From a virus (lineage: Duplodnaviria > Caudoviricetes): a DNA stretch of 64,000 nt. Below, one piece after another: positions 1-64,000 of the stretch (within the stretch, counting starts at the first letter, position 1; every line of letters starts with the position of its first letter). The notes under the pieces were generated by a model, which saw only the letters and a list, made by a program, of their open reading frames with translations, was not told the origin of the DNA and searched no databases. The stretch lies in the IMG/VR virus record IMGVR_UViG_3300045391_004484, positions 6,554 to 70,553 of that record, one strand, 5' to 3'. The position numbers were made by a program, and so were the translations under genes.

Positions 1-1
1 A

Positions 2-412
2 ATGTCTGATCGTCGCTGTGTTGTCTCTTTCGATGGGATGCTGCTAGGTTTTACTGATGCAGGCAACATCGAAACCATCACCCCAATTTATCAACAGACC
101 GATGAGGGGCAATTTGCGCTCGGGTTCGCGGTGGGGATTAACGATCGGGATTATGATCTAACTCCCATCACAGCGGCGGGTCAGTTTGCGCTCGGGTTCG
201 CAATTCGACCGCAATCCGATATGTTTGGTGAGTTTGCCTTGGGATTTAGTTTCTTGGGGCAGTCAAACCCTGAGCAAGGGCGGTATGCCTTGGGGCAATC
301 GAGTGATGGCATCGGCTCGATTGATTGGGATGGGCTGAGCGAGAGCCAATGGGAGAATAGTTTAACCGTGGGGCAGTGGGGCAATTTAGGCTGGTTTGTC
401 GCTCACTTATGA
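2..412 (+). CDS. Tail-associated protein, 3' part (probably 5'-truncated), with GQFALGF repeats
   Basis: ORF at the window edge; four G(Q/E/R)(F/Y)ALG repeats; upstream of tail genes. Confidence 0.5.
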   Translation: MSDRRCVVSFDGMLLGFTDAGNIETITPIYQQTDEGQFALGFAVGINDRDYDLTPITAAGQFALGFAIRPQSDMFGEFALGFSFLGQSNPEQGRYALGQSSDGIGSIDWDGLSESQWENSLTVGQWGNLGWFVAHL

Positions 413-463
413 ACCTCAAATAAGTTTGTCGCTCACTTATTGCCAAATATGAACGACAAACTT
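394..463. repeat. 17-bp direct repeat GTTTGTCGCTCACTTAT (394-410, 424-440) plus inverted partial copy (451-463)
   Basis: Exact duplication of the gene's 3' end read from the sequence; 422-434 pairs with 451-463 with one mismatch. Confidence 0.85.
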
Positions 464-468
464 TTCAT

Positions 469-672
469 TTACCAATCTCCGGCGATCATGTGCTCAAATG
501 ATGCATAAATGACGCCTTGATAACCGCATTTTGGGCACTTACCCGCCCATCTTGGGAATTGCTGACGAACCTCATCAGATGTCATCCCACTTGAGGCGAT
601 TGGGTCGAAATTTACGGGATGTTCGCAAGTCTTAGCGGTGGCTAGTATTGTTCTGAGATCAAAAACTTTCAT
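469..672 (-). CDS. Small hypothetical protein with CPKC motif
   Basis: 67-aa ORF preceded by a -10 box and leader hairpin. Confidence 0.55.
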   Translation of the reverse strand: MKVFDLRTILATAKTCEHPVNFDPIASSGMTSDEVRQQFPRWAGKCPKCGYQGVIYASFEHMIAGDW

Positions 673-771
673 AAGTTCTCTAAATTAGAGGCGCGATCGT
701 GGCTGCATTCTACCCCCTACCCGCAGTGCATTAGATAAGGTTTAGACCACGATCGCTGATTGTATTTTAAT

Positions 772-996
772 TTATGCAGGGGTGAAATCAACATAGTATT
801 CTTTGCCAACTTCAAACTTTGCAAATGCCACAGGGTTAAGAGTTGCGAGGGAAATCGATCCGGCGGGGGTCAAATTGAAAAACTCTTCATTCTCAGGGCT
901 GCCCGTAAAAACTGGCTGAAAACTGACGCTGCCACAATCCGGGGCATCAGTTGCAGGGGTTTTACTGAAGCATTTGAATTTTGCCCGAACACTCAT
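772..996 (-). CDS. Conserved phage hypothetical protein (MSVRAKF...GKEYYVDFTPA)
   Basis: Resembles a widespread ~75-aa phage family; start chosen at MSVRAK (996). Confidence 0.65.
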   Translation of the reverse strand: MSVRAKFKCFSKTPATDAPDCGSVSFQPVFTGSPENEEFFNLTPAGSISLATLNPVAFAKFEVGKEYYVDFTPA

Positions 997-1024
997 CGTT
1001 TTATCTCCAAGATTCTGCACGCCA

Positions 1025-1390
1025 TTATAAACACGCCTGAGCATCTGCATGACAGAGCATCAGCTTAAAAAGCTCTAATTCGTCTGATGTAAGGACGTGA
1101 TCACCGATCGTAATTTTCACCCAACCCTTATCTAAGGCTCTAATAGCGGCATGTATTTGGGCTTGGTTATTAAGCAGATCTGTATGGATAGACAGCTTTA
1201 GCGGTTGAACATTATCCCAGTGCTCTAACTCTGCTAGAGCCTCGCCCGCCGTCTCGCCATTGTCGAGCAAGCGTGTTTGCCCATCGGGTGTATCAAAATG
1301 TTTTTGCTCAGCATAGAATCTGAGGGCATTCCTCGCGACGGATAGCTGCTTTAATAGCTTGGCTTGCTCGATCGTAATAGTTTGTTTCAT
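1025..1390 (-). CDS. Hypothetical protein
   Basis: 121-aa ORF coupled to the 1387 gene. Confidence 0.55.
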   Translation of the reverse strand: MKQTITIEQAKLLKQLSVARNALRFYAEQKHFDTPDGQTRLLDNGETAGEALAELEHWDNVQPLKLSIHTDLLNNQAQIHAAIRALDKGWVKITIGDHVLTSDELELFKLMLCHADAQACL

Positions 1391-1608
1391 TGGTTGTTTT
1401 GCGTTCTACTCAAACGTCGCTCACTCGCCTTCCTTCTCTCTTCGGCGGCTCTCCAATCTATGAACTCGCACAACAAGCCTTTTAACTTAAAGACCTTAAA
1501 CCAGATATCGATCGCCTCCATCACGAGCAAGCCTAGCAGCCACAGCGCCCCGACAATGCCAATCATCCCGACAATTACACAACAAGCTACAACGTAGGTA
1601 TCGCCCAT
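1387..1608 (-). CDS. Small single-TM membrane protein
   Basis: N-terminal hydrophobic helix, basic C-terminus. Confidence 0.55.
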   Translation of the reverse strand: MGDTYVVACCVIVGMIGIVGALWLLGLLVMEAIDIWFKVFKLKGLLCEFIDWRAAEERRKASERRLSRTQNNQ

Positions 1609-1684
1609 GATTCTCTAGGTTAGGGGTGCAATCGGGCTACATTTCCACCGAGCGATGAATGTTTACTGCCCGATCGCTCAACAA

Positions 1685-1909
1685 TTATAAGGGCTTTAAG
1701 CTATCAGGATTAACAAATCTGCCGAGCGTTACAGTACCTTGATGATGAGCGCCATGAATGATTGGATCTAGCCCTGCATATTTCTCTAAAACCAAGTTGA
1801 TCGCCTCGGAAATATCAGCAGCAATAACATTTTCGTGAGAGTTGGTACGGTAGTTATGCTGACCCGCAATATTGGTCAATCTGACAGACCACATCGATAA
1901 ATTGCTCAT
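1685..1909 (-). CDS. Hypothetical protein
   Basis: 74-aa ORF in the antisense accessory cluster. Confidence 0.5.
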   Translation of the reverse strand: MSNLSMWSVRLTNIAGQHNYRTNSHENVIAADISEAINLVLEKYAGLDPIIHGAHHQGTVTLGRFVNPDSLKPL

Positions 1910-1980
1910 CGTTTTGCCTCAATTTGGTTTCAGTATGCCCGATCGTAGGAAATCTAGCGCTGATCCTTCGAGGTTGGGCA

Positions 1981-2679
1981 ATGGCGAGATACTTTTGTAA
2001 CGATTGGGTAAGCTATCATTTTATGCTGCCTTTTACAGGTGGCACGTTGCCCAATGCGGCAAAATACTATCTTTGCTTAGCTGATACCACACTATTGACC
2101 AGGGCAAGCACACGGGCGGATTTTATCGCCGCTGAGCTACTGCAAACCAATGGCTACGCACGATCGAACCTCGTTTTCTCAGCAGGTAGTTTTAGCAATC
2201 CTAACAAGCGGTATGATGCGGCTCTAGTCACAGGCAGCTTTGCAGCATCGGGCGGATCGTTCCAGTTTCAAACCGCTTTCTTAATTGCAAACGGGCACGC
2301 TACTGCAAATAAGACGATTTCCGATACAGATATAAACGCAAGTACAAACACAATCACCGCAACGGCTCACGGGCTAAGCAATGGGGCTGAGGTACTGCTC
2401 ACGGCTCAAGGTGGATCGACGCTGCCGAGTGGAATCACGAGCGGCACAATCTACACGGTGATCGGCACGACTACCAACACATTGCAGCTTTCATCGGATG
2501 GAGTGAGCGCGATCGATATCACGTCTACGGGTTCGGGTAATTTCTACGTTCGCTATGTTCCCGATCGTATTGTCTTACTTGATGTTCTTTCCGATCCTCG
2601 ATTATTGCTAGATGGTAAATCGTATGAATACGATCTCTACCTTGCAGGAATGAATACTACGTATGGGGTAGGCGTGTAA
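1981..2679 (+). CDS. Virion tail/baseplate-associated structural protein
   Basis: Thr/Gly/Ser-rich beta content, TITATAHGLSNG motif typical of phage tail proteins; start at MARYF. Confidence 0.6.
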   Translation: MARYFCNDWVSYHFMLPFTGGTLPNAAKYYLCLADTTLLTRASTRADFIAAELLQTNGYARSNLVFSAGSFSNPNKRYDAALVTGSFAASGGSFQFQTAFLIANGHATANKTISDTDINASTNTITATAHGLSNGAEVLLTAQGGSTLPSGITSGTIYTVIGTTTNTLQLSSDGVSAIDITSTGSGNFYVRYVPDRIVLLDVLSDPRLLLDGKSYEYDLYLAGMNTTYGVGV

Positions 2680-3287
2680 TGCAGACAGGGTATGCGGTAG
2701 CGACTACTGCCAATCTAAGAGCCATTACTTCAAGCCGCCGGATCGATGGGATGGCAAAGACGATCGTGGCTAAGAAAAAATGGTATCAATACGATGCCAT
2801 TGCTACGGGGCTTGTAGACGATGACGACACGATTTTAATTCCCGATGATAATATCGGCGCGTGGCTCGTGATGCATCCGAGCGATGGCAGCGGGGGAGGT
2901 GGGGGAGGTGGATCAGCCCTAGCAACAGTGCAGAATGGTAAGCCTACCGGGGCATCAGATACCGGATCGATCGTGGCAGATAGTAGAAGCGATCGAGGGA
3001 CTCTATGGGTAAAGACTTCAAGCGATTGGCAGCCCTTTGGATTCAGATCGATTTACCGTAGCGTAGATCAAAGCGTTATCTCTAGCGATTATGACGGGTC
3101 GATCGATAATTACATCGACACGATCACCCCTGATTTTCCCGGTCAAATCCTAGTGATCTATGAGTCTTTCCCCGGATATAGCTATATGTATTACTACATT
3201 TCTTTGCCTGAAATTGTGACAACTCGAACGAGCGGTTTTTTTAAGTGGATAGAATTACACTCGCCTCAGTCGTTTTATGACCTATGA
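2679..3287 (+). CDS. Tail fibre/appendage-like protein
   Basis: N-terminal module (LRAI...WYQYD...DDD.I..P...GAW) seen in fibre proteins; poly-Gly linker; coupled to the upstream gene. Confidence 0.55.
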   Translation: MQTGYAVATTANLRAITSSRRIDGMAKTIVAKKKWYQYDAIATGLVDDDDTILIPDDNIGAWLVMHPSDGSGGGGGGGSALATVQNGKPTGASDTGSIVADSRSDRGTLWVKTSSDWQPFGFRSIYRSVDQSVISSDYDGSIDNYIDTITPDFPGQILVIYESFPGYSYMYYYISLPEIVTTRTSGFFKWIELHSPQSFYDL

Positions 3288-4651
3288 GCGATCCACTGCA
3301 ACTGATTCGGCAAACCCAAGCGGAAAATCAATACCGCTACGCTGAGCAGCAGGACAGACAGCAGCGCATCGATCAGCAGCGGTCTAAGAGTTACACGTAT
3401 CAGGGCTATAACGCTGAATCAGGGCAATCAATTATCAGCAATGGCGACGATAGCATTAATGTAAATGGCAGCAATACGAATGGACTGATTAAACCGAATC
3501 AATCTGTTAAGTATCTGCAATCGGGGAATCAAAACACGATCGATCAAATGCCTCGACCGAAACGCACTGAGGATCAGACAACCTCTAGCGTTAGCGGCAA
3601 AATTAAAGTTCTGTTTACTATTGCTGAATCTAATTCCCTTAGCGTGTATGTGGGCGGGTGGAAATCTTCACCCGTAAAGCTTGCCACCTATCAGAATCAG
3701 GGTATAGGTACCCCATACTTGAACAATTTAGGCGGCGATCGGTTTATTGTTAGTTGGTTATTAGTTGATAGCAACGGCACCCCGATCGATGTAGTTGTAA
3801 AAACCAATGCAGGGGGATGGACACTAAAAGAGCTTCATCCTGATACCGATATCGCGTCTCTATTTCGTGCTTCTGATGGGCGATATTTGGGCAAGAATTT
3901 AGGCTTTGGGGTGTGGCGATTTGAAACTTTGGGCGTGCAGGTTGGCTCGCCCCCGGACGTAACATCTAACAGTATTCGAGGGATCTGGTATCGGGATATT
4001 TTGAGATCAGCCGATTACCTCGATCGTGTCACAACTACAGATCAGTACGAGGATTCGCTCTCTGAAGGTACGATTTTCTTGCTGCCCTCGCGGGCTGAGT
4101 CGGTTTCTATCTCTAGCAGAATTCCAGGGAGCGGGGCTGATCAATCTGCCTTCTATCGAAATGTCTTAACGTCTAACGCCTTTTTGGTCAATTCACCTCT
4201 GACAAGATCTTACGGCTATCGCAATCACACCACACAAACCAGCGCGAACGGTCGCCAGTTGCAAATTCAGGGCGATTCAGGGCTGTTTTTGTTTAAGCAG
4301 CTTACTGAGCAGATGTTGCTACCGGGTGTGTTTGATGACAACGATTTCAGGCAACTAACCGATAACAGCGCTGTTAATTCCCTCGTATCGGTCAATTGGG
4401 TAGGTGAGAAACTGCTCAGCGTGCCCGCTTTTCTAGATGGCACTACATTAAATTTTGCATTCGATCAGCCTGCAAAGTTCAAAAGCACGATCGAGGTAAC
4501 AGTAGTCGAGAGTGAGTTTGCGCCTGTAGTAGAGATCGAAGGATTCCAGATCCCGGAATCACGCCGCTTTAAGGCAAAAATCTATCCTCTCAAATCAGGA
4601 CTTAACCCCGACAAAACAGCAATTTTTGCTGCATCCTATCATCCCAATTAG
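3284..4651 (+). CDS. Tail-region structural protein; N-terminus paralogous to 4657..4932
   Basis: 455-aa ORF in the tail operon with ATGA overlap. Confidence 0.6.
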   Translation: MSDPLQLIRQTQAENQYRYAEQQDRQQRIDQQRSKSYTYQGYNAESGQSIISNGDDSINVNGSNTNGLIKPNQSVKYLQSGNQNTIDQMPRPKRTEDQTTSSVSGKIKVLFTIAESNSLSVYVGGWKSSPVKLATYQNQGIGTPYLNNLGGDRFIVSWLLVDSNGTPIDVVVKTNAGGWTLKELHPDTDIASLFRASDGRYLGKNLGFGVWRFETLGVQVGSPPDVTSNSIRGIWYRDILRSADYLDRVTTTDQYEDSLSEGTIFLLPSRAESVSISSRIPGSGADQSAFYRNVLTSNAFLVNSPLTRSYGYRNHTTQTSANGRQLQIQGDSGLFLFKQLTEQMLLPGVFDDNDFRQLTDNSAVNSLVSVNWVGEKLLSVPAFLDGTTLNFAFDQPAKFKSTIEVTVVESEFAPVVEIEGFQIPESRRFKAKIYPLKSGLNPDKTAIFAASYHPN

Positions 4652-4656
4652 CCACT

Positions 4657-4932
4657 ATGGACACTCTAAAACTAATTCGTGAGCAGCAGGCGATCAACCG
4701 TCTGCAATACGCCAAAAAACGCCAAGCTGAGATCGATGCTGAGGAAAGCAAAGAGCAGCTCAGCGGGCGAATTTTGGGCACTAACGCCGAGTTGGGGGCT
4801 GTAATGGTGGAATTGGACAATGGCGGCACTTTGGCGTGCCGTAGTGTCACGAGCGGCAATCTCAAGCCATCCTCAAGAGCGATCGTCACTCTTAATGGAT
4901 CTCAAGCTTGGGTGGATGGGATGCCAAACTAA
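4657..4932 (+). CDS. Small tail-region protein, stand-alone paralogue of the N-terminal domain of 3284..4651
   Basis: Shared D.L.LIR..QA.N...YA, G.NAE.G, KP and D.MP motifs. Confidence 0.6.
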   Translation: MDTLKLIREQQAINRLQYAKKRQAEIDAEESKEQLSGRILGTNAELGAVMVELDNGGTLACRSVTSGNLKPSSRAIVTLNGSQAWVDGMPN

Positions 4933-5168
4933 ACGATCCAATAGTCTTGCCTAACAAAATCTTTTGGATCTCTCTCAAGCCATTTGCAAAGCAAAAGAAA
5001 TTCTTCAAGCGGTATTTTTTTCCAATGTTCTGCCCGACTTAGAGATATAGGATTCAGCCCTGTTTCACTTTTTAGCTCTCGATAGTTTCTTCCCTGCCTT
5101 TTTAGAGAGATCGAAACTCCAAGAGCAGGCAGATCGATTAGATCCATAGGATCAGGAATGCAACTCAT
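4929..5168 (-). CDS. XRE-family HTH regulator (moron)
   Basis: NYRELKSETGLNPISLSRAE...LLLCKWLE pattern of HTH-XRE. Confidence 0.6.
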   Translation of the reverse strand: MSCIPDPMDLIDLPALGVSISLKRQGRNYRELKSETGLNPISLSRAEHWKKIPLEEFLLLCKWLERDPKDFVRQDYWIV

Positions 5169-5231
5169 ACCTCTAGGGTACTAAAAATATGGCAAGTAGG
5201 AATGATGCAGCAGTAACTTGCCCTGCTGCTT

Positions 5232-5699
5232 ATGCCCTCGGGATTTATCAAAAATATCAACGGTCGGCAAACTCTTGAATATCCCACGATCGAGGAGATC
5301 AGCGGGCTATCTGATGCGTTGGCAGAATCCCAATCAGCAGAGATTGATAGCAATGCTTCGATCGGGCAACCTGTTTACATCAAAAATAGCGGGCACTTAG
5401 GGCTTGCTCAGGCATCATCAGCAGCATCGGCGCGAGTCGTAGGGCTTATCCTGGCAGATGCTCAATCAGCCACAAGTGCCGACTATAGCAGCATCGGCGT
5501 GATCGAAAGAAGCGATTGGACAGCGATCACAGGCTCGTTACTGCTCAGCGTTGGATCAACTTACTACCTCAGCCCTAATTCGGCGGGAATGTTGACTACA
5601 ACAGCCCCTCAGAACTCAGGGCTTTTCGTTGTGGCGATCGGCATCGCCAGCACCGATCAAAAGCTCTCTCTTGATATTCAGCCCCCTATCCTGCTTTAG
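5232..5699 (+). CDS. DUF2190-like beta-rich virion decoration/appendage protein
   Basis: GQPVYI...A.A......VGL...G...G..YYLS...G.LT..AP...G..V..IG.A......L.IQ.PILL pattern. Confidence 0.6.
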   Translation: MPSGFIKNINGRQTLEYPTIEEISGLSDALAESQSAEIDSNASIGQPVYIKNSGHLGLAQASSAASARVVGLILADAQSATSADYSSIGVIERSDWTAITGSLLLSVGSTYYLSPNSAGMLTTTAPQNSGLFVVAIGIASTDQKLSLDIQPPILL

Positions 5700-5704
5700 A
5701 AGAT

Positions 5705-6187
5705 ATGACAGCTCGAAAGCCCCTAGTTTTGGTTAATGGCTCAATTCAACAGTTGCAGGCAGGCGACACACTGAATGCATCTGTGAACGAGGTTGATGTA
5801 GTTAGCTTGACCAATGCCAGCGGCGGATCTGCCGTCATTGGCACCCCGGTTTATATCTCGACCGCTGGCAGTTTTGCACTCGCTAAAGCAGACGCTAGCG
5901 GAACGATCGAGGCGATTGGACTCGTGCAGTCGTCAAGCATTGCAAATAGCGCCTCGGGTAGTGTGCAGACTGATGGCGTTTTAACAGCTACCACGACTCA
6001 ATGGGATGCTGTCACAGGCGCGACGGGCGGATTAACGGCGGGATCTGTTTATTATCTCAGCGCTGCTACAGCAGGCAGAATCACGGCAACCGCTCCAAGC
6101 TCTACAGGTCAGTATGTGATGCGGGTAGGTCGGGCACTTAGCACCACTGATTTAGACATTACAATTCTTCAGCCGATCTTGCTGTAA
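5705..6187 (+). CDS. DUF2190-like virion protein, tandem paralogue of 5232..5699
   Basis: Same motif set, ends ILQPILL. Confidence 0.6.
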   Translation: MTARKPLVLVNGSIQQLQAGDTLNASVNEVDVVSLTNASGGSAVIGTPVYISTAGSFALAKADASGTIEAIGLVQSSSIANSASGSVQTDGVLTATTTQWDAVTGATGGLTAGSVYYLSAATAGRITATAPSSTGQYVMRVGRALSTTDLDITILQPILL

Positions 6188-7443
6188 TGGCGTATTTTCT
6201 CAATTGGGTTAATAACACGATTTCTAGAATTGCGGCGATCGCGGTGAGCGCTGGCAGTGCTGACGCGGATAAGTTGCCCGCCACAAATAGCAATGGAATT
6301 TTAGATAACTCGTTTATTAATTGGGCATCGCCGGGATCGATCGGGAGTACAACGCCGAACACTGCTGTATTTACAGGGGCAACGATTGGATCAAATACAG
6401 CCAGCAGTCCAATTCTGGCGATCAATGGGGTTACAGGATCGGGGCGAAACCTTAACTTTCAATCGGCAGGCGTGGGACGCTGGACTGTTCGGGCAACGGC
6501 GGGTGATGATTTTGAAATTGCAGCGCGTGATGATACTGGGACGCTGATCGATAGTCCACTGTCGATCGCAAGAGCATCGGGGGGATCGATTACATTTGCT
6601 CGGTCGGTTGTCATTCCCGGCGGCACGATCAACAACGCCACGATCGGAGCAACAACAGCAAGCACAATCAGAGGCACAACGCTAACCGCAACAAGCACAA
6701 CCTCAAGCACAACAACCGCTACAGGCGCTCTGATTGTGGGTGGCGGGGCGGGAATCACGGGAAATATCAACGTTGGAGGCACCTCTCACAGTTTCGGATC
6801 AAATGCAAATTCTTTCACATTCTTCGGGGTTAATGGTGCTGTTGGGGGAAATCGCCAGTTAGTTTTTCAAACCGCAGGATCAACCCGTTGGAATTTTTAC
6901 ACAAACTCAACGGCAGAATCGGGCAGTAATGCAGGATCAAATTTCCTTCTTTCGTACTACAGCGATGCGGGCGCATACTTAGGGGATATTTTCTCAGCAA
7001 CTCGAACTGGATCACTCTCGATTGTAGCGGCAACCGCATTTACCAACACAACTGACAGTAGTTCATCTACGACAGGAACAACCTTTGCGGGTGGGGCTGG
7101 GGTTGCTAAAAACCTAAATGTAGGCGGCAATTTCGCCGTAAGTGGAACGCTAAAAGTTAGCTCGGGCGGATCAACAATAACCCGCGTTTTGTTAGCGTCA
7201 TCTTCAACTTTAGACACTGTAAGTTTTGCGGCGTCCGAAATCAAAACAGCTACCGTCACAGTGACAGGAGCGGCGATCGGCGATCAAGTCAATGTCAACC
7301 CAAGCTCATCAACACCAAATACAAACTTTAGTGTATGGGGTTATGTGAGCGCTACAAACACAATCACAATCGTAGCTCAAAACCGAAATACAACAACATC
7401 TCAAAGCTTTTCGGGTAACGTTAAGGTTTCAGTACTTGGATAA
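6187..7443 (+). CDS. Tail fibre / receptor-binding protein
   Basis: 418 aa, very Thr/Gly/Ser/Ala-rich; two internal repeats (NG..G..R.L.FQ.AG..RW). Confidence 0.75.
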   Translation: MAYFLNWVNNTISRIAAIAVSAGSADADKLPATNSNGILDNSFINWASPGSIGSTTPNTAVFTGATIGSNTASSPILAINGVTGSGRNLNFQSAGVGRWTVRATAGDDFEIAARDDTGTLIDSPLSIARASGGSITFARSVVIPGGTINNATIGATTASTIRGTTLTATSTTSSTTTATGALIVGGGAGITGNINVGGTSHSFGSNANSFTFFGVNGAVGGNRQLVFQTAGSTRWNFYTNSTAESGSNAGSNFLLSYYSDAGAYLGDIFSATRTGSLSIVAATAFTNTTDSSSSTTGTTFAGGAGVAKNLNVGGNFAVSGTLKVSSGGSTITRVLLASSSTLDTVSFAASEIKTATVTVTGAAIGDQVNVNPSSSTPNTNFSVWGYVSATNTITIVAQNRNTTTSQSFSGNVKVSVLG

Positions 7444-7448
7444 CTAAA

Positions 7449-8057
7449 ATGACTATCAATATTATCGATCTGAGCAATATTCTAGTTAATGGTGAAAATT
7501 TTGGAGCTGTCGCAGATGCGATCGCGAACAATCCGGGCTTAGCCTCAGACATCCAAACCGCTTTGCAAGAGTGGTGGACAAAACAGCAGCAATCATTTAA
7601 CGATGAGAAAGAGCAAATGATAGCAGGGCAACAGCAAGCGATTATAGAGGCGATTGCTAACGCCAACACTCAAAGCGCTGCCCAGATTGCAGAGTACCAA
7701 GCGCAAATTGCAGCATTAACACAGGAGCTAGAATCGCTCAAAAACCCGCCCACGCTTGCAATTGATTGGGCTAACTTCCGTTTAGGAATGCTCAATAATG
7801 AAGCCTATCAGCGGCTCGCGATCGCCATCATTGGCAGCAGTAACCAGGGAAACTGGACGATCACAACACTGCAAAATGTTGTAGCGATGGACTCGCCCCG
7901 CGTGGATCTGTTGATTCGCTTTTGGAATGCTGCCTTGTTGCTGACTCCGATCGGTTTGGAGCCAAATTCAACTGAAGTTGATCTATGGGCTGAAATTGCA
8001 AGGCAGGCAAACGTGCCGATCTCGTTTGAGAGCAGCGGCATCATGATCCGAAGTTAG
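7449..8057 (+). CDS. Putative tail fibre assembly/chaperone protein
   Basis: Immediately after the fibre gene; N-terminal coiled coil plus helical C-domain. Confidence 0.5.
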   Translation: MTINIIDLSNILVNGENFGAVADAIANNPGLASDIQTALQEWWTKQQQSFNDEKEQMIAGQQQAIIEAIANANTQSAAQIAEYQAQIAALTQELESLKNPPTLAIDWANFRLGMLNNEAYQRLAIAIIGSSNQGNWTITTLQNVVAMDSPRVDLLIRFWNAALLLTPIGLEPNSTEVDLWAEIARQANVPISFESSGIMIRS

Positions 8058-8770
8058 GCTTGGCAAATTTTGCCACTTTCGCCAGATTGAATAGTTGCCA
8101 ATCGAGATCGAATGCTGGATGCATACCAAACACCACCGCGAGACGTTTTGAAACCTTGAGCATTGAGACATTCAGCGATCGTGTAATACCCCTTACCTTT
8201 CTCTCTAAGCTCGATCGCCATTTCTATCGCTTCTCGTGTTGCCTCTCTCGCTTTATTGTGGGCTGATGTTCTGCCAGCTTTGCCAAGCTCTACACCTTCA
8301 TTTTTGAGCACCCTTAAAGCTGCTTTCGTCCGGCGGCTGATCTCTTGCCGTTCTTCATCAGCAAGCATTAGCTTCACTTTTAGCTCTAAGTCGCTCATAT
8401 TGGGGTTTTCGGCGATTGTTAACGGTGGGGTTTTACCGTTGTAGATCTCCTTTTCAATAAATCGCAAAGCATCGCTCATTCGTCTTGATAATCGATCAAG
8501 TTTAGCGACCACCAAAACAGCGTTGTGAGCATTGCAGCAAGCGATCGCTAAATTGAATTCTGTTCTGTCATACAAAAGGGTGTGTCCGCTGATTGTTTCT
8601 GTAAACTCAGCAATAATTGTTTTATTTGTTAGTTGTGCATAGCGACGGCAGAGATCTAGTTGAGCTTCTATCCCTAATCCTGACTGCTCTTGCCCATCCG
8701 TTGAGACGCGAGTGTAAATCACAACTTTCTCAGAATCCCAATTAATCAAAGCCTGTCTCATGTGTCTCAC
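8054..8770 (-). CDS. Serine recombinase (resolvase family) with short C-terminal DNA-binding domain
   Basis: VIYTRVST catalytic Ser motif, VLVVAKLDRLSR, C-terminal LNAQGFKTSRGGVW. Confidence 0.9.
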   Translation of the reverse strand: MRHMRQALINWDSEKVVIYTRVSTDGQEQSGLGIEAQLDLCRRYAQLTNKTIIAEFTETISGHTLLYDRTEFNLAIACCNAHNAVLVVAKLDRLSRRMSDALRFIEKEIYNGKTPPLTIAENPNMSDLELKVKLMLADEERQEISRRTKAALRVLKNEGVELGKAGRTSAHNKAREATREAIEMAIELREKGKGYYTIAECLNAQGFKTSRGGVWYASSIRSRLATIQSGESGKICQA

Positions 8771-8777
8771 CCAATTT

Positions 8778-8840
8778 GTAGTATATAAACGGTAGGATTA
8801 ACGCCCGTTAATTAACACTTAGTACAATATGTTATACTAC
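8778..8840. promoter_or_regulatory. Putative res/operator site upstream of the resolvase
   Basis: GTAGTATA (8778-8785) / TATACTAC (8833-8840) inverted repeat and imperfect palindrome TAGTACAATATGTTATACTA (8820-8839). Confidence 0.45.
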
Positions 8841-8916
8841 GAAAAGAGACAGAAGCAAAGCAAATCAACGCATTTCGGCTTTTCTGTCAAGAGTATTTTC
8901 ACAATTTGTATTAGTT

Positions 8917-9429
8917 ATGAGCGATCAATGGAAACCGATCGAGTATCCTAGCTGGCATACTAGGGGTGCTTATGTCAAGGGCATAATCTCATTTTCAGAA
9001 GTAAACCCATCCACAAAAATCAACACATCATCAAGAGCGTCGAGTCCCAAGATAGGTAAACGCGAGAAACAAAGAAGAGATCGGATATTAAAACAAATAG
9101 AGTTAAGTCTTTCTCGTGTTCCTAGATCTGAAGGGTTTCCTGAAAAGCTTCATCAAATACAGTTGTGCGAACAATTGGGCGGGGAAATGGAAGTGTCTGC
9201 TGCCTTTGGGCAGATTGATATCCTGACAGACACGGAATTAATTGAGGTGAAGCATTACTACCAATGGAAAAGCGCGGTCGGGCAACTCCTAGCCTATTCT
9301 CAGAGCTATCCAGACAGAATAAAGCGACTGCATTTATTTGATGTCCCAAACCCTAGACGCTTAGACCCGATCCGCGCATTCTGTGACGCTTTTGATATCG
9401 TGGTTACAGCGGTCTATATAAGCCAATAA
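8917..9429 (+). CDS. PD-(D/E)XK-fold nuclease-like protein
   Basis: GQIDILTDTELIEVK...WKSAVGQLLAY motif, as in KilA-associated nuclease domains. Confidence 0.65.
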   Translation: MSDQWKPIEYPSWHTRGAYVKGIISFSEVNPSTKINTSSRASSPKIGKREKQRRDRILKQIELSLSRVPRSEGFPEKLHQIQLCEQLGGEMEVSAAFGQIDILTDTELIEVKHYYQWKSAVGQLLAYSQSYPDRIKRLHLFDVPNPRRLDPIRAFCDAFDIVVTAVYISQ

Positions 9430-9470
9430 GTCTTATAGTATGAAGCGAACAGATTTTAGGACTTAATCAA

Positions 9471-9797
9471 ATGCCAGCAGGCGGTAAGCGTCCGAATTCC
9501 GGGCGGAAATCAGAATGGAAGGGTGAGGCTGAGCGAATTCGACTGCCGATCGAGCATCATCAATTTTTGTATGAGATAGCTAAACGCCTTGATAGTGGCG
9601 AGAAGCTCACCGTTTTGAGCGAGGGTGAATTAGGGGCAGAAACCAAAGAAGATACGATCGTGATTACTGCCGATGAACTGAAGGAGCACCTTAGAGCGAT
9701 ATCGAATCGTGTTGATGTGAGATACAGACCTTCACTAAGTCGCCAGTTTAACAACTTGATCAAAACCCTGAAAACGTCAAAACCGCCCCAAGGTTAG
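9471..9797 (+). CDS. Small DNA-binding protein (GGKRPNSGRK motif plus RHH-like segment)
   Basis: N-terminal GG.R..(S/A)GRK followed by RIRLP. Confidence 0.55.
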   Translation: MPAGGKRPNSGRKSEWKGEAERIRLPIEHHQFLYEIAKRLDSGEKLTVLSEGELGAETKEDTIVITADELKEHLRAISNRVDVRYRPSLSRQFNNLIKTLKTSKPPQG

Positions 9798-9805
9798 GGC
9801 GGCTT
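9781..9805. terminator. Intrinsic terminator-like hairpin between convergent genes
   Basis: AACCGCCC-caaggtta-GGGCGGCTT. Confidence 0.55.
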
Positions 9806-9999
9806 GATTCAACAAGGTTGCTTATTAAGATAATTTAGACGATCCAAGCCGAAATAGTGCCATCCTCTCGCCTAATGGTGATCGGCTCTAGCTCATCGGA
9901 TTCGAGGCTGATGCCAACCTCTTGCAGCAGCCTCGAAGCTCTCTCATCGCCCTTGTGGGCAGCGTCGATCGCTACATCGACAAACCTGTCATACTCAGA

Positions 10000-10515
10000 T
10001 CATTGGGGCGGGCTTTTGATGTCTAGCGGCTTCAATTCTTCCTCAGCATCCCAAGATTCCGCGGGCAAGTTCCGATCGTGTTCTTCATTGTCTAAGCGCA
10101 TCAGCAGCCCCTTGACTGCATAGTAAATTGCCGCAAAAACAAGTTCCTCAGCTTTACTATTGGTTTCAATTTTGCCGTGCTTATCTTCATAAAGCCGCCA
10201 AGCCGTTGCCAGTATTGAGCTTGTCTCGTCATCCTCGCAAAACGATCTGTAGATGTCCTCGGCATATTGCTGAGGCGTGCAGTTTGGTTGATTTTTTTCT
10301 ACAGGTTCAAACTGCTGCTCTTGACAGTGCTGATGTTTGGCAGAGAACCCCAGTAAAACCAAGCCATAAATTTCGAGAGGCATCGGGAAAAGGGGCAACA
10401 GTGAGATAGTTTGATTGCATCGCTTGCAAAGCAGGGTTTGTATGTCCGGCATTACACACCACGGGGTAGACCTATCGATATGATTACTCATTGTTTTATT
10501 GCCTGATTTCATCAA
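10000..10515 (-). CDS. Hypothetical protein with Cys/His motifs
   Basis: 171-aa ORF, CKRC motif, end of the leftward operon. Confidence 0.55.
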   Translation of the reverse strand: MMKSGNKTMSNHIDRSTPWCVMPDIQTLLCKRCNQTISLLPLFPMPLEIYGLVLLGFSAKHQHCQEQQFEPVEKNQPNCTPQQYAEDIYRSFCEDDETSSILATAWRLYEDKHGKIETNSKAEELVFAAIYYAVKGLLMRLDNEEHDRNLPAESWDAEEELKPLDIKSPPQ

Positions 10516-10718
10516 TTACCATCAGCTAAAAACGACGCTAAACCGCCGCTGTAATGGCGATTGACGCCGATTAGTATCTCTTGATCCGATAGTTCAGAAA
10601 TATCGTTCTCATCCTCTAAATCTGTCCAACCGCCGAGGCAGTCTGAAACCCACGATCGAGCCTCTTGAATTTGTTTTTCAGAAACCTCGTACTCCCTACC
10701 TTTAATCTGAATGTTCAC
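10512..10718 (-). CDS. Hypothetical protein
   Basis: 68-aa ORF with ATGA overlaps on both sides. Confidence 0.6.
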   Translation of the reverse strand: MNIQIKGREYEVSEKQIQEARSWVSDCLGGWTDLEDENDISELSDQEILIGVNRHYSGGLASFLADGN

Positions 10719-12361
10719 TGCCCAAACTCCCGCTTTACCTCACGATCGACCTTCTCACGATCCCATCCCCAAGCCTGTGCCATGCTGAGCAAGTACTCTC
10801 GATAGAACGATCGCACCTCTGCACTATCTGACTCAAAAATAGAGCCAAGCCAGAATTTAGGATCGTCCAACTTAACCTTAATGCCCAATGATTCGCACCT
10901 TGCCATCGCTGCGAAGGGTTTCCACCGCTTGGCATAGGCAATTTTTCGCCATTGCCGGAAGTAGGCAATGGCTCCCGCTTTAGATGCCAGTGCTATCGAC
11001 TCATCGATAAACGAAACTAGCTGCCCATCAGGGCTAACAAGCCTTACCGAGGCTTGAGGCTGCTCTGTTTTGCAGTGAGGGCAAATAAGCAACGACGCCG
11101 CGATCGACTTATCACAGTGAATGCAAGACTTGACAGGGGCAGAACCCTCGCCCTTGGCTTTGTATTGCAATACTGACTCATCGATCGACTCTGAGAGCAA
11201 TTCTATTTTGGGGTGCAAACCGCTGCCATCCCCGGCAAAGTCCCAATTTCTGGCAAAGTCCCATACATGCCCGAATTGTTTGCCAGCGTAGGGACGAGAG
11301 ACTCTGCCAACGATTTGAACATAGCGATCTCTAGACTTGATTTGCCGAAATAGCAAGCAATGCTGAGTAACGGGGGAATCCCATCCCGTCGAGAGTGCCT
11401 GCACACAGAGCAGATTGCACTCACCCGATTCATAGGCTTGCATGTAGCGCTCATAGTCGCTCTGACTCACGCCATCCCCTACGATTTCAAATCTAATCCC
11501 TTTGGAGGATCCGATCGCTTGAATCGTCTTTGCCTGAGAACGTCCATTCTTGGCTGCTTTAGTAAATCCCACGGCATAGCGTGGGGCGATTCTTAGCTCT
11601 CTGCATTTACCGAGCCATCGATCGAGCATCGAGGAGATTGCAGCATCAGAATCTAGATCTAGTTTTTCATCCTTCTCTAGATCCTCGCGGATCACGCTGT
11701 GATATTGCAGCGGGGCGAGATATCCTCGTTCCTGCAATTGCAGGTAAGAGGGCGAATTCACTAGGGCAGTGTTTCTCTGCAAGTTTCCATGACGCTCGTC
11801 GATGCCCATGCCTCTGTTAAATGGCGTGGCGGTGAAATTCAAGATTAATTTCCAAGCCCATAGCTCATAAGCTTTCTCAGCCTCTTTGAAAAAGGCGGCT
11901 GAGTGCCCCTCATCAAGGATCACAACATCCGTATCTTGTAACCACTGGTGAAGCGCTGCCCCCTTTGCCTGCAAGGTCTGAAGGGTAACAATTTGAATGG
12001 GGGCATACTCATTTGACAGCTCGGGGAACGCGCCCGAAAACACCCCAAACTTACCCGACAAGCCCTGTTGTATCAACGCCCCGCACATCTGAGAGGGTTC
12101 GGATACCGACTTAGTGACCACACAATTAGAGGGTACTAAAATTGTCGTTTTTAACCTCTGTTGATAGGCTCGACGGGCAAATGCTGCCATCGTTGCAGTT
12201 TTGCCCGATCCTGTAGAGGCAGAAACTAAAATTCTTCGATGCCCTTCATTAATACGATCGTCTAGATCTGCCAGCATTGTTAACTGATAATCCCGCAACT
12301 GGATCGACGGTTGCGGGATGTATTCAGGGATGAGTAAAGGGCGGCTTAGTGGGTAGTTCAC
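10715..12361 (-). CDS. SF2 DEAD/DEAH-box helicase (RadD/YejH-like) with C-terminal Zn ribbon
   Basis: LRDYQ, ASTGSGKT, ILDEGH, ALSTGWDSP, YVQIVGRVSRP; CxxC..CxxC; GTG start at 12361 after a GGAGG RBS. Confidence 0.88.
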   Translation of the reverse strand: MNYPLSRPLLIPEYIPQPSIQLRDYQLTMLADLDDRINEGHRRILVSASTGSGKTATMAAFARRAYQQRLKTTILVPSNCVVTKSVSEPSQMCGALIQQGLSGKFGVFSGAFPELSNEYAPIQIVTLQTLQAKGAALHQWLQDTDVVILDEGHSAAFFKEAEKAYELWAWKLILNFTATPFNRGMGIDERHGNLQRNTALVNSPSYLQLQERGYLAPLQYHSVIREDLEKDEKLDLDSDAAISSMLDRWLGKCRELRIAPRYAVGFTKAAKNGRSQAKTIQAIGSSKGIRFEIVGDGVSQSDYERYMQAYESGECNLLCVQALSTGWDSPVTQHCLLFRQIKSRDRYVQIVGRVSRPYAGKQFGHVWDFARNWDFAGDGSGLHPKIELLSESIDESVLQYKAKGEGSAPVKSCIHCDKSIAASLLICPHCKTEQPQASVRLVSPDGQLVSFIDESIALASKAGAIAYFRQWRKIAYAKRWKPFAAMARCESLGIKVKLDDPKFWLGSIFESDSAEVRSFYREYLLSMAQAWGWDREKVDREVKREFGQ

Positions 12362-12365
12362 CGCC

Positions 12366-13040
12366 TTAGACCTCCTTAAATGCAACGTGAGCCGAACCAT
12401 CGTGAATCTCAATCCCGATCGCGCCCTCTGAGTTTTGCCAGTCCTCAATTAGGCTTTGTGGGATATCCTTACCATGCGACTTAAACCACGATTCAACTAG
12501 CTCGGCGGGGATGAATATCGAACCCGATGAAATCCTTTCTGGATCGTAGTTCAGCGAGGGATCTTCATCAGGGATCTGAATCTCAGGGGGTGCCGTTGAA
12601 ACCGCCACAGGTTGAAAGGACAGCACAGGATCGGGCTGTCTTGCGGCATAGTTGGGCGGGGCGTATCCGATGCGGGCGGCAACTTCAGGCTGTCTGTCGA
12701 TCGGGATATCTTGATAAAAATCCTCAACTTGCTGGATCTCGTATTTTGTTTGATGCAATACAGCATCGAGCTTGATCCGCTCAGTTTGCAGATTCTTGAG
12801 ATATTCGGTTGCACGATCGAGGCTCAATAGTTCCGACTCACGGCACCGCTCAGCGACCACCGACGCAGCAAATAGACCAAAGGCGGCGGGCAGTCGAATC
12901 GAGTTTGCAATATTCTTTGGTTGGGTGAAAGAGACTACAACAAGGGCAGTGCCGCCAAGCCCTAGAAACGTTGAAATAATATCCCAACCGTTGACCTTTT
13001 TCGCCTTAGCCTCGGCGTGCTTTTGAAGTTTCTCGCCCAT
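12366..13040 (-). CDS. Two-TM membrane protein with coiled coil
   Basis: Two N-terminal hydrophobic helices. Confidence 0.6.
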   Translation of the reverse strand: MGEKLQKHAEAKAKKVNGWDIISTFLGLGGTALVVVSFTQPKNIANSIRLPAAFGLFAASVVAERCRESELLSLDRATEYLKNLQTERIKLDAVLHQTKYEIQQVEDFYQDIPIDRQPEVAARIGYAPPNYAARQPDPVLSFQPVAVSTAPPEIQIPDEDPSLNYDPERISSGSIFIPAELVESWFKSHGKDIPQSLIEDWQNSEGAIGIEIHDGSAHVAFKEV

Positions 13041-13558
13041 CAGAAGCCACCGATTTGAAATGTAATCCCATTATTGGATTGGTTGCGGGGCGGAGGATTG
13101 GACGGCGCTAACACTAGGGACATCACCAGCGATCCTACGATCGCGCTGCCAATTCCCCAAACGATCGCCTGATTGCGAGGCTCGCTACTTGCGCTTTTAA
13201 TCTGTCGATTCTCCTCTCTCAGAAACCGGATCTCTTGTTCAAGTTGAGCGAAGCGAGCTTCAATCACACCCGATTGATTAGCAATTAACTGGTGATATTG
13301 TTGGGCGGCATAGGCTGCCTGCTGTGAGTGTTTGGCGTGATCCTCAGCCCGCCAAGTCTGCCCTAATTGATGCACTTGTCTCTGTTGATGCATAGCTACC
13401 CTTTGATGATGTGGTAGATAACGAAAAGGATGGCGATTGGGACGACGATCATTGTCACGGTAGGCAGTCCGATGAAGTGGATCACTGCTACCGTGATCGC
13501 TACCCCAATCATTAACTCGAAAAATCCGCTGTTCATACGATCGCGCCCAAGAACGCAA
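13040..13558 (-). CDS. His/Gln-rich coiled-coil protein with C-terminal TM
   Basis: Low-complexity H/Q stretch, coiled coil, AIVWGIGSAIVGSLVMSLVLA. Confidence 0.6.
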   Translation of the reverse strand: MRSWARSYEQRIFRVNDWGSDHGSSDPLHRTAYRDNDRRPNRHPFRYLPHHQRVAMHQQRQVHQLGQTWRAEDHAKHSQQAAYAAQQYHQLIANQSGVIEARFAQLEQEIRFLREENRQIKSASSEPRNQAIVWGIGSAIVGSLVMSLVLAPSNPPPRNQSNNGITFQIGGF

Positions 13559-13874
13559 ATAGAATAATTCCTGACAAGAACGCGAGAAAGAATAGGATGA
13601 AGCGGTCTAAGGTTTGATTTTTGGGTCGATCAAAATCCCAAGAATCAGCCTCTTGCTGTGGCTGTTGCCTTGCTAGAAGGTAGGATGTAACGGCAGACGC
13701 TAGACATAGACAGACAGCGATCAATAAGGGGAACTTGCCGAGCATCCCCCTAGAGCCGAAATACCCGACACACATCAAGCCCGTCACAACCAAACCCGAC
13801 TCGTTCCACCATTCAAGAGCGCCCCTTAATTGCCTCATAGAATCAAGCGGGGCAGACGCCCCGCCGCTAAACAT
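13533..13874 (-). CDS. Multi-TM small membrane protein
   Basis: Three hydrophobic segments in 113 aa. Confidence 0.6.
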   Translation of the reverse strand: MFSGGASAPLDSMRQLRGALEWWNESGLVVTGLMCVGYFGSRGMLGKFPLLIAVCLCLASAVTSYLLARQQPQQEADSWDFDRPKNQTLDRFILFFLAFLSGIILFAFLGAIV

Positions 13875-14335
13875 TAAACCGAAAAACCGTAACTAGCTTG
13901 GTGGTAATTCACCTCGGCGTGAGCCTGTTGGTGTGAATGCCCGATCGCGGCTTGGGTTTTAGCGTCCACAACGGCGATATGCTGCCCCACATCAGACGCT
14001 TTCTTGGTGATTTTCGCTCTTAGATCAGCCGCTTTCTTAGCATCGTCTAATGCTGCCATGATGGGTTGTTCTAAAGCCTTCAACTGTTGGTAGCGTTGAG
14101 TCACACCGCCCGCACTGGTAGCTAGAGCGTTGGTTGTCTTCTGTGGCAGTTCGCCCGCCTTAGCGACGGCATTCGTCATCTGAGAGATGATCTGGACATC
14201 TTTACGCCCGGATTCTTGCAAAGCTCGCATCGCGCCCGCTGAAGTTGCAAGAGCGATCGAACTGTTTTGAGTCGCGATGTTAGCGGGTGCATGTTGTGTG
14301 CTGATTGCATTCTTGACTGCTTTGATTAATCCCAT
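13874..14335 (-). CDS. Ala/Gln-rich helical protein
   Basis: GGAGG RBS upstream; 153 aa. Confidence 0.6.
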   Translation of the reverse strand: MGLIKAVKNAISTQHAPANIATQNSSIALATSAGAMRALQESGRKDVQIISQMTNAVAKAGELPQKTTNALATSAGGVTQRYQQLKALEQPIMAALDDAKKAADLRAKITKKASDVGQHIAVVDAKTQAAIGHSHQQAHAEVNYHQASYGFSV

Positions 14336-14431
14336 AAAATGAACCTCCGATAGTGAGTATTAGGACAATGAACGTTGAAAATAGAGCGATCGATAGTGGG
14401 ACGTTTCGAGTTGCTCGGACGTATAGAAGCG

Positions 14432-14812
14432 CTAAGGCGTAAGTACTTCGGCGTCTAAAACTTCCACATAAGGCTTGAGCACTCGGCTTGTATCGCCCCA
14501 CTCCTCGATAAAAAAACTGACGATCGCCTCTGCCTGCTGCAACTCATTGGAAACCATGCGAGGGGCAAGCTTGCTTGCCAGTTGCTCAATTTGCGGATCT
14601 AGCTGATCGTCAGCCATTCGTCGCGCCCGGTTTAGAACCTTAGCGACGGTTTTATCTGCCCCCGTTGCAATCTGGGCGGCGGCGTCGAATTTCTGCTTTT
14701 CAGCTTCTTTCACGCCTTGAGGTTGGGGGTTGGGAGTGCCGAGTTTGTTAGCCTCGATCGGGGTAATCTTGCCGCCCTGAATCTGAGGCTTTTGATCAAA
14801 GTTGGATGGCAT
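14432..14812 (-). CDS. Hypothetical helical protein
   Basis: 126-aa ORF in the operon. Confidence 0.55.
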   Translation of the reverse strand: MPSNFDQKPQIQGGKITPIEANKLGTPNPQPQGVKEAEKQKFDAAAQIATGADKTVAKVLNRARRMADDQLDPQIEQLASKLAPRMVSNELQQAEAIVSFFIEEWGDTSRVLKPYVEVLDAEVLTP

Positions 14813-15125
14813 TAAAATCTATCTCCTGTGCCTGTGTGTAAAGATGTCTACCTTGCTTGCTTCTGTACTCTCGATAGGATGAGTACTTGTGACGGTTTTT
14901 AATCCACCCGATGATTAGGATTGCATCGGGTGGGGTGTAGTACCCGTTATCAGACTTTTCAATCTGTAGCCCGGTAAGTATGCGGCGAAATGCTCGCTCA
15001 CACATTGACTTTTGCACCGATCTAACGACTAGATGATGCAACTCGGGCAGTGTGTAATCGTGCTCTCCTTTACGATCGTCAGCAGCAGCCGACAGAAATT
15101 TCACGATGTCATTCGCCGCATTCAT
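14796..15125 (-). CDS. Putative MerR-like/winged HTH DNA-binding protein
   Basis: YTLPELHHLV...RAFRRIL..LQI...GYYT..D pattern. Confidence 0.45.
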   Translation of the reverse strand: MNAANDIVKFLSAAADDRKGEHDYTLPELHHLVVRSVQKSMCERAFRRILTGLQIEKSDNGYYTPPDAILIIGWIKNRHKYSSYREYRSKQGRHLYTQAQEIDFNAIQL

Positions 15126-15883
15126 TAGCTACCTCTCAACGCTTTAGGCGGGGCTTCTCCAAACAACTCGGCAAAATCTTTACCGACTAACGCACTACCT
15201 CGATCTTTCTCAAGAAAGGTGTCGGCAGACTCTAAGAACCGAACATCAGTAGATAAAAACGGCTCGGCGTTAAACGGTTGACTTTTGTGATTTTGCAACC
15301 AAACTTTAGGATCTAAGTAATGGGGCTGATTCTTGATCGCTGACAAGATGTAATCAAACAAGTCACCCTCAAAAAAGAACCATTCGCCTACGCCCGTATG
15401 GTATTGAGCAAAAAAGCGATGCAGTGTACTTTCTTCCGTTCTACCGCCCTTCATCCAGCCCAACATTTTAAGTCGGTGTGGATTGCCCGTTTGCAGCGAG
15501 CCGATTCGCGCCTTCAGATTGGATGTATAGCCAATCTTGACGGCATTAACTTGGGAGCAAAGGACGAAATAAACAAACACGCCTTTTTCGATATCTTTGC
15601 CCCAATCGTAGGGATTAGACACCCGTTTATAAGCGTCGGGGTGCGAGGAATTCTCCTCAGCCAGTTCTCTAGCTCTCTGCTCAACCAACTCGTCTAAACA
15701 AAAGTCAGTAGCAAGCCACTTGAGATCGGATACCAGCAAATCAATATCCTGAATCTTGCCCCTTAACTTCTTCAGCTTCTCCTCTGCTGTTGAGGTTTTA
15801 GAGGCTGATTTTGATTTCGGGCTTGATCGCGGCTTATTGGTGATGAGTGGCGGATCTCGTCTTGGGTCGTCTTTATATCTCAT
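15125..15883 (-). CDS. GIY-YIG nuclease-family protein (T5orf172/MUG113-like)
   Basis: VYFV...VKIGYT..LKARIGSLQTGNP...E..LH..F......GEWF. Confidence 0.85.
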   Translation of the reverse strand: MRYKDDPRRDPPLITNKPRSSPKSKSASKTSTAEEKLKKLRGKIQDIDLLVSDLKWLATDFCLDELVEQRARELAEENSSHPDAYKRVSNPYDWGKDIEKGVFVYFVLCSQVNAVKIGYTSNLKARIGSLQTGNPHRLKMLGWMKGGRTEESTLHRFFAQYHTGVGEWFFFEGDLFDYILSAIKNQPHYLDPKVWLQNHKSQPFNAEPFLSTDVRFLESADTFLEKDRGSALVGKDFAELFGEAPPKALRGS

Positions 15884-15970
15884 GTTGAGATCTTAATTAG
15901 CAACTTGCAGCTAATAATAGCACCCTGAAGCACCTATACAACCGTGGTGAGCAGGTATTTTTTGTGTCTC

Positions 15971-16020
15971 GTGGTCAAAGCCCGTTAATTCACGTCAATT
16001 TCTGTCAATGCTCGTCAATG
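15971..16020. repeat. Five GTCAAT-like hexamers phased exactly 10 bp apart
   Basis: GTCAAA 15974, GTTAAT 15984, GTCAAT 15994, 16004, 16014, in a divergent promoter region. Confidence 0.75.
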
Positions 16021-16178
16021 CATATCATGGCAGCGTATTGAATACCCTTCCCCATCATCACATCGCATTGCTTGCCGCCCTGAGATTTTCGAGAAAAATT
16101 GCGAAAAAGTTGCTACGTGTTGCTTTCAGCGCCTTGAATGGCTAAAATTTGGGCAACTGTTGCAGAGGATCGATCGTT

Positions 16179-16529
16179 GTGCCCAAGAAGCAGATCCGAG
16201 TGTATTTAACAATCAAGGATGAAACGAAATCATTATTAGAGCGGTGGGCATCTCAACAGGGGCGACCCATTGTAAATTTGGCAAGTTGGATTGTCGAAAA
16301 AGAAGTTGCCAGGGCACAGGCAGCAGGTGAGATCGAATCTGAAGCCCGGGCGATCTCTGCCGAAGTCGTGGCGGCGATGAAAACATACATTGAAGCGCTT
16401 TCTACAAACGGATGTATTGATATTTTGGATTTGCAACGATTAGCCGATGAGTTAAACATCCCGTCTGAGCAGTTGGCGCAAAACCTGAAAGACTTGAAAA
16501 GGAAAAGGGATAAAAATGGCGCTCGTTAG
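16179..16529 (+). CDS. Ribbon-helix-helix (CopG-like) regulator with helical extension
   Basis: KKQIRVYLTIKDETKSLLERWASQQGRPIVNLASWIVE; GTG start assumed (track start 16149). Confidence 0.75.
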   Translation: MPKKQIRVYLTIKDETKSLLERWASQQGRPIVNLASWIVEKEVARAQAAGEIESEARAISAEVVAAMKTYIEALSTNGCIDILDLQRLADELNIPSEQLAQNLKDLKRKRDKNGAR

Positions 16530-17133
16530 ATCGGTTCCTGTAAATGGCGAAATGGTATTCGAGTTTAAGACCGAAGCGGAGGCGCGAGGAACTTTCGCAT
16601 GTGATGCCAAATCTGCACTTAAAGCCCTTGAGCGTTGGAACTGCGATCGAGCGGTGGTGCGAATTGCAGGGCAGCCAGAATTGACCATCCCGATCGCTAC
16701 ACTTCGGTTGATGGCTGAGGCAACGCCGATCGTGCAGTTGTTTTTTGCCGATACCTCTCTGCCTACCTCGGTCTTGAAAGTCGCCACAATCAAGGCTGAA
16801 GAATCGAGCCGATGGGGGATTGTGAGGATGAGCGATGAGAGGCAGATCGTTATGTCGTCGGGAATGTCGGGCATATTGCTCTCGGGCGTTTCAATCGATC
16901 AAACAACCCAATGGAAACGCCCCGAATTCTGGAACTTAGAACACTTAAACGAGTTTAATCAAACATGGCAGCACGAGCTTAGGGAAGATAGCAGCAATGC
17001 AATTGAGTATCGATACCAGATTAGAAAGCCAAACACACGAGATCCTTGGGAATGGTATCGATCAAGCTATCGATTGATGAGGGGTGAGGATGGTTTGCTC
17101 TATCAAATCTGCACTTTTTTAGATAAAGGCTAA
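16516..17133 (+). CDS. PAS-fold domain protein
   Basis: C-terminal ~105 aa follow PAS strand/helix order, ending EYRYQIR..WEWYRSSYRL..GLLYQICTF. Confidence 0.55.
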   Translation: MALVRSVPVNGEMVFEFKTEAEARGTFACDAKSALKALERWNCDRAVVRIAGQPELTIPIATLRLMAEATPIVQLFFADTSLPTSVLKVATIKAEESSRWGIVRMSDERQIVMSSGMSGILLSGVSIDQTTQWKRPEFWNLEHLNEFNQTWQHELREDSSNAIEYRYQIRKPNTRDPWEWYRSSYRLMRGEDGLLYQICTFLDKG

Positions 17134-17161
17134 AAAAGCCCGATCGACGATTGATCGGGCT
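17132..17161 (-). terminator. Intrinsic terminator
   Basis: AGCCCGATC/GATCGGGCT stem with U-tract on the minus strand. Confidence 0.65.
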
Positions 17162-17170
17162 AACAAAACT

Positions 17171-17362
17171 CTATTTATCACCTAGCAAACTCGTCTGCCG
17201 TGGCAACTGAGATTCTAGATTTTCAATGATAAATTTCATCGCTGCAATGCGGTGGGCGGCTTGCTCTCGACTCAATCGACCTAAAAGAATCCAGTCATCG
17301 TAAACCCTTTCACGTACAGATAGCTCTCGTTTTGCCTCTTTCAGCGCGGCTTCTAAATCCAT
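17171..17362 (-). CDS. Conserved phage hypothetical protein
   Basis: ALKEAKRELSVRERVY..W...GRLS..QA..RIAAM pattern common in phages. Confidence 0.65.
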   Translation of the reverse strand: MDLEAALKEAKRELSVRERVYDDWILLGRLSREQAAHRIAAMKFIIENLESQLPRQTSLLGDK

Positions 17363-17372
17363 CGCAATACCT

Positions 17373-17930
17373 CTAGCTTTTTACTTCTGATGTCTGCCGC
17401 AGGGCTTTGCCCGCCGCCACGATCGCTTCGAGTTTGGCAAGATCGAAGGCTCTCAGCCCCGATTGCAAATGATTAAACTCCTCCCACTTCTCCTTTGCGT
17501 ATTTGGTCGAGGCATCAAATTTGCAGATCTGGCAAAACTCGCGATAGTCCACGAGCCACCCAAAAGCGGCAATGTTGGCGGCGAATTCAGCGATCGGATC
17601 TTCGGCAGGCACTTCAACATCAACGGTGATGAAAACTTGAGGTAGAGCGGGTGCGGGCGGGATTACTGCCAGCCGATCGCCACTAACACACGCGCCTACA
17701 ACATCATCGAAACTCTCAGCGATCCGATCTCCCACTTTCACCAAATAGACAGAATAAACCCAAGGTTGATCCGATTCATCGGGGGCATCCATACCCATTA
17801 CAATGCCGATCTTGTCTTCATCCGTCAGGGTGACAACGCTGCCGATCTCAATCCTTGGGACAAGCTGACTGAGATGATTTTTAACATTATCGATCGCGTT
17901 CGCTAATTCTTCATTCTGCATCGTATTCAC
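17373..17930 (-). CDS. Hypothetical protein (KOW/SH3-like segment)
   Basis: 185-aa ORF, IEIGSVVTL..GIVMG. Confidence 0.55.
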   Translation of the reverse strand: MNTMQNEELANAIDNVKNHLSQLVPRIEIGSVVTLTDEDKIGIVMGMDAPDESDQPWVYSVYLVKVGDRIAESFDDVVGACVSGDRLAVIPPAPALPQVFITVDVEVPAEDPIAEFAANIAAFGWLVDYREFCQICKFDASTKYAKEKWEEFNHLQSGLRAFDLAKLEAIVAAGKALRQTSEVKS

Positions 17931-18126
17931 TCTCTACATTTTCAGAAAAATCGCTTTGCCACAAGATAACCTCTTGAATCTGCTCTGACAGATGAGCAGC
18001 TAACGGATCGTGTTTGCCAATTTTAATTAAGGCGTCACTTACCTTATTTAGAAGGGGGATCGAACCCTCTTGATAGATTGCGGCTTCGATATCCTCGACG
18101 GATAATACCTGCTGAGCGGTTTGCAT
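17911..18126 (-). CDS. Hypothetical protein
   Basis: 71-aa ORF in the operon. Confidence 0.5.
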   Translation of the reverse strand: MQTAQQVLSVEDIEAAIYQEGSIPLLNKVSDALIKIGKHDPLAAHLSEQIQEVILWQSDFSENVESEYDAE

Positions 18127-18183
18127 AGGAACCTCGAAAAATGGTTAGAACGGGAGGTAGGAAACACACGACTGAGAAAACTT

Positions 18184-18477
18184 TTATCGACCGCTCGCGC
18201 CAACAGCGCCCGCCGATTGGTTGATCGGTTGTGCAGGTGTCCATAGTGCCGGGTGAGCCTTGACTTCAACAATCTCGCTAAACATGCAACGCGCTCCTGT
18301 CTTGGTCTTAATCGCGTCGGTTAATATCCAATTCTTGTTCTTGCGGGCGATCACGCCGCAAGTCTCAACGGAATCAACATCAATGTTGTGACTCACAACC
18401 GTAGATCTAGCCTGAACAATGCTTGAAGAAAGAATGGCAGCGGAAACAAAAGCAACGGGGAAAATTTGGCGTAACAT
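18184..18477 (-). CDS. Small exported protein (signal peptide)
   Basis: MLRQIFPVAFVSAAILSSSIVQA signal-like N-terminus; AAGGAG RBS. Confidence 0.6.
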   Translation of the reverse strand: MLRQIFPVAFVSAAILSSSIVQARSTVVSHNIDVDSVETCGVIARKNKNWILTDAIKTKTGARCMFSEIVEVKAHPALWTPAQPINQSAGAVGASGR

Positions 18478-18577
18478 TGGGTAATCTCCTTATTTCGTGT
18501 CTCTTTGCGGTTTAGGGGTAGGGCGGCTGATTGTAAAAGCCAAAATCGCACAGCCGCCCGCTAGAATTTGAATCTAT

Positions 18578-18802
18578 TTAGAATCGAGCTTTTGAGCCTC
18601 GTTTGTAGCCCTGCTGATAGAAGGGTGAGGCTGAGAGAGAGCCGAGCATCCCGCGATTATTGAACCCGTGATTAAAGCCCGTTTCTTCGATTTCGTTGGG
18701 CGTGAGGGCTTGGGCGCGTTGATAGGCTCTATTTTTGGTTGGATCGGGTGAGCCAAATAAATCTGTGTGGCTAGTGCCACGATCGAGAGATTGTGTCATC
18801 AT
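18578..18802 (-). CDS. Hypothetical protein
   Basis: 74-aa ORF divergent from the XRE gene. Confidence 0.5.
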   Translation of the reverse strand: MMTQSLDRGTSHTDLFGSPDPTKNRAYQRAQALTPNEIEETGFNHGFNNRGMLGSLSASPFYQQGYKRGSKARF

Positions 18803-18881
18803 AGATTTCAGAAAAACTGAGGTTTTCGTAGAGAGAGCGGTTAACTTTGGAAGAGCGTGCCGCTTTTTCTATGTCCTAAGT

Positions 18882-18932
18882 TTGTCATTTTTTTGACAAG
18901 TCTGTCAAGCGGTTTTTGTCATTTTTTGACTA
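18882..18932. promoter_or_regulatory. Two TTGTCA-N5/6-TGAC(A/T)A operator-like palindromes
   Basis: 18882-18899 and 18916-18932, upstream of the XRE gene in a divergent region. Confidence 0.65.
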
Positions 18933-18971
18933 CTTTTGATAGGATGGGGCTATCACCTTGAGGATTTGGGA

Positions 18972-19202
18972 ATGCCCCTACAGAACAAAATTATGGCGCT
19001 GCTGAAGGAGCGAAGAGTCAGCCCGCATAGGTTTCAAATGGAAATTGGTATTGCTCATCGCACTGCATACGACCTCTGCAATGACCCCGATCGCATCCCA
19101 TCAGGCAAGGTTCTAGAGAAGATTTGCGATTATTACGGTGTTACCCCGGCTGATGTTTTAGAAAAGGTAGAAGCTACTCAAGAGGTTGTAAATCAATCTT
19201 GA
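18972..19202 (+). CDS. XRE/Cro-C1 HTH repressor
   Basis: IMALLKERRVSPHRFQMEIGIAHRTAYDL...LEKICDYYGVTPADVL. Confidence 0.85.
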   Translation: MPLQNKIMALLKERRVSPHRFQMEIGIAHRTAYDLCNDPDRIPSGKVLEKICDYYGVTPADVLEKVEATQEVVNQS

Positions 19203-19752
19203 GTTGCCCCGGCGCGATTCTGCGAGGCTTGCGGGTTCGTTTATCGATCACTGCAACTTTCTGTTCAAGCCATGTAAGGCGCTGCTTCATAGCCTCTAAC
19301 TCTGATTTACTCATGATTATCGAGTTCCCCTTTGTTAGTGCAACCAAGTCTTTTATCTTGAAGCTTTTTACGATTTTTCTACCTAGCCGCGCCTCAAAAT
19401 CGCGAGAGTATTCAGATACAAGCCTATCTTGCCAGTATTGCTCTCTAGTACTTAATCCTCCTGTACGCTGAAGCGAGTGAATTTCAACCCATTCAACGCA
19501 TAAAAACTCAAAGCTTTCCTCCCCGAATCTATTCCAGTCATTCTGCATCTTTTTAGACTTGTGCCGATTCCCTCTTAAACACCCGAGATGATAGTCCCAT
19601 CGTCGAATAAAGCCAGGTTCCAAACTCCGCTTTTGAATTTCTTTAAGAGAAACCTCTTTCTCAAAGCTGAATTTTGTTTGCCCGACATAGCTCAGCCCAT
19701 TGACTGTGCAGCGAATTGAATAAACCAGCCCCCACAATCTACTCTTTCTCAC
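19174..19752 (-). CDS. GIY-YIG endonuclease
   Basis: GLVYSIRC..NG.SYVGQT...H.S.KMQNDWN.FGE.SF.F...E...REQYW. Confidence 0.8.
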   Translation of the reverse strand: MRKSRLWGLVYSIRCTVNGLSYVGQTKFSFEKEVSLKEIQKRSLEPGFIRRWDYHLGCLRGNRHKSKKMQNDWNRFGEESFEFLCVEWVEIHSLQRTGGLSTREQYWQDRLVSEYSRDFEARLGRKIVKSFKIKDLVALTKGNSIIMSKSELEAMKQRLTWLEQKVAVIDKRTRKPRRIAPGQLKIDLQPLE

Positions 19753-19802
19753 GTTATTGGTATGACTTGAAATTAAAAGTTTTCATGTTACGATTGTACC
19801 AT

Positions 19803-19822
19803 TATGACGGCTATATGACGGC
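19803..19822 (+). repeat. TATGACGGC direct repeat (11-bp period) abutting the RHH start codon
   Basis: 19803-19811 and 19814-19822. Confidence 0.75.
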
Positions 19823-19963
19823 ATGAAAAAGCTAACGGTTCGATGTTCAGATGAGGAGTATGCGGTACTGATGAAATACTGCAACGAGAAAGAGCGAAAA
19901 CAAAACGACATTCTTAGAGAGCTAATTAGATCGCTGGATCACCCGTCGAGGTCAAAGAAATGA
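19823..19963 (+). CDS. 46-aa CopG-like RHH protein (not in ORF track)
   Basis: Manual translation MKKLTVRCSDEEYAVLMKYCNEKERKQNDILRELIRSLDHPSRSKK; ATGA overlap with the next gene. Confidence 0.75.
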   Translation: MKKLTVRCSDEEYAVLMKYCNEKERKQNDILRELIRSLDHPSRSKK

Positions 19964-20487
19964 AGCTGTTGATCGTCGATAAAGACAACACACTTATCAA
20001 GCCGAAGTCAGGCGCGAAATTCGTCCAGTCCCCCGATGATCAGGAGTTATTGCCGGGTGTGTTCGATCGTGTGCAAGAGGCTAAAGACCAGGGCGCGATC
20101 GTGATTGTCGCCAGTAATCAAGGCGGCGTGGCAAGTCGGCATAAGACGCTTGATGCCACGCTCGACGAATTCGCTTACCTCATAAAACTGCTGCCCCAAA
20201 TCGATTACTGCTTATTTGCCCATACCTACGAAAATCTAGGCTATGGGGAATGTATCAAGATCGACGCCTCAGACAGCGGCTTTCAATGGAAACTCGTCAC
20301 TAATGGAGAGTGGCGATTTAGAAAGCCGAATCCGGGCATGATTAACCTAGCGATGAAGTTGGCAGAGGTAGATCGCGAGAATGCCCTAATGATTGGAGAT
20401 CGTGAGGAGGATCGACTGTCGGCTGAGGCGGCGAATGTGCCGTTTTTGTGGGCACAGCCTTGGACTGATCCATCACTTCCGTTTTAG
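19960..20487 (+). CDS. HAD-IIIA family phosphatase (GmhB / PNK 3'-phosphatase-like)
   Basis: DKDNT, SNQGG, RKPNPGM, MIGDREED motifs. Confidence 0.85.
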   Translation: MKLLIVDKDNTLIKPKSGAKFVQSPDDQELLPGVFDRVQEAKDQGAIVIVASNQGGVASRHKTLDATLDEFAYLIKLLPQIDYCLFAHTYENLGYGECIKIDASDSGFQWKLVTNGEWRFRKPNPGMINLAMKLAEVDRENALMIGDREEDRLSAEAANVPFLWAQPWTDPSLPF

Positions 20488-20505
20488 TTTTTATCGGGGT
20501 GCAAA

Positions 20506-20700
20506 ATGCTAACTGAAAATGAAATCACATCGATCTCTGATGATTGCAGCGAAACAGCGATCGAGGATCTGCAAATGCGGCTTAGTCAGCATGATTGCGG
20601 GATGTTATCAAGCGATCGCTTGCAATCCGTAAAGAGATCGATCTCAGCCATGTTACAAACCGAGTTGATGTTGCATCAGATAGGAGTGAATTTTTCGTGA
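20506..20700 (+). CDS. Hypothetical protein
   Basis: 64-aa ORF coupled to the next gene. Confidence 0.5.
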   Translation: MLTENEITSISDDCSETAIEDLQMRLSQHDCGMLSSDRLQSVKRSISAMLQTELMLHQIGVNFS

Positions 20701-21524
20701 CCTCTCATAGACCCAAAGAAATCGGGCTGTTACTCACCGAAGAGAACGCGATCGCTGCTCTAGAAGGTCGGAAAACGCAAACCCGGCGGATTATCACCTC
20801 TCACTGCAATTGCTCGGATCTATACGACTATGTTGAGGGCGACAAATACCCGTATTATTTCCGGCGCGATGATTGCGTGTGGAATTCCTTTCAAACACTG
20901 GATGAACTCAGCGATCGGCATTCCAAATACGGCAAAACGGGGGATCTGTTCTACCTGCAAGAACCTACTCAGGTGATATCAATCAAAAACGACTTTGCAT
21001 CAGCGATCGTGCGCTACCGTGACGGCATTGAACTCGAAAAGCAAATCACTGAGCAGGACTTCAAGAGGCTGAGAGCACGAGAGGATTTCACAAAGAAAAC
21101 ATCCTCTAGATTTATGCTCAAGTCCTTTGCTCGGCATTGGTTTGTAAATGAAGGCGTTAAGCCTGAAATCTTGCAGCAGATATCGGCGGAGGATGCGATC
21201 GCTGAAGGACTAGAAAGGGTGATTGCTTCTAGAGAAAGGTTTGGATGTAGAGCCGCCGGAATGCTGTTATATCAAGATTACAGGGATAGTCGATCCCCTT
21301 GGCGGCTTGGTTTTGAAAACCCGGTCGAGAGTTTCCAGACTTTATGGGATTCGATTAATACTGCTCGTGGTTATGGTTGGTACATACAGCCGTGGTGGGT
21401 ATGGGCGATCAAATTTAAGCCTATTCAGTCTTTTGGGAATCATCAAGAAAATTCTGAGGTTCCCCATGTTTTCAGCAAGGCAGCGAACATTGATCGAGGC
21501 GATGCAGTCTGCCCGATTTCGTGA
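20697..21524 (+). CDS. ASCH-like phage protein
   Basis: AIAALEGRKTQTRR, YGKTGDLFYLQEP, ILQQISAEDAIAEG, F..LWDSIN...GW...PWWVWAIKF; GTG start at 20697. Confidence 0.7.
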   Translation: MTSHRPKEIGLLLTEENAIAALEGRKTQTRRIITSHCNCSDLYDYVEGDKYPYYFRRDDCVWNSFQTLDELSDRHSKYGKTGDLFYLQEPTQVISIKNDFASAIVRYRDGIELEKQITEQDFKRLRAREDFTKKTSSRFMLKSFARHWFVNEGVKPEILQQISAEDAIAEGLERVIASRERFGCRAAGMLLYQDYRDSRSPWRLGFENPVESFQTLWDSINTARGYGWYIQPWWVWAIKFKPIQSFGNHQENSEVPHVFSKAANIDRGDAVCPIS

Positions 21525-22182
21525 GTTATCCGAACTCTCGATCGATGATGCGATCATAATTCTCGATGGGCAGCAACTAACTATATTTGCTCGCAATGAA
21601 AAGGCTGAAAGGATTATCACGGGCGAGATTGAGATACTCAAGTCGATGGCGTGGCTCACTTGCGGGGCTAGGGTGATCCAATTCATCACTTTAGAAAAGA
21701 CGCTGTTTTTCAGCACAGGGGATATAGTAGAAGCAAATTCTCCATCTCCGCTAATGATTTCAATCCTAGACGCCCCGGTTGCCGAGAAACCCGACGCCCT
21801 TGAGCCGAAGATCGAGCCAACGACACAGCCTATCGTTGATGACCTCTTTACCATTGATGAACTGGCAGCGATCGCGCAGAAAGCAGGCTTTGATCCTGCA
21901 TCGATTGCTGCTGAGATTCGAGCACTTAGCCCTAAAGGGTGGCGACGGGGCGATTTAGTGCTCTATCAGATTGATTCGCTGCATAGGGCGATCCAAAGTT
22001 TAGCGGCTGAGGCGATCGATAAGACGAGAACGATCGCGGCTCAGGGCGTGCCGAAAGTTGAGGCAGAAGTAAAGGTCGAGAAGAACCCTACTGCCAATAA
22101 ACCAACTGCTAAAAAGCCATCCGGTAAACCGCCGGGTAGAAAAGTAGGAACGAAGAATCCTAGGACGCCCGTAGAATCTTAG
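21466..22182 (+). CDS. Hypothetical protein with Lys/Pro-rich tail
   Basis: Start at MFSARQ; basic C-terminus. Confidence 0.55.
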   Translation: MFSARQRTLIEAMQSARFRELSELSIDDAIIILDGQQLTIFARNEKAERIITGEIEILKSMAWLTCGARVIQFITLEKTLFFSTGDIVEANSPSPLMISILDAPVAEKPDALEPKIEPTTQPIVDDLFTIDELAAIAQKAGFDPASIAAEIRALSPKGWRRGDLVLYQIDSLHRAIQSLAAEAIDKTRTIAAQGVPKVEAEVKVEKNPTANKPTAKKPSGKPPGRKVGTKNPRTPVES

Positions 22183-22310
22183 TTTTTCCCTTCCCAAACT
22201 CCTTTACCGATCTACCGCGATCGGTTTTTTAATATTTGTTTACTATTTTAGGGATGACTTTTTAGCGAACATGGTTCATAATCTTTTCAGCGTTTACTTG
22301 AAATTCAACT

Positions 22311-22529
22311 ATGGCAAAACTTAAAGCCGAGTGCAGAATTCATTTAAGAGGAAGTACGATAGCCTTGCGACCGCTAAGATTACGAACGGAGGAATTAACA
22401 AAACAAGGGCTAACGCCAACCGAAATCTTTTACCTACTAGAAGGGGCAGCATCGCAAAGTAGCGTATGGCGATGGGCTAACGGAGTGACAACATCCAAAA
22501 CCGCCCCAAAAGCAAAAGAAGTCGGTTAA
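22311..22529 (+). CDS. Small HTH (Cro-like) protein
   Basis: GLTPTEIFYLLEGAASQSSVWRW. Confidence 0.55.
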   Translation: MAKLKAECRIHLRGSTIALRPLRLRTEELTKQGLTPTEIFYLLEGAASQSSVWRWANGVTTSKTAPKAKEVG

Positions 22530-22907
22530 CTGGCAATTAACCGACTCTCATCTAATTTTGCGAATCTTCAATTTCTTGTCGTTCAATTTCTTTTCATCGA
22601 GCTTCTTAGCTGGTAACTAAGAGACTCAAATCAACTAAAACAAACCGCAAAAGTACGTTTTTACTGGGTTTCACCCCGGCAAGACGCGCTACACGCCCGT
22701 TTTACTTGCAACAAATATAGCACCGTGAGCAAGCCAAAAGCATCAGTATTCAAAAAAGGAATCAGGGGATATACGCAACTCCTACTGACTTCACAAAAGC
22801 TTGACTTTACCGATCGACACATTCGCCAATCTCTTGCCCCGTGTGCTTCTCAAGAATTCCCTACTCGATAACTGCCCGATGTATCAATCAATTCAGCTCT
22901 AAACATC

Positions 22908-23264
22908 ATGACCCTACTTTTAGTTCAGCGCTGCTGTATGTGTTCCGAGGTTAAACAGATTGCCGACAGCGACCACAAGACATCCCACGGTCGAGAAATC
23001 CCCCTCTATTACTGCTTTAGCTGCCTTGGTGTCGATAAAGTGCAGGCGTTGCCCAAACTCGACACGAAGCCAGATCCCAAGCCCTTGATTCTCGAAACAT
23101 TGGCGGGCGGGGCGTGCAAGCTCTCTGAACTACGGCAAAGACTGCATAAGAGAGTCGGCATAAGAGCGATTAAGCGTGAAATCGGCGTGCTCTTGAACGA
23201 GGGAGCTATCTCACAGCACCAAGAACTTTACTCATTAGCAAAGAGGAAAAACAATGCTGCTTGA
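22908..23264 (+). CDS. Zn-finger plus winged-HTH protein
   Basis: CCMC..CFSC, then LILETL..GACKLSELRQRL. Confidence 0.55.
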   Translation: MTLLLVQRCCMCSEVKQIADSDHKTSHGREIPLYYCFSCLGVDKVQALPKLDTKPDPKPLILETLAGGACKLSELRQRLHKRVGIRAIKREIGVLLNEGAISQHQELYSLAKRKNNAA

Positions 23265-23640
23265 AAAAAATCGACAGATCACCACCGCTAACCGACCCTT
23301 TGAAGTATTCGGCACAAATGATCGGCGGCTCACTTGCCACGCGCCGAGCCATGCCCATGCTGAGGATATTTTCAGCAGCGCCTACCCCGGAGAGGAGATT
23401 CTAGGGGTGCAAGTTATTAGCATTCAGGCAAATTTAGAGGCTCGGTTTCAACCCGGCGATGAAGTGATCGACCGGGCGGGCGGAATCACGATCGTCAATC
23501 AGTCGAGGATGTTGCCCATTGAGAAAAACGGGAAATTGATCGGAATTCGTCGCCACTACGAAATGACTTGCGAACCCGGCTCATGGGTGCCTGAGTGGGA
23601 TTTACAGCCAGCGCCCAATCAATCGAGGGCAGCCGCATGA
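23254..23640 (+). CDS. Hypothetical protein
   Basis: 128-aa ORF, coupled to neighbours. Confidence 0.5.
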   Translation: MLLEKNRQITTANRPFEVFGTNDRRLTCHAPSHAHAEDIFSSAYPGEEILGVQVISIQANLEARFQPGDEVIDRAGGITIVNQSRMLPIEKNGKLIGIRRHYEMTCEPGSWVPEWDLQPAPNQSRAAA

Positions 23641-23903
23641 ATCAGCAACAGCAGGCAGCGCTTGAAGAGGTCATGTTTGCCTTAGCAAAGCTAGGGAACT
23701 CGCTCAATACTTCCGAAAGCGTAATTGATCCACAATTGCGGGGGCACGTCGATCGATTCTTAGCTGAAACCCCATTTTGGTCTGAGCACAGGTTGATCAA
23801 TGCAGCGATCGCTGTGTTTCTGTTGCACCTCGATAAATCAAACAAAGAGGTAGGGCGTCTCTATCTTGATTACGTGTTTAAGGTTCCGGTAGACAGCCTA
23901 TGA
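23637..23903 (+). CDS. Hypothetical protein
   Basis: Start at MNQQQQ via ATGA overlap. Confidence 0.55.
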   Translation: MNQQQQAALEEVMFALAKLGNSLNTSESVIDPQLRGHVDRFLAETPFWSEHRLINAAIAVFLLHLDKSNKEVGRLYLDYVFKVPVDSL

Positions 23904-24475
23904 CCGCCATATCAGTCAAGGCAAAACGCCGAAAAAATGATTTCTACCCGACGCCCGCATCGGGCACACGGGCGCTATTGCAGAACTACCCCGACATTAA
24001 CGGCGTGATCTTAGAGTGCTGTGCCGGGGCGAGCGATATCGCAAACGTGCTGAGGGAGATCGAAGGCTCGATCGTGCTCACAAACGATATCGACGAATCA
24101 AGGGATACCGATTTTCACATCGACGTTTCGACGCCTTTGGGATGGGTGATGCTGAGTGACTTGATTTCGTATTCAGGTGAGCCGGGGGCTGATTGGGTTG
24201 TGACTAACCCACCATTCAACCTTGCCCCGTCGATCGTGCCTCTTGCCTATGAACATGCAGAGATCGGGGTTGCCATGCTGCTGAGGCTTTCCTTTCTTGA
24301 GCCTTGCCTGAATCGGGCTGAATTCCTGCTTAGATATCCACCCACAAAATTAATCGTCTTGCCTCGAATCAGTTTCACAGGTGACGGCGGCGTAGATAGC
24401 GTTACGTGCGGTTGGTTCATCTGGGATAAGCGGGTGCAGAAAAGCAATATCACGATCGTGGGAGCGTTGCTATGA
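23900..24475 (+). CDS. Phage DNA methyltransferase (N6-adenine type)
   Basis: DFYPTP, ILECCAG, VVTNPPF motifs. Confidence 0.85.
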   Translation: MTAISVKAKRRKNDFYPTPASGTRALLQNYPDINGVILECCAGASDIANVLREIEGSIVLTNDIDESRDTDFHIDVSTPLGWVMLSDLISYSGEPGADWVVTNPPFNLAPSIVPLAYEHAEIGVAMLLRLSFLEPCLNRAEFLLRYPPTKLIVLPRISFTGDGGVDSVTCGWFIWDKRVQKSNITIVGALL

Positions 24476-24849
24476 AAATCGCGAGACTGTATCGATCCTA
24501 CCCGGCGAATCAACTCGGCATTTTGCCAGATCGGACAAAGCGACGAATCAAAGCCGGGGCTGAAGTTCTGATCTTGGTGAGTGAGTCGGGATGCCTTGGG
24601 GCGTTAGTTGGGTTTGATGTCATTTCGGCAGATTTTGCCGATCTCAATGTCGGAGGAGAATATCGGCTCAAAGCGCTGCATGAGTCAGAATCGCCCATTT
24701 ATCAGCCTCACTGGATTTCTGGCGGCGCGGATCTTATTGCCCTTACTGTCTACAATCGCCGCTGGCTTGGCTTGCTTCACCCCCGGTATTGCAGACAACT
24801 GCAATCGATCCCGATTCCACCCTTCCCCGTCGATCGGAGTATGGCGTAA
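24472..24849 (+). CDS. Hypothetical protein
   Basis: 125-aa coupled ORF. Confidence 0.5.
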   Translation: MKIARLYRSYPANQLGILPDRTKRRIKAGAEVLILVSESGCLGALVGFDVISADFADLNVGGEYRLKALHESESPIYQPHWISGGADLIALTVYNRRWLGLLHPRYCRQLQSIPIPPFPVDRSMA

Positions 24850-25142
24850 TGACTGACACACTTTTCGACGGCAATTTGACGAATGAAGAATGGCTCACCA
24901 TGCCAAATCTGATCCTTAATGCGGTGCAACTGCTGAGGCAAGCCGAGGGCAAGACGCCCGTAATGTGTCTCTCAAGTGGGTCGCTTGAGTTATGCGTTGG
25001 GTGCAGTGTGGGCGAGACGTTCATCTGTCCAACCTGTGAGCGACTGTTGCCAAATTGCTGGCGGGGCGATGAGCCGCTGTGTGATGTCTGCATTGCACAA
25101 CGGGATGATTTTGAACTGATCGCGAGAGGTGAAATTTTATGA
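24849..25142 (+). CDS. Cys-rich Zn-ribbon protein
   Basis: CVGC, CPTC, CDVC motifs. Confidence 0.55.
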   Translation: MTDTLFDGNLTNEEWLTMPNLILNAVQLLRQAEGKTPVMCLSSGSLELCVGCSVGETFICPTCERLLPNCWRGDEPLCDVCIAQRDDFELIARGEIL

Positions 25143-25561
25143 AGGGTATTTTATGGGCTGAATTGAGAAGTCCATTGGCGATCGGATGCGTTCACCCCAA
25201 CGGGAAGCCGCATCATGTAACCCTCAAATACGATATCGAGGCTGAGAATTGCCCGCCGTGGCTTGGTTTTTCGTTCATGGGTGTGGCTGTTGAGCACGTT
25301 TGGAACGACAAAGCACAGGCGCTACTTATTGAGTTGCCCGGATGGGTTGAGGAACTTTGCTCAAATCAATGCCCTCACCTTACGGTGTCATGGGCTGATG
25401 GGTTTGCGCCCGCTGCATCTAATGTAATGCTCGAAACCCGCGAGGGTGCAAGCTCTCTGCCGTTTTATGAAGTGCTGGAATTTGAGATCTGCTTTCATCC
25501 TTTCGAGGATCAAGGCGAATCTGCTGAGGGCATTCTGAATGCACGAGGGGCAGCAGCATGA
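25139..25561 (+). CDS. 2H phosphoesterase (two HxT motifs)
   Basis: HHVTL and PHLTV motifs, then G..PAASN.ML. Confidence 0.7.
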   Translation: MKGILWAELRSPLAIGCVHPNGKPHHVTLKYDIEAENCPPWLGFSFMGVAVEHVWNDKAQALLIELPGWVEELCSNQCPHLTVSWADGFAPAASNVMLETREGASSLPFYEVLEFEICFHPFEDQGESAEGILNARGAAA

Positions 25562-25719
25562 GAGCGAGAATCAGCCCCTTTAGGCGGCAATGTTCAGCCT
25601 GTAAGGAGACGTTTCACGGATCGAGCGTGCTTTTTACAGATAAAAAATCCAACCGACTGATCGAATGGTGCAGAGAGTGCGAGAAACTGAAATTAGACAA
25701 AAAAATGGGGGGCAGCTAG
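25558..25719 (+). CDS. 53-aa Zn-ribbon protein (not in ORF track)
   Basis: Manual translation MRARISPFRRQCSACKETF...WCRECEKLKLDKKMGGS; its stop overlaps the GTG of the replicase. Confidence 0.55.
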   Translation: MRARISPFRRQCSACKETFHGSSVLFTDKKSNRLIEWCRECEKLKLDKKMGGS

Positions 25720-28625
25720 TGACCGCCCCCAGATCAGACAAAAAAACTATTGTGATTTCAGCGTACCAAACCGATCAGATAGATGCAAAGCATCTTTATG
25801 AATGGCTGAATAGTGCCGTTGATCCGGGCATTATCGCCGCTAATGTCAGATCCATTTCTGGCTATGAAATTTACAATTTCGTCGGTTCTGAGCATATGTC
25901 TCGCCTTAACAGTGGGCGACTCAGTACCCGATGGACTCGGCGCTATGGACATCTAGAGCATGGCGCGTGGCAGTTCGCAGGGCTTGACCCAATCACGGGC
26001 GAGCGAATGGAGTGGGGATGCCTCAAGCCGGATCACCCCTTCATTAAGAGTGACTCTAAGCCACTAAAGTATGAGCACCCCTACAAGGTGCCCACTAGAG
26101 TCTTTATCCCTGCAAATCCTCATGATGAGGATTATTTAGAACGGACTAAGAGCGACACCTCGATCGACATCACGATCACTGAGGGCGCTAAAAAAGCGGC
26201 GTGTTTGCTCAGTCATGGGCACGTCACGATCGGTTTACCGGGTGTTACGGGTGCAGTAAGAAAGGATGAATCGACGGGTAAGAAGAGATATTTCTTGATT
26301 CCCGACTTTGAAGCCTTCGAGTGGAAGGAGCGCCGGGTAAATATTTTATTCGACCATGACCAAAAAGCCAGTACACGCCGAAATGTTGAGATCGAGATTG
26401 CCAAACTCTCGAAACAATTGAAATTGAGAGGCGCTAAGCCTTATGTGGTATCCCTACCGGGCAAAGAAAAGGGCGTCGATGATTTTGTAATGGCTCGTGG
26501 GGCTGAGGCTCTAGAAAAGCTCTACGATGAGGCGCTGCCCTTCGAGGCTTGGGAAGTAAGGCAGTATCAGCGCCTAACCTACCCGGTAGCTCAGCAAGTG
26601 AGCCACCGATTTTTAGATGTGCAAATCCCGACTCAAGGATTAGTGGGCATTAAATCGCCCAAAGGAACGGGAAAAACTGAATCGATCGCTAAGGTTGTGC
26701 AGAGTTTACTTGATGACTGCAAGCGAATTTTATTTATTACTCACCGGGTGCAGTTGGGCGAGACGCTCGGCAAGCGGGTAGGGCTGCCCTACGTTTCTGA
26801 GCTTGGCTCAGTCGGTGAGGGCGATTTATTTGGATACGTGCTTTGCGCCGATTCGATGGTGCAGGATTCACAGGCTCGTTTTAGCCCCGCCGGATGGGAC
26901 GCAGTGATCATCGATGAGGCTGAACAGGTTTTATGGCACATTCTCGACTCAAGGACTGAGATCGAGAATCGGCGCATCCCAGTTTTAGAGAATTTGCAGC
27001 AAGTTTTATCGGATCAGCTCACGGGCGAGGGGCTTGTAGTGCTGATGGATGCTGATTTAACGGATGTATCGATCGATTTCGTCAAAGACATGGGCGGCGT
27101 GCCTGATTTGGTGCCCTATATCATCGAGAATGCTTGGACGCCTGACAGCGAGGCATGGAACGTCTACAACTACGAGCAAAACAACCCCGAGGCGCTCTAC
27201 GCTCAAGCGATCGATCTGTTGGATCAAGATCAAAAGTTGATTATTTTCACCCATAGCCAACAGGCTAAGGGTAGATGGAGCACCCGAACCCTAGAAAAGT
27301 GCTTTGCTCGGCGCTATCCCGGGAAAAAGATTCTGAGGATTGATAGCCAATCGATCAGCGAACCCGGTCATCCGGCGTGCGGCTGTATTCCAGTTTTGAA
27401 CGAGATTCTTGGACTCTACGACATTGTGATCGCCTCGCCCTCGCTAGAAACGGGCGTATCCATTGACATTCGCGGGCATTTCGATGCTGTCTTGGGTTTC
27501 TTCTCAGGGGTAACGCCCGCCGATTCAGTACGGCAGACGCTCTCGCGGGTGAGAGATTCCATCGATCGCTATATTTGGGTAGCAAAGAGAGGACTAAGAG
27601 CCATTGATAACGGCTCAACATCGGCTCAAGAATTGCTCGATAGCCAACGGAAGAAAGCCTCTTACCACGTTCGCCAACTTGCCCACCTCTCAGAGGTTTC
27701 TCTAAACGAGGACGCGATCGAGACTAACGCCCCGCTTAAGGTGTGGGCAAAACTGGCAGCCCGGATTAATGCAGGCATTGCCAATTACCGCGAAACCGTG
27801 ATTTCGGGGCTTGCAAGCGAAGGGCACCACATTCTAAAGCAAGAGGCGATCGGAGATCGGGATCTCACTGAAGAATTGATCCAATGCCGTGATGAAGGAT
27901 ACGAGGCTCATTGCGCTGCTATCGCGCAGGCTGAGAACATCACGCCCCGCAAATATGAGGAACTCAAATCGAAAAAATCGAAATCTGAGGAAGAGTGGCA
28001 CCAACAGAAGAAGTATTTTCTTCAGCAGCGCTACCAGTGCCAAGACATTAGCCCCGAAATGATTGCTCAGGATGATAAGGGGTGGCACTCAAAATTACGG
28101 CTGCATTATTTCCTTGGCGTAGGTCGAGATCATCTCAATCACCGTGAGGTGAGCAAATTCCAAACCTCGATCTGCAACGGGAAAGTATGGCAACCGACGC
28201 TCAACAGGGGGCAGTTAGGGCTAAAGATGGCGCTAATTGAATTTCTTGGCATTCGGCAACTACTCGACCCATTGCAGACCTATCACAAAAATCATGATGC
28301 AGTTCTGGCGGTGGCATCGGCGGCAAGGGCAAACCGATGGCTCGTGAGGACAGCGCTCGGCGTGAGTGCTTCTGAACAGGCAAGCGAGATCCAAATCTGT
28401 CAAAGCTTACTCGGACTCCTTGGGCTGAAGCTTAAAGGTGAGGGTAGACCGGGCGGGCGAGGTGAGGCTCGCGTGAGGCTCTACCGATTTGTAGATCCGG
28501 AGGACGATCGCGAGGGAATTTTTGAGCGATGGCTCGAACGAGATGAAGCGGCTCGGCAATCCCACGAAGAAGCGATCGTGTCCACCCCCGGTATAAATAA
28601 GAATCTAGGGGAGGCAGCAGCATGA
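25719..28625 (+). CDS. DUF3854 primase-helicase, cyanobacterial plasmid replication protein (CyRepA1 family)
   Basis: KPLKYEHP, ITEGAKKA, ILFDHD, KGVDDF (Toprim-like); SPKGTGKTE, ITHRVQL, IIDEAEQ (helicase); GTG at 25719 in frame with track start 25665. Confidence 0.88.
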   Translation: MTAPRSDKKTIVISAYQTDQIDAKHLYEWLNSAVDPGIIAANVRSISGYEIYNFVGSEHMSRLNSGRLSTRWTRRYGHLEHGAWQFAGLDPITGERMEWGCLKPDHPFIKSDSKPLKYEHPYKVPTRVFIPANPHDEDYLERTKSDTSIDITITEGAKKAACLLSHGHVTIGLPGVTGAVRKDESTGKKRYFLIPDFEAFEWKERRVNILFDHDQKASTRRNVEIEIAKLSKQLKLRGAKPYVVSLPGKEKGVDDFVMARGAEALEKLYDEALPFEAWEVRQYQRLTYPVAQQVSHRFLDVQIPTQGLVGIKSPKGTGKTESIAKVVQSLLDDCKRILFITHRVQLGETLGKRVGLPYVSELGSVGEGDLFGYVLCADSMVQDSQARFSPAGWDAVIIDEAEQVLWHILDSRTEIENRRIPVLENLQQVLSDQLTGEGLVVLMDADLTDVSIDFVKDMGGVPDLVPYIIENAWTPDSEAWNVYNYEQNNPEALYAQAIDLLDQDQKLIIFTHSQQAKGRWSTRTLEKCFARRYPGKKILRIDSQSISEPGHPACGCIPVLNEILGLYDIVIASPSLETGVSIDIRGHFDAVLGFFSGVTPADSVRQTLSRVRDSIDRYIWVAKRGLRAIDNGSTSAQELLDSQRKKASYHVRQLAHLSEVSLNEDAIETNAPLKVWAKLAARINAGIANYRETVISGLASEGHHILKQEAIGDRDLTEELIQCRDEGYEAHCAAIAQAENITPRKYEELKSKKSKSEEEWHQQKKYFLQQRYQCQDISPEMIAQDDKGWHSKLRLHYFLGVGRDHLNHREVSKFQTSICNGKVWQPTLNRGQLGLKMALIEFLGIRQLLDPLQTYHKNHDAVLAVASAARANRWLVRTALGVSASEQASEIQICQSLLGLLGLKLKGEGRPGGRGEARVRLYRFVDPEDDREGIFERWLERDEAARQSHEEAIVSTPGINKNLGEAAA

Positions 28626-28996
28626 CGAGCCTACCAGATTGGGTCAAGCGAGGCGCTTTAGCACTGCACAAATCAGGCATCCTTTTCACGATTCAGAGCG
28701 TAAAATCGGCTCGTAAGGAGAACAAGATTTACCTAGATCCTTGGGCGGTGGGATCGGGTGTTCGCTACCTCTTGAGCGAGTGTAAAGCCGCCACGCCCGA
28801 GGCGCTGCCTGACAAGTGCCTTTACATCACGCCCCAAGGATTGCAGCTCACCGTTGAGCGTTGCGAGATTGGCTTAGCAGTAAGTGATGGAAATCGCAAA
28901 GTTGGGGTACAACTGACGAATCAAGATGATGGCTCGGTGCTGAAAGCCGCCCAAGCTCTAGCAAGGGCATTTGATGGGGCAATCTGCGCTGAATAA
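28622..28996 (+). CDS. Hypothetical protein
   Basis: 124-aa coupled ORF. Confidence 0.55.
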   Translation: MTSLPDWVKRGALALHKSGILFTIQSVKSARKENKIYLDPWAVGSGVRYLLSECKAATPEALPDKCLYITPQGLQLTVERCEIGLAVSDGNRKVGVQLTNQDDGSVLKAAQALARAFDGAICAE

Positions 28997-29026
28997 GTTT
29001 TTCAATCAAGGCGAGAGAGGGTAAAA

Positions 29027-29263
29027 ATGGGGTTTCTGTTTTCTTTTCTGATTCTTTCGCTTCTGTCTCTGTCGATGTTCGCTCTAGAGTTAAGCACCGA
29101 TAACAATCGGCTAACTCGCGAGAATGAAGCACTTCGAGCGGTAAAACAACAGCTAGATCAGGCAGAGCAGCTCGCGGAGACCATCGAGAATCAATTGCAA
29201 CAAGTTGAAACCGAACTAGATCGGGCAGTGCTAGAGAAAATGTGGAGTAAGAGCGATGGTTGA
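29027..29263 (+). CDS. N-terminal TM plus coiled-coil protein
   Basis: FLFSFLILSLLSLSMFALEL followed by heptads. Confidence 0.55.
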   Translation: MGFLFSFLILSLLSLSMFALELSTDNNRLTRENEALRAVKQQLDQAEQLAETIENQLQQVETELDRAVLEKMWSKSDG

Positions 29264-29591
29264 TTTTGAAGGGGTGTGTATACAGTCTTACAAGGCATTC
29301 TGCGAAAAATCGCCCGGATTCGGCGGGTTGCCCTGGCAGAACCTCTCAGCAAATACTCGGGATGCTTGGAGGAACGCGATCGCGGCTGCCCTAAAAGCAT
29401 CGGCTCAACCCGAGCCACCGCCGACACCGCCGCCGCTGTTTGCTGCATCCTCAAACTTTGATACGCCCCAACTTGAAGACTTCAGAAAAGTGTGGCGGAG
29501 AATCAAAACCGATCCGCAGTGGGCTTTCTGGCATAACCACGCCCCGAGAGAACTGGCAAACATAGAGGCAGAACTTGCCCGCCGCCGCTAA
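29256..29591 (+). CDS. Hypothetical protein
   Basis: 111-aa ORF, W..LS...RDAWR motif. Confidence 0.55.
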   Translation: MVDFEGVCIQSYKAFCEKSPGFGGLPWQNLSANTRDAWRNAIAAALKASAQPEPPPTPPPLFAASSNFDTPQLEDFRKVWRRIKTDPQWAFWHNHAPRELANIEAELARRR

Positions 29592-29607
29592 CAATCAAAT
29601 CGAGACT

Positions 29608-29644
29608 AAAAAGGCTCAGCACATCAACCGCTGAGCCTTTTTTA
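29608..29644. terminator. Bidirectional intrinsic terminator
   Basis: AAAAAGGCTCAGC-acatcaacc-GCTGAGCCTTTTTTT. Confidence 0.85.
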
Positions 29645-29751
29645 TGCGTTTCCGCTGCATCTGTGATCAAATACGTAACTAATATCTAAAAGATTACTGG
29701 TAATGACTCCGCTAAAAGAGGGCATTTTAAGGGCGTCCTTCAGAGAAAATT

Positions 29752-30009
29752 ATGTTCTGCCCCCTCTCATCACTGGCTGCCGTGGCACTCGGCACATGCA
29801 AGCCACAGAACCCTGCACAGATTGACCCAAGCCGAATCGATGCCACACCCGCGCAACTGTGGGCACAGCGCCAAAATGATAGGGCTACAGGCGATGTTTG
29901 CCACTTGCCCCCACCACCCCCGCCGGGTACGTTGGCAGATCAAGGCGAGATTAAACCTGTGCCTGCTCAGCCACCCTTGCGGCACAATCCGCCAGTTTGT
30001 AAAAAGTAA
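29752..30009 (+). CDS. Pro-rich small protein, possible lipoprotein
   Basis: Hydrophobic N-terminus ending ALGTC; poly-Pro. Confidence 0.4.
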   Translation: MFCPLSSLAAVALGTCKPQNPAQIDPSRIDATPAQLWAQRQNDRATGDVCHLPPPPPPGTLADQGEIKPVPAQPPLRHNPPVCKK

Positions 30010-30028
30010 ATCGGCAAGTTATGCCAAA

Positions 30029-30388
30029 TTAGCTAATCTTGCGGCGGGCGATCTCTGCTCTAAGTAGAGCTTGGCAGTATCGCTTCAATTCCTCAAAATC
30101 GACCCTACCGCCATCAACCGCCCCGATCGAGGCGAGATAGTTGCCCAAGTCTGATAAAGCAGCGTCTTGGGCAGATTGAACCGTGTCGATTTTGCTTTTC
30201 AACCCGGAAAGGTTGGGGTTATCAGCGGCAAGCTCGGAGATCGGGTGTGTAGAGAGCGATCGTACGAGACGGATCAGGGCTTGCAGTGTAGCGTCGGTGG
30301 TGAGCGTGGCGATTTGGCTCAGTTCCCAGAAATCCCGCTCGGACAAGGCGGGTAAGACCATTTGATCGATCATCGGGCAATGGGGCAA
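30029..30388 (-). CDS. Hypothetical helical protein
   Basis: 119-aa ORF. Confidence 0.55.
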   Translation of the reverse strand: MPHCPMIDQMVLPALSERDFWELSQIATLTTDATLQALIRLVRSLSTHPISELAADNPNLSGLKSKIDTVQSAQDAALSDLGNYLASIGAVDGGRVDFEELKRYCQALLRAEIARRKIS

Positions 30389-30558
30389 CGTAACAACTCT
30401 CTAAAGTTTCCTCACTAAATCTGTCTTTAGAGAGATGTTCTAAACATCTTTTAATTTTACTGACTCAATTTTATTAAGCCTTTGTAAAAAACAGAACATA
30501 CTTTATCTCTGCTTTATGTATTGACAGAGGAAAGCTAGGGGGGAGAGTTGTTGCTGCC

Positions 30559-30873
30559 ATGCCCCCCGCTGAAAATATTCTGGATTTGGAATCTTTAGAA
30601 AGAGCAATTCGATCGGTGCTCAATGCTCACGATCGGGGCGAGGATGTTACCGAGCCGCTCGCCCACCTATATAAACAAATTAACGGCACCGCGATCCTAT
30701 ACGGCGCGATCATTCCTTATCTGGCAAAGCTTGAGGCGGAATCTCTACAAAAATCGGGATTATGCAGGCTTCTGATTCCAGTTTCATTTCAGGGTGAGTG
30801 GTATTACGTACCGCGTAATGGTAGGCAAATTGAGAGCACTGAAACGATCGAGTGCAACGACCCCAACTATTGA
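30559..30873 (+). CDS. Hypothetical protein
   Basis: 104-aa ORF divergent from the 30388 gene. Confidence 0.5.
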   Translation: MPPAENILDLESLERAIRSVLNAHDRGEDVTEPLAHLYKQINGTAILYGAIIPYLAKLEAESLQKSGLCRLLIPVSFQGEWYYVPRNGRQIESTETIECNDPNY

Positions 30874-31039
30874 GCACATCGACCCAAATCGATAGGCACC
30901 ACAAACTAGATAGATGCGGCACTTTGCACCGATAGATCTCAGCAACCGTGAGCAAATAGCGATCCTGCTGCCTCGACCATAGCCAATCCGGATCACGAGG
31001 CACTACCAGATCGCCAACCTGCATTTTCTTCCTCGGCAT
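30710..31039 (-). CDS. Hypothetical protein (KOW-like N-terminus)
   Basis: MQVGDLVVP start; 3' end overlaps the plus-strand ORF, so uncertain. Confidence 0.35.
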   Translation of the reverse strand: MPRKKMQVGDLVVPRDPDWLWSRQQDRYLLTVAEIYRCKVPHLSSLWCLSIWVDVLNSWGRCTRSFQCSQFAYHYAVRNTTHPEMKLESEACIIPIFVEIPPQALPDKE

Positions 31040-31194
31040 AGTCTCAGCCCAAAGATAGACAATCCATTTAAGCCTATTTCAGTATTTTTTGACGCTTTAC
31101 CTAGATAAAAAGACCGAAACATGCGTATTAATACGTTAAAGATTGTAAATTTTTATAGTTACGATACGTAGGTCTATAGATTTCGGGCGGCGGC

Positions 31195-31923
31195 ATGAGC
31201 AAAGTAGCTCTCAAAGCGTTGTTTGACCAATATTTTGAGTTACGGCAATCGGACGGGTTGAGAGGCGCGGCAGTGATTCGCCTGAGAAACCAACTTGTAA
31301 AACTGAACATTGGGCTTGCTCGTGAGGTAGCACATCGAGAGGCAGAGAGTTGCCCCGAGCCTTACGAGGATTTAGAGCAGATTGCCTGCATTGGTCTGAT
31401 CCGAGCGGTAGAAAAATTCAACCCCGCCGCCGGGAATGCCTTTAGCTCGTTCGCGGTGCCCTACATCCGGGGCGAGATTCAGCACCACAACCGCGATCGA
31501 GGCTACAGCGTAATCAAAAAGCCGAGGCGCGGGATCGAAATGGTGTCACGAGTCAAGCGAGTGCAACGAAAGCTCAAAGCCCAAGGCATCGAAGTAACCG
31601 AGGCTCAGATCGCCCGTGGCTTGAACATTGCAGAGTCAAAATGGCGAATTGCTCGGGATGCCTACAATCTTGCCCCCGTCGCTAATCTCGATGAGTCGCT
31701 GAATGGGGAAGACATCAGCAGTGTGATGCAGATTGACTATTCCTGGTTTAAGGGTACGCTTGCTAGGCTTCGCGAGCCTGTGCAAGGCGTGCTGATCGAA
31801 AGGTATGTTTCTGGACTGACTGAGGCAGCGATCGCGAAGCAGCGCCGAGTACCAGTCGATCAAGTGAATCAATGGATTCAGCAAGGGCTAGACCAACTTA
31901 AAGCGATTATGGGTGAGGGGTAA
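31195..31923 (+). CDS. Sigma-70 family group 3 (SigF/SigB-like) sigma factor
   Basis: QLVKLNIGLA, EDLEQIACIGLIRAVEKFNP..G..FSSFAVPYIRGEI, region-4 HTH. Confidence 0.9.
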   Translation: MSKVALKALFDQYFELRQSDGLRGAAVIRLRNQLVKLNIGLAREVAHREAESCPEPYEDLEQIACIGLIRAVEKFNPAAGNAFSSFAVPYIRGEIQHHNRDRGYSVIKKPRRGIEMVSRVKRVQRKLKAQGIEVTEAQIARGLNIAESKWRIARDAYNLAPVANLDESLNGEDISSVMQIDYSWFKGTLARLREPVQGVLIERYVSGLTEAAIAKQRRVPVDQVNQWIQQGLDQLKAIMGEG

Positions 31924-31924
31924 A

Positions 31925-32686
31925 ATGACGATCGATGTAATTCCGGCTTTTGATTACGGGGCGTTATCAGTTGAGAACCGGATATCTATTCAGCAGAAAA
32001 CCAGTGAGATTCGTTCCCTGATTCGCCGTTCTGCCCAAGATGCGATCGAGATTGGCTCAAAGCTCATCGAAGTTAAAGATCGCCTCGCTCATGGGCAGTT
32101 TGGCACATGGCTAAATACAGAATTCGGATGGTCGGACAGGCTTGCTCGGCAATACATGCTCGTAGCGGCAAAAATGGCAGATTATGCCAATTTAGATCAG
32201 ATTGCCCCATCAGCTTTATATTTGCTTGCCGCTGGCACCACACCCGATGACGTAAGGCGAGAATTTGTAGAGCAGGCAGCAGCGGGGCAGCCTGTGACCT
32301 ACAGCGCCGTAAAAACTGCGATCTCGTCTGCTAAGCCTGCATCGAATCGATTAGTCGGGGAAACTCACACGATTACGGAACCAGAAAGCCCCTATTATGG
32401 CGATGAGGTGGTGATCGATCGGCATGATGGGGAATTCGTATACGCAACGACGCCCCAAGGGGAGAGCAAGCCATTTTTGCCCGGATGGATTGGTGAGCAG
32501 CCGCCGGAAAAGATAAAGGTCGAACCGAAGCCCGACCAAAAAACACAACTATTAGATAGTTTGGAATTCAAAGTTTCAGTCAAAGAGCAACGGATCGAAA
32601 TCTTAGAAAAATATTTGACCCGTGTTCTAGATGAGGTTTCGCTACCCGATGATCTTTATTACGAGATTGAGCGCTTGCTCGCTTAG
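31925..32686 (+). CDS. DUF3102 domain protein
   Basis: IEIGSKLIEVKDRLAHGQFGTWL..EFGWSDRLARQYM..A; SALYLLA. Confidence 0.8.
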   Translation: MTIDVIPAFDYGALSVENRISIQQKTSEIRSLIRRSAQDAIEIGSKLIEVKDRLAHGQFGTWLNTEFGWSDRLARQYMLVAAKMADYANLDQIAPSALYLLAAGTTPDDVRREFVEQAAAGQPVTYSAVKTAISSAKPASNRLVGETHTITEPESPYYGDEVVIDRHDGEFVYATTPQGESKPFLPGWIGEQPPEKIKVEPKPDQKTQLLDSLEFKVSVKEQRIEILEKYLTRVLDEVSLPDDLYYEIERLLA

Positions 32687-32801
32687 TGTAGTGCTCGGTT
32701 AGGGACGACGCGACTAAAAGATTTCGGACACCCTCAACCCCTTGCTGTACAAAAGTTTCAGCCTGTAGATCGCGTTATTTGGAACACCCTGTTTATTTTC
32801 T

Positions 32802-32859
32802 CGGTTTCAAACCGAATAAATCTAATTGACACCCCGCCTAATTTCCCGATTTCAAATCG
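32802..32859. repeat. Two CGRTTTCAAAYCG palindromes 45 bp apart
   Basis: CGGTTTCAAACCG 32802-32814 and CGATTTCAAATCG 32847-32859 in a convergent intergenic region. Confidence 0.7.
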
Positions 32860-32896
32860 GAAAACTTCAAACACTTACCTCACAAGCTTTTCAGCT

Positions 32897-33280
32897 TTAG
32901 TGCTTAGTGTTCGCCTGCATTTGAGCGATCGTTTGCTCTAACTGGCGAATCTTCCGATCGTGGATATCAAAGCTCGTGTTAACTGCCTCAGAAAAATTGT
33001 TGATCGCGCCCTCTAATTTGATCAGGGCGCTGTGATGGTCTTTCTGAGCGACCACTAATTGATCGAGAAGCTTCTCTTGTCCCTCTTGTAGCGATTCTAC
33101 AAGTTTAGTCACGAGATCAGACTCTTGCTTTTCTTTCTGAAAGAAAGCCTCGAAACCTTTTTGAAGGATGAGCATTAGAGCGGCACCCGCCACACCATAA
33201 CCCGCCGACCCCGGCAGATCAGGCGAGTAGGAGTGTGTAGGGGCTGCCTGTGCCTGCACAAGGATGATGGCGCTTTTCAT
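32897..33280 (-). CDS. Single-TM coiled-coil protein (holin-like candidate)
   Basis: GYGVAGAALMLIL TM followed by a long coiled coil. Confidence 0.45.
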   Translation of the reverse strand: MKSAIILVQAQAAPTHSYSPDLPGSAGYGVAGAALMLILQKGFEAFFQKEKQESDLVTKLVESLQEGQEKLLDQLVVAQKDHHSALIKLEGAINNFSEAVNTSFDIHDRKIRQLEQTIAQMQANTKH

Positions 33281-33346
33281 TTGTTGGAACTCTTTTTTTT
33301 AGAATTCCTTCTAGCCCCATTACCCTTTTAGATTTGCTTTAGATTT

Positions 33347-33685
33347 ATGAACCTAGCCCAATTTCCCGATGAGATCGCCCGCGTCCATTCTGAACTGCTC
33401 AAATCAGATCAGGCGTGTAGGCATTGGCAATCTCAAGTAGACGGCATGACTTTGGTAATCGATTATCAAGTCGCCTTCGATAAGAGCCTCAATAATGAGA
33501 ATCAGCGCAAAGCCGAGAAAGGTAAGCTGATGCAGGCTGATGAAATGGAAACGGCGATCGAAACATTGCAGATCAGCCTTGATCAAAAAGCCGCTCGGCA
33601 GATTGAGCTTGAGCAAGTTCGGAATCAGTTTAGTGTGGCGAAACTGGCAGAGCGGAGAGCGATCGCTGAGTTAGAAGCTCAATAA
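33347..33685 (+). CDS. Conserved cyanobacterial coiled-coil hypothetical protein
   Basis: FP..IA...VAFD..L.NE.QRKA pattern. Confidence 0.6.
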   Translation: MNLAQFPDEIARVHSELLKSDQACRHWQSQVDGMTLVIDYQVAFDKSLNNENQRKAEKGKLMQADEMETAIETLQISLDQKAARQIELEQVRNQFSVAKLAERRAIAELEAQ

Positions 33686-33689
33686 ATGC

Positions 33690-33710
33690 AAAAAGGGTGC
33701 CGAAGCACCC
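33690..33710 (-). terminator. Intrinsic terminator with cUUCGg tetraloop
   Basis: Minus strand GGGTGCTTCGGCACCCTTTT. Confidence 0.7.
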
Positions 33711-33737
33711 TAGTGTAGAGCTTATAGAAACGGAAGA

Positions 33738-34037
33738 TTAGACGGATTCTTCGGTTGATGCTTGATCTTCTGTCGTTTCGGTTGTTTCATCCTTGGCGGG
33801 TGGGTTTGCGGCTGCCTCGAAATCTTCGAGAGCTTTCTGCAATTTAGCAAGATTTTGAGCATCTTCGGCTAATTTAGCCTCGTCTGCATTGAGAGCGCCC
33901 ATCGTGGCATCATACTGAGTCTGTAAGTCGGCAAGGGCTGCTTTCAGAGCGCCATTCTCCTCTTTCAGCGCCTTGTTTTCATTGATCACGCTCGTCGCCA
34001 ACTGAAAATAGCCGATCAATTTTGCGAAAAAATCCAT
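33738..34037 (-). CDS. Coiled-coil protein with acidic tail
   Basis: 99-aa heptad pattern. Confidence 0.6.
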   Translation of the reverse strand: MDFFAKLIGYFQLATSVINENKALKEENGALKAALADLQTQYDATMGALNADEAKLAEDAQNLAKLQKALEDFEAAANPPAKDETTETTEDQASTEESV

Positions 34038-34123
34038 CTGAGTACCTTGAATGTCTGCTCTATTTTGCCCTCGATCGATAAAAGTGAGCGATCGATTTTT
34101 CAGAGGAACCCTAGCGCGTCGAG

Positions 34124-34933
34124 TTGAGCCATTCGCGCGTTTTGAATTTACCCCTTAATCAAATTCTCATCGGTGATGCCTTCGATCGTCTGCTCGGTCT
34201 GCCAAGCAATTCGATCGATACGTGCCTCACGTCTCCGATCTACTTTCAGAAATGCGATTACGAACACGCTGAGCAATACGGATTAGAACCTACGATCGAG
34301 CAATATATGCTCAACCTCTCAGCCGTATTTACTCAAGTATTCCGAGTGCTCAAACCCGGCGGCGTGGCGTGGATCATCGTCGGAGACACCAAAAATAATT
34401 ACAGCCCTGTGAGGGCAAAGGGACAGAGGCGCAAAACGGGCGAGTATCGCCACCGCCGCCCAAAACAGACAGGCTATCACGAGAAAGAAACTCTCGACAT
34501 CCCGATCACCCTTCGAGATTACCTTAGAGAAATCGGTTGGATGCACCGCCAAACCTTGATTTGGGATAAGGGCAGCAGCGGAGAGCAGGCAAACAGCGAC
34601 ACAGCCGCCACGACTCACGAGTTTATTTTGCAAATGGGCAAATGGATTAAAGGCTCTCGCCCTTACCTCAATTGCAAGCCCTTAAAATCTTCAGTCCTGA
34701 AATTTGCCCCCGCCCATGATGAGATCCACCCTTGCCCATTTCCCGTAGATCTAGCGTCGCATCTACTCTCAGCATCGAGTGAAATAGGGCAAGTAGTGTT
34801 AGATCCATTCATGGGATCGGGCACTACTGGCTTAGCTGCTAAACAACTCGGGCGGAGTTATATCGGCATCGAGTTGAACCCTATCTATCGGCAAAACGCT
34901 ATCAACAGGATCGCCCAATGCTTCTCAACTTGA
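34124..34933 (+). CDS. DNA methyltransferase, N6/N4 family (beta class)
   Basis: TSPIY (variant motif IV), HPCPFP, VLDPFMGSGTTG, YIGIELNP. Confidence 0.88.
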   Translation: MSHSRVLNLPLNQILIGDAFDRLLGLPSNSIDTCLTSPIYFQKCDYEHAEQYGLEPTIEQYMLNLSAVFTQVFRVLKPGGVAWIIVGDTKNNYSPVRAKGQRRKTGEYRHRRPKQTGYHEKETLDIPITLRDYLREIGWMHRQTLIWDKGSSGEQANSDTAATTHEFILQMGKWIKGSRPYLNCKPLKSSVLKFAPAHDEIHPCPFPVDLASHLLSASSEIGQVVLDPFMGSGTTGLAAKQLGRSYIGIELNPIYRQNAINRIAQCFST

Positions 34934-35103
34934 TTGGTTTCGGAATCTATTACCTACTCGCGGGCGTTGCATTCGCAGAGTTTCTCTTCAGCAGAGACTT
35001 TAATTTCACAGACACCGACGTTCTGCCGATGTATGTTCTCGCTGCTCTCTTGTGGTTGCCCACGATCATCATTATGCTTATCTGGTGGGATGATATCGAG
35101 TGA
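34918..35103 (+). CDS. Small two-TM membrane protein
   Basis: 61 aa, two hydrophobic helices. Confidence 0.45.
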   Translation: MLLNLIGFGIYYLLAGVAFAEFLFSRDFNFTDTDVLPMYVLAALLWLPTIIIMLIWWDDIE

Positions 35104-35325
35104 TCGCGCCTTATCGGTGGCGATCACTTCCCATTTTGCCTTTAGCAAAAACTGAAAAGTGGGATAGCCTTTCGACGCGCCCGGTACTGCTAAATCTGGC
35201 TTTCTCAAATTGGCAAATTTTGCCGATGTATAGGGCTGCCAGGGTTCGCCCGGATTGAATCGCAAATGCAGAATCTTGAAATCCGAATCACCGCGCATCG
35301 AATCTAACCACGCCATCTGACCCAT
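34954..35325 (-). CDS. Conserved cyanobacterial hypothetical protein
   Basis: ILHLRFNPGEPWQPY...PD......SKGYPTFQ.LLKA.W pattern. Confidence 0.6.
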   Translation of the reverse strand: MGQMAWLDSMRGDSDFKILHLRFNPGEPWQPYTSAKFANLRKPDLAVPGASKGYPTFQFLLKAKWEVIATDKARSLDIIPPDKHNDDRGQPQESSENIHRQNVGVCEIKVSAEEKLCECNARE

Positions 35326-35367
35326 GATTGCTCACTCCAAAAATGATGATTCAGAATTCCCAAAAAC

Positions 35368-35392
35368 AAAAGGGCACCGAAGCGCCCCTTTT
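35368..35392. terminator. Terminator hairpin with cUUCGg loop on the minus strand
   Basis: AAAAGGGCACCGAAGCGCCCCTTTT. Confidence 0.65.
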
Positions 35393-35623
35393 AGCTGAAA
35401 ACCCATTAAAAGAGAAGAGTAGCTCGGCAACCCCCGCCGGACTGCTGCCATTCTGCATCAGATCTCAACTTTTGAACGAGAATTTTTGCCCCATGAATTG
35501 ATAAACTCAAAAACGATCGTGATAAACCCTACTTTGGAGAGTCTGTGTGAACACGATCAATCCGGGTACGATCGAAACTGTACTTTATTGTCAGTTCCCA
35601 AGAAACTTAGATCGTACTCACCG

Positions 35624-35649
35624 CCGTAGAGGAATCTCTACGGTTTTTT
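35624..35649 (+). terminator. Intrinsic terminator
   Basis: CCGTAGAG-gaat-CTCTACGG-TTTTTT. Confidence 0.8.
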
Positions 35650-35684
35650 GATGGAACCCTCGATCGTCCCCTCACCCCATCACT

Positions 35685-35777
35685 ATGAAAGACGTTTTAG
35701 GGATCGTGTTCTGCCTGCTGCTGCCCTTGCTTGTGGCTATTTTGGGAATGACGATCGGGATTTTAACCAGTTATTGA
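35685..35777 (+). CDS. 30-aa hydrophobic peptide (type I toxin-like; not in ORF track)
   Basis: MKDVLGIVFCLLLPLLVAILGMTIGILTSY, a single TM helix. Confidence 0.45.
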   Translation: MKDVLGIVFCLLLPLLVAILGMTIGILTSY

Positions 35778-35825
35778 AATCGCGGATACAATGCACAAGC
35801 TTGCTAAGCACATCACGAACTATTA

Positions 35826-35845
35826 GCCCCGAAAGGGGCATTTTT
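35826..35845 (+). terminator. Intrinsic terminator
   Basis: GCCCC-GAAA-GGGGC followed by ATTTTT. Confidence 0.7.
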
Positions 35846-35853
35846 CGTAGTGG

Positions 35854-36696
35854 TTATTTTCGCTGTTTTAATGGGGTTGTGATCGTCTCTTCAACGCTCC
35901 ACCCATCCCGCAATCGTTTAGATACGACATTCGCCGTTGCGCCCAACCTTCTAGACCAGTCCATCATTGAAAGCGTTTCACCTTGAAATGTGATCAGTTT
36001 TCCTGTTGTGGGCGGCGTGGTTAAAGCTCGTTCTGCATCCCATCCCAATCTAAGCCGTTCTGCAATAAGCTGAGCGCCGACTCCAATTTCAACCATTCGC
36101 GGATCGTCTGCCCAATCAGCAATTATTTTTGTCTCTCCTTTCCATGTCAAAGCGCGATTGTGCCTTGTGTTTCTGGTTTGTTCTTTTGGCGTTGCCCATC
36201 TACAGTTATCGCGGCTGTATCCTAGATTATTGTTAATACGATCTAGCGTGTGTTTAGGGGTTGGGCGCTCTCCCATGTCGGCATAGAAATTCGCGAAAGA
36301 TGCTTTCCATCGGTCGCAGACCGTAATTCCTCGCCCTCCGTAGTTGTGATAAGCGTTATTGCTAGGGTCATAGCACCGCCGGATCATGTTATTCCAAACC
36401 GTAAACAAAGGATGCTTGCTCATCATGTGCTTACGATAATTGCACCCGCAAGACGTTGTATTCCCAGTTTTTAGAGAATTCGTTGAGACAAAAACCGGGT
36501 TAGAGTCTGCGTTCTCGCATTCGCACTGACAGATCCAAAAATCCGATTTATCGCCTCGTGACCCGACTTGAGACTTTCCCGCCCAACCTATAACGGTTAA
36601 TTTTCCAAACTTTTGATTGAGTACACTGGTTCGGGGTTGTTTTGTTTTGTCAAAAACTCGCGACGATTGTTTGGAATGCTCTGCTCTTTTAGGCAT
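35854..36696 (-). CDS. HNH-type free-standing (homing) endonuclease
   Basis: W.CQCECE, YGGRGITVCDRW..SFANFYADMGERP...TLDRINNNLGYSRDNCRWAT.KEQ.RN. Confidence 0.85.
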   Translation of the reverse strand: MPKRAEHSKQSSRVFDKTKQPRTSVLNQKFGKLTVIGWAGKSQVGSRGDKSDFWICQCECENADSNPVFVSTNSLKTGNTTSCGCNYRKHMMSKHPLFTVWNNMIRRCYDPSNNAYHNYGGRGITVCDRWKASFANFYADMGERPTPKHTLDRINNNLGYSRDNCRWATPKEQTRNTRHNRALTWKGETKIIADWADDPRMVEIGVGAQLIAERLRLGWDAERALTTPPTTGKLITFQGETLSMMDWSRRLGATANVVSKRLRDGWSVEETITTPLKQRK

Positions 36697-36806
36697 AATG
36701 GTTCTAGCCTTCCTTTGAATGTGACAAAGTGTGGGTTAGCGATCGCTTTTTGGTTCCAACAAACTGCGATCGCGTTAATGTAATTATACTATTCGCGTTT
36801 TGTATA

Positions 36807-37610
36807 TCAAAACTGTAAGTAGTCATTCGCTGATTGATCAGGAAATGACTCTAAATACCAGTTACTCACACTGATATTTGAGTGCCGAAGGGTATCTCTC
36901 ACAACGTGGATTGGTGCCCCTGCCTCTAATGAATGGCGGGCTAAACTGTGCCGAAGCCAATGGAGCGATATTTTAGGATTTAGCCCCGCATTTTTAACCG
37001 CTAGTTTAATGATGCTGTGCCCGTGGCGTCGGGTAAACGGAAACAGAAACTCTTCACCATCCCTCAAGACTTGTAGCTGTTCCCAAACTGTGAGCGGCAC
37101 GATCACCGATGCAGTCTTGCCGCCTTTCCCAGTGATAGAAACTTGAACCTTGCCATCACTTCTAACCGTGAAATCTTCCCATTTGATTGAGCATGATTCA
37201 CTTGCACGAGTACCGATCGCATAGGTCAACAGCAGAAACAATCGATCACGCTCTGAACTGGCACCCGCAATAAGTTTCGCGACATCTTCCCTCGATAGAA
37301 TTCGCCCTGCTAGTTTGGGTGATACTCTCGGCGGTTTGAGTGCTGCTGCAACATTAAACTTGATGTGCTGTTGCTCAGCGGCAAAGGCAAATAGACTTTT
37401 CACAGCATTAATTTTCCGGGTTCGGCTCGCATCTTTTAGCCCCCGTTGCTGCAAGTGAGTGACGAATCCTTGCAGAATTTCTAAATTTACCTGCTCTAAA
37501 TCACACTCTGCAAATTGCAGGAATTGCCCAATGTCGAGGCGATAACTTTCGATCGTTCGGGCGGCTCTACCGTGTAACCACAAGGCAATAATTTCGCTGT
37601 CGGTTCTCAT
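36807..37610 (-). CDS. XerC/D-like tyrosine recombinase
   Basis: 267 aa, SAM-like N-domain, GTRASE (R), GKGGK (K), HWLRH, RHSNISVSNWY (H,Y); no arm-binding domain. Confidence 0.9.
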   Translation of the reverse strand: MRTDSEIIALWLHGRAARTIESYRLDIGQFLQFAECDLEQVNLEILQGFVTHLQQRGLKDASRTRKINAVKSLFAFAAEQQHIKFNVAAALKPPRVSPKLAGRILSREDVAKLIAGASSERDRLFLLLTYAIGTRASESCSIKWEDFTVRSDGKVQVSITGKGGKTASVIVPLTVWEQLQVLRDGEEFLFPFTRRHGHSIIKLAVKNAGLNPKISLHWLRHSLARHSLEAGAPIHVVRDTLRHSNISVSNWYLESFPDQSANDYLQF

Positions 37611-37646
37611 AAGGGTGTCAATAAATCCTCATAAGGTTGTCAATAA
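37606..37646. repeat. 19-bp tandem direct repeat CTCATAAGG(G/T)TGTCAATAA, 22-bp period, overlapping the recombinase start
   Basis: 37606-37624 and 37628-37646. Confidence 0.8.
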
Positions 37647-37859
37647 TTGCTGCTCTCATCGTTACCTAAGACAGATACGCCCTAAGTCTTGTTAGGGGAA
37701 GTGAAAATGAAGTAACACTGCTGCCATGCCCACTATGCCTTGTTTTGAGCCAAAATCAGCGGCGCTCGAAAATAGAAAACAATTCTGGTACAGAATTCCC
37801 CAGAAACTAATCGCAGTAGGAATTTTACAGATATTAATACTTATTCACAGCCCGCGAAA

Positions 37860-38336
37860 ATGCCCGCCCCTATTGATCCCAAGGTTAAAGAACAAATTCG
37901 CCGAGTTTATGTGTCCACCTCGATGAGCGATCGAGAGATTGGGGACAAATTCGGCGTGAGCGATCGCTCGATTGCAAACTGGGCTAAGGACGGCGGTTGG
38001 GATGCAGCCCGCAAAGCTGAAAAGGTTCTCTCTGAAAATGTGGTGCAATTTTCCGGGCGAACCCGTGAGCGTCTAAGCATTCGAGACGCTGCTCAAAGTA
38101 ATGACCCCATTACGATCGCTAACGATGTGATCGCAGATCTTCAAGGGGAAATGCGGGCGGGAATGCCCGGTAAGGATAAGGCAGCAGTTGCAAATGCCCT
38201 CAAAGGTTGGGTGGAATACCGAGAGAAGTTGCAACCGCCCACCGTGGCAGATTTGGCAGCAAGAGCGATCGAACTCAATATCAGACCCGAGGAATTCCTG
38301 AGCGAGCTTAAAAAGGCGTGGGCAGCAAGAGCGTAG
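37860..38336 (+). CDS. terS: Terminase small subunit
   Basis: N-terminal HTH (MSDREIGDKFGVSDRSIANWAKDGGW); directly upstream of TerL. Confidence 0.75.
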   Translation: MPAPIDPKVKEQIRRVYVSTSMSDREIGDKFGVSDRSIANWAKDGGWDAARKAEKVLSENVVQFSGRTRERLSIRDAAQSNDPITIANDVIADLQGEMRAGMPGKDKAAVANALKGWVEYREKLQPPTVADLAARAIELNIRPEEFLSELKKAWAARA

Positions 38337-39847
38337 AGCAAGAATGGCAGACAGCAGTAGCAGATCTTGATGGGGGCATAGCGGCAAAATATGCCAAATA
38401 CGCCAACGATCCGATCGGCTTCATCACAATCGAGTTAGGCTGCTTTCTGACTGAGCAGCAAAAGCAGATCTGTTTATCAGTTAGAGACAATCGAGAAACC
38501 AATGTACAGGCGAGCCACGGAGTCGGCAAAACTTGGCTCGCGGGCGCTCTTGCCATTTTTTGGATTTTATGTGTCGGGGGATTGTGCATTACAACTGCCC
38601 CAACTAAGCGCCAAGTCATTGAGCTATTGTGGGGTGAAATCCGCAAGGCTCACGGCAAACATAACTTACCCGGCGATCGTGGGCAAACATTTCTAAGAGT
38701 ATCAGAAGCGGCGCGGGGCTTCGGTTTTACAGCCAGCGATAACAACTCGAATGCCTTTCAAGGGGTTCACCATGAGTACTTACTCGTCATTGAAGACGAG
38801 GCTTGCGGTATTTCAAACGAAATTGATGAAGGTGCATCATCCTGTGCAACGGGTGCAAATAACCGATTTCTTAGAATTGGAAATCCGATCGAGACGGGCG
38901 GGGCATTCGAGAAAGCTTGCAAACACAGTCACATCCGGGTTCCAGTTTGGGAGCATCCTAACGTCGCTTGGGCATACGAGCAAAACTTAGACGGTATTTT
39001 CAGGCTCAAGCCCGATGTTAAGGCAGCGATCTGCAATGCTGAGGGTGAAGTATTGCCCCCGGATCAATGGGCTGAGTGGTGCCCGAAAGACAAGATTCCG
39101 GGCGCGGTTTCGATCAACTGGATTGAGGAGGCACGAGCCAAATACGAGGAAGGATCAGCCTATTGGCAATCGCGAGTAGAGGGCTTTTTCCCCGAGGATT
39201 CGACTCAATCGGTTATCCCACGATCGTATTTCATCGCCGCCCGCCGCCGTTATGATGCTGATCCGGAATACTGGAATTCGCAGGCACAGCCCCATGATTC
39301 TAGATTTGGCTTAGACGTTGGCGATGGGGTTGATGATCACGCCCGATCTCGCTGGCAAGGCTCAGTCCTTTACAGTATCAAGTCTGTAGCTACTAAGGGC
39401 GATATGCACGACTCCGGACGAGCTACCGCCCTCGCTGTCGAGGGCTTGAAGGAATTCGGCGGGTCAATCACAGTAGATCGATCGGGCGGGTTCGGCTCAG
39501 GCTCTATTGACTCACTACTAGAACAGAACTATGCAGCGGGCGGTGTGCATTGGGGGCAGTCGGCTGAGAACTCAGCAGAATACCTCAACGCTAAGGCAGA
39601 GGATTTCTGGCTATTGAGAGAGGCACTGAGGCTCGGAGAAGTAGCGATCGCGCCCCTTGGGGAATTGGAAGAACGAGCAATGGAGGATTTAGCGGGCGTC
39701 TATTACGAATTGACCGCCCAAGGCAAAATTCGGATTGAACCCAAGGAAAAAACTAGAAAGCGGCTGCATCGATCGCCTGACATTGGGGATGCGATCGTGA
39801 TTGGTTTCAGGCAGCCGAGCAGCGCTGAATGGTGGGCAGCCATCTAA
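38318..39847 (+). CDS. terL: Terminase large subunit
   Basis: Walker A ASHGVGKT, Walker B VIEDEA, RIGNP, nuclease GLDVG..D and SPDIGDA. Confidence 0.93.
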   Translation: MGSKSVEQEWQTAVADLDGGIAAKYAKYANDPIGFITIELGCFLTEQQKQICLSVRDNRETNVQASHGVGKTWLAGALAIFWILCVGGLCITTAPTKRQVIELLWGEIRKAHGKHNLPGDRGQTFLRVSEAARGFGFTASDNNSNAFQGVHHEYLLVIEDEACGISNEIDEGASSCATGANNRFLRIGNPIETGGAFEKACKHSHIRVPVWEHPNVAWAYEQNLDGIFRLKPDVKAAICNAEGEVLPPDQWAEWCPKDKIPGAVSINWIEEARAKYEEGSAYWQSRVEGFFPEDSTQSVIPRSYFIAARRRYDADPEYWNSQAQPHDSRFGLDVGDGVDDHARSRWQGSVLYSIKSVATKGDMHDSGRATALAVEGLKEFGGSITVDRSGGFGSGSIDSLLEQNYAAGGVHWGQSAENSAEYLNAKAEDFWLLREALRLGEVAIAPLGELEERAMEDLAGVYYELTAQGKIRIEPKEKTRKRLHRSPDIGDAIVIGFRQPSSAEWWAAI

Positions 39848-39881
39848 GAAGGAAACATAGCCCTAAACTCACCACTTAGGC

Positions 39882-40772
39882 ATGAAACCTCTAATCTCGT
39901 ACTACGGCGGCAAACAGCGGCTCGCCAAGCGCATTGTTGAACACATCGATCGTATTCCCCATACGGTCTATGTCGAGCCGTTCGCTGGCGGGGCTGCTGT
40001 GCTGTTTGCCAAGCCTAGAAGAGAGGTGACTAATAAAAACTACTATCGCGAGGTGCTCAATGATAAATCTGATATTTTGATCAATCTTTACCGATGCGCG
40101 ATCGAGCATCCTGAAGAGTTGGCGCTGAAACTTGAGGCGACGTTATACAGTCAGTCTGATCACAAGCGAGCCGCAAGCATCCTAGAAAAACCCTCTAGCT
40201 TTTCAGCGCTTGAGGTGGCTTGGGCGTATTATTTTAAGGCTAATTCTTCATTCTCTAATGACTTGACCGGGGGATGGTCGATTAGCACTTTGAAAGAGAA
40301 TCATGCGGATACGTGGGATCGAAAGGTTTTATCTTTACCTGAAAAACTAGGAAGACTCAGAAGCGTTTATATTTCCTCGGAAGATGCATTAAGATGCATC
40401 GATCGTTGGGATGCACCACAAACCCTTTTCTACATCGATCCGCCCTATCCAGAAGCGAACCAAGGGCATTATGGAGGATACACGGCTGAAGATTGGATCT
40501 TGTTGTGTGACAAACTTGATTCGATTAAGGGTAGCTATATTCTCAGCAACTATCCCCAACCTTATCAACCCGAATCTGCACAGCAGCGCCTCGAAATTGA
40601 GGCAAGCATGAGCGCTGCTAAAGTTAAAAATTCAGACGCCTCTCGACTTGCTACCGATCAAGAGATTGGCGATCGAAAGAGGACAGAGGTTTTATGGATC
40701 TGCGATCGCTCAAACAACAGCGATCGACCGGATATTCAAAAGCTGCTCTCGGCTCAGCGCGACGGCTATTAG
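39882..40772 (+). CDS. DNA adenine methyltransferase (D12/Dam family)
   Basis: YYGGKQRLA, YVEPFAGGAAV, FYIDPPY. Confidence 0.92.
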   Translation: MKPLISYYGGKQRLAKRIVEHIDRIPHTVYVEPFAGGAAVLFAKPRREVTNKNYYREVLNDKSDILINLYRCAIEHPEELALKLEATLYSQSDHKRAASILEKPSSFSALEVAWAYYFKANSSFSNDLTGGWSISTLKENHADTWDRKVLSLPEKLGRLRSVYISSEDALRCIDRWDAPQTLFYIDPPYPEANQGHYGGYTAEDWILLCDKLDSIKGSYILSNYPQPYQPESAQQRLEIEASMSAAKVKNSDASRLATDQEIGDRKRTEVLWICDRSNNSDRPDIQKLLSAQRDGY

Positions 40773-40803
40773 GAAACCTACTAATGCAGAGTACTGAAAC
40801 CCT

Positions 40804-41211
40804 ATGATTTACACCGTCTTAGCAGATGCCCTCGCCTTTGTGAAAGAACTAACGAGTATTACCGATCGTGATACCATCCTCACCCAAAAACTGAAAGCCT
40901 CGGCGGGGTCGCTGAAGGCTGACACCACGATCGAGGGCACCCCCCTCACCAGTGGCACCACAATCTATAGGTTTTACTATGTGGCTGCTAAAGCCTTGCA
41001 GCAGGATCGACGAATTCAGAATATCAAGCAAGCAGACGGGGCAACGTTTACAGGGCTTGCAGTGCCGATCGATAGTTTGATGGATGAGCAACTAGCCTTA
41101 GACACATCCCTAGATCTCAATGTGCCATCAGGTTTTGTTGCAACGCTCGATTTAGATGGTTCAATGAATGGCGGCGCGGGTTCGCCTGTAATGTCGATTT
41201 TGGTGGGGTAA
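40804..41211 (+). CDS. Putative head-tail connector/adaptor protein
   Basis: 135 aa in the packaging module; LKASAG...YRFYYVAAK.L pattern. Confidence 0.45.
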   Translation: MIYTVLADALAFVKELTSITDRDTILTQKLKASAGSLKADTTIEGTPLTSGTTIYRFYYVAAKALQQDRRIQNIKQADGATFTGLAVPIDSLMDEQLALDTSLDLNVPSGFVATLDLDGSMNGGAGSPVMSILVG

Positions 41212-41418
41212 ATGGATCACGAATTACAAGAGGCGCTTAAAATCCTGTCCGATCGTCAGTACCGAGGATATCCCTCATGGGGCGCGGTTGAGACGGTTGT
41301 TTTCAAGAATGGTGAAGAATGGAACCGTCATGTAAAAATTCAACCTGAAGATCTGCATTACACGCCCTTTGAGATAATCACGATCGCTAATGCATTAAAG
41401 AACGGTGAACATGCTTAA
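41212..41418 (+). CDS. Hypothetical protein
   Basis: 68-aa ORF. Confidence 0.5.
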   Translation: MDHELQEALKILSDRQYRGYPSWGAVETVVFKNGEEWNRHVKIQPEDLHYTPFEIITIANALKNGEHA

Positions 41419-41614
41419 AGATCTTGAGTTGTTTTTGGCTCGGTTGACCGGGCGATGGGCTTACCTGTTGCTGCTATCAATCCTTTTCTCGATCGTTCTA
41501 TGGCGTGCCGTATTTTGGGTTATCCCGCTGAGCTATGGCAGAACATTCGCCCTGCTTATCTCGATCGGGCTAATTGCCGATTTCATCACCTTGATTGTGA
41601 AGCAAAAGGAATGA
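41405..41614 (+). CDS. Small two-TM membrane protein (holin candidate)
   Basis: Two hydrophobic helices, charged C-terminus. Confidence 0.45.
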   Translation: MNMLKDLELFLARLTGRWAYLLLLSILFSIVLWRAVFWVIPLSYGRTFALLISIGLIADFITLIVKQKE

Positions 41615-41832
41615 GCAACCAAATTGAAATCGACGTAAAGGGCAATGTGTGGGCATTCGCTCAAGGCTATGGTGAATCGAAGCGAGGAAAGCCGCCGCTG
41701 TGGATTTATCAGGATGCGATCGATAGTGGGCGGCGGGATATCGCCCCCGCAATGTATCGAGGTGCTCTCACTGAAAACGAGATGTACTGGGATGCTCGCA
41801 AACAAGAGCTAATCGATAGGCAATCTCGATGA
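41611..41832 (+). CDS. Hypothetical protein
   Basis: Start at MSNQIE via overlap. Confidence 0.5.
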   Translation: MSNQIEIDVKGNVWAFAQGYGESKRGKPPLWIYQDAIDSGRRDIAPAMYRGALTENEMYWDARKQELIDRQSR

Positions 41833-41978
41833 GCTGCAAAATCTGCCAGCACGTTGCCTACTGCTCAGCATCAATCTGGATTCAGAAGCGTCACAGGCAT
41901 AATCCATACAACTTAAATCGACAATACCGAGTCATGGGCAAAGACTGCCCCGCTTTCGATAAGAGGGTGAATCGATAG
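41829..41978 (+). CDS. 49-aa Cys/His protein (not in ORF track)
   Basis: MSCKICQHVAYC...GKDCPAF; ATGA-coupled. Confidence 0.45.
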   Translation: MSCKICQHVAYCSASIWIQKRHRHNPYNLNRQYRVMGKDCPAFDKRVNR

Positions 41979-42013
41979 GAACTCTTGAGCGAGAATCTTA
42001 TCGATCGTGCACA

Positions 42014-43948
42014 ATGACTGACGAACTTCGCAACGATGGCGCTTTATTAAACGCTTTCGGCTCGCTCATCGGAAACCAAAGCACCGGGCTAGGGCAAGTC
42101 GGGCGCGATAAATTCCTCGATACCGCAATCAGCACGATCGTTAGACCCCTCGATCGCTTCGAGCTACATGCCCTCTACCGCAACAGCAAAATCTGTGAAA
42201 AGGTAGTCGAGCTGTTGCCCAAGGCTGCCACTTCTAAGACGTGGTTAGAACTGACGATCGGGAAAGGTCGAAAGAACTTACCCGCTAAGGCGCTGCAATA
42301 CGCTAACGATCTAGGCTTTCGGGATGTTGCACGAGAGGCTACCATCCTTGCCAGATTAGAGGGTGATGCCTTTATCATTTTGGGTATCGACGATGGGCAA
42401 CTGCCAGAAACGCCTGTTAACGAATCTGGAATCAGACAGATCTCGTGGTGCGAGGTAGTCACGCGCTATCAGCTCACACCCGAGGCAAACACAGGCAGAC
42501 CGGGCAAGCCGGAATTCTACCGATTAGCGTTGCCTCAGAATCAAGGGCTTGGCGATGGGTTCCACTATGGCAGGATTCATCGATCGCGTGTGTTGAGGTT
42601 CTCAGGAAAGAAGCTCTACGGCGATATGATCGCCCATAACTCGCACTATCACGATAGTGTTTTGCTTGCGTTCTACCAATCATTCATCAAGTATCTGACG
42701 AGCGTTGAATATAGCGTCAGAATGATCCAGGATTACGACACGTTCGCCTACAGTCTTAAGGGCTTGGGCGATCTCATCCTGAGAGGCAAGGAAAAGGAAA
42801 TCTTGCAGCGCTTTCGAGCGATTCTGCTCTCTAAGTCCTCGCTCGGCGGCATTGCGATGGACGCCGATGAGAAGGCAGAGTATGTTTCTCGCAACTTTGG
42901 CGGGATTGATGCGCTTATCGATCGCATGAAGGATGATACATCAGCCGCCGCCGGAATGCCCCCGACAAAGCTATGGGGTAGCAGCCAGAAAACAGCCCTA
43001 TCCAATAGCTCACAGGGTGATAAATACGAATGGGCTGATTGCGTTGAGGATTACCAGGCAGAAGCGATCGATCCACAGGTGACTGAATTTTTCCGACTGA
43101 GTTTGCTTGCTCAGAACGGCGCTACCGGGGGCAGATTGCCCGATGATTGGGGCTTGAAATACAAATCAGTGCTCAGGCTCAATCTGAAAGAGCAGGTAGA
43201 ACTACGATCGATGCAGACTAAAGATGTTGATATTCCCTCGGTTCAAGCGGGTTTCTTGAGCCAAGAGGAAATTAGACAATCGGCGTGGGGTGGCTCAGAC
43301 TACTCGATCGAGCGTCAATTGCTCACGACTGAATTACCTAAGCCCCAAGGATTCGCCAGCGCTGGCAATACGGCACAAGGTGAGAAGTTGCCAACCGATA
43401 AGCAGGCACAGGTTGATGCTGCTGATATCCGCATCGATGATGCCACGCCCGCTAAACGAATCATTGACTTTCACGGGCTAAAGTTGGGATTGCAATATCT
43501 GCCCTTTGATCAGCGTCATGGGCGAATGTTGCCCGTTGCCTATGGGCACATCCAGAAAACTAAGGGCGCTGATGGGATGGCGATCGATTGCTACCTCGGC
43601 TCGAATTTGCAGAGTGAGCGAATGTTTGCCGTTGCCCAGCATATCAATGGCGAATTTGATGAGGATAAATTAATGCTTGGCTTTGACTCGATCGATCAGG
43701 CTGAGCAGATGTTCAAGCAAGTGATGCCCCCCGAATTCTTTGGCGGGATTCATGAGGTGTCACTCGCTAGTATCCTTTTTGGCATCAATAAAAATGATGC
43801 TGCTGAGACGCTCACGATCGAGGGTGAGGTATTGAGTGAGGAGGATTACAACGCCCTCTCAGAAGTAGATCAGCAGGATATCGAGGCAGCGCTGAAAGAT
43901 TGGCGGCAATCAGCGCCGGATAAATTTAAGTCGTTGCTCGATTCTTGA
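42014..43948 (+). CDS. DUF1073-family portal protein fused to a C-terminal InPase-like domain
   Basis: LYRNSKIC.KVVE, IHRSRVLRF, GMPPTKLWG.S, GLNLKEQ; C-terminal GLKLG..YGHI..T.GADG.AIDCYLG...FDEDKLMLGFDS. Confidence 0.85.
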   Translation: MTDELRNDGALLNAFGSLIGNQSTGLGQVGRDKFLDTAISTIVRPLDRFELHALYRNSKICEKVVELLPKAATSKTWLELTIGKGRKNLPAKALQYANDLGFRDVAREATILARLEGDAFIILGIDDGQLPETPVNESGIRQISWCEVVTRYQLTPEANTGRPGKPEFYRLALPQNQGLGDGFHYGRIHRSRVLRFSGKKLYGDMIAHNSHYHDSVLLAFYQSFIKYLTSVEYSVRMIQDYDTFAYSLKGLGDLILRGKEKEILQRFRAILLSKSSLGGIAMDADEKAEYVSRNFGGIDALIDRMKDDTSAAAGMPPTKLWGSSQKTALSNSSQGDKYEWADCVEDYQAEAIDPQVTEFFRLSLLAQNGATGGRLPDDWGLKYKSVLRLNLKEQVELRSMQTKDVDIPSVQAGFLSQEEIRQSAWGGSDYSIERQLLTTELPKPQGFASAGNTAQGEKLPTDKQAQVDAADIRIDDATPAKRIIDFHGLKLGLQYLPFDQRHGRMLPVAYGHIQKTKGADGMAIDCYLGSNLQSERMFAVAQHINGEFDEDKLMLGFDSIDQAEQMFKQVMPPEFFGGIHEVSLASILFGINKNDAAETLTIEGEVLSEEDYNALSEVDQQDIEAALKDWRQSAPDKFKSLLDS

Positions 43949-44256
43949 TGCAAAATAGAACAGTTTTGCAGCTAACGACCATGATTAGAAATGTCGATCC
44001 GAATGGGCAAGTTTATTACACCTGGGGAAAGGATGAGCAGCGCGAAAGAGAGCTTTTTGAGAGATCTGTTGCTCCTGACGGCGACATAGTAGAATCCCTA
44101 GTTCACGCCCTGCTAGAAGCAATTACAAAACGAGCCGTAGAGCGCGCTCAAACATGGGAGCAAGTTAAACAGTGTATTGATCCGCAAGATCTACCATGTG
44201 AGATGGAATATCAAGGGATTTCAAAACGGTTAGTCGTGATCCCTACTAAAGAATAG
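43945..44256 (+). CDS. Hypothetical protein
   Basis: 103-aa ORF between portal and MuF. Confidence 0.5.
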   Translation: MMQNRTVLQLTTMIRNVDPNGQVYYTWGKDEQRERELFERSVAPDGDIVESLVHALLEAITKRAVERAQTWEQVKQCIDPQDLPCEMEYQGISKRLVVIPTKE

Positions 44257-44286
44257 GAATTCTGAGGCAGTCTACTGGCTGCCCTC

Positions 44287-44940
44287 ATGTTTAACCTCTC
44301 TGATTCGTTGCCACTTCATCTAGATTCGCCCGACTTTGTATTTGATCCAAAGCTTGGGCGCTATCGCTACAGCGACTCAGGGCGGTTTGTGCCCCGCGAG
44401 GCGATGCTGAATTTGCAGCGGGGCTATGTCGAGACGATCAAAGCGGATCTGCAGACCTTGGGCGGCTTAGTGGCTGATGGAAAGATTAGCCTCTCAACCT
44501 GGCAGCAAACCACAGCTCAAGCGATCAAAACGTTGCACCTTAACCAAGCAATCTTGGGGCGTGGCGGCGTCGATCGTATGCAATCCTCTGACTACTTAGC
44601 CGTAGGTCGAGAACTCAAATCACAATACAAATATTTGAGGCAATTCGCCGTAGACCTCACACAGGGCACCATGACCCGCGCCCAATTTGAGGCACGAATT
44701 AACCTCTATGCCAATAGCTCAAACATTAGTTATGCAACCGCTGAGCAGCAGAATGCTCAAGAGCAAGGCAATCAGTATATGCAGCGGCATTTACATGCAA
44801 GTGAGTCATGCCCGGACTGCATTGAATATGCCTCGCGTGGGGTGGTGGAGATCGGATCTGTGCCACTGCCTAAACAGAATTGTCAATGCGGTGCAAACTG
44901 TCGATGCACCGTTGAGTATTTTAACGAGATGCCTGCTTAG
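44287..44940 (+). CDS. MuF-like minor head protein
   Basis: FDPKLGRYRY..SGRFV; C-terminal H..CPDC...P....CQCGANCRC. Confidence 0.75.
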   Translation: MFNLSDSLPLHLDSPDFVFDPKLGRYRYSDSGRFVPREAMLNLQRGYVETIKADLQTLGGLVADGKISLSTWQQTTAQAIKTLHLNQAILGRGGVDRMQSSDYLAVGRELKSQYKYLRQFAVDLTQGTMTRAQFEARINLYANSSNISYATAEQQNAQEQGNQYMQRHLHASESCPDCIEYASRGVVEIGSVPLPKQNCQCGANCRCTVEYFNEMPA

Positions 44941-45167
44941 GGTTTAGTTCTTTGCTCGATCGCGAAGGCGAGTAGATCTTTGTCTAGACGAGAGGCAACC
45001 ATCCTTAAATAAGCCTTTGCCTCGCTCAAGTCCTCGCCATGTGGGTAGAAGTGGCTAAGATCTGGTGTTGAGCAGGGAACTTGATTTAACAAATTGATCG
45101 CCTCTACAACTTTGCTATGCCATAGCGCGATCGTACTGGTTTCGATCGAATCACTCATTACTCTCAC
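44937..45167 (-). CDS. Hypothetical moron protein
   Basis: 76 aa, lies between the two MuF 3' ends. Confidence 0.55.
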   Translation of the reverse strand: MRVMSDSIETSTIALWHSKVVEAINLLNQVPCSTPDLSHFYPHGEDLSEAKAYLRMVASRLDKDLLAFAIEQRTKP

Positions 45168-45198
45168 TACCTAAACGCGCTAACTATCAGATTATCCT

Positions 45199-45291
45199 AT
45201 CGAATCGGTGCCATTACCGAAGCAAAACTGCCAATGTGATGCAAACTGTAAGTGCTCAGTTGAATATTTTAAGGACTTGCCTCAACAATGA
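45199..45291 (+). pseudogene. Orphan duplicate of the MuF C-terminal 30 codons
   Basis: IESVPLPKQNCQCDANCKCSVEYFKDLPQQ* vs MuF IGSVPLPKQNCQCGANCRCTVEYFNEMPA*; in-frame stop upstream at 45181. Confidence 0.85.
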
Positions 45292-45596
45292 ATTGGCAAC
45301 TGATTGAAACTGAAGGCGAAACCCCTCGGCTCGTGGCAGCAATTCCCGACGAATTTGAAGTTACATTGACCCCGCCCACTGATAGACCGTTGCCAGTGAT
45401 CAAAATTGGGGATGAGATCGATTGCCCGATCGTGGGGATTCGTAAAATTCAGTCGATCGATATCACCGCCACGGCAAATCTATTCGGCACCTACACAGAA
45501 TTTAAGTTGTTGCTTGTTTCACCCGAGGCATTTGAGCAGAAAAAGACTGAGGCGATCGAGTTTATCGCGAACTTAGGGTTTGGCGATCCGGGGTAG
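45288..45596 (+). CDS. Hypothetical protein
   Basis: ATGA-coupled to the relic MuF end. Confidence 0.55.
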   Translation: MNWQLIETEGETPRLVAAIPDEFEVTLTPPTDRPLPVIKIGDEIDCPIVGIRKIQSIDITATANLFGTYTEFKLLLVSPEAFEQKKTEAIEFIANLGFGDPG

Positions 45597-45818
45597 ATCC
45601 ACGGGCACAAACCGAGGCATTCCATCGCGAGTAAAACCGTAGAACGACTCTACCGATCGCAGGTAGTACTCGCCCTCTGGCATGGCATCGTGCCGATATT
45701 TAACTACTAGCACGCCCCAAACATCCTTTGTGATATCGAGAATTGTGTAAACGCGATGGCAGTAGCGACTTTGCCAGCGCCACCGAGAGCCGATCGCGGG
45801 TAGACTTTTAATTTCCAT
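45573..45818 (-). CDS. DUF1653-like small beta protein
   Basis: GSRWRW...YTI.......VVKY.......YLRSVESF; start at MEIKSL. Confidence 0.5.
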   Translation of the reverse strand: MEIKSLPAIGSRWRWQSRYCHRVYTILDITKDVWGVLVVKYRHDAMPEGEYYLRSVESFYGFTRDGMPRFVPVDLPRIAKP

Positions 45819-45907
45819 AGTTTCAAGAAATAGAGCGATCGTAGTAAAGTTGCCACGCTCGCCCGTTCTAACCAAAAGTGATCACTAGCATGATCGCGGT
45901 CATTGTA

Positions 45908-46156
45908 TCAGCGATCGTTACCCCTGATACCCGCAAATACTCGGGCTTTTAGTTTTTGATGCCAGGGCAGGGAGTGCCACCGCTTGATCGCTTGGCAGCG
46001 TGGGCAGTTGCAAAGCAGAGTGTGTAAAACTTGGTTGTTTTGATAGTCAGCGATCGCTTCATCCATTGCGGCATTATGGGCAAACAGTGCCTCAACTAAG
46101 TCGTGATTCGTCATAGTCCACGGTTTATTATCGAACCCATCCAATCCGTCGCCCAA
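45908..46156 (-). CDS. Hypothetical protein (CNCPRC)
   Basis: 82-aa ORF. Confidence 0.45.
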   Translation of the reverse strand: MGDGLDGFDNKPWTMTNHDLVEALFAHNAAMDEAIADYQNNQVLHTLLCNCPRCQAIKRWHSLPWHQKLKARVFAGIRGNDR

Positions 46157-46328
46157 GCTTCTGTAAAAAAGATTCAGAGTAATCCGGGCATAGTCCTAAA
46201 TGCCTGATCTGCTTTCCCCCTCGAAAGAGTTGAGGGGATTCGATAATATCGTCTAAAGTCCAATGCAATTCTCTTTGTAGTAGGTTGTTGCAGAAATCAC
46301 AGATGTCAACGTTTTTGTGCCTCATCAT
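46128..46328 (-). CDS. Small Cys-motif protein
   Basis: CDFC...LCPDY. Confidence 0.5.
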   Translation of the reverse strand: MMRHKNVDICDFCNNLLQRELHWTLDDIIESPQLFRGGKQIRHLGLCPDYSESFLQKLGRRIGWVR

Positions 46329-46588
46329 TCAGCCTCCATAAACTTCTCTTCAAACAGCATCAAAGGGCGAATCCAAATTGTCTCTCTTCTCAGCAGTTTA
46401 ATCGCCCATTTCAGCAGCATTCGACCCACGATCGATCTCGTGGCTAGGCTTTCAGCCGAAATGTAGACCACTAGATTCTGAGCCGATTCTGAATGATTGC
46501 CGACTCCGATCGCTAAGTAGAGAGTCTGCTTTTTCCGATTTAGATAAATCTTCCCCGGCTCAACGTACTGCAAAGCTCTAGTTTCCAT
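46325..46588 (-). CDS. DUF1653 domain protein
   Basis: PGKIYLNRKK..Y...GVGNHSESAQNLVVY......WIRPL.LF.EKF. Confidence 0.7.
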   Translation of the reverse strand: METRALQYVEPGKIYLNRKKQTLYLAIGVGNHSESAQNLVVYISAESLATRSIVGRMLLKWAIKLLRRETIWIRPLMLFEEKFMEAE

Positions 46589-46847
46589 CTCTATGCCATG
46601 CCCTATATAGATTTAATTTTGCTTGAATCCTTTGATTAATCTTCTTATTGTCAAGCTTAAATTCTTGCGTCACAAATTCGATGATCGCTAGAACATCTGC
46701 GATTTCATCTTCCATTCGTTCCTTCAGAGAACCTTGCCCATCCGGGTGCTCATCCGTGTCGTAGTAAGCGAGTTTCTTCCCTGCAACTTGTAAAAGCTCG
46801 CCCGTCTCCTCAATTAGTTTATTTAGCCCGCCCGATGTCATTGGCAT
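46578..46847 (-). CDS. MazG-like nucleotide pyrophosphohydrolase
   Basis: KLIEETGELLQ..GK...EDEIADVLAIIE acidic helical motifs. Confidence 0.7.
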   Translation of the reverse strand: MPMTSGGLNKLIEETGELLQVAGKKLAYYDTDEHPDGQGSLKERMEDEIADVLAIIEFVTQEFKLDNKKINQRIQAKLNLYRAWHRDGN

Positions 46848-46888
46848 AAGTAGGAATCCCAGATTTAGTAATACATTCTGGCTCAAAA

Positions 46889-48064
46889 ATGGCATTCCGA
46901 CTCGACACGGGCGAGATTTACAAATCCGAAACAACGCCCGAGGGCTTTTTACGGTTCTATGCAAATTTCTCTAAGGTCGGGGCGTTGCAATATTTGCGGG
47001 CTGATGGCTCGATTCAAATTGAGCATGTCACAGAAGCCGAATTGTTTCGTGATGACAGCCTACAGACTGCTGCATTACAGCCGATCACCCTACTGCATCC
47101 CGAGGGCGGGCGCGTCACTGCCGATAATGCCCGACAGTTTCAGCGAGGCACTACAGGCGATCGCATCGTTAAAAATTATCCCTATGCCACGATCGTAGGC
47201 GTCGTTACTGACAGGGAAACGATCGACGCCATCCAATCGGGCACAAATCAAATTTCAGCAGGCTATACCTGCAAACTGAGGCAGAGAACCGATGGCAGTT
47301 TTGAGCAATACGACAGGGTGTATAACCATCACGCGGTCGTACCCCTCGGGCGTGCCGGGGCAGACGTGCGGATTCACATCGATGCAGAAGATGATTTTGC
47401 CATTCAAATCGCTGCAACTGAATCAGAGGGAATAAAAGAATCGAACTCTGATCAGAGACGTGAAGTAATGACAATTGTTAACCTAAACAATCGTGTTTAC
47501 AACATTGACGGGGCTGATGCTCCGTTGTTGGCAGATGCGATCGCAATTTTGGCAACCCAAGCCGACACCTCAAAAACTGAAGTTACGACCCAAACAAAGC
47601 GGGCTGATGCAGCAGAAGCAAAGCTAGAGATCGCCGTTGCTGAAAAATCCCAACTTACTCAGAAACTTGACGCCGCCGAATCGACTCGCCTTGATGCGGA
47701 TCAAGTCGCAGTAGAAGCCGCCGCACGAATGCAGACTTGGGAAGTAGTTCTACCATTGCTGAGAGTAGATGCTGCTGATTATAAGGCTGATTACTCCTTA
47801 CCCGTTGCAGGTATTCGCAAACTAGCGATCGCTAAGAAATACCCCGAAATCAAACTCGATAGCAAATCGCCTGAGCAAATCGAGGCGATGTGGGAGCTAT
47901 GCGAGCCTGATCTAAAGTCTGCTGCTGAGACTCGCACTGATAGCAGCGCCGATCTACTTGGACTCGTGAAAATTACACAGCGCCAAGATGCGGGCAATGC
48001 AGGCACCAAGGTTAACCCGATCGCACAGCGCCGCAAAGACAAGTCAAAAATGCCCGCGTGCTAA
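46889..48064 (+). CDS. DUF2213 prohead protease/scaffold protein
   Basis: TPEGFL, PITLLHP, QISAGY, YNHHAVVPLGRAG.DVRI.ID; helical C-terminal half. Confidence 0.88.
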   Translation: MAFRLDTGEIYKSETTPEGFLRFYANFSKVGALQYLRADGSIQIEHVTEAELFRDDSLQTAALQPITLLHPEGGRVTADNARQFQRGTTGDRIVKNYPYATIVGVVTDRETIDAIQSGTNQISAGYTCKLRQRTDGSFEQYDRVYNHHAVVPLGRAGADVRIHIDAEDDFAIQIAATESEGIKESNSDQRREVMTIVNLNNRVYNIDGADAPLLADAIAILATQADTSKTEVTTQTKRADAAEAKLEIAVAEKSQLTQKLDAAESTRLDADQVAVEAAARMQTWEVVLPLLRVDAADYKADYSLPVAGIRKLAIAKKYPEIKLDSKSPEQIEAMWELCEPDLKSAAETRTDSSADLLGLVKITQRQDAGNAGTKVNPIAQRRKDKSKMPAC

Positions 48065-48105
48065 TCGGCTTTTGATTTCTGGCTCAAATCTACTCTCCTA
48101 AAACT

Positions 48106-48630
48106 ATGGCAATTCAAACAAGTTACGGATTTACTCATTCTCCTGCTTTGCAGGGGATGCCTTACGACCTCACCCCTCACAACGATGTTACGGGTGAATC
48201 TTCTACTGCTACTGATTTCGGCGTGGGCTTGGTAATTGATACCTCCCTCACCCCGTCCAACAATCGCTTAGGTGTTAAGGTGCCTGCTGCATCGGGTACG
48301 TTCGCGGGCGTTGCTCTCTACGATCGGGTACAGCAAGTTAATTCCGGTACCCCTGCATTTCTTTCGAGCCTCACCACGACAGAGGGCGCTCAATACCCTG
48401 CTACTGAGCCGATCCGCATTCGCCGTAAAGGGCGCGTGTATGTCTACGCTGAGCAGGCAGTAAACCCTACTCTCCCTGTGTACTTGCGTTACACCGCCAA
48501 CGGTGGCTTAACGCCCGGTAATTTCCGGGTGGATGCTGACACCTCTAAGGCAATGGTCATTGCTAACGCCGCATGGGTTTCCACCACTTCAGCGGCGGGG
48601 CTTGCCGTTTTAGAAATTAACGCGCCCTAG
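48106..48630 (+). CDS. Head decoration (capsid cement) protein
   Basis: Between scaffold and MCP; RRKGRVYV..EQAV.P..PVY.R. Confidence 0.75.
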   Translation: MAIQTSYGFTHSPALQGMPYDLTPHNDVTGESSTATDFGVGLVIDTSLTPSNNRLGVKVPAASGTFAGVALYDRVQQVNSGTPAFLSSLTTTEGAQYPATEPIRIRRKGRVYVYAEQAVNPTLPVYLRYTANGGLTPGNFRVDADTSKAMVIANAAWVSTTSAAGLAVLEINAP

Positions 48631-48689
48631 TTTTCGTTCCGATTTCGTTTAGCGTTGTCAATCTAACCCTCTAACCCGTTAACCCTGCT

Positions 48690-49616
48690 ATGGCTGTTAA
48701 TTCACTTTTCTTGAGACAACAGCTCGAATATGTACAGAACACTGTCATCGAGCAAGACTTCCCCGAGCGCCTCGTTACAAGCGGCGAACTTATCCCAGTA
48801 TCCACCGAATTGCCCGCCGGGGCTGAGACGTATAGCTATAAGATCATGACCGCTGTAGGTGAAGCGGCGATCTTGGCAAATGGCGCTGATGATATCCCTG
48901 TTGTAAGCGCCTTCGCTGAGAAGCGTGTAGGCGAGATCAAAACTGTTGTGGACGCCTACGAGTACACCACGGAAGACATTGAATCGGCACAATTTGCCAA
49001 TATGAACTTAGATACCACGCTCGCCACGATCGCGCGTGAGATCATCGAAGAGAAGTTAGATATCCTCGGCTATGACGGTGATTCCAACTTCAACTTGCTC
49101 GGCTTGCTGAATCATCCCAACGTACCATCGGGCACCGTTGCCGCTGATGGCACAGGTTCATCGACCACATGGGCTACAAAGACGGCAGCGCAAATCTATC
49201 GCGATCTCTCTGCTTTTGGCAAGTCTCCTCGCGTGGCTACTAATGGGGTCGAGTTTTTCGATACGATTTGTATGCCGGAATCGCAGTATGATTTGATCGC
49301 TGAGACTCCCTACCCCGACACCAGCACAACCAATGAGACGATCCTGAGCTTCTATTTGAAGACTCAGAAAGCCAACCCCAAGGGCGTTAAGCGGATCATG
49401 GCTGTGCCCTACCTTGCTGGTAAAGGTTCGGGTGGTACAGATTTGATGGTCGGACTCAGAAAGCTCGAATCGAAGATCAAATACCATCTACCCCTTGATT
49501 TTGTGCAAGAGGCTGTCCAGATGGTGAACTTCTCTTATAGGGTTCCGTGCCGTGCTCGTACTGGTGGTCTGTGTTTGGTAAAACCAATGTCAATGGGATA
49601 TCGGTCTGGTATATAA
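48690..49616 (+). CDS. Major capsid protein (DUF2184 family, HK97 fold)
   Basis: FL.QQLEY, GYDGD...GLLNHPNV, R.RTGG....KP.S..Y..GI. Confidence 0.9.
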   Translation: MAVNSLFLRQQLEYVQNTVIEQDFPERLVTSGELIPVSTELPAGAETYSYKIMTAVGEAAILANGADDIPVVSAFAEKRVGEIKTVVDAYEYTTEDIESAQFANMNLDTTLATIAREIIEEKLDILGYDGDSNFNLLGLLNHPNVPSGTVAADGTGSSTTWATKTAAQIYRDLSAFGKSPRVATNGVEFFDTICMPESQYDLIAETPYPDTSTTNETILSFYLKTQKANPKGVKRIMAVPYLAGKGSGGTDLMVGLRKLESKIKYHLPLDFVQEAVQMVNFSYRVPCRARTGGLCLVKPMSMGYRSGI

Positions 49617-49623
49617 AGATTTG

Positions 49624-50466
49624 TTAAAGTAATGGGAGTTGATTCACGTTTGACTCATTCTTCCCAAGAACTGAAAGAATCTTTTCCCACCGATCTCGAT
49701 TGAAAAATGGCTGCTTTGGATACCACGTTTGAGCGAGGCTTGCATTTTTGCTGCTATTGCAGCGATTGCAAGCGGGGATAAGGTTCCACAGCGTGTCAGT
49801 TCCTCCGAGAGATATTGGGATGAAGTGATCTAGGGTGATATTCCCAGGCTTGCCACAGTAGGCGCAAGCGTTATCAAATGCTTGTATCCGCTGTTTAACT
49901 TCCGATGTTTTGTAGTTGCGTCGGTGTGTGGTTCTTAATCGAAGCTTGCGTCGAGAGTGTGCAATCCGCTTGCACAGCTTGCCGTTTTCTGTCTTTCGAT
50001 ACTGGCGAGATCTTTCGCACATTCGATCGCGGTTCTTAACGTAATAGCTCAGCCATCTTTCCTTATGTCGATCCGGGTGCTTAAGGCGCTCCTCCCTGGC
50101 TTTCCGTCGATACTTTTCGGGATTTGCATGATAACGCTGTTTGATATATTCAGGGTTTCGATCGAACCATTCTTTGGTGTACTCGCGGTGTTTCTGAATG
50201 GATAGCTGCTTACGCCGTTGCCATTCGGCTGCACACGGGGCGCACTTACACCCCCTAATTACTTCGCCGTTCTGATGCCGCCGTTCAATCAGTTTTTTAT
50301 AATCTTGTCTTTTGTTCAGAATGTCACATTCAAGGCAGTTGCCTAATCCCGTCTTGTGATGCCTGCTGAGGCGTCTTAAACTCTTGCCTGTGCCTTGGTA
50401 GTCATGCCCTCGCCTACAAAGCACTCCTAGCCCAAACAGAGAGGCATCAAATTCTTCTATACTCAT
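49624..50466 (-). CDS. HNH endonuclease inserted antisense behind the MCP gene
   Basis: CAYCG...TLDHFIPISLGG.D..WNLIPACNRCNSSK. Confidence 0.9.
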   Translation of the reverse strand: MSIEEFDASLFGLGVLCRRGHDYQGTGKSLRRLSRHHKTGLGNCLECDILNKRQDYKKLIERRHQNGEVIRGCKCAPCAAEWQRRKQLSIQKHREYTKEWFDRNPEYIKQRYHANPEKYRRKAREERLKHPDRHKERWLSYYVKNRDRMCERSRQYRKTENGKLCKRIAHSRRKLRLRTTHRRNYKTSEVKQRIQAFDNACAYCGKPGNITLDHFIPISLGGTDTLWNLIPACNRCNSSKNASLAQTWYPKQPFFNRDRWEKILSVLGKNESNVNQLPLL

Positions 50467-50589
50467 TAGTGCAGTCCTAGCGTGTTTAAGATTGCCAATC
50501 CCGGAACGATCGCGAGTCGTTGCCGGGGCTTTCAGTATTGTACCAACGGGAACACTGCCTAGGAAATACGCTTACAAACGCTTTATCCT

Positions 50590-50910
50590 ATGGTCGCGCT
50601 TCGATACAACCGTCGAAACTCCTTTGAAATCCCTTACCCCGGCGGTAAACTAATCCTATTTCCGGGTATCAATCTCGCTGTAAATGATGAACTTTGGGCA
50701 ACCCACATTCATACTCATCCGATCGTGCAAACCATGATCGAGCATGATGAGATTGATGTGTTAGTCAAGCCCCCTAAGCCTACTAGTGATATCGCGGGCG
50801 TGCCCGTAGTGGATAACAAGAAAATGGGCGGCGAGCCTGTGCCTGTGATGCCTGTGCAGGATAGATCCGCCGCCAAGAATGCCCCCGCTAAAGCGCCAAA
50901 AGCAAAATGA
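50590..50910 (+). CDS. Small head-completion protein (post-MCP)
   Basis: LILFPGIN.V...W.....HP; Lys/Pro-rich tail. Confidence 0.5.
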   Translation: MVALRYNRRNSFEIPYPGGKLILFPGINLAVNDELWATHIHTHPIVQTMIEHDEIDVLVKPPKPTSDIAGVPVVDNKKMGGEPVPVMPVQDRSAAKNAPAKAPKAK

Positions 50911-51656
50911 GCGCATCGCCATTTCCTACTAATGCATTCCTCACGTTTCACTTACCCACAGGGCAGACAGCGATCGACCCCGACACGGGCAACGTGATAT
51001 CAGTTCTAGGCGATTTAGATATCGAGTGTTTTTTGCAACCTCAAGGCGTGCAAGCAAACAAATCGGTAGACGCCTCGCCCGGAGTGCAGACGCCATCGGA
51101 GAGTATGACCGGGCGCATGACTAACCCGATCGCGCTGCCATCCTCGATCCCTGTGATCGCTGAGGCTGATGCAATTATCGGGGGGCGTGAGGGTAAATTC
51201 CTCTTACGCATCCCAACACAAGATGTTTGGGGGATTCGTGATGTTTTGGGGGATAAAATTTACGGCACCTTTACGGCAGTTAGTGGGGCGTCAGTTATGC
51301 CGATTTTCAATAGTGGGCTAGTTGCTGCCAGTGCCCTCGATGTCTACCAGCTTGTGGCGGTAGTCAATGGTGCGATCGTCTTGGCAGACCAATCGATCGA
51401 AGCTCATGCTTTCTCGATCGTAGGACTTACGAAAGCATCAGCCCAACCGGGTCAGCCTGTGATCTTACTTGCTGAGGGCGTGATCACCAATACGAGTTGG
51501 AATTGGGCACCGGGTGAGCCATTATTTGTGGGCAACTCGGGGCAACTTACCCAAGATGCTGAGTCATTGACAACGGGCTTTCTATGCTCAGCGGGGCGAG
51601 TGATCACGCCAACACAGATTTATTTAGATGTGTCTGAAGATCCAATCTTCTTATAA
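50907..51656 (+). CDS. Head-closure-like protein fused to a DUF2190-like domain
   Basis: N-half DPDTGN..IECFLQP; internal in-frame ATG at 51297 begins a domain paralogous to 5232 and 5705. Confidence 0.6.
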   Translation: MSASPFPTNAFLTFHLPTGQTAIDPDTGNVISVLGDLDIECFLQPQGVQANKSVDASPGVQTPSESMTGRMTNPIALPSSIPVIAEADAIIGGREGKFLLRIPTQDVWGIRDVLGDKIYGTFTAVSGASVMPIFNSGLVAASALDVYQLVAVVNGAIVLADQSIEAHAFSIVGLTKASAQPGQPVILLAEGVITNTSWNWAPGEPLFVGNSGQLTQDAESLTTGFLCSAGRVITPTQIYLDVSEDPIFL

Positions 51657-51703
51657 GCGCTTTTAATAGGCGTTATTTTTCTTTAGCAACTTCCGTTATT
51701 TTT

Positions 51704-52102
51704 ATGACATTTAAGTTTAATGCAGCAGGGCTAAAGAAGCTCGATCGTGCTATTGATAAAGCTTTTGAAGCAACGGTTAACGAATACGGCAAGGAATGCA
51801 GGAAAGCGATCGAGTCTCCTATCTGGGAATGGACAGACACGATCACCCATCGTCGCAACGGTCAGAGCGTAGGCTCACCAAGAGATGCGGTAGATCTGGG
51901 TGAATTGGTGGATTCTCAGCAACCGCCGGAATTTGAAGGAGATACAGCGACGATCGAATGGTCAAGCGGTCATTCTACGATCGTGCATGAAGGCTATGTA
52001 GATCAGTCCATCTATCCGGCTCGCCCGTGGACAGAAGAGGCTGCTCATAATACCGATTTTGATGGCATCATGGGGGCAGCGTTGCGCCGTGAGTTAGGAT
52101 GA
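51704..52102 (+). CDS. Neck/tail-completion protein (HK97 gp10-like)
   Basis: W.W...T.RRNG..VGSPRDAVDLGELVDS...VHEG......PARPWT. Confidence 0.7.
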   Translation: MTFKFNAAGLKKLDRAIDKAFEATVNEYGKECRKAIESPIWEWTDTITHRRNGQSVGSPRDAVDLGELVDSQQPPEFEGDTATIEWSSGHSTIVHEGYVDQSIYPARPWTEEAAHNTDFDGIMGAALRRELG

Positions 52103-52107
52103 TTGCT

Positions 52108-52500
52108 TTACAGATTTAACAATACCAACCACACCAAGAACGGAACCATAAATAGGTGTAGCGGCGGCTGCTCTGATCGCTCAACCATATGGACGATCAG
52201 ATGATGCATCTCGATCGCTTTATCCCATGTTTGCCAACGGTATTGTTTTTGGTCAAACTTACCGCCGAAGATCATCGTCTCAAACATTGGCTCTTTGGTG
52301 ATTTGGGTTGCAAGTGGTAGAAAGACTGTAGAGATCCATGCCTGCCCGATGTGCTCCTGAATTAGGATCTTTTCTGATTCCTTTCGTGTGGTCAACCATT
52401 CTAGATAGGTTTCAAAATTGACCGCTTCGACTTTCCGACCTTCGAGAATATGCCAATCCCTTTCAGAGAAAAGCTCAGTTACCTTGCTAAAAATACTCAT
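52108..52500 (-). CDS. Conserved phage hypothetical protein (moron)
   Basis: ISTVFL......FETMIFGG..D..Q.RW.TW..A...H. Confidence 0.65.
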   Translation of the reverse strand: MSIFSKVTELFSERDWHILEGRKVEAVNFETYLEWLTTRKESEKILIQEHIGQAWISTVFLPLATQITKEPMFETMIFGGKFDQKQYRWQTWDKAIEMHHLIVHMVERSEQPPLHLFMVPFLVWLVLLNL

Positions 52501-52543
52501 AGTTAGGCATGATCAACCGCTGTTAGATTTTAGCCCGAAATCA

Positions 52544-52804
52544 TTAATACCATCGGTTGTTTAGGAATAAATGCTCTTGCCTGCTCATTTCCTGATGATA
52601 GGTATCATGATCGCGTTCGGGTATCGTCCCAATTAGCGCTAGATTCCCGCCGATCCTTGTGTATGCCGTGGCTACTCTGAAGAATGAGGAGAACGACCCC
52701 TGCACAAACTGAGCCTCAAGACGGTAATAAAACCGATGAATATCAGCAGCAGAGATCGTGCTCACCAGTTGAATTGTCGTGTTATCGGTATAGATTATAT
52801 CCAT
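52544..52804 (-). CDS. Hypothetical protein
   Basis: Protein-like ORF, start uncertain (head-to-head with 52803). Confidence 0.3.
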   Translation of the reverse strand: MDIIYTDNTTIQLVSTISAADIHRFYYRLEAQFVQGSFSSFFRVATAYTRIGGNLALIGTIPERDHDTYHQEMSRQEHLFLNNRWY

Positions 52805-53204
52805 GCAAGCAACAGAGTTAAGGGATGAGATTAAGGATCTGCTCACCGCCGAGATTGGCACCTATGCCTTAACGGGCGGGGCAACAACCCCGGCAATTAT
52901 AATCTTGAGTGCTGGCGATGTAGTCAGCGATCGTACGGTAACGGGGCTAGAAGTTGTGATCCGTCGCACACCGATCAGTGATCAATCTCGCCCCACATTC
53001 GACGCGGTGAGGGCTGAGAAAAACTGGCAAGTGTTCCTAGTGCAGTGGGCGGGCGCTTATACATTAGATGCCGCCCAAGACAAGCTAAGGCGGCATTTTG
53101 CAAACTCTCGATCTATTCCGATCAAGATTGAAAAGGGCAGCGGTATTAAGGAGCAAGTTTCGGTGAGGATTCCAGATCTTGAGGAGTTTGATCAGGTAAC
53201 TTAG
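52803..53204 (+). CDS. Tail terminator-like protein
   Basis: LR..I..LL...IGTY....G..TPAI...GLEVVI...WQVFLVQW; upstream of the tail tube. Confidence 0.65.
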   Translation: MQATELRDEIKDLLTAEIGTYALTGGATTPAIIILSAGDVVSDRTVTGLEVVIRRTPISDQSRPTFDAVRAEKNWQVFLVQWAGAYTLDAAQDKLRRHFANSRSIPIKIEKGSGIKEQVSVRIPDLEEFDQVT

Positions 53205-53556
53205 GGCGCTCAAGTAGAACGGGGGCATCCTCTTGCTCTGCCTTTTGCTCAGGCTCGGGGTTCTCACCTCCGATCGCTTGAGTAATTTTGTCATTGAGGG
53301 CGGTAATTCGGCTCTCTAAATCTGCTAGTGCAGAAGCATCGATCGTGGTGTCGCCTCGTTCTGCTGCCTCAAGTTGATTCTGCAAACTGGCGATCACAAT
53401 GGCTTGATTCTGATTGGCTAACTCTAATTCTGCAATCCTGCTAAGTGCTTCTGCCTTCTCGCCTCGTTCCTTTGCCAGGGTGCTGTTTAGGGTAGCAACG
53501 TTCCTATTCATCGAGTCGATTAGGTTGCTATAAAACTCTAAATTAGGTTGGCTCAT
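53146..53556 (-). CDS. Coiled-coil protein (antisense moron)
   Basis: 136 aa with heptad pattern. Confidence 0.5.
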   Translation of the reverse strand: MSQPNLEFYSNLIDSMNRNVATLNSTLAKERGEKAEALSRIAELELANQNQAIVIASLQNQLEAAERGDTTIDASALADLESRITALNDKITQAIGGENPEPEQKAEQEDAPVLLERPKLPDQTPQDLESSPKLAP

Positions 53557-53652
53557 AGGGGCAGCAGAGACTTAAACATCGTTTTAGTTTTCCCGATCGC
53601 TCAGGGTAGGAATTCTTGCTCTGAATATCCAGATCTGGGAGTCTCTAAATTT

Positions 53653-54360
53653 ATGCCACGTAAGTTCCAGAGTGGGGCGGGCGACAAGATTAAAGTATAC
53701 GTCGCTCTACTGCCCCTCGGCGTGCGAACCATGCCCGTCACCATTAACGGTATTGCGACCACTTCGGGCGGTATCACGGGCGCTGCTACTACAATCAACT
53801 TAGGCTCAGCAGTGGGCGGCGTGGGTATTGCAGCAGGCACCCCGCTGCTATTTGCAAACTCGGGCGGCACACAAGTTAAGGTCTATCTAACTGCTGATGC
53901 GGCGGCAAGTGATACGACATTGACGATCGAGGCAGCAGCGGCTACAGTGAGCGGCGTCTGCACTGCGACCTATGTTCCTAAATTGCGTCTATTGGGTGGT
54001 ACTTCCACAAGTCCCAAAATCTCAAACAAAACCCAAGAATCCTTAGTATTTGAAGATCAGCTAGGTTTTGAGGATTCCTTGGTAACGGGTGCAAGCTTTG
54101 AAATCCCTTGGTCTGCTAACTTATTGGCAGATGATGATGCCTATCGTCGCGTGTTCTATGCTGCCACCCACGGCACCGAAGGGCGTGAAATGTACGTATG
54201 GCAGTACGATCCCCCTCCTGTAGGTTATACCCTTGGTGATGGTATTGCAGGGGCAACGATCGTTTCTGATTTTTCGAAAGATTTCAAATCAGACGGCATT
54301 ATCACCTTTTCAACCACGTTCAAGGGTTGCGGTACGCCTGTTATTTCGCGCTACAGCTAA
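53653..54360 (+). CDS. Major tail tube protein (siphovirus)
   Basis: Start MPRKF; LRLLGGT.T...IS, FE..LVTG.S.EIPWS, G...VSDFS.D..SDGIITFS.TF.G.G.P. Confidence 0.8.
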   Translation: MPRKFQSGAGDKIKVYVALLPLGVRTMPVTINGIATTSGGITGAATTINLGSAVGGVGIAAGTPLLFANSGGTQVKVYLTADAAASDTTLTIEAAAATVSGVCTATYVPKLRLLGGTSTSPKISNKTQESLVFEDQLGFEDSLVTGASFEIPWSANLLADDDAYRRVFYAATHGTEGREMYVWQYDPPPVGYTLGDGIAGATIVSDFSKDFKSDGIITFSTTFKGCGTPVISRYS

Positions 54361-54430
54361 CAAAAAACGACATTGCAGAGAGGAGTTGAGCGAGTCTGCA
54401 ACGTCGTTACTGTCTAGGAATTCCTACGCT

Positions 54431-54589
54431 ATGCATCCCGTTGTTTCACTGTTTATTTTTATTGCTGCTCACTCTGCTGTTTGTGGGTTTATTTGGGTAG
54501 TGCTACACGGGCAAATCCGCGATGCTCTTGCAATGGCGGCAATTTATTTATATTTACAAGTTAGCTCAAGAACGGGTGGGAACCTCTAG
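54431..54589 (+). CDS. 52-aa two-TM membrane peptide
   Basis: MHPVVSLFIFIAAHSAVCGFIWVVL...AMAAIYLYLQV, preceded by a long hairpin. Confidence 0.45.
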   Translation: MHPVVSLFIFIAAHSAVCGFIWVVLHGQIRDALAMAAIYLYLQVSSRTGGNL

Positions 54590-54613
54590 AGCGTTCTGAT
54601 TTGAGCGAGAATT

Positions 54614-55279
54614 ATGCTACCTTTCAAAGTTACCCCATCCCGCACATACGAAACTGTTGATGTCGGAAATGCAGAGATCGGCGTCTTATCAATCAAAAAA
54701 TACGAAAACCTGACTCGTGCAGAGCATGGGTTCATTAAAGAGCAACAGCTTTTCAACTATGTTTACGAACTGGCAACCCTAGCTAAGCGAATCTCTCGCG
54801 AAACCGGGGCGCACTTTGCCTATGTCAACGATCGGATCAATGCCTATCTCTTCGGTGGCGTGATCCTAAATGATATGGTGAAGGTGAATGAAAGACCGGG
54901 CACCGTAACGCAAGTTGAAACCGACAAAGACGGTAAGGACTTAGTTTGTGTTGACTATGGCGACGGTGAGCCTGATCTCGTCTCGATCGAAGACATCGAA
55001 ATTGTTAGCCCCGCTTGGTATTCAGATTATTATGCTGACATCAGTGCTCTAACCACTGCCTATCTAGAGTCGCTGCCCATGCAGAACTATGTTTATGCAA
55101 CGGCGATCCTCAAGTTCCGTGTTGAGCCTACTTGGACGCTAGAGAACAGCTTTGACCCTGAGCAAATCAGCTATGAGTTGATCCGCGACGTGGCAAACTT
55201 TGCTTATCAAGAGAAAAACGGTTGGCTCCCCGCTGAGCCTAAACAGCCCTCGACAGATGAAGACTTGGGAAAATCTTAG
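54614..55279 (+). CDS. Tail assembly chaperone (gpG-like)
   Basis: Between tail tube and tape measure; ends DLGKS* at the slippery site. Confidence 0.75.
   Translation: MLPFKVTPSRTYETVDVGNAEIGVLSIKKYENLTRAEHGFIKEQQLFNYVYELATLAKRISRETGAHFAYVNDRINAYLFGGVILNDMVKVNERPGTVTQVETDKDGKDLVCVDYGDGEPDLVSIEDIEIVSPAWYSDYYADISALTTAYLESLPMQNYVYATAILKFRVEPTWTLENSFDPEQISYELIRDVANFAYQEKNGWLPAEPKQPSTDEDLGKS
55267..55273 (+). other. Programmed -1 ribosomal frameshift heptamer G-GGA-AAA
   Basis: GGGAAAA just before the TAG; the -1 frame is open (GKILEGESEPDWVAIFWRL...) and in frame with 55381..55914. Confidence 0.8.
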
Positions 55280-55914
55280 AAGGCGAGAGCGAGCCTGATT
55301 GGGTAGCAATATTCTGGCGACTTCAGAAGTATTGGGGGCACGATCGAAGGTTCAATGATGAGAACTTTGCTCATCAGCCGATGAGCTTGATCTTTCAGGC
55401 TCTCGAGTGGGGGGCAAAGTTGCATCATGAGGATCTGCACTTGCAAGAGTTGGGTATCGCCACCTTATCGAGCTTGTTTGTCAACGCCAACCGGGGCAAG
55501 GATTCCGAGGCTGCGAAGCCCTCAAACTTCTATTATTTCCAGACCCAATCTGAGCAGGCAGTTTCGATCCCTGTTGCCGTGTGTGATGCTTTCTTTAGTT
55601 GCATCAAGGACGGTATTTTGCCCGCTTGGGCTGTGCCACTGTGCCCGATCGATGCGCTTGAGAAAGGCAAATCCGGCGGTAAGGTGCCTCGCCCTCGGTT
55701 GTGGGTTGGGGATGGCGTGATTCTGATTCTGCCCCAAATTCAAGGTAAGCAGGTTTCAGCAGCATTCGCCCTAATCAATCAGGCTGAGGGGATTATCGAC
55801 GTGAAAGATCCCGATAGCGATCGGTGGTTTGCGGTCGAGGTGCCCGATGAGGATTGCTGGATACTTGAGGCAGAATTCCCGATCGTAGACTCGAAAATTG
55901 TTCTACTTTCTTAG
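55267..55914 (+). CDS. Tail assembly chaperone gpT part (C-terminus of the gpGT frameshift product)
   Basis: Open -1 frame from the slippery site through the 55381..55914 ORF. Confidence 0.75.
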   Translation, partial: GKILEGESEPDWVAIFWRLQKYWGHDRRFNDENFAHQPMSLIFQALEWGAKLHHEDLHLQELGIATLSSLFVNANRGKDSEAAKPSNFYYFQTQSEQAVSIPVAVCDAFFSCIKDGILPAWAVPLCPIDALEKGKSGGKVPRPRLWVGDGVILILPQIQGKQVSAAFALINQAEGIIDVKDPDSDRWFAVEVPDEDCWILEAEFPIVDSKIVLLS

Positions 55915-55928
55915 CCTTGGTGCAAAAT

Positions 55929-56002
55929 AGAGACGCGGTGAAAACGCATAGAATTGTCTTCATAAGGCAAAGCCCCTTTCTGTCGTTGGATTGGGGCTTT
56001 TT
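55929..56002 (+). ncRNA. Candidate small RNA A
   Basis: CAAAAT -10-like box at 55923, short hairpin, terminator AAAGCCCC..GGGGCTTTTT (55969-56002). Confidence 0.35.
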
Positions 56003-56014
56003 GTTGGTCGAATG

Positions 56015-56042
56015 TTGCGATCGTAAAACACTGGTGTAAAAT
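56015..56042 (+). promoter_or_regulatory. Sigma70-type promoter of the repeat-containing small RNA
   Basis: TTGCGA (56015-56020), 16 bp, TAAAAT (56037-56042). Confidence 0.55.
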
Positions 56043-56048
56043 GGCTCT

Positions 56049-56162
56049 AACCTGTTGCTAGGTTAGGTTAAGAATCCTCATCCCACTGGGGATATCAATT
56101 GAATGGGAACGCTCCGAACTCGGTAATAATAAAGCCTCTACTCTTGGGTAGGGGCTTTATTG
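56049..56162 (+). ncRNA. Candidate small RNA B carrying a solitary CRISPR repeat unit (Racr-like)
   Basis: Promoter, 5' hairpin CTAACCT/AGGTTAG, repeat-like 37-mer, 20-nt segment, terminator AAAGCCTC..GGGGCTTT. Confidence 0.6.
56074..56110 (+). CRISPR. Solitary CRISPR repeat-like unit, cyanobacterial type III-B-like (not an array)
   Basis: ATCCTCATCCCACTGGGGATATCAATTGAATGGGAAC resembles, from memory, cyanobacterial repeats such as GTCCCCACTCGCTGGGGAAATTAATTGAATGGAAAC; stem CCTCA/TGGGG retained. Confidence 0.65.
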
Positions 56163-56204
56163 TTGAGTAGGAATGTTGCGATCGTTGTTATTCCACGATC
56201 GGCA

Positions 56205-56792
56205 ATGAATCTCAATGTTCCGTATTGCGCCCAGAATGATAATGATCCGTGGGTAGATGGAGCCGCCGGAAATACTCAATGTATGGTTACTTCATCGACC
56301 ATGCTGTGCTTAGCCCTCGTTCCCGATTTCGCCAAGAGATCGAAGGCTAATGGATATGATGAGCCTGAATCATACCTCAAGAGCAAGTACTACAACTACT
56401 CAGACGACCGAGGCGACCATGATGCGATGTCTCGGTGCTTAGAGCATGAGTTTGGTATCGTTTCTCAATGGCGAACGAATTTAACATTTGACGATCTCAA
56501 AGCTTCGATCGATGCTCAAATCCCGATGGTCGTAGGCTTTGACTACAAAAGCTCAGGGCACATTGAGATCGCCGTTGGATACGATGATAAATTCGCTTAC
56601 ATGAATGATCCCTATGGCATTCGCGAGGGAACTGCCAACGTCTACGGGATCATTAACCCAGGTTGGGGCGATGAAGATGGCAAGGGCGATCCCTATTCAT
56701 GGAGATCGATGCAGTATATCTGGCTGTGTGGCGGCGGCGGCTGGGGGCGTGTTGTGCTCAGCGTCAATGGCAAATCTACAGGTCTGAAGTAA
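56205..56792 (+). CDS. Peptidase C39-like protein (endolysin or virion peptidoglycan hydrolase)
   Basis: LNVPYCAQNDN, QCMVTS (Cys), GHIEIAVGYD (His), MNDPYG. Confidence 0.8.
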   Translation: MNLNVPYCAQNDNDPWVDGAAGNTQCMVTSSTMLCLALVPDFAKRSKANGYDEPESYLKSKYYNYSDDRGDHDAMSRCLEHEFGIVSQWRTNLTFDDLKASIDAQIPMVVGFDYKSSGHIEIAVGYDDKFAYMNDPYGIREGTANVYGIINPGWGDEDGKGDPYSWRSMQYIWLCGGGGWGRVVLSVNGKSTGLK

Positions 56793-56811
56793 TCCTTGAT
56801 TGATGAAATAA

Positions 56812-56916
56812 AGCAGTCCGACCGACAGCGGGTGAAGGACTGCTATTCAGGGTGCATCTACCTCGCGCCATTGTATGCGAGGTGAGGAACTCTAGCACAG
56901 ATTTTTAGGGCTAGAG
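56812..56916 (+). other. Three consecutive hairpins immediately before the tape measure start
   Basis: AGCAGTCC/GGACTGCT, ACCTCGC/GCGAGGT, CTCTAGC/GCTAGAG. Confidence 0.65.
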
Positions 56917-56917
56917 C

Positions 56918-59900
56918 ATGACTGAGATTGTGGGCAGCTTGGGCATTAAGTTAGAGCTTATTGGACGCGATGAATTAAATCGCGACATCAAGCAACTGCA
57001 ATCTCTCAAGGGCGGGCAAATTGCCCTGCAAGCCACCTTAGATACTAGGGTGCTGAGACAGCAAATTAATAATCTCGCTCAACTCAAGCCCACGATCGCG
57101 GCTCAGATCAGCATTACAAACTTAAATGCAGTTGAGGGGCAACTGAAAACTCTTACCCGAGATCGGCGGGTGCAAGTTGGGGTCAGTGTCAACAGCTCAG
57201 CCCTTGCCCTGCTAGAGTCTCAGTTGAATCGACTGGGCTCTAAGACTGTTAGCGTTAACGTTGCGGTGAATGATGGCGCAATTGATCGCCTCAATGGGAA
57301 GTTAAACGCACTAACAGATCGGATCGTTCGGGTAGGACTAGCGATCGACGATTCAGGGCTAGACAAGTTAGAGAAGCGCCTCGGCGGGCTTGGTGCTAAG
57401 TCGTTTAAGGTTACTGCTCAGGTTGATGATAAGCAGTTAACTGCTCTCAATAAGCACTTAGACCTTAAACAGAAGCACTTTACACAAGTTAACAACTATT
57501 TCAGATCATCGCCGCTCTCGCCACGGGTTGATTTTACAAGTTTAGATGCGCTCGATCGCCGCCTTGACGCCTTTAAGGGTAGGACGATCGATATTAAGGC
57601 AAACCTATCTGCCCTAAAAGAAGAATTATCAAACCTCGATATCACGGTTAAAACGGCAAACGGTACCACGCCCCAAACCGCTGCCCCTAAAATCGATACC
57701 CTTAACCTTGAATCGTCAATCACTAAGGCGCTCGACGGCTCATTCAAGGGCTTTGAGAAGAATTTAGAGGGTGCTTTTAAGAAGGTCGGGAAAGGAAATC
57801 TTTTCAGCGGACTAGGAAATGCACTTACTGCCCCATTCAAACTGGCATCGGGCGCGATCGGTGGGGTGCTCTCAGGCGTCGGCTTAGGGATTGGGCAAGA
57901 GATCAGCAAAGACTTAGGTAAGGGGCTATCTGAGGGAATTGATGCTCAGCTCGCTCCCATTCTTGGCAGTTTCCGGCTTGTGGGTCGAGAATTGGCATCA
58001 ACCCTCACCAAGGAACTGATCGACAGTCTAGGGCAGGATGCAGAGCTAGTTCAAGGCACCATTCAAGACTTAATCGGGAAGGATAAAATCACCGTCGAGG
58101 GTGGGGCGGTTAGATCGAAGCAACGATCGAGGCAGCAGCAAAACACCGTCGAGGCAACTCGGTTTTTTCAAACTGAGGTCGAAAATACTGATGTACGGCA
58201 GATCCGGGCGGAGCAACAGAAGCTAACCCAACAGTTTGCCACTGTTCAACAGTTTCGAGATCGTACCTCACAAAAAACCGAAATCGTAGCAAATCGCCTC
58301 GGAGCGCCCGAGGTTAAAAAGAACATTGAGCAGGCAGCCGCTCAACTCAAAGAGCAACAGCAAACCGCCGCTAGTCTCAGCAAGCAAATTAAATCAGAGA
58401 TTGATGGGCTAACCGAATCACGCCAAGCCCTTGCCCAATTAAAGAAGAGTGGCACAGCGGGCGCGTCTGAAATTGCCGAAGTCGAGGGCAGTATCGCCCA
58501 AAAATCGAGCAAACTATCTCAACTGCAATCTGAACTTAAGGCAGCATCGAGTACTAGCTCTCAAATTGCGAACCGCATCTCTCGCCTAACAGAATCGCTC
58601 TCTGAAATTAACAAAACGGCTGAATCTCGCTTTAAGGATGAGCTTGATCAGATTATCGCGATCGAGGATAAGCTCGCGATCGCTCAGCGCAAACTACAGC
58701 AAAAATTACAGCCCTTCGAGGCAGTCGAAGCCCTCGGCACCATTCGCACGCCTGAGAGTATTGGGGCTGAGATTCAGACTCGAAAGCAGACGCTTGGGGG
58801 CTTGCAGCAGAAACAAGGGGCGCTGAAAGAGGGCAGTAGAGCCGATGCTAAATCGATCGGGCAATTAAGAGCACTAAGAGATCAAGAGCTACAGCAGCCT
58901 GAATCATCGCAAGATGCAGCCAAGATCAAATCAATTGAGGAGCAAATCTTTCGGCTACAACAACGTCAAGCGCAACGCAAGACGCTATATGACGATATCA
59001 GTCAAGAGATCGCTAAGGAAGAAACACAGCTTAAATCTCTTACTGCTCAGGCTGCTCAACCGTTAGCACAAAAAGCGAAATCATCTGCTCTAACCTCCGA
59101 ACTCAATCAGCTTGCCAAGAAAGAGCAGGAAACGAATCAAATTATCCAAGATGCGATCTCATCGGGAGATGATGCTCGGGCGCGGATCTTCTTGCAAGGC
59201 AGAACACAGCTACAAAATCGCCAGCGCGAGATCCGTGAGCAGCTCGCCCTCTTAGGGGTCAATGCTCGTGAGACAAAAGCGCCTGTAGCTAAGCCTACCC
59301 CTGCACAGTCCGACAAATCACGCCCTCTACCTGTTGCTCTCAACCGCATCTTAGAGGAGGTATCGCAAGCGGTAGGCGTGCAGGTGCCCGAGGGCAGAAC
59401 GCCCCGATTAGCGATTTCAGAGAAGATCAAAGGGACGGGGCAATATGACCCCGATCGTAATACCGTCGATGTTAATCCTGATATTGCCAAACAACTGCTC
59501 AAAGGCAATCTCACGGAAGAATTAACGGGTGTATTTACCCATGAGTTTTTCCACGCGTTCCAAAGTTCCTTTGGGCAGATTGATGCATTCTCGCAAGGGG
59601 CGGCGGTTTCAGTTCCAAGGCTTACCAATGAGGAGTTACAGAACGCCCCGATCGTGCGAGGTCGGACACTGGCAGAACGCATCGAAGGATCTACAAAACT
59701 CGCTGAGGAACGAAACCCCAACGCTACAGACCGGGCGGGCAAAGCGGCTCGGCGGCTTGAGGCAGATGCTTATGCCTTCGAGCTACGCAATACCCCTCAG
59801 ATTTATCAAAAAGTAGCCAAAGAAGGCGCGATCGAGAACACGCTACAAACGGCGGGTGTCGGTGGGCAGAAGATTCGAGAAACCTATAAATCCCTGCAAT

Positions 59901-62900
59901 CGGTACTAGTTGAGGTTGGGAATTCGGCAAAGTCTGCCGGATTGAATATCACCGCAGAAGTTGCCAAAGAGGTAGCAGATATCTCGCAAATCGGCGGGCG
60001 GCTCAAACCATTGATCGCTAAAGTTGCCGATCTTGAACTTCTGCCCGTCGAGGAAATTCTACAGCTACAGCAAGAGTTTGAGACTGAAATTGCCGAGATC
60101 AACTCAGCTAAGAATCGCCTGAGAGGGATTTTAGCCAATGCTCAGCAAGATCAAACCATTTCAGCAGCGATCGAGAAACCTTTAGATTCAACGGTTGATC
60201 CGGAGGCGTTGCAAGGGTTCATCGAGCGTAAAATCGCCGCCTCATCTCAAGGGGCTGTTAATCCTAAATATCAGATTGCTGATCCCTTCGAGCCGCCCAA
60301 ATCTTTACAGAAGCGGGCGCAAGAATTGGGGCAGTCAGCAGCCGGGGCAGCGAATAAAGCGAAGAATTTTGTTTTCAACCCCGAGCGAGAGATCACGATC
60401 GATGTTGATAAATTGAGTGGTTTCGCTCAAAAAGCGGGTGGATTGGTTCGCGGGGGCATCGAGACGGGTAAAAATGTCGCTAGTGCTGTGCAGTCTGTTG
60501 CCACCTCTCAACCTGTGCAGGCTGTGCTAGGTGCAAGCGGCGGGGCTGTAAAGGCGCTTGGGGCTGTTGCTAGAACGGGCTATCAACTCGCATCGGGCTT
60601 AGAGTCTGTCGCCCTTGATTTGATCCCATTAGGCAGAACCATTAAGGGCGTCACTAAGCAGGTTGTGCTACCAGCGGCGGGCTTTGCGGCGGCGACTCAC
60701 TTTTTACCGGGTGGGCAGATTGCTGCTGAGGGGCTTAGCAACTTGCTCGGCGGGGTGATCAATCCTCTCACTCAGTCGCTCGCTTCATCTGCCTCAGCCT
60801 CAGCATCGGGGCTAATTGCTCAGGCTATCCCGCAAACTGCAAGCGTGTTTGGGCACGCGGTGCCGAATCTCCTCGCCCCGGCTGCTGCCCCCATCACGAG
60901 CACTGTAACGGGTGCAATTCAAAGCCTCGGGGCATCCGTGGGCGAGATGGCAGTACAAGCGGGTACGGTCATCCTTGGCGGTAAGTTGATTCAGGGCACC
61001 GTAGGCAAGGCAGGAGAAGCGGCATTAAGATCTGCACTGCCTCAAGAATCAAATACTAGAGCACTGCCTGCTGCATCAACTCGTGCTCTACCTCAAGCAA
61101 CGATCGATGTAGAGCCGTCACGAATTGCCCTACCTGCTGCCCGTTCTGCCACGGGTGCGATTCAAGCTGATATTGCCCCATCGTTTGAGGAATTTACACG
61201 CCCTCAGCTATTGGCGGCGACTCGCAAGCTCGGCATTCAGGGCACAAACTCGAAAACCACGAAAGACAATTTGATCGAGCGGTTGAAAGCATTTCGCAAT
61301 CAGCCCCAAGTCGATCAGGTTTTGGCTCAAGTCCAAGCCGAAATTGCTCGCGATGGTTCCCCTGTTGCAGGATTCGACAAAGCCGCTGAGCAAGCGACTC
61401 TCAAGCGCCTTGCTAAAACTGAGAAAGATATTAATAAAAAGCTTTCTCAACTGCAAACAGCAGCAGGAAAGAAACGCGAAAAACTCATTAATGAGATCCT
61501 TTCTGCCTCACAAAATACGATCGGGGAGATTGATCAGCTTAAAGGGCAAAACTTCTCAGGTGAAACCCTACGATCGATTTCAGGCACACAAGGCAGAATC
61601 GAAAACAATCTGCGAAACAATAGCAGCTTAAACGCTGCAAGAGATGAGCGAAACAATGCGATCAAGACCGTCACGATCGAGGCTCAAAACGCTCGTGTTA
61701 GAGGACTTGCGAGAGTTGCGATCGAAGATGCCGAACCCGTAGCAGCTAACCTCGGCACCACACTGAAAGAAGGGTTCCGTAAACTTACAAACTTTGCTGC
61801 AAAGCAGTTTGATGTACAGGCTCAACCGACCATTAAGGGGACGTTGGGCGCGATCGCCAAATCACCCAAGGCAAGAGATTTAGCGACTGATTTAGCGGTG
61901 AATGGGGCGGGCTTTGCTGCCTCTCAGCTTGGCTCACAGTTTGGCATCGTGCCCGAATTAGCGGGCGATTTGGGCGGGGCACTGATTGCTCGGCAGTTGA
62001 TTTCTCGGGGTAGACCAGGCGCGGGTGCTCTCACAGGTGATTTAGCAGGGTTCACGATCGGCAATGGGTTCGCTAATGCTGCCAATGCTGGCTTAGATGC
62101 ACTCTCCGGAGTAGTGCCGGGTGCTGGATTGCTCAGGGCACTGCCGTTTAAGGGCGCGATCGCTGCATCGCTGGCAGTACCGAAGGTTACAAAAGCGGCT
62201 GAGCAGTTCCAACAATCCCCGATCGATGGACTTGCCAGGGCACAAACCCCAACCGGGTTAAATGGGTTAGTTGACAAGTTTAGATCCTTGCTACCGAGCA
62301 ATGAGCGTAAACTCGCCCAAATTCAGCGCAACTATGAGGCAATTTACCGCGAGATTGCAGCAGTATCGGGCGCTGCATTTGACCCCGCCAACATTCCCAA
62401 ACTGTCGATCGATAACAAACGACTTAAACAGCTTGGGGCGCAAGCCTATTTCGAGATTGAGCAGAATCTCATCACCATCGATCGAGAGATTGCTAACGCT
62501 CTCGCCAAGCCTGCAAATGAACTGAGCAAGTACACCGATAAGCTCACAGGCTTGATCCACGAAGGTAGACACAGCATTCAACTCGATGGCGGGCGGCTCA
62601 GCATTGATCAGGCAGCAGCATCGGGTCAGCTTGCGAATGGTGATAAGCTCAGCATTGATCAACGGGCACAGGTTGAAAAATCGGTCGATGTTGCCCGCAA
62701 ACAAGGGGCAAGTGCTCAGCAACTCGAATCGGTTCGTAAGCTCGAAACTGATGCCTACGCTTTCGAGGGCAATGCAGGGCAGATTGTTTCTAAGGCATCG
62801 CGCCCTGATCCACTGAAAGCGGCACGCCTTGAGGCTGAGCTTGCATCAAGAAACATCGGGTCGGGGGCAACAATTCAAGGGCTAACCAACGATCGGGATA

Positions 62901-64000
62901 TTGAGATCGTCGGTCGGGCACAAAGCAATGCTGAGAAGTTTGATCAGAAAGCCGCCCGAATTCAGCGCAGTCAAGATAAGGTATTTGCGAACCAAGTCGA
63001 TCCCCTGCAAGGTAAGGGCACTGATGCAGCATCCCGTCTAAAGGGTGTGGTAGGCAAAGAAGTAGGCGAGTATGCACAGGCAGCAAATCAGAGTTTGCAG
63101 GCTCTAGGCGTCAATTTACCGGGCATTGGAAAAGCGTTATCAGGATTGTTCTCGGGCGGGGCGTCTGAGGGCTTTAGCAAGATCAACGGCGGCTTAAAGT
63201 TCTTGGCGGCAAATGCAGCGATCGCTATTAAGGGATTTTTAGCATTTCAGCTTGTCTCGACCGTTGTTCCTGCCATTCAGCAGTTTGCAACCGAATCAGT
63301 TAATGCAGCGATCAAGCTAGATAACCTCAAAACCGCCCTCAGTTTCGGCTCGGGCGGGGCAAGCAATGCAGTAAAGGATTTAGCATTTGTTCGGGGTGAA
63401 GCGACTCGGCTCGGGGTTCCCTTGGGAGCGCTGCAAGATGGATTTGTCAAGCTCTCGGCGTCTACCAAGGGTACATCAAGCGCCGGACAGACCACGAAAG
63501 ATTTGATTACGGGGTTAGGTCAAGCAGCTACCACGTTAGGTCTGAGTGCTGATGAATCGGGCGGGGCGATTCTTGCCCTGAGTCAAATCGCTTCAAAGGG
63601 CACTGTTCAGGCTGAAGAATTGCGAGGGCAGTTGGGCGAACGCATCCCCGGCGCTTTTGGTATTGCGGCGAGAGCGATGGGCGTTACAGAAGCCCAATTA
63701 AATAAGCTGCTCGAAACCGGATCTGTTACCGCCAACGATTTTCTACCTAAGTTTGCCCGTCAGTTGCAAGTCGAATTTGCAGGTTCGGCACAATCTGCAA
63801 GTAAAAATGTTCAATCATCTCTGAACAATTTAGGTAGTGCATTTCAAAATCTGCAAGAGAATACGGGGCAACTGTTCACCCCAGCAGTAGCAGCGGGCGC
63901 TAATGTGCTTACGACAGCGATCGGGTTGCTTGCAAATAATGTCGATAAATTGCTGCTACTAGCAACAGCGGTGGCTTTCCGGTTCAGTGGCTTAGGCAGC
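56918..64000 (+). CDS. Giant tape measure protein (>2360 aa, open at window end) with two HExxH metallopeptidase-like modules
   Basis: ATG at 56918, same frame read at 59.5, 62.5 and 63.6 kb; tape-measure domain LSQIASKGTVQAEELRGQLGERIPGAF; missing from the ORF track because it has no stop in the window. Confidence 0.9.
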   Translation, partial: MTEIVGSLGIKLELIGRDELNRDIKQLQSLKGGQIALQATLDTRVLRQQINNLAQLKPTIAAQISITNLNAVEGQLKTLTRDRRVQVGVSVNSSALALLESQLNRLGSKTVSVNVAVNDGAIDRLNGKLNALTDRIVRVGLAIDDSGLDKLEKRLGGLGAKSFKVTAQVDDKQLTALNKHLDLKQKHFTQVNNYFRSSPLSPRVDFTSLDALDRRLDAFKGRTIDIKANLSALKEELSNLDITVKTANGTTPQTAAPKIDTLNLESSITKALDGSFKGFEKNLEGAFKKVGKGNLFSGLGNALTAPFKLASGAIGGVLSGVGLGIGQEISKDLGKGLSEGIDAQLAPILGSFRLVGRELASTLTKELIDSLGQDAELVQGTIQDLIGKDKITVEGGAVRSKQRSRQQQNTVEATRFFQTEVENTDVRQIRAEQQKLTQQFATVQQFRDRTSQKTEIVANRLGAPEVKKNIEQAAAQLKEQQQTAASLSKQIKSEIDGLTESRQALAQLKKSGTAGASEIAEVEGSIAQKSSKLSQLQSELKAASSTSSQIANRISRLTESLSEINKTAESRFKDELDQIIAIEDKLAIAQRKLQQKLQPFEAVEALGTIRTPESIGAEIQTRKQTLGGLQQKQGALKEGSRADAKSIGQLRALRDQELQQPESSQDAAKIKSIEEQIFRLQQRQAQRKTLYDDISQEIAKEETQLKSLTAQAAQPLAQKAKSSALTSELNQLAKKEQETNQIIQDAISSGDDARARIFLQGRTQLQNRQREIREQLALLGVNARETKAPVAKPTPAQSDKSRPLPVALNRILEEVSQAVGVQVPEGRTPRLAISEKIKGTGQYDPDRNTVDVNPDIAKQLLKGNLTEELTGVFTHEFFHAFQSSFGQIDAFSQGAAVSVPRLTNEELQNAPIVRGRTLAERIEGSTKLAEERNPNATDRAGKAARRLEADAYAFELRNTPQIYQKVAKEGAIENTLQTAGVGGQKIRETYKSLQSVLVEVGNSAKSAGLNITAEVAKEVADISQIGGRLKPLIAKVADLELLPVEEILQLQQEFETEIAEINSAKNRLRGILANAQQDQTISAAIEKPLDSTVDPEALQGFIERKIAASSQGAVNPKYQIADPFEPPKSLQKRAQELGQSAAGAANKAKNFVFNPEREITIDVDKLSGFAQKAGGLVRGGIETGKNVASAVQSVATSQPVQAVLGASGGAVKALGAVARTGYQLASGLESVALDLIPLGRTIKGVTKQVVLPAAGFAAATHFLPGGQIAAEGLSNLLGGVINPLTQSLASSASASASGLIAQAIPQTASVFGHAVPNLLAPAAAPITSTVTGAIQSLGASVGEMAVQAGTVILGGKLIQGTVGKAGEAALRSALPQESNTRALPAASTRALPQATIDVEPSRIALPAARSATGAIQADIAPSFEEFTRPQLLAATRKLGIQGTNSKTTKDNLIERLKAFRNQPQVDQVLAQVQAEIARDGSPVAGFDKAAEQATLKRLAKTEKDINKKLSQLQTAAGKKREKLINEILSASQNTIGEIDQLKGQNFSGETLRSISGTQGRIENNLRNNSSLNAARDERNNAIKTVTIEAQNARVRGLARVAIEDAEPVAANLGTTLKEGFRKLTNFAAKQFDVQAQPTIKGTLGAIAKSPKARDLATDLAVNGAGFAASQLGSQFGIVPELAGDLGGALIARQLISRGRPGAGALTGDLAGFTIGNGFANAANAGLDALSGVVPGAGLLRALPFKGAIAASLAVPKVTKAAEQFQQSPIDGLARAQTPTGLNGLVDKFRSLLPSNERKLAQIQRNYEAIYREIAAVSGAAFDPANIPKLSIDNKRLKQLGAQAYFEIEQNLITIDREIANALAKPANELSKYTDKLTGLIHEGRHSIQLDGGRLSIDQAAASGQLANGDKLSIDQRAQVEKSVDVARKQGASAQQLESVRKLETDAYAFEGNAGQIVSKASRPDPLKAARLEAELASRNIGSGATIQGLTNDRDIEIVGRAQSNAEKFDQKAARIQRSQDKVFANQVDPLQGKGTDAASRLKGVVGKEVGEYAQAANQSLQALGVNLPGIGKALSGLFSGGASEGFSKINGGLKFLAANAAIAIKGFLAFQLVSTVVPAIQQFATESVNAAIKLDNLKTALSFGSGGASNAVKDLAFVRGEATRLGVPLGALQDGFVKLSASTKGTSSAGQTTKDLITGLGQAATTLGLSADESGGAILALSQIASKGTVQAEELRGQLGERIPGAFGIAARAMGVTEAQLNKLLETGSVTANDFLPKFARQLQVEFAGSAQSASKNVQSSLNNLGSAFQNLQENTGQLFTPAVAAGANVLTTAIGLLANNVDKLLLLATAVAFRFSGLGS

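Follow-up and report, generated by a model that had tools for sequence, protein, structure and literature searches.

The present study reveals a solitary look-alike of a type III-B CRISPR repeat within a candidate small-RNA unit of a cyanophage, and several findings bear on its role. First, the phage element imitates both the sequence and the structure of a repeat family of filamentous cyanobacteria. Second, it stands as a lone copy. Third, the host arrays of this family adjoin the genes of a type III-B system. Fourth, units of the same kind recur in other cyanophages, and the lineage of the present phage is linked to a host that carries such arrays. We propose that the unit may act as an RNA anti-CRISPR or decoy crRNA, which RNase E would mature and Cmr would take up through its tag, and we give this reading about an even chance of being correct. 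What is new here is the solitary-repeat mimic of a Cas6-less, RNase E-dependent type III host system; the theme of RNA anti-CRISPRs (Racrs) is already known.

The window, by which we mean the whole stretch of 64,000 nucleotides that was analysed, corresponds to bases 6554-70553 of a 70,553-bp IMG/VR virus record with an estimated completeness of 82%. The element is a cyanophage (or phage-plasmid); it encodes a plasmid-type DUF3854 replicase, and the 8-mer GCGATCGC, which is the cyanobacterial motif HIP1, was counted 25 times (2.3 expected). The unit occupies a 245-292-nt intergenic gap at a terminator/promoter junction within the late structural module (Table 1). Comparison of the window with Rfam gave no family at gathering score and only terminator-like noise at loose thresholds, and a tRNA/tmRNA search of the window found none. 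An earlier reading of this DNA, made from the letters alone, had described a -35/-10 pair, a 5' hairpin, a 37-mer and a terminator hairpin in this gap, and all of them were confirmed in position, with the promoter scoring at chance level (score 9/12; 1 site at that score was found against 1.8 expected in a 1.4-kb stretch). A 20-nt segment following the 37-mer had also been described; the segment is present, but six of its bases (56125-56130) belong to the terminator stem and 14 nt are free, an interval that is too short for a guide of 29-35 nt. The terminator arms, 17 nt each, are 88% complementary, and the unit RNA of 122 nt folds at -45.7 kcal/mol (z = -4.5 against shuffled sequences). Moreover, the terminator of the unit and the hairpin 3' of the upstream ORF are alike (direct-repeat family D6, 55986-56000 against 56144-56158, 87%), and the two copies of the D4 repeat, 100% identical and spaced 161 nt apart, lie one on each side of the unit.

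Table 1. Features of the solitary-repeat unit, its neighbours in the window and the three further phage units (positions of the latter refer to their own records)
Feature	Position	Strand	Remarks
177-aa ORF	55381-55914		Family not recognised; upstream neighbour of the unit
Terminator-like hairpin and T run	55969-56002	+	3' of the 177-aa ORF; resembles the unit's own terminator
Exact 15-bp direct repeat, copy 1	56010-56024	+	Family D4; contains the -35 hexamer
Sigma-70-like promoter	56015-56042	+	Promoter scan; consensus-level; -35 TTGCGA (56015-56020), 16-nt spacer, -10 TAAAAT (56037-56042)
5' leader hairpin, 9 bp, 4-nt loop	56046-56067	+	Fold; between predicted start and repeat
Repeat-like 37-mer	56074-56110	+	Stem-loop, linker, tag
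Repeat stem-loop, 7 bp including one G-U, 6-nt loop	56074-56093	+	Folds, alignment, host-only model
Single-stranded 3-nt linker and 14-nt tag	56094-56110	+	Tag 56097-56110
14-nt single-stranded "pseudo-spacer"	56111-56124	+	Interval from repeat to terminator
Terminator hairpin of the unit	56125-56164	+	Inverted repeat I1; arms 56125-56141 and 56148-56164
Exact 15-bp direct repeat, copy 2	56171-56185	+	Family D4; just 5' of the Peptidase_C39_2-like gene
Peptidase_C39_2-like ORF	56160/56207-56792		Downstream neighbour of the unit
Tape-measure gene, >2360 codons			After the Peptidase_C39_2-like ORF
Unit L127	5567-5601	-	99.9-kb record
Unit L130	5464-5499	-	64.9-kb record, classed as provirus
Unit L133	3327-3363	-	154-kb record, 98% complete

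The solitary state of the repeat, as claimed in the earlier reading, was borne out. With up to three mismatches allowed, the window contains a single 37-mer (0 expected), and with up to two, a single tag; the 37-mer is also unique in the whole 70,553-bp record, where each of two covariance models, R1 and R2, gave one match. In R1 the structure string is offset by one column for the host rows, and R2, built from nine host repeats with the phage copies excluded, was relied on instead. An upstream stretch (55915-56010), considered as a second degenerate unit, had no model match at E <= 1 and was rejected. In tblastn searches with host Cas10b, Cmr3-6, Csx1 and Cas1, no cas genes were found in the phage loci or in the window, for which the same had been stated before. 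Thus, the marks of a solitary repeat unit (SRU), namely a match to a repeat family, an intergenic solitary copy and no association with cas genes, are all seen here (R2, pattern search, tblastn), and neither a full nor a partial second repeat lies within ~100 bp.

The host family was collected with a degenerate 23-nt pattern from the 3' part of the repeat, which was searched in a species-representative genome collection. More than 120 loci were matched, nearly all of them filamentous cyanobacterial, and the largest arrays reach 90 copies; the host genera include Microcoleus, Leptolyngbya, Nodosilinea and Myxacorys, plus Nostocales, and many of the arrays hold 20-90 copies at a period of 72-78 nt. 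The host consensus is a 36-mer in the order 6-bp stem, 5-nt loop, 4-nt variable linker and 14-nt AATTGAATGGAAAC, with the loop being CTCGC or CTCGT in 98% of 1565 copies. The earlier reading had named a cyanobacterial repeat and assigned it to type III-B, and both points proved right, as the consensus is of the same sequence family and the arrays adjoin cmr genes. The neighbours of the arrays are cmr3, cmr4, cmr5, cmr6, a CARF-HEPN csx1 and cas1, in the same order in at least seven loci, and in two extended loci the module also has a short cas10b, located upstream, and a divergent CARF-WYL gene, and neither of these two loci showed a cas6. Because Cas10b, Cmr3-6 and Csx1 genes flank the arrays, the adjoining host system is type III-B. 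Compared with Rfam, the host repeats made only marginal contact with CRISPR-DR58.

The CRISPR3 repeat of Synechocystis 6803 (PMC3575380, Table 1) aligns with the host family over its full length, and by this alignment the family is assigned to the Synechocystis CRISPR3 "III-Bv" family. In CRISPR3, Cas6 is absent, RNase E cleaves the A/U tract 3' of the stem-loop, and a 13/14-nt tag results (PMC3575380, PMC12464536). A stem-loop plus an A/U tract of exactly such a kind is recognised by RNase E (PMC12464536), and in the phage unit the cut is predicted at the border between linker and tag. In addition, the RNA beyond the last CRISPR3 repeat builds up at the size of a crRNA although no second repeat follows it (PMC3575380), which suggests that a 5' repeat alone anchors crRNA formation. 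About 90 host leaders have a conserved array promoter, TGGACA-17-TATAAT, which ends 7-8 nt before the first repeat, in agreement with the 1-nt leader reported for CRISPR3. The surroundings of the -10 box of the phage unit resemble the -10 region of these leaders. The host arrays, in which the -10 box sits so close to the repeat, do not have a 5' leader hairpin.

The close match to a host family on which the earlier reading depended was obtained with the host-only model R2, which aligned end to end with the unit in the window (29.0 bits; in a search of 0.49 Mb, E = 1.4e-4). The phage repeat keeps the stem-loop, linker and tag architecture of CRISPR3/III-Bv, and its last 25 nt differ by one or two bases from the closest host variants. 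The hairpin has 7 bp and a 6-nt loop compared with 6 bp and a 5-nt loop in the host, the linker has 3 nt compared with 4 nt, and the loop sequence departs from the one conserved in the host copies. By this comparison, the tag is the best-kept part of the repeat. It carries one change, from GGAAAC to GGGAAC, with G for A at the fourth base from the end; this base is A in 1563 of 1565 host repeats, and the GGGAAC variant is absent among the 1565. The exact 23-mer of the phage copy had no match in IMG/VR, and a metagenome scan for the GGGAAC variant gave 83 matches, none with a stem-loop or array, which were read as chance. The GGGAAC tag is therefore a peculiarity of the phage, whether by design or through decay.

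Two pattern scans of IMG/VR, whose patterns demanded the exact tag and only GGGG upstream of it, gave three more solitary copies with a proper hairpin (L127, L130 and L133). Since the scans required them, the exact tags of these copies hold by construction; their hairpins are an independent observation, because only GGGG was required upstream of the tag. Over 489.5 kb in seven phage records, R2 gave exactly four matches, all full length and one per unit-bearing record, with scores of 40.5, 38.5 and 28.6 bits for the three units other than that of the window. All four units have a GC stem of 6-8 bp, a loop of 4-6 nt and a free linker and tag, with differing stem and loop sequences; a terminator-like hairpin follows each after 13-27 nt, and stable hairpins occupy the would-be guide region in all four. 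The four phages are HIP1-rich and distantly related, sharing few genes at 35-55% protein identity, and the neighbourhoods of their units differ. The L130 unit mirrors the layout of host arrays (TTGACG-17-TAATTT, 6 nt, repeat). Three other pattern matches (L125, L131 and L132) have no stem-loop and were taken as chance.

The setting of the L133 unit points to type III defence. This unit fills a 119-nt gap between a Csx3-like gene (PF09620, 28.9 bits, above the cut-off; PADLOC Csx3, E = 2.5e-18) and an AcrIII-1/DUF1874-like gene (PF08960, 52 bits), and the gene pair is preceded by a PNK3P-like protein and followed by an HD_4 protein. Both families are cyclic-oligoadenylate ring nucleases. As counters to type III signalling, AcrIII-1 (DUF1874, PF08960) and Csx3/Crn3 (PF09620) are proteins that degrade cyclic oligoadenylate, whereas the unit would be an RNA. 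The L133 unit lies on the strand opposite to the ring-nuclease genes, with a minus-strand terminator 27 nt downstream and no predicted promoter, and relatives of these ring nucleases in IMG/VR were found at two distant loci with no unit nearby. Tested Racrs often adjoin acr genes (PMC10651486), and the L133 unit lies beside such a gene, whereas the neighbours of the window unit are the 177-aa protein and the Peptidase_C39_2-like protein. Neither the Csx3 nor the AcrIII-1 family is present in the window phage, and the RNA, if it is an anti-CRISPR, would be the sole recognisable specific anti-type III device of this phage.

The proposed decoy RNA would work as follows. The RNA would be made from its own promoter or by read-through, and RNase E, a housekeeping enzyme of the host, would recognise the GC stem-loop and cut the short A/U linker as in real repeats. 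The 3' product would begin with the 13/14-nt crRNA tag, after which no more than 14 unpaired bases separate it from a strong hairpin. The Cmr subunits that recognise the tag would load this RNA in place of crRNAs targeting the phage, and the outcome would be useless or incomplete Cmr complexes, which the altered tag base and the hairpin may render defective. Both interference by the type III system and its cOA/Csx1 signalling would then act more weakly on the phage. We favour this reading because the tag is the part best kept, because a lone repeat suffices in the CRISPR3 family, and because the space for a guide is short and structured. Among the points against it, pure competition requires outnumbering a large crRNA pool, and the tag is altered at a near-invariant position, where decay is as possible as design. 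The sequence-only reading had likewise invoked a type III handle. The mimicry of the tag stands, with its one change, but the handle of this Cas6-less family is a 13/14-nt tag produced by RNase E and not an 8-nt Cas6 tag. The earlier interpretation as a whole is partly supported. Taken further, the unit might represent a Cas6-independent type of RNA anti-CRISPR against type III systems, which would be matured by RNase E, an essential host enzyme, and would poison Cmr with a tagged, hairpin-blocked pseudo-crRNA, and in some cyanophages such an RNA and the ring nucleases Csx3 and AcrIII-1 might form successive layers of one anti-type III island; we consider this extension plausible, if somewhat short of probable.

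The relatives of the phage provide a link to the host family. The 177-aa protein has relatives at 72-74% in three IMG/VR records, of which two are classed as proviruses, and a sample of 401 cyanobacterial genomes gave relatives in 2. One of these 2 genomes, Myxacorys californica WJT36-NPBG1, carries two phage relatives with 71-72% identity in this protein and at least 130 host-family repeats in four arrays. One Myxacorys spacer matches relative G006 at 34 of 37 bases, within the tape-measure gene and in the mRNA sense, and another matches relative G007 at 23 of 24 bases, which indicates that arrays of the host family have sampled the lineage of the window phage. A matching CRISPR subtype in the host is thus found at the level of the lineage, via Myxacorys; among 1527 spacers from the first 120 host loci and 116 from Myxacorys, there was no real match to the window's record.

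The unit itself is absent from the three closest relatives (R2, 0 matches) and from the two Myxacorys copies, so that the window copy draws no evidence from conservation. At the same site, relatives L124 and L217 have a single terminator homologous to 56125-56164, then a 15-19-bp motif and the next gene, and the 15-bp motif occurs once, after the single terminator, in L124, L122 and L217. Relative L123 has nothing at the site, and L122 has a different 260-nt insert with no host match and weak structure. Compared with the single-terminator site of these relatives, the window therefore carries an extra segment inserted 5' of the ancestral terminator, and the duplicated terminator and motif enclose this segment. 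The site is a variable junction, at which the downstream gene also differs. An insertion of this kind could be a non-functional relic, either a fragment of some host array or what is left, as its final repeat, of a phage mini-array that has decayed; it would have been acquired by recombination and would now be drifting. We regard this as unlikely. It would account for the missing unit in the closest relatives, for the exact 15-bp duplication and the twin terminators, which are as expected for an insertion by recombination, and for a tag mutated at an otherwise invariant position together with a loop unlike that of 98% of the host copies; the differences are also skewed toward the 5' side, a point that is weak alone (rough binomial p ~0.06, from one alignment and a hand estimate). 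However, a drifting scrap would not be expected to keep its stem through a G-U pair, a feature noted in the sequence-only reading and confirmed by folding (7 bp, one of them G-U), nor the geometry from loop to tag, nor the score obtained with the host-only structural model. The three further phages, with different but intact hairpins and terminators, one of them inside a ring-nuclease pair, also argue against decay, and the flanks of the unit have nothing in common with host leaders or spacers except the -10 box.

A working guide would lead to another function. As a one-guide mini-array, the unit might direct host Cmr, through its downstream sequence, against a competing phage, against a transcript of the host or, in the manner of Cracr or crlRNA, against cas mRNAs; we consider this improbable. 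A single repeat is enough for a crRNA in CRISPR3 (PMC3575380), and arrays without cas genes do occur in cyanobacterial phages, such as that of cyanophage N-1 (as described in bioRxiv 10.1101/2020.04.14.041012) and the small arrays of the host family on an 11.9-kb contig classed as viral (L126). However, the tag and the 17-bp hairpin are just 14 unpaired bases apart, and the downstream region is structured in all four phage units. No spacer-length sequence matching a target was found: the downstream 20-mer had no match in IMG/VR and a 49-mer none in 50,697 phage records, and for the pseudo-spacer nothing of at least 13 nt beyond chance appeared in the host cmr loci (L128 and L129), the 120 array loci, the relatives or the window. 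The claim in the sequence-only reading that the phage redirects host Cmr thus found no target to support it. Moreover, at the insertion site nothing in the sibling phages matches except the common terminator, and type III targeting would trigger Csx1 signalling and so damage the phage. A variant of this idea, a homing cassette directed against insert-free siblings, was rejected: the siblings share the terminator only, type III systems target RNA, and the guide has the same sense as the sibling transcript. Some other role in RNA or DNA, whether as an RNase E entry or processing site affecting the stability of phage mRNA from the upstream gene to the tail genes, as a DNA site at which host arrays recombine or as a decoy for the spacer-integration machinery of the host, seems highly improbable; the place of the unit at a terminator/promoter junction, the recognition of such stem-loops and A/U tracts by RNase E (PMC12464536) and an early proposal of array integration for solitary repeats (quoted in PMC10651486) would suit it, but a plain RNase E site needs no 14-nt Cmr tag, which is the part best kept, the element has its own plasmid-type replicase, ~25 nt of identity is short for homologous recombination, and the ring-nuclease link of L133 suggests type III defence.

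Cyanobacteria often have type III systems, which phages can hardly evade through mutations, and, to our knowledge, RNA anti-CRISPRs have been proven only for types I and V, in which they trap Cas6 or Cas12a. SRUs and Racrs are established (Faure 2019, as cited in PMC10651486; Camara-Wilpert et al. 2023, PMC10651486). The nine Racr candidates tested in that study are of types I-C, I-E, I-F and V-A (PMC10651486), and the SRU list in its supplement includes units typed III-A, III-B and III-D. The earlier reading knew of no characterised type III Racr in a cyanophage, and none tested or described was found in the literature searched; nor was a unit with the tag of the host family found in the examined part of the SRU list. 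SRUFinder uses cut-offs of at least 90% coverage and a BLAST bit score of at least 41.1 (PMC10651486), and the present unit would probably be too diverged in its 5' third to pass them. Protein inhibitors of type III make up three of more than 80 Acr families, according to the abstract of a paper in NAR (2024).

The decoy RNA resembles known SRUs and Racrs in being a single repeat look-alike in a viral intergenic region, with a promoter-like site upstream, no cas genes and a fold like that of the host type. It differs in that the host system here is Cas6-less and reliant on RNase E, so that the maturation and the sequestered partner must differ; RacrIF1 acts by holding Cas6f and Cas7f (PMC10651486), and the Cas6-trapping route is excluded here, as the host system has no Cas6. 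With CRISPR3 (Scholz 2013, PMC3575380; Behler 2018, as cited in PMC12464536), the unit shares most of the repeat sequence, a stem-loop at nt 2-18 and an 18-nt single strand ending in the tag. CRISPR3 further has a promoter directly adjoining its first repeat and, while lacking Cas6, works with a Cmr effector and partners of the Csx1 type. However, CRISPR3 belongs to a host and comprises 38 spacers together with cas genes, whereas the phage has one copy, which is preceded by a hairpin leader of 25 nt, differs in its loop and in one base of the tag, and is followed by a terminator where a spacer would be. Cracr RNAs, as presented by Liu et al. (bioRxiv 10.1101/2024.10.29.618823), likewise combine a phage repeat with a short pseudo-spacer and compete for Cas proteins with the crRNAs of the host. 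They are defined there by partial complementarity to promoters of host cas or toxin genes and reported for types V-A and I-B/C/E/F only, whereas type III effectors act on RNA and not on promoters, and the pseudo-spacer has no such complementarity in the two host cmr loci or the 120 array loci. Cyanophage N-1 also carries host-type repeats that can be processed by host enzymes, but, as described in bioRxiv 10.1101/2020.04.14.041012, these form a multi-spacer array of another repeat group that is cut by Cas6, whereas the present unit is a single repeat without a full-length spacer.

If the decoy reading is true, such a strategy would work through a housekeeping nuclease and the tag-binding site of Cmr. 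The proposal is directly testable in Synechocystis 6803, which shares the repeat family, is open to genetic manipulation and offers assays for interference and, from published work, for cleavage by RNase E. In addition, the four phage units, including the one between ring-nuclease genes, provide a start for mapping anti-type III islands of cyanophages. Sequestration of the tag by downstream pairing was considered as a common design of the units and dropped, since the pairing lies within the distribution of host spacers (fractions 0.15-0.74). One exception at the sequence level was retained from this idea: in L130, a 12/13 complement of the tag lies directly 3' of the unit's own tag.

The leaders of the host arrays of this Cas6-less III-Bv repeat family were conserved across genera in the 70 nt upstream of the first repeats (array loci L002-L121). 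In these leaders, a promoter of the form TGGACA-17-TATAAT ends 7-8 nt upstream of the first repeat and is itself preceded by a conserved CCTCGCAAATGG box. A promoter resembling this host-array type is predicted from sequence to drive the solitary repeat of another cyanophage locus, L130, in which the 13-nt tag is directly followed by its own reverse complement (12 of 13 positions) and then by a terminator hairpin of 17 bp; this tag complement could be an anti-tag or an antisense feature. The second of two small arrays, of 2 and 4 repeats, on the L126 contig (11.9 kb, classified as viral, 11% complete) also has a host-type promoter, and this second array ends with a truncated repeat and a terminator. 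The two arrays may represent a phage mini-array or else host DNA.

In the cyanophage locus L133, the repeat mimic lies between two ring-nuclease genes, Csx3-like and AcrIII-1/DUF1874-like, on the opposite strand, and the gene run to which these belong is likely an anti-type III and RNA-repair island. On the host side, the CARF-WYL protein encoded beside cas10b-cmr is likely a cOA-responsive regulator of that system. A Myxacorys III-Bv spacer (L226, G305:C64) agrees at 34 of 37 bases with the tape-measure gene of a phage related to that of the window; the spacer has the same sense as the tape-measure mRNA and would base-pair only with antisense RNA.

Coordinates of the features discussed, in the window and in the compared loci
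Feature	Position	Strand	Remark
PNK3P-like gene	window ~19858-20463
140-aa protein	window 25139-25561	+	two conserved HxT motifs
Replicase candidate, 986 aa	window 25665-28625	+	DUF3854 domain, 117 bits; helicase match weak
PNK3P-like, Csx3-like, AcrIII-1/DUF1874-like, HD_4 gene run	L133:1207-4658 (~141.5-144.9 kb of IMGVR_UViG_3300041964_000083)		154-kb cyanophage
Solitary repeat region	L130:5410-5500	minus
Two convergent III-Bv-type arrays	L126:10540-11409		IMGVR_UViG_3300021392_000005
CARF-WYL gene	L128:10560-11738; L129:11165-12328		divergent from cas10b-cmr operon (two host loci)
Match to Myxacorys spacer	L123:6162-6198
Non-coding insert, 260 nt	L122:3531-3795		related provirus

Within the window, the nearest structure to the AlphaFold model of the 140-aa HxT protein (pLDDT 91.6) was a CNPase 2H phosphoesterase domain (TM 0.57-0.60), and the protein could degrade cyclic nucleotide signals or have a role in RNA repair. 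Its gene is located directly upstream of that for the DUF3854 replicase candidate. The DUF3854 domain and weak helicase match of this candidate are consistent with the view that the window element may be a phage-plasmid.

At the junction equivalent to the site of the window's repeat unit, the related provirus carries an insert unlike that unit, preceding a terminator common to both. A host match to this insert was sought and none was found, and its structure is weak (z = -2). Solitary repeat copies with altered stems were also observed outside arrays, as single matches in cyanobacterial genomes (L015, L016, L066, L097, and L099); each of these copies may belong to a prophage or be left over from an array.
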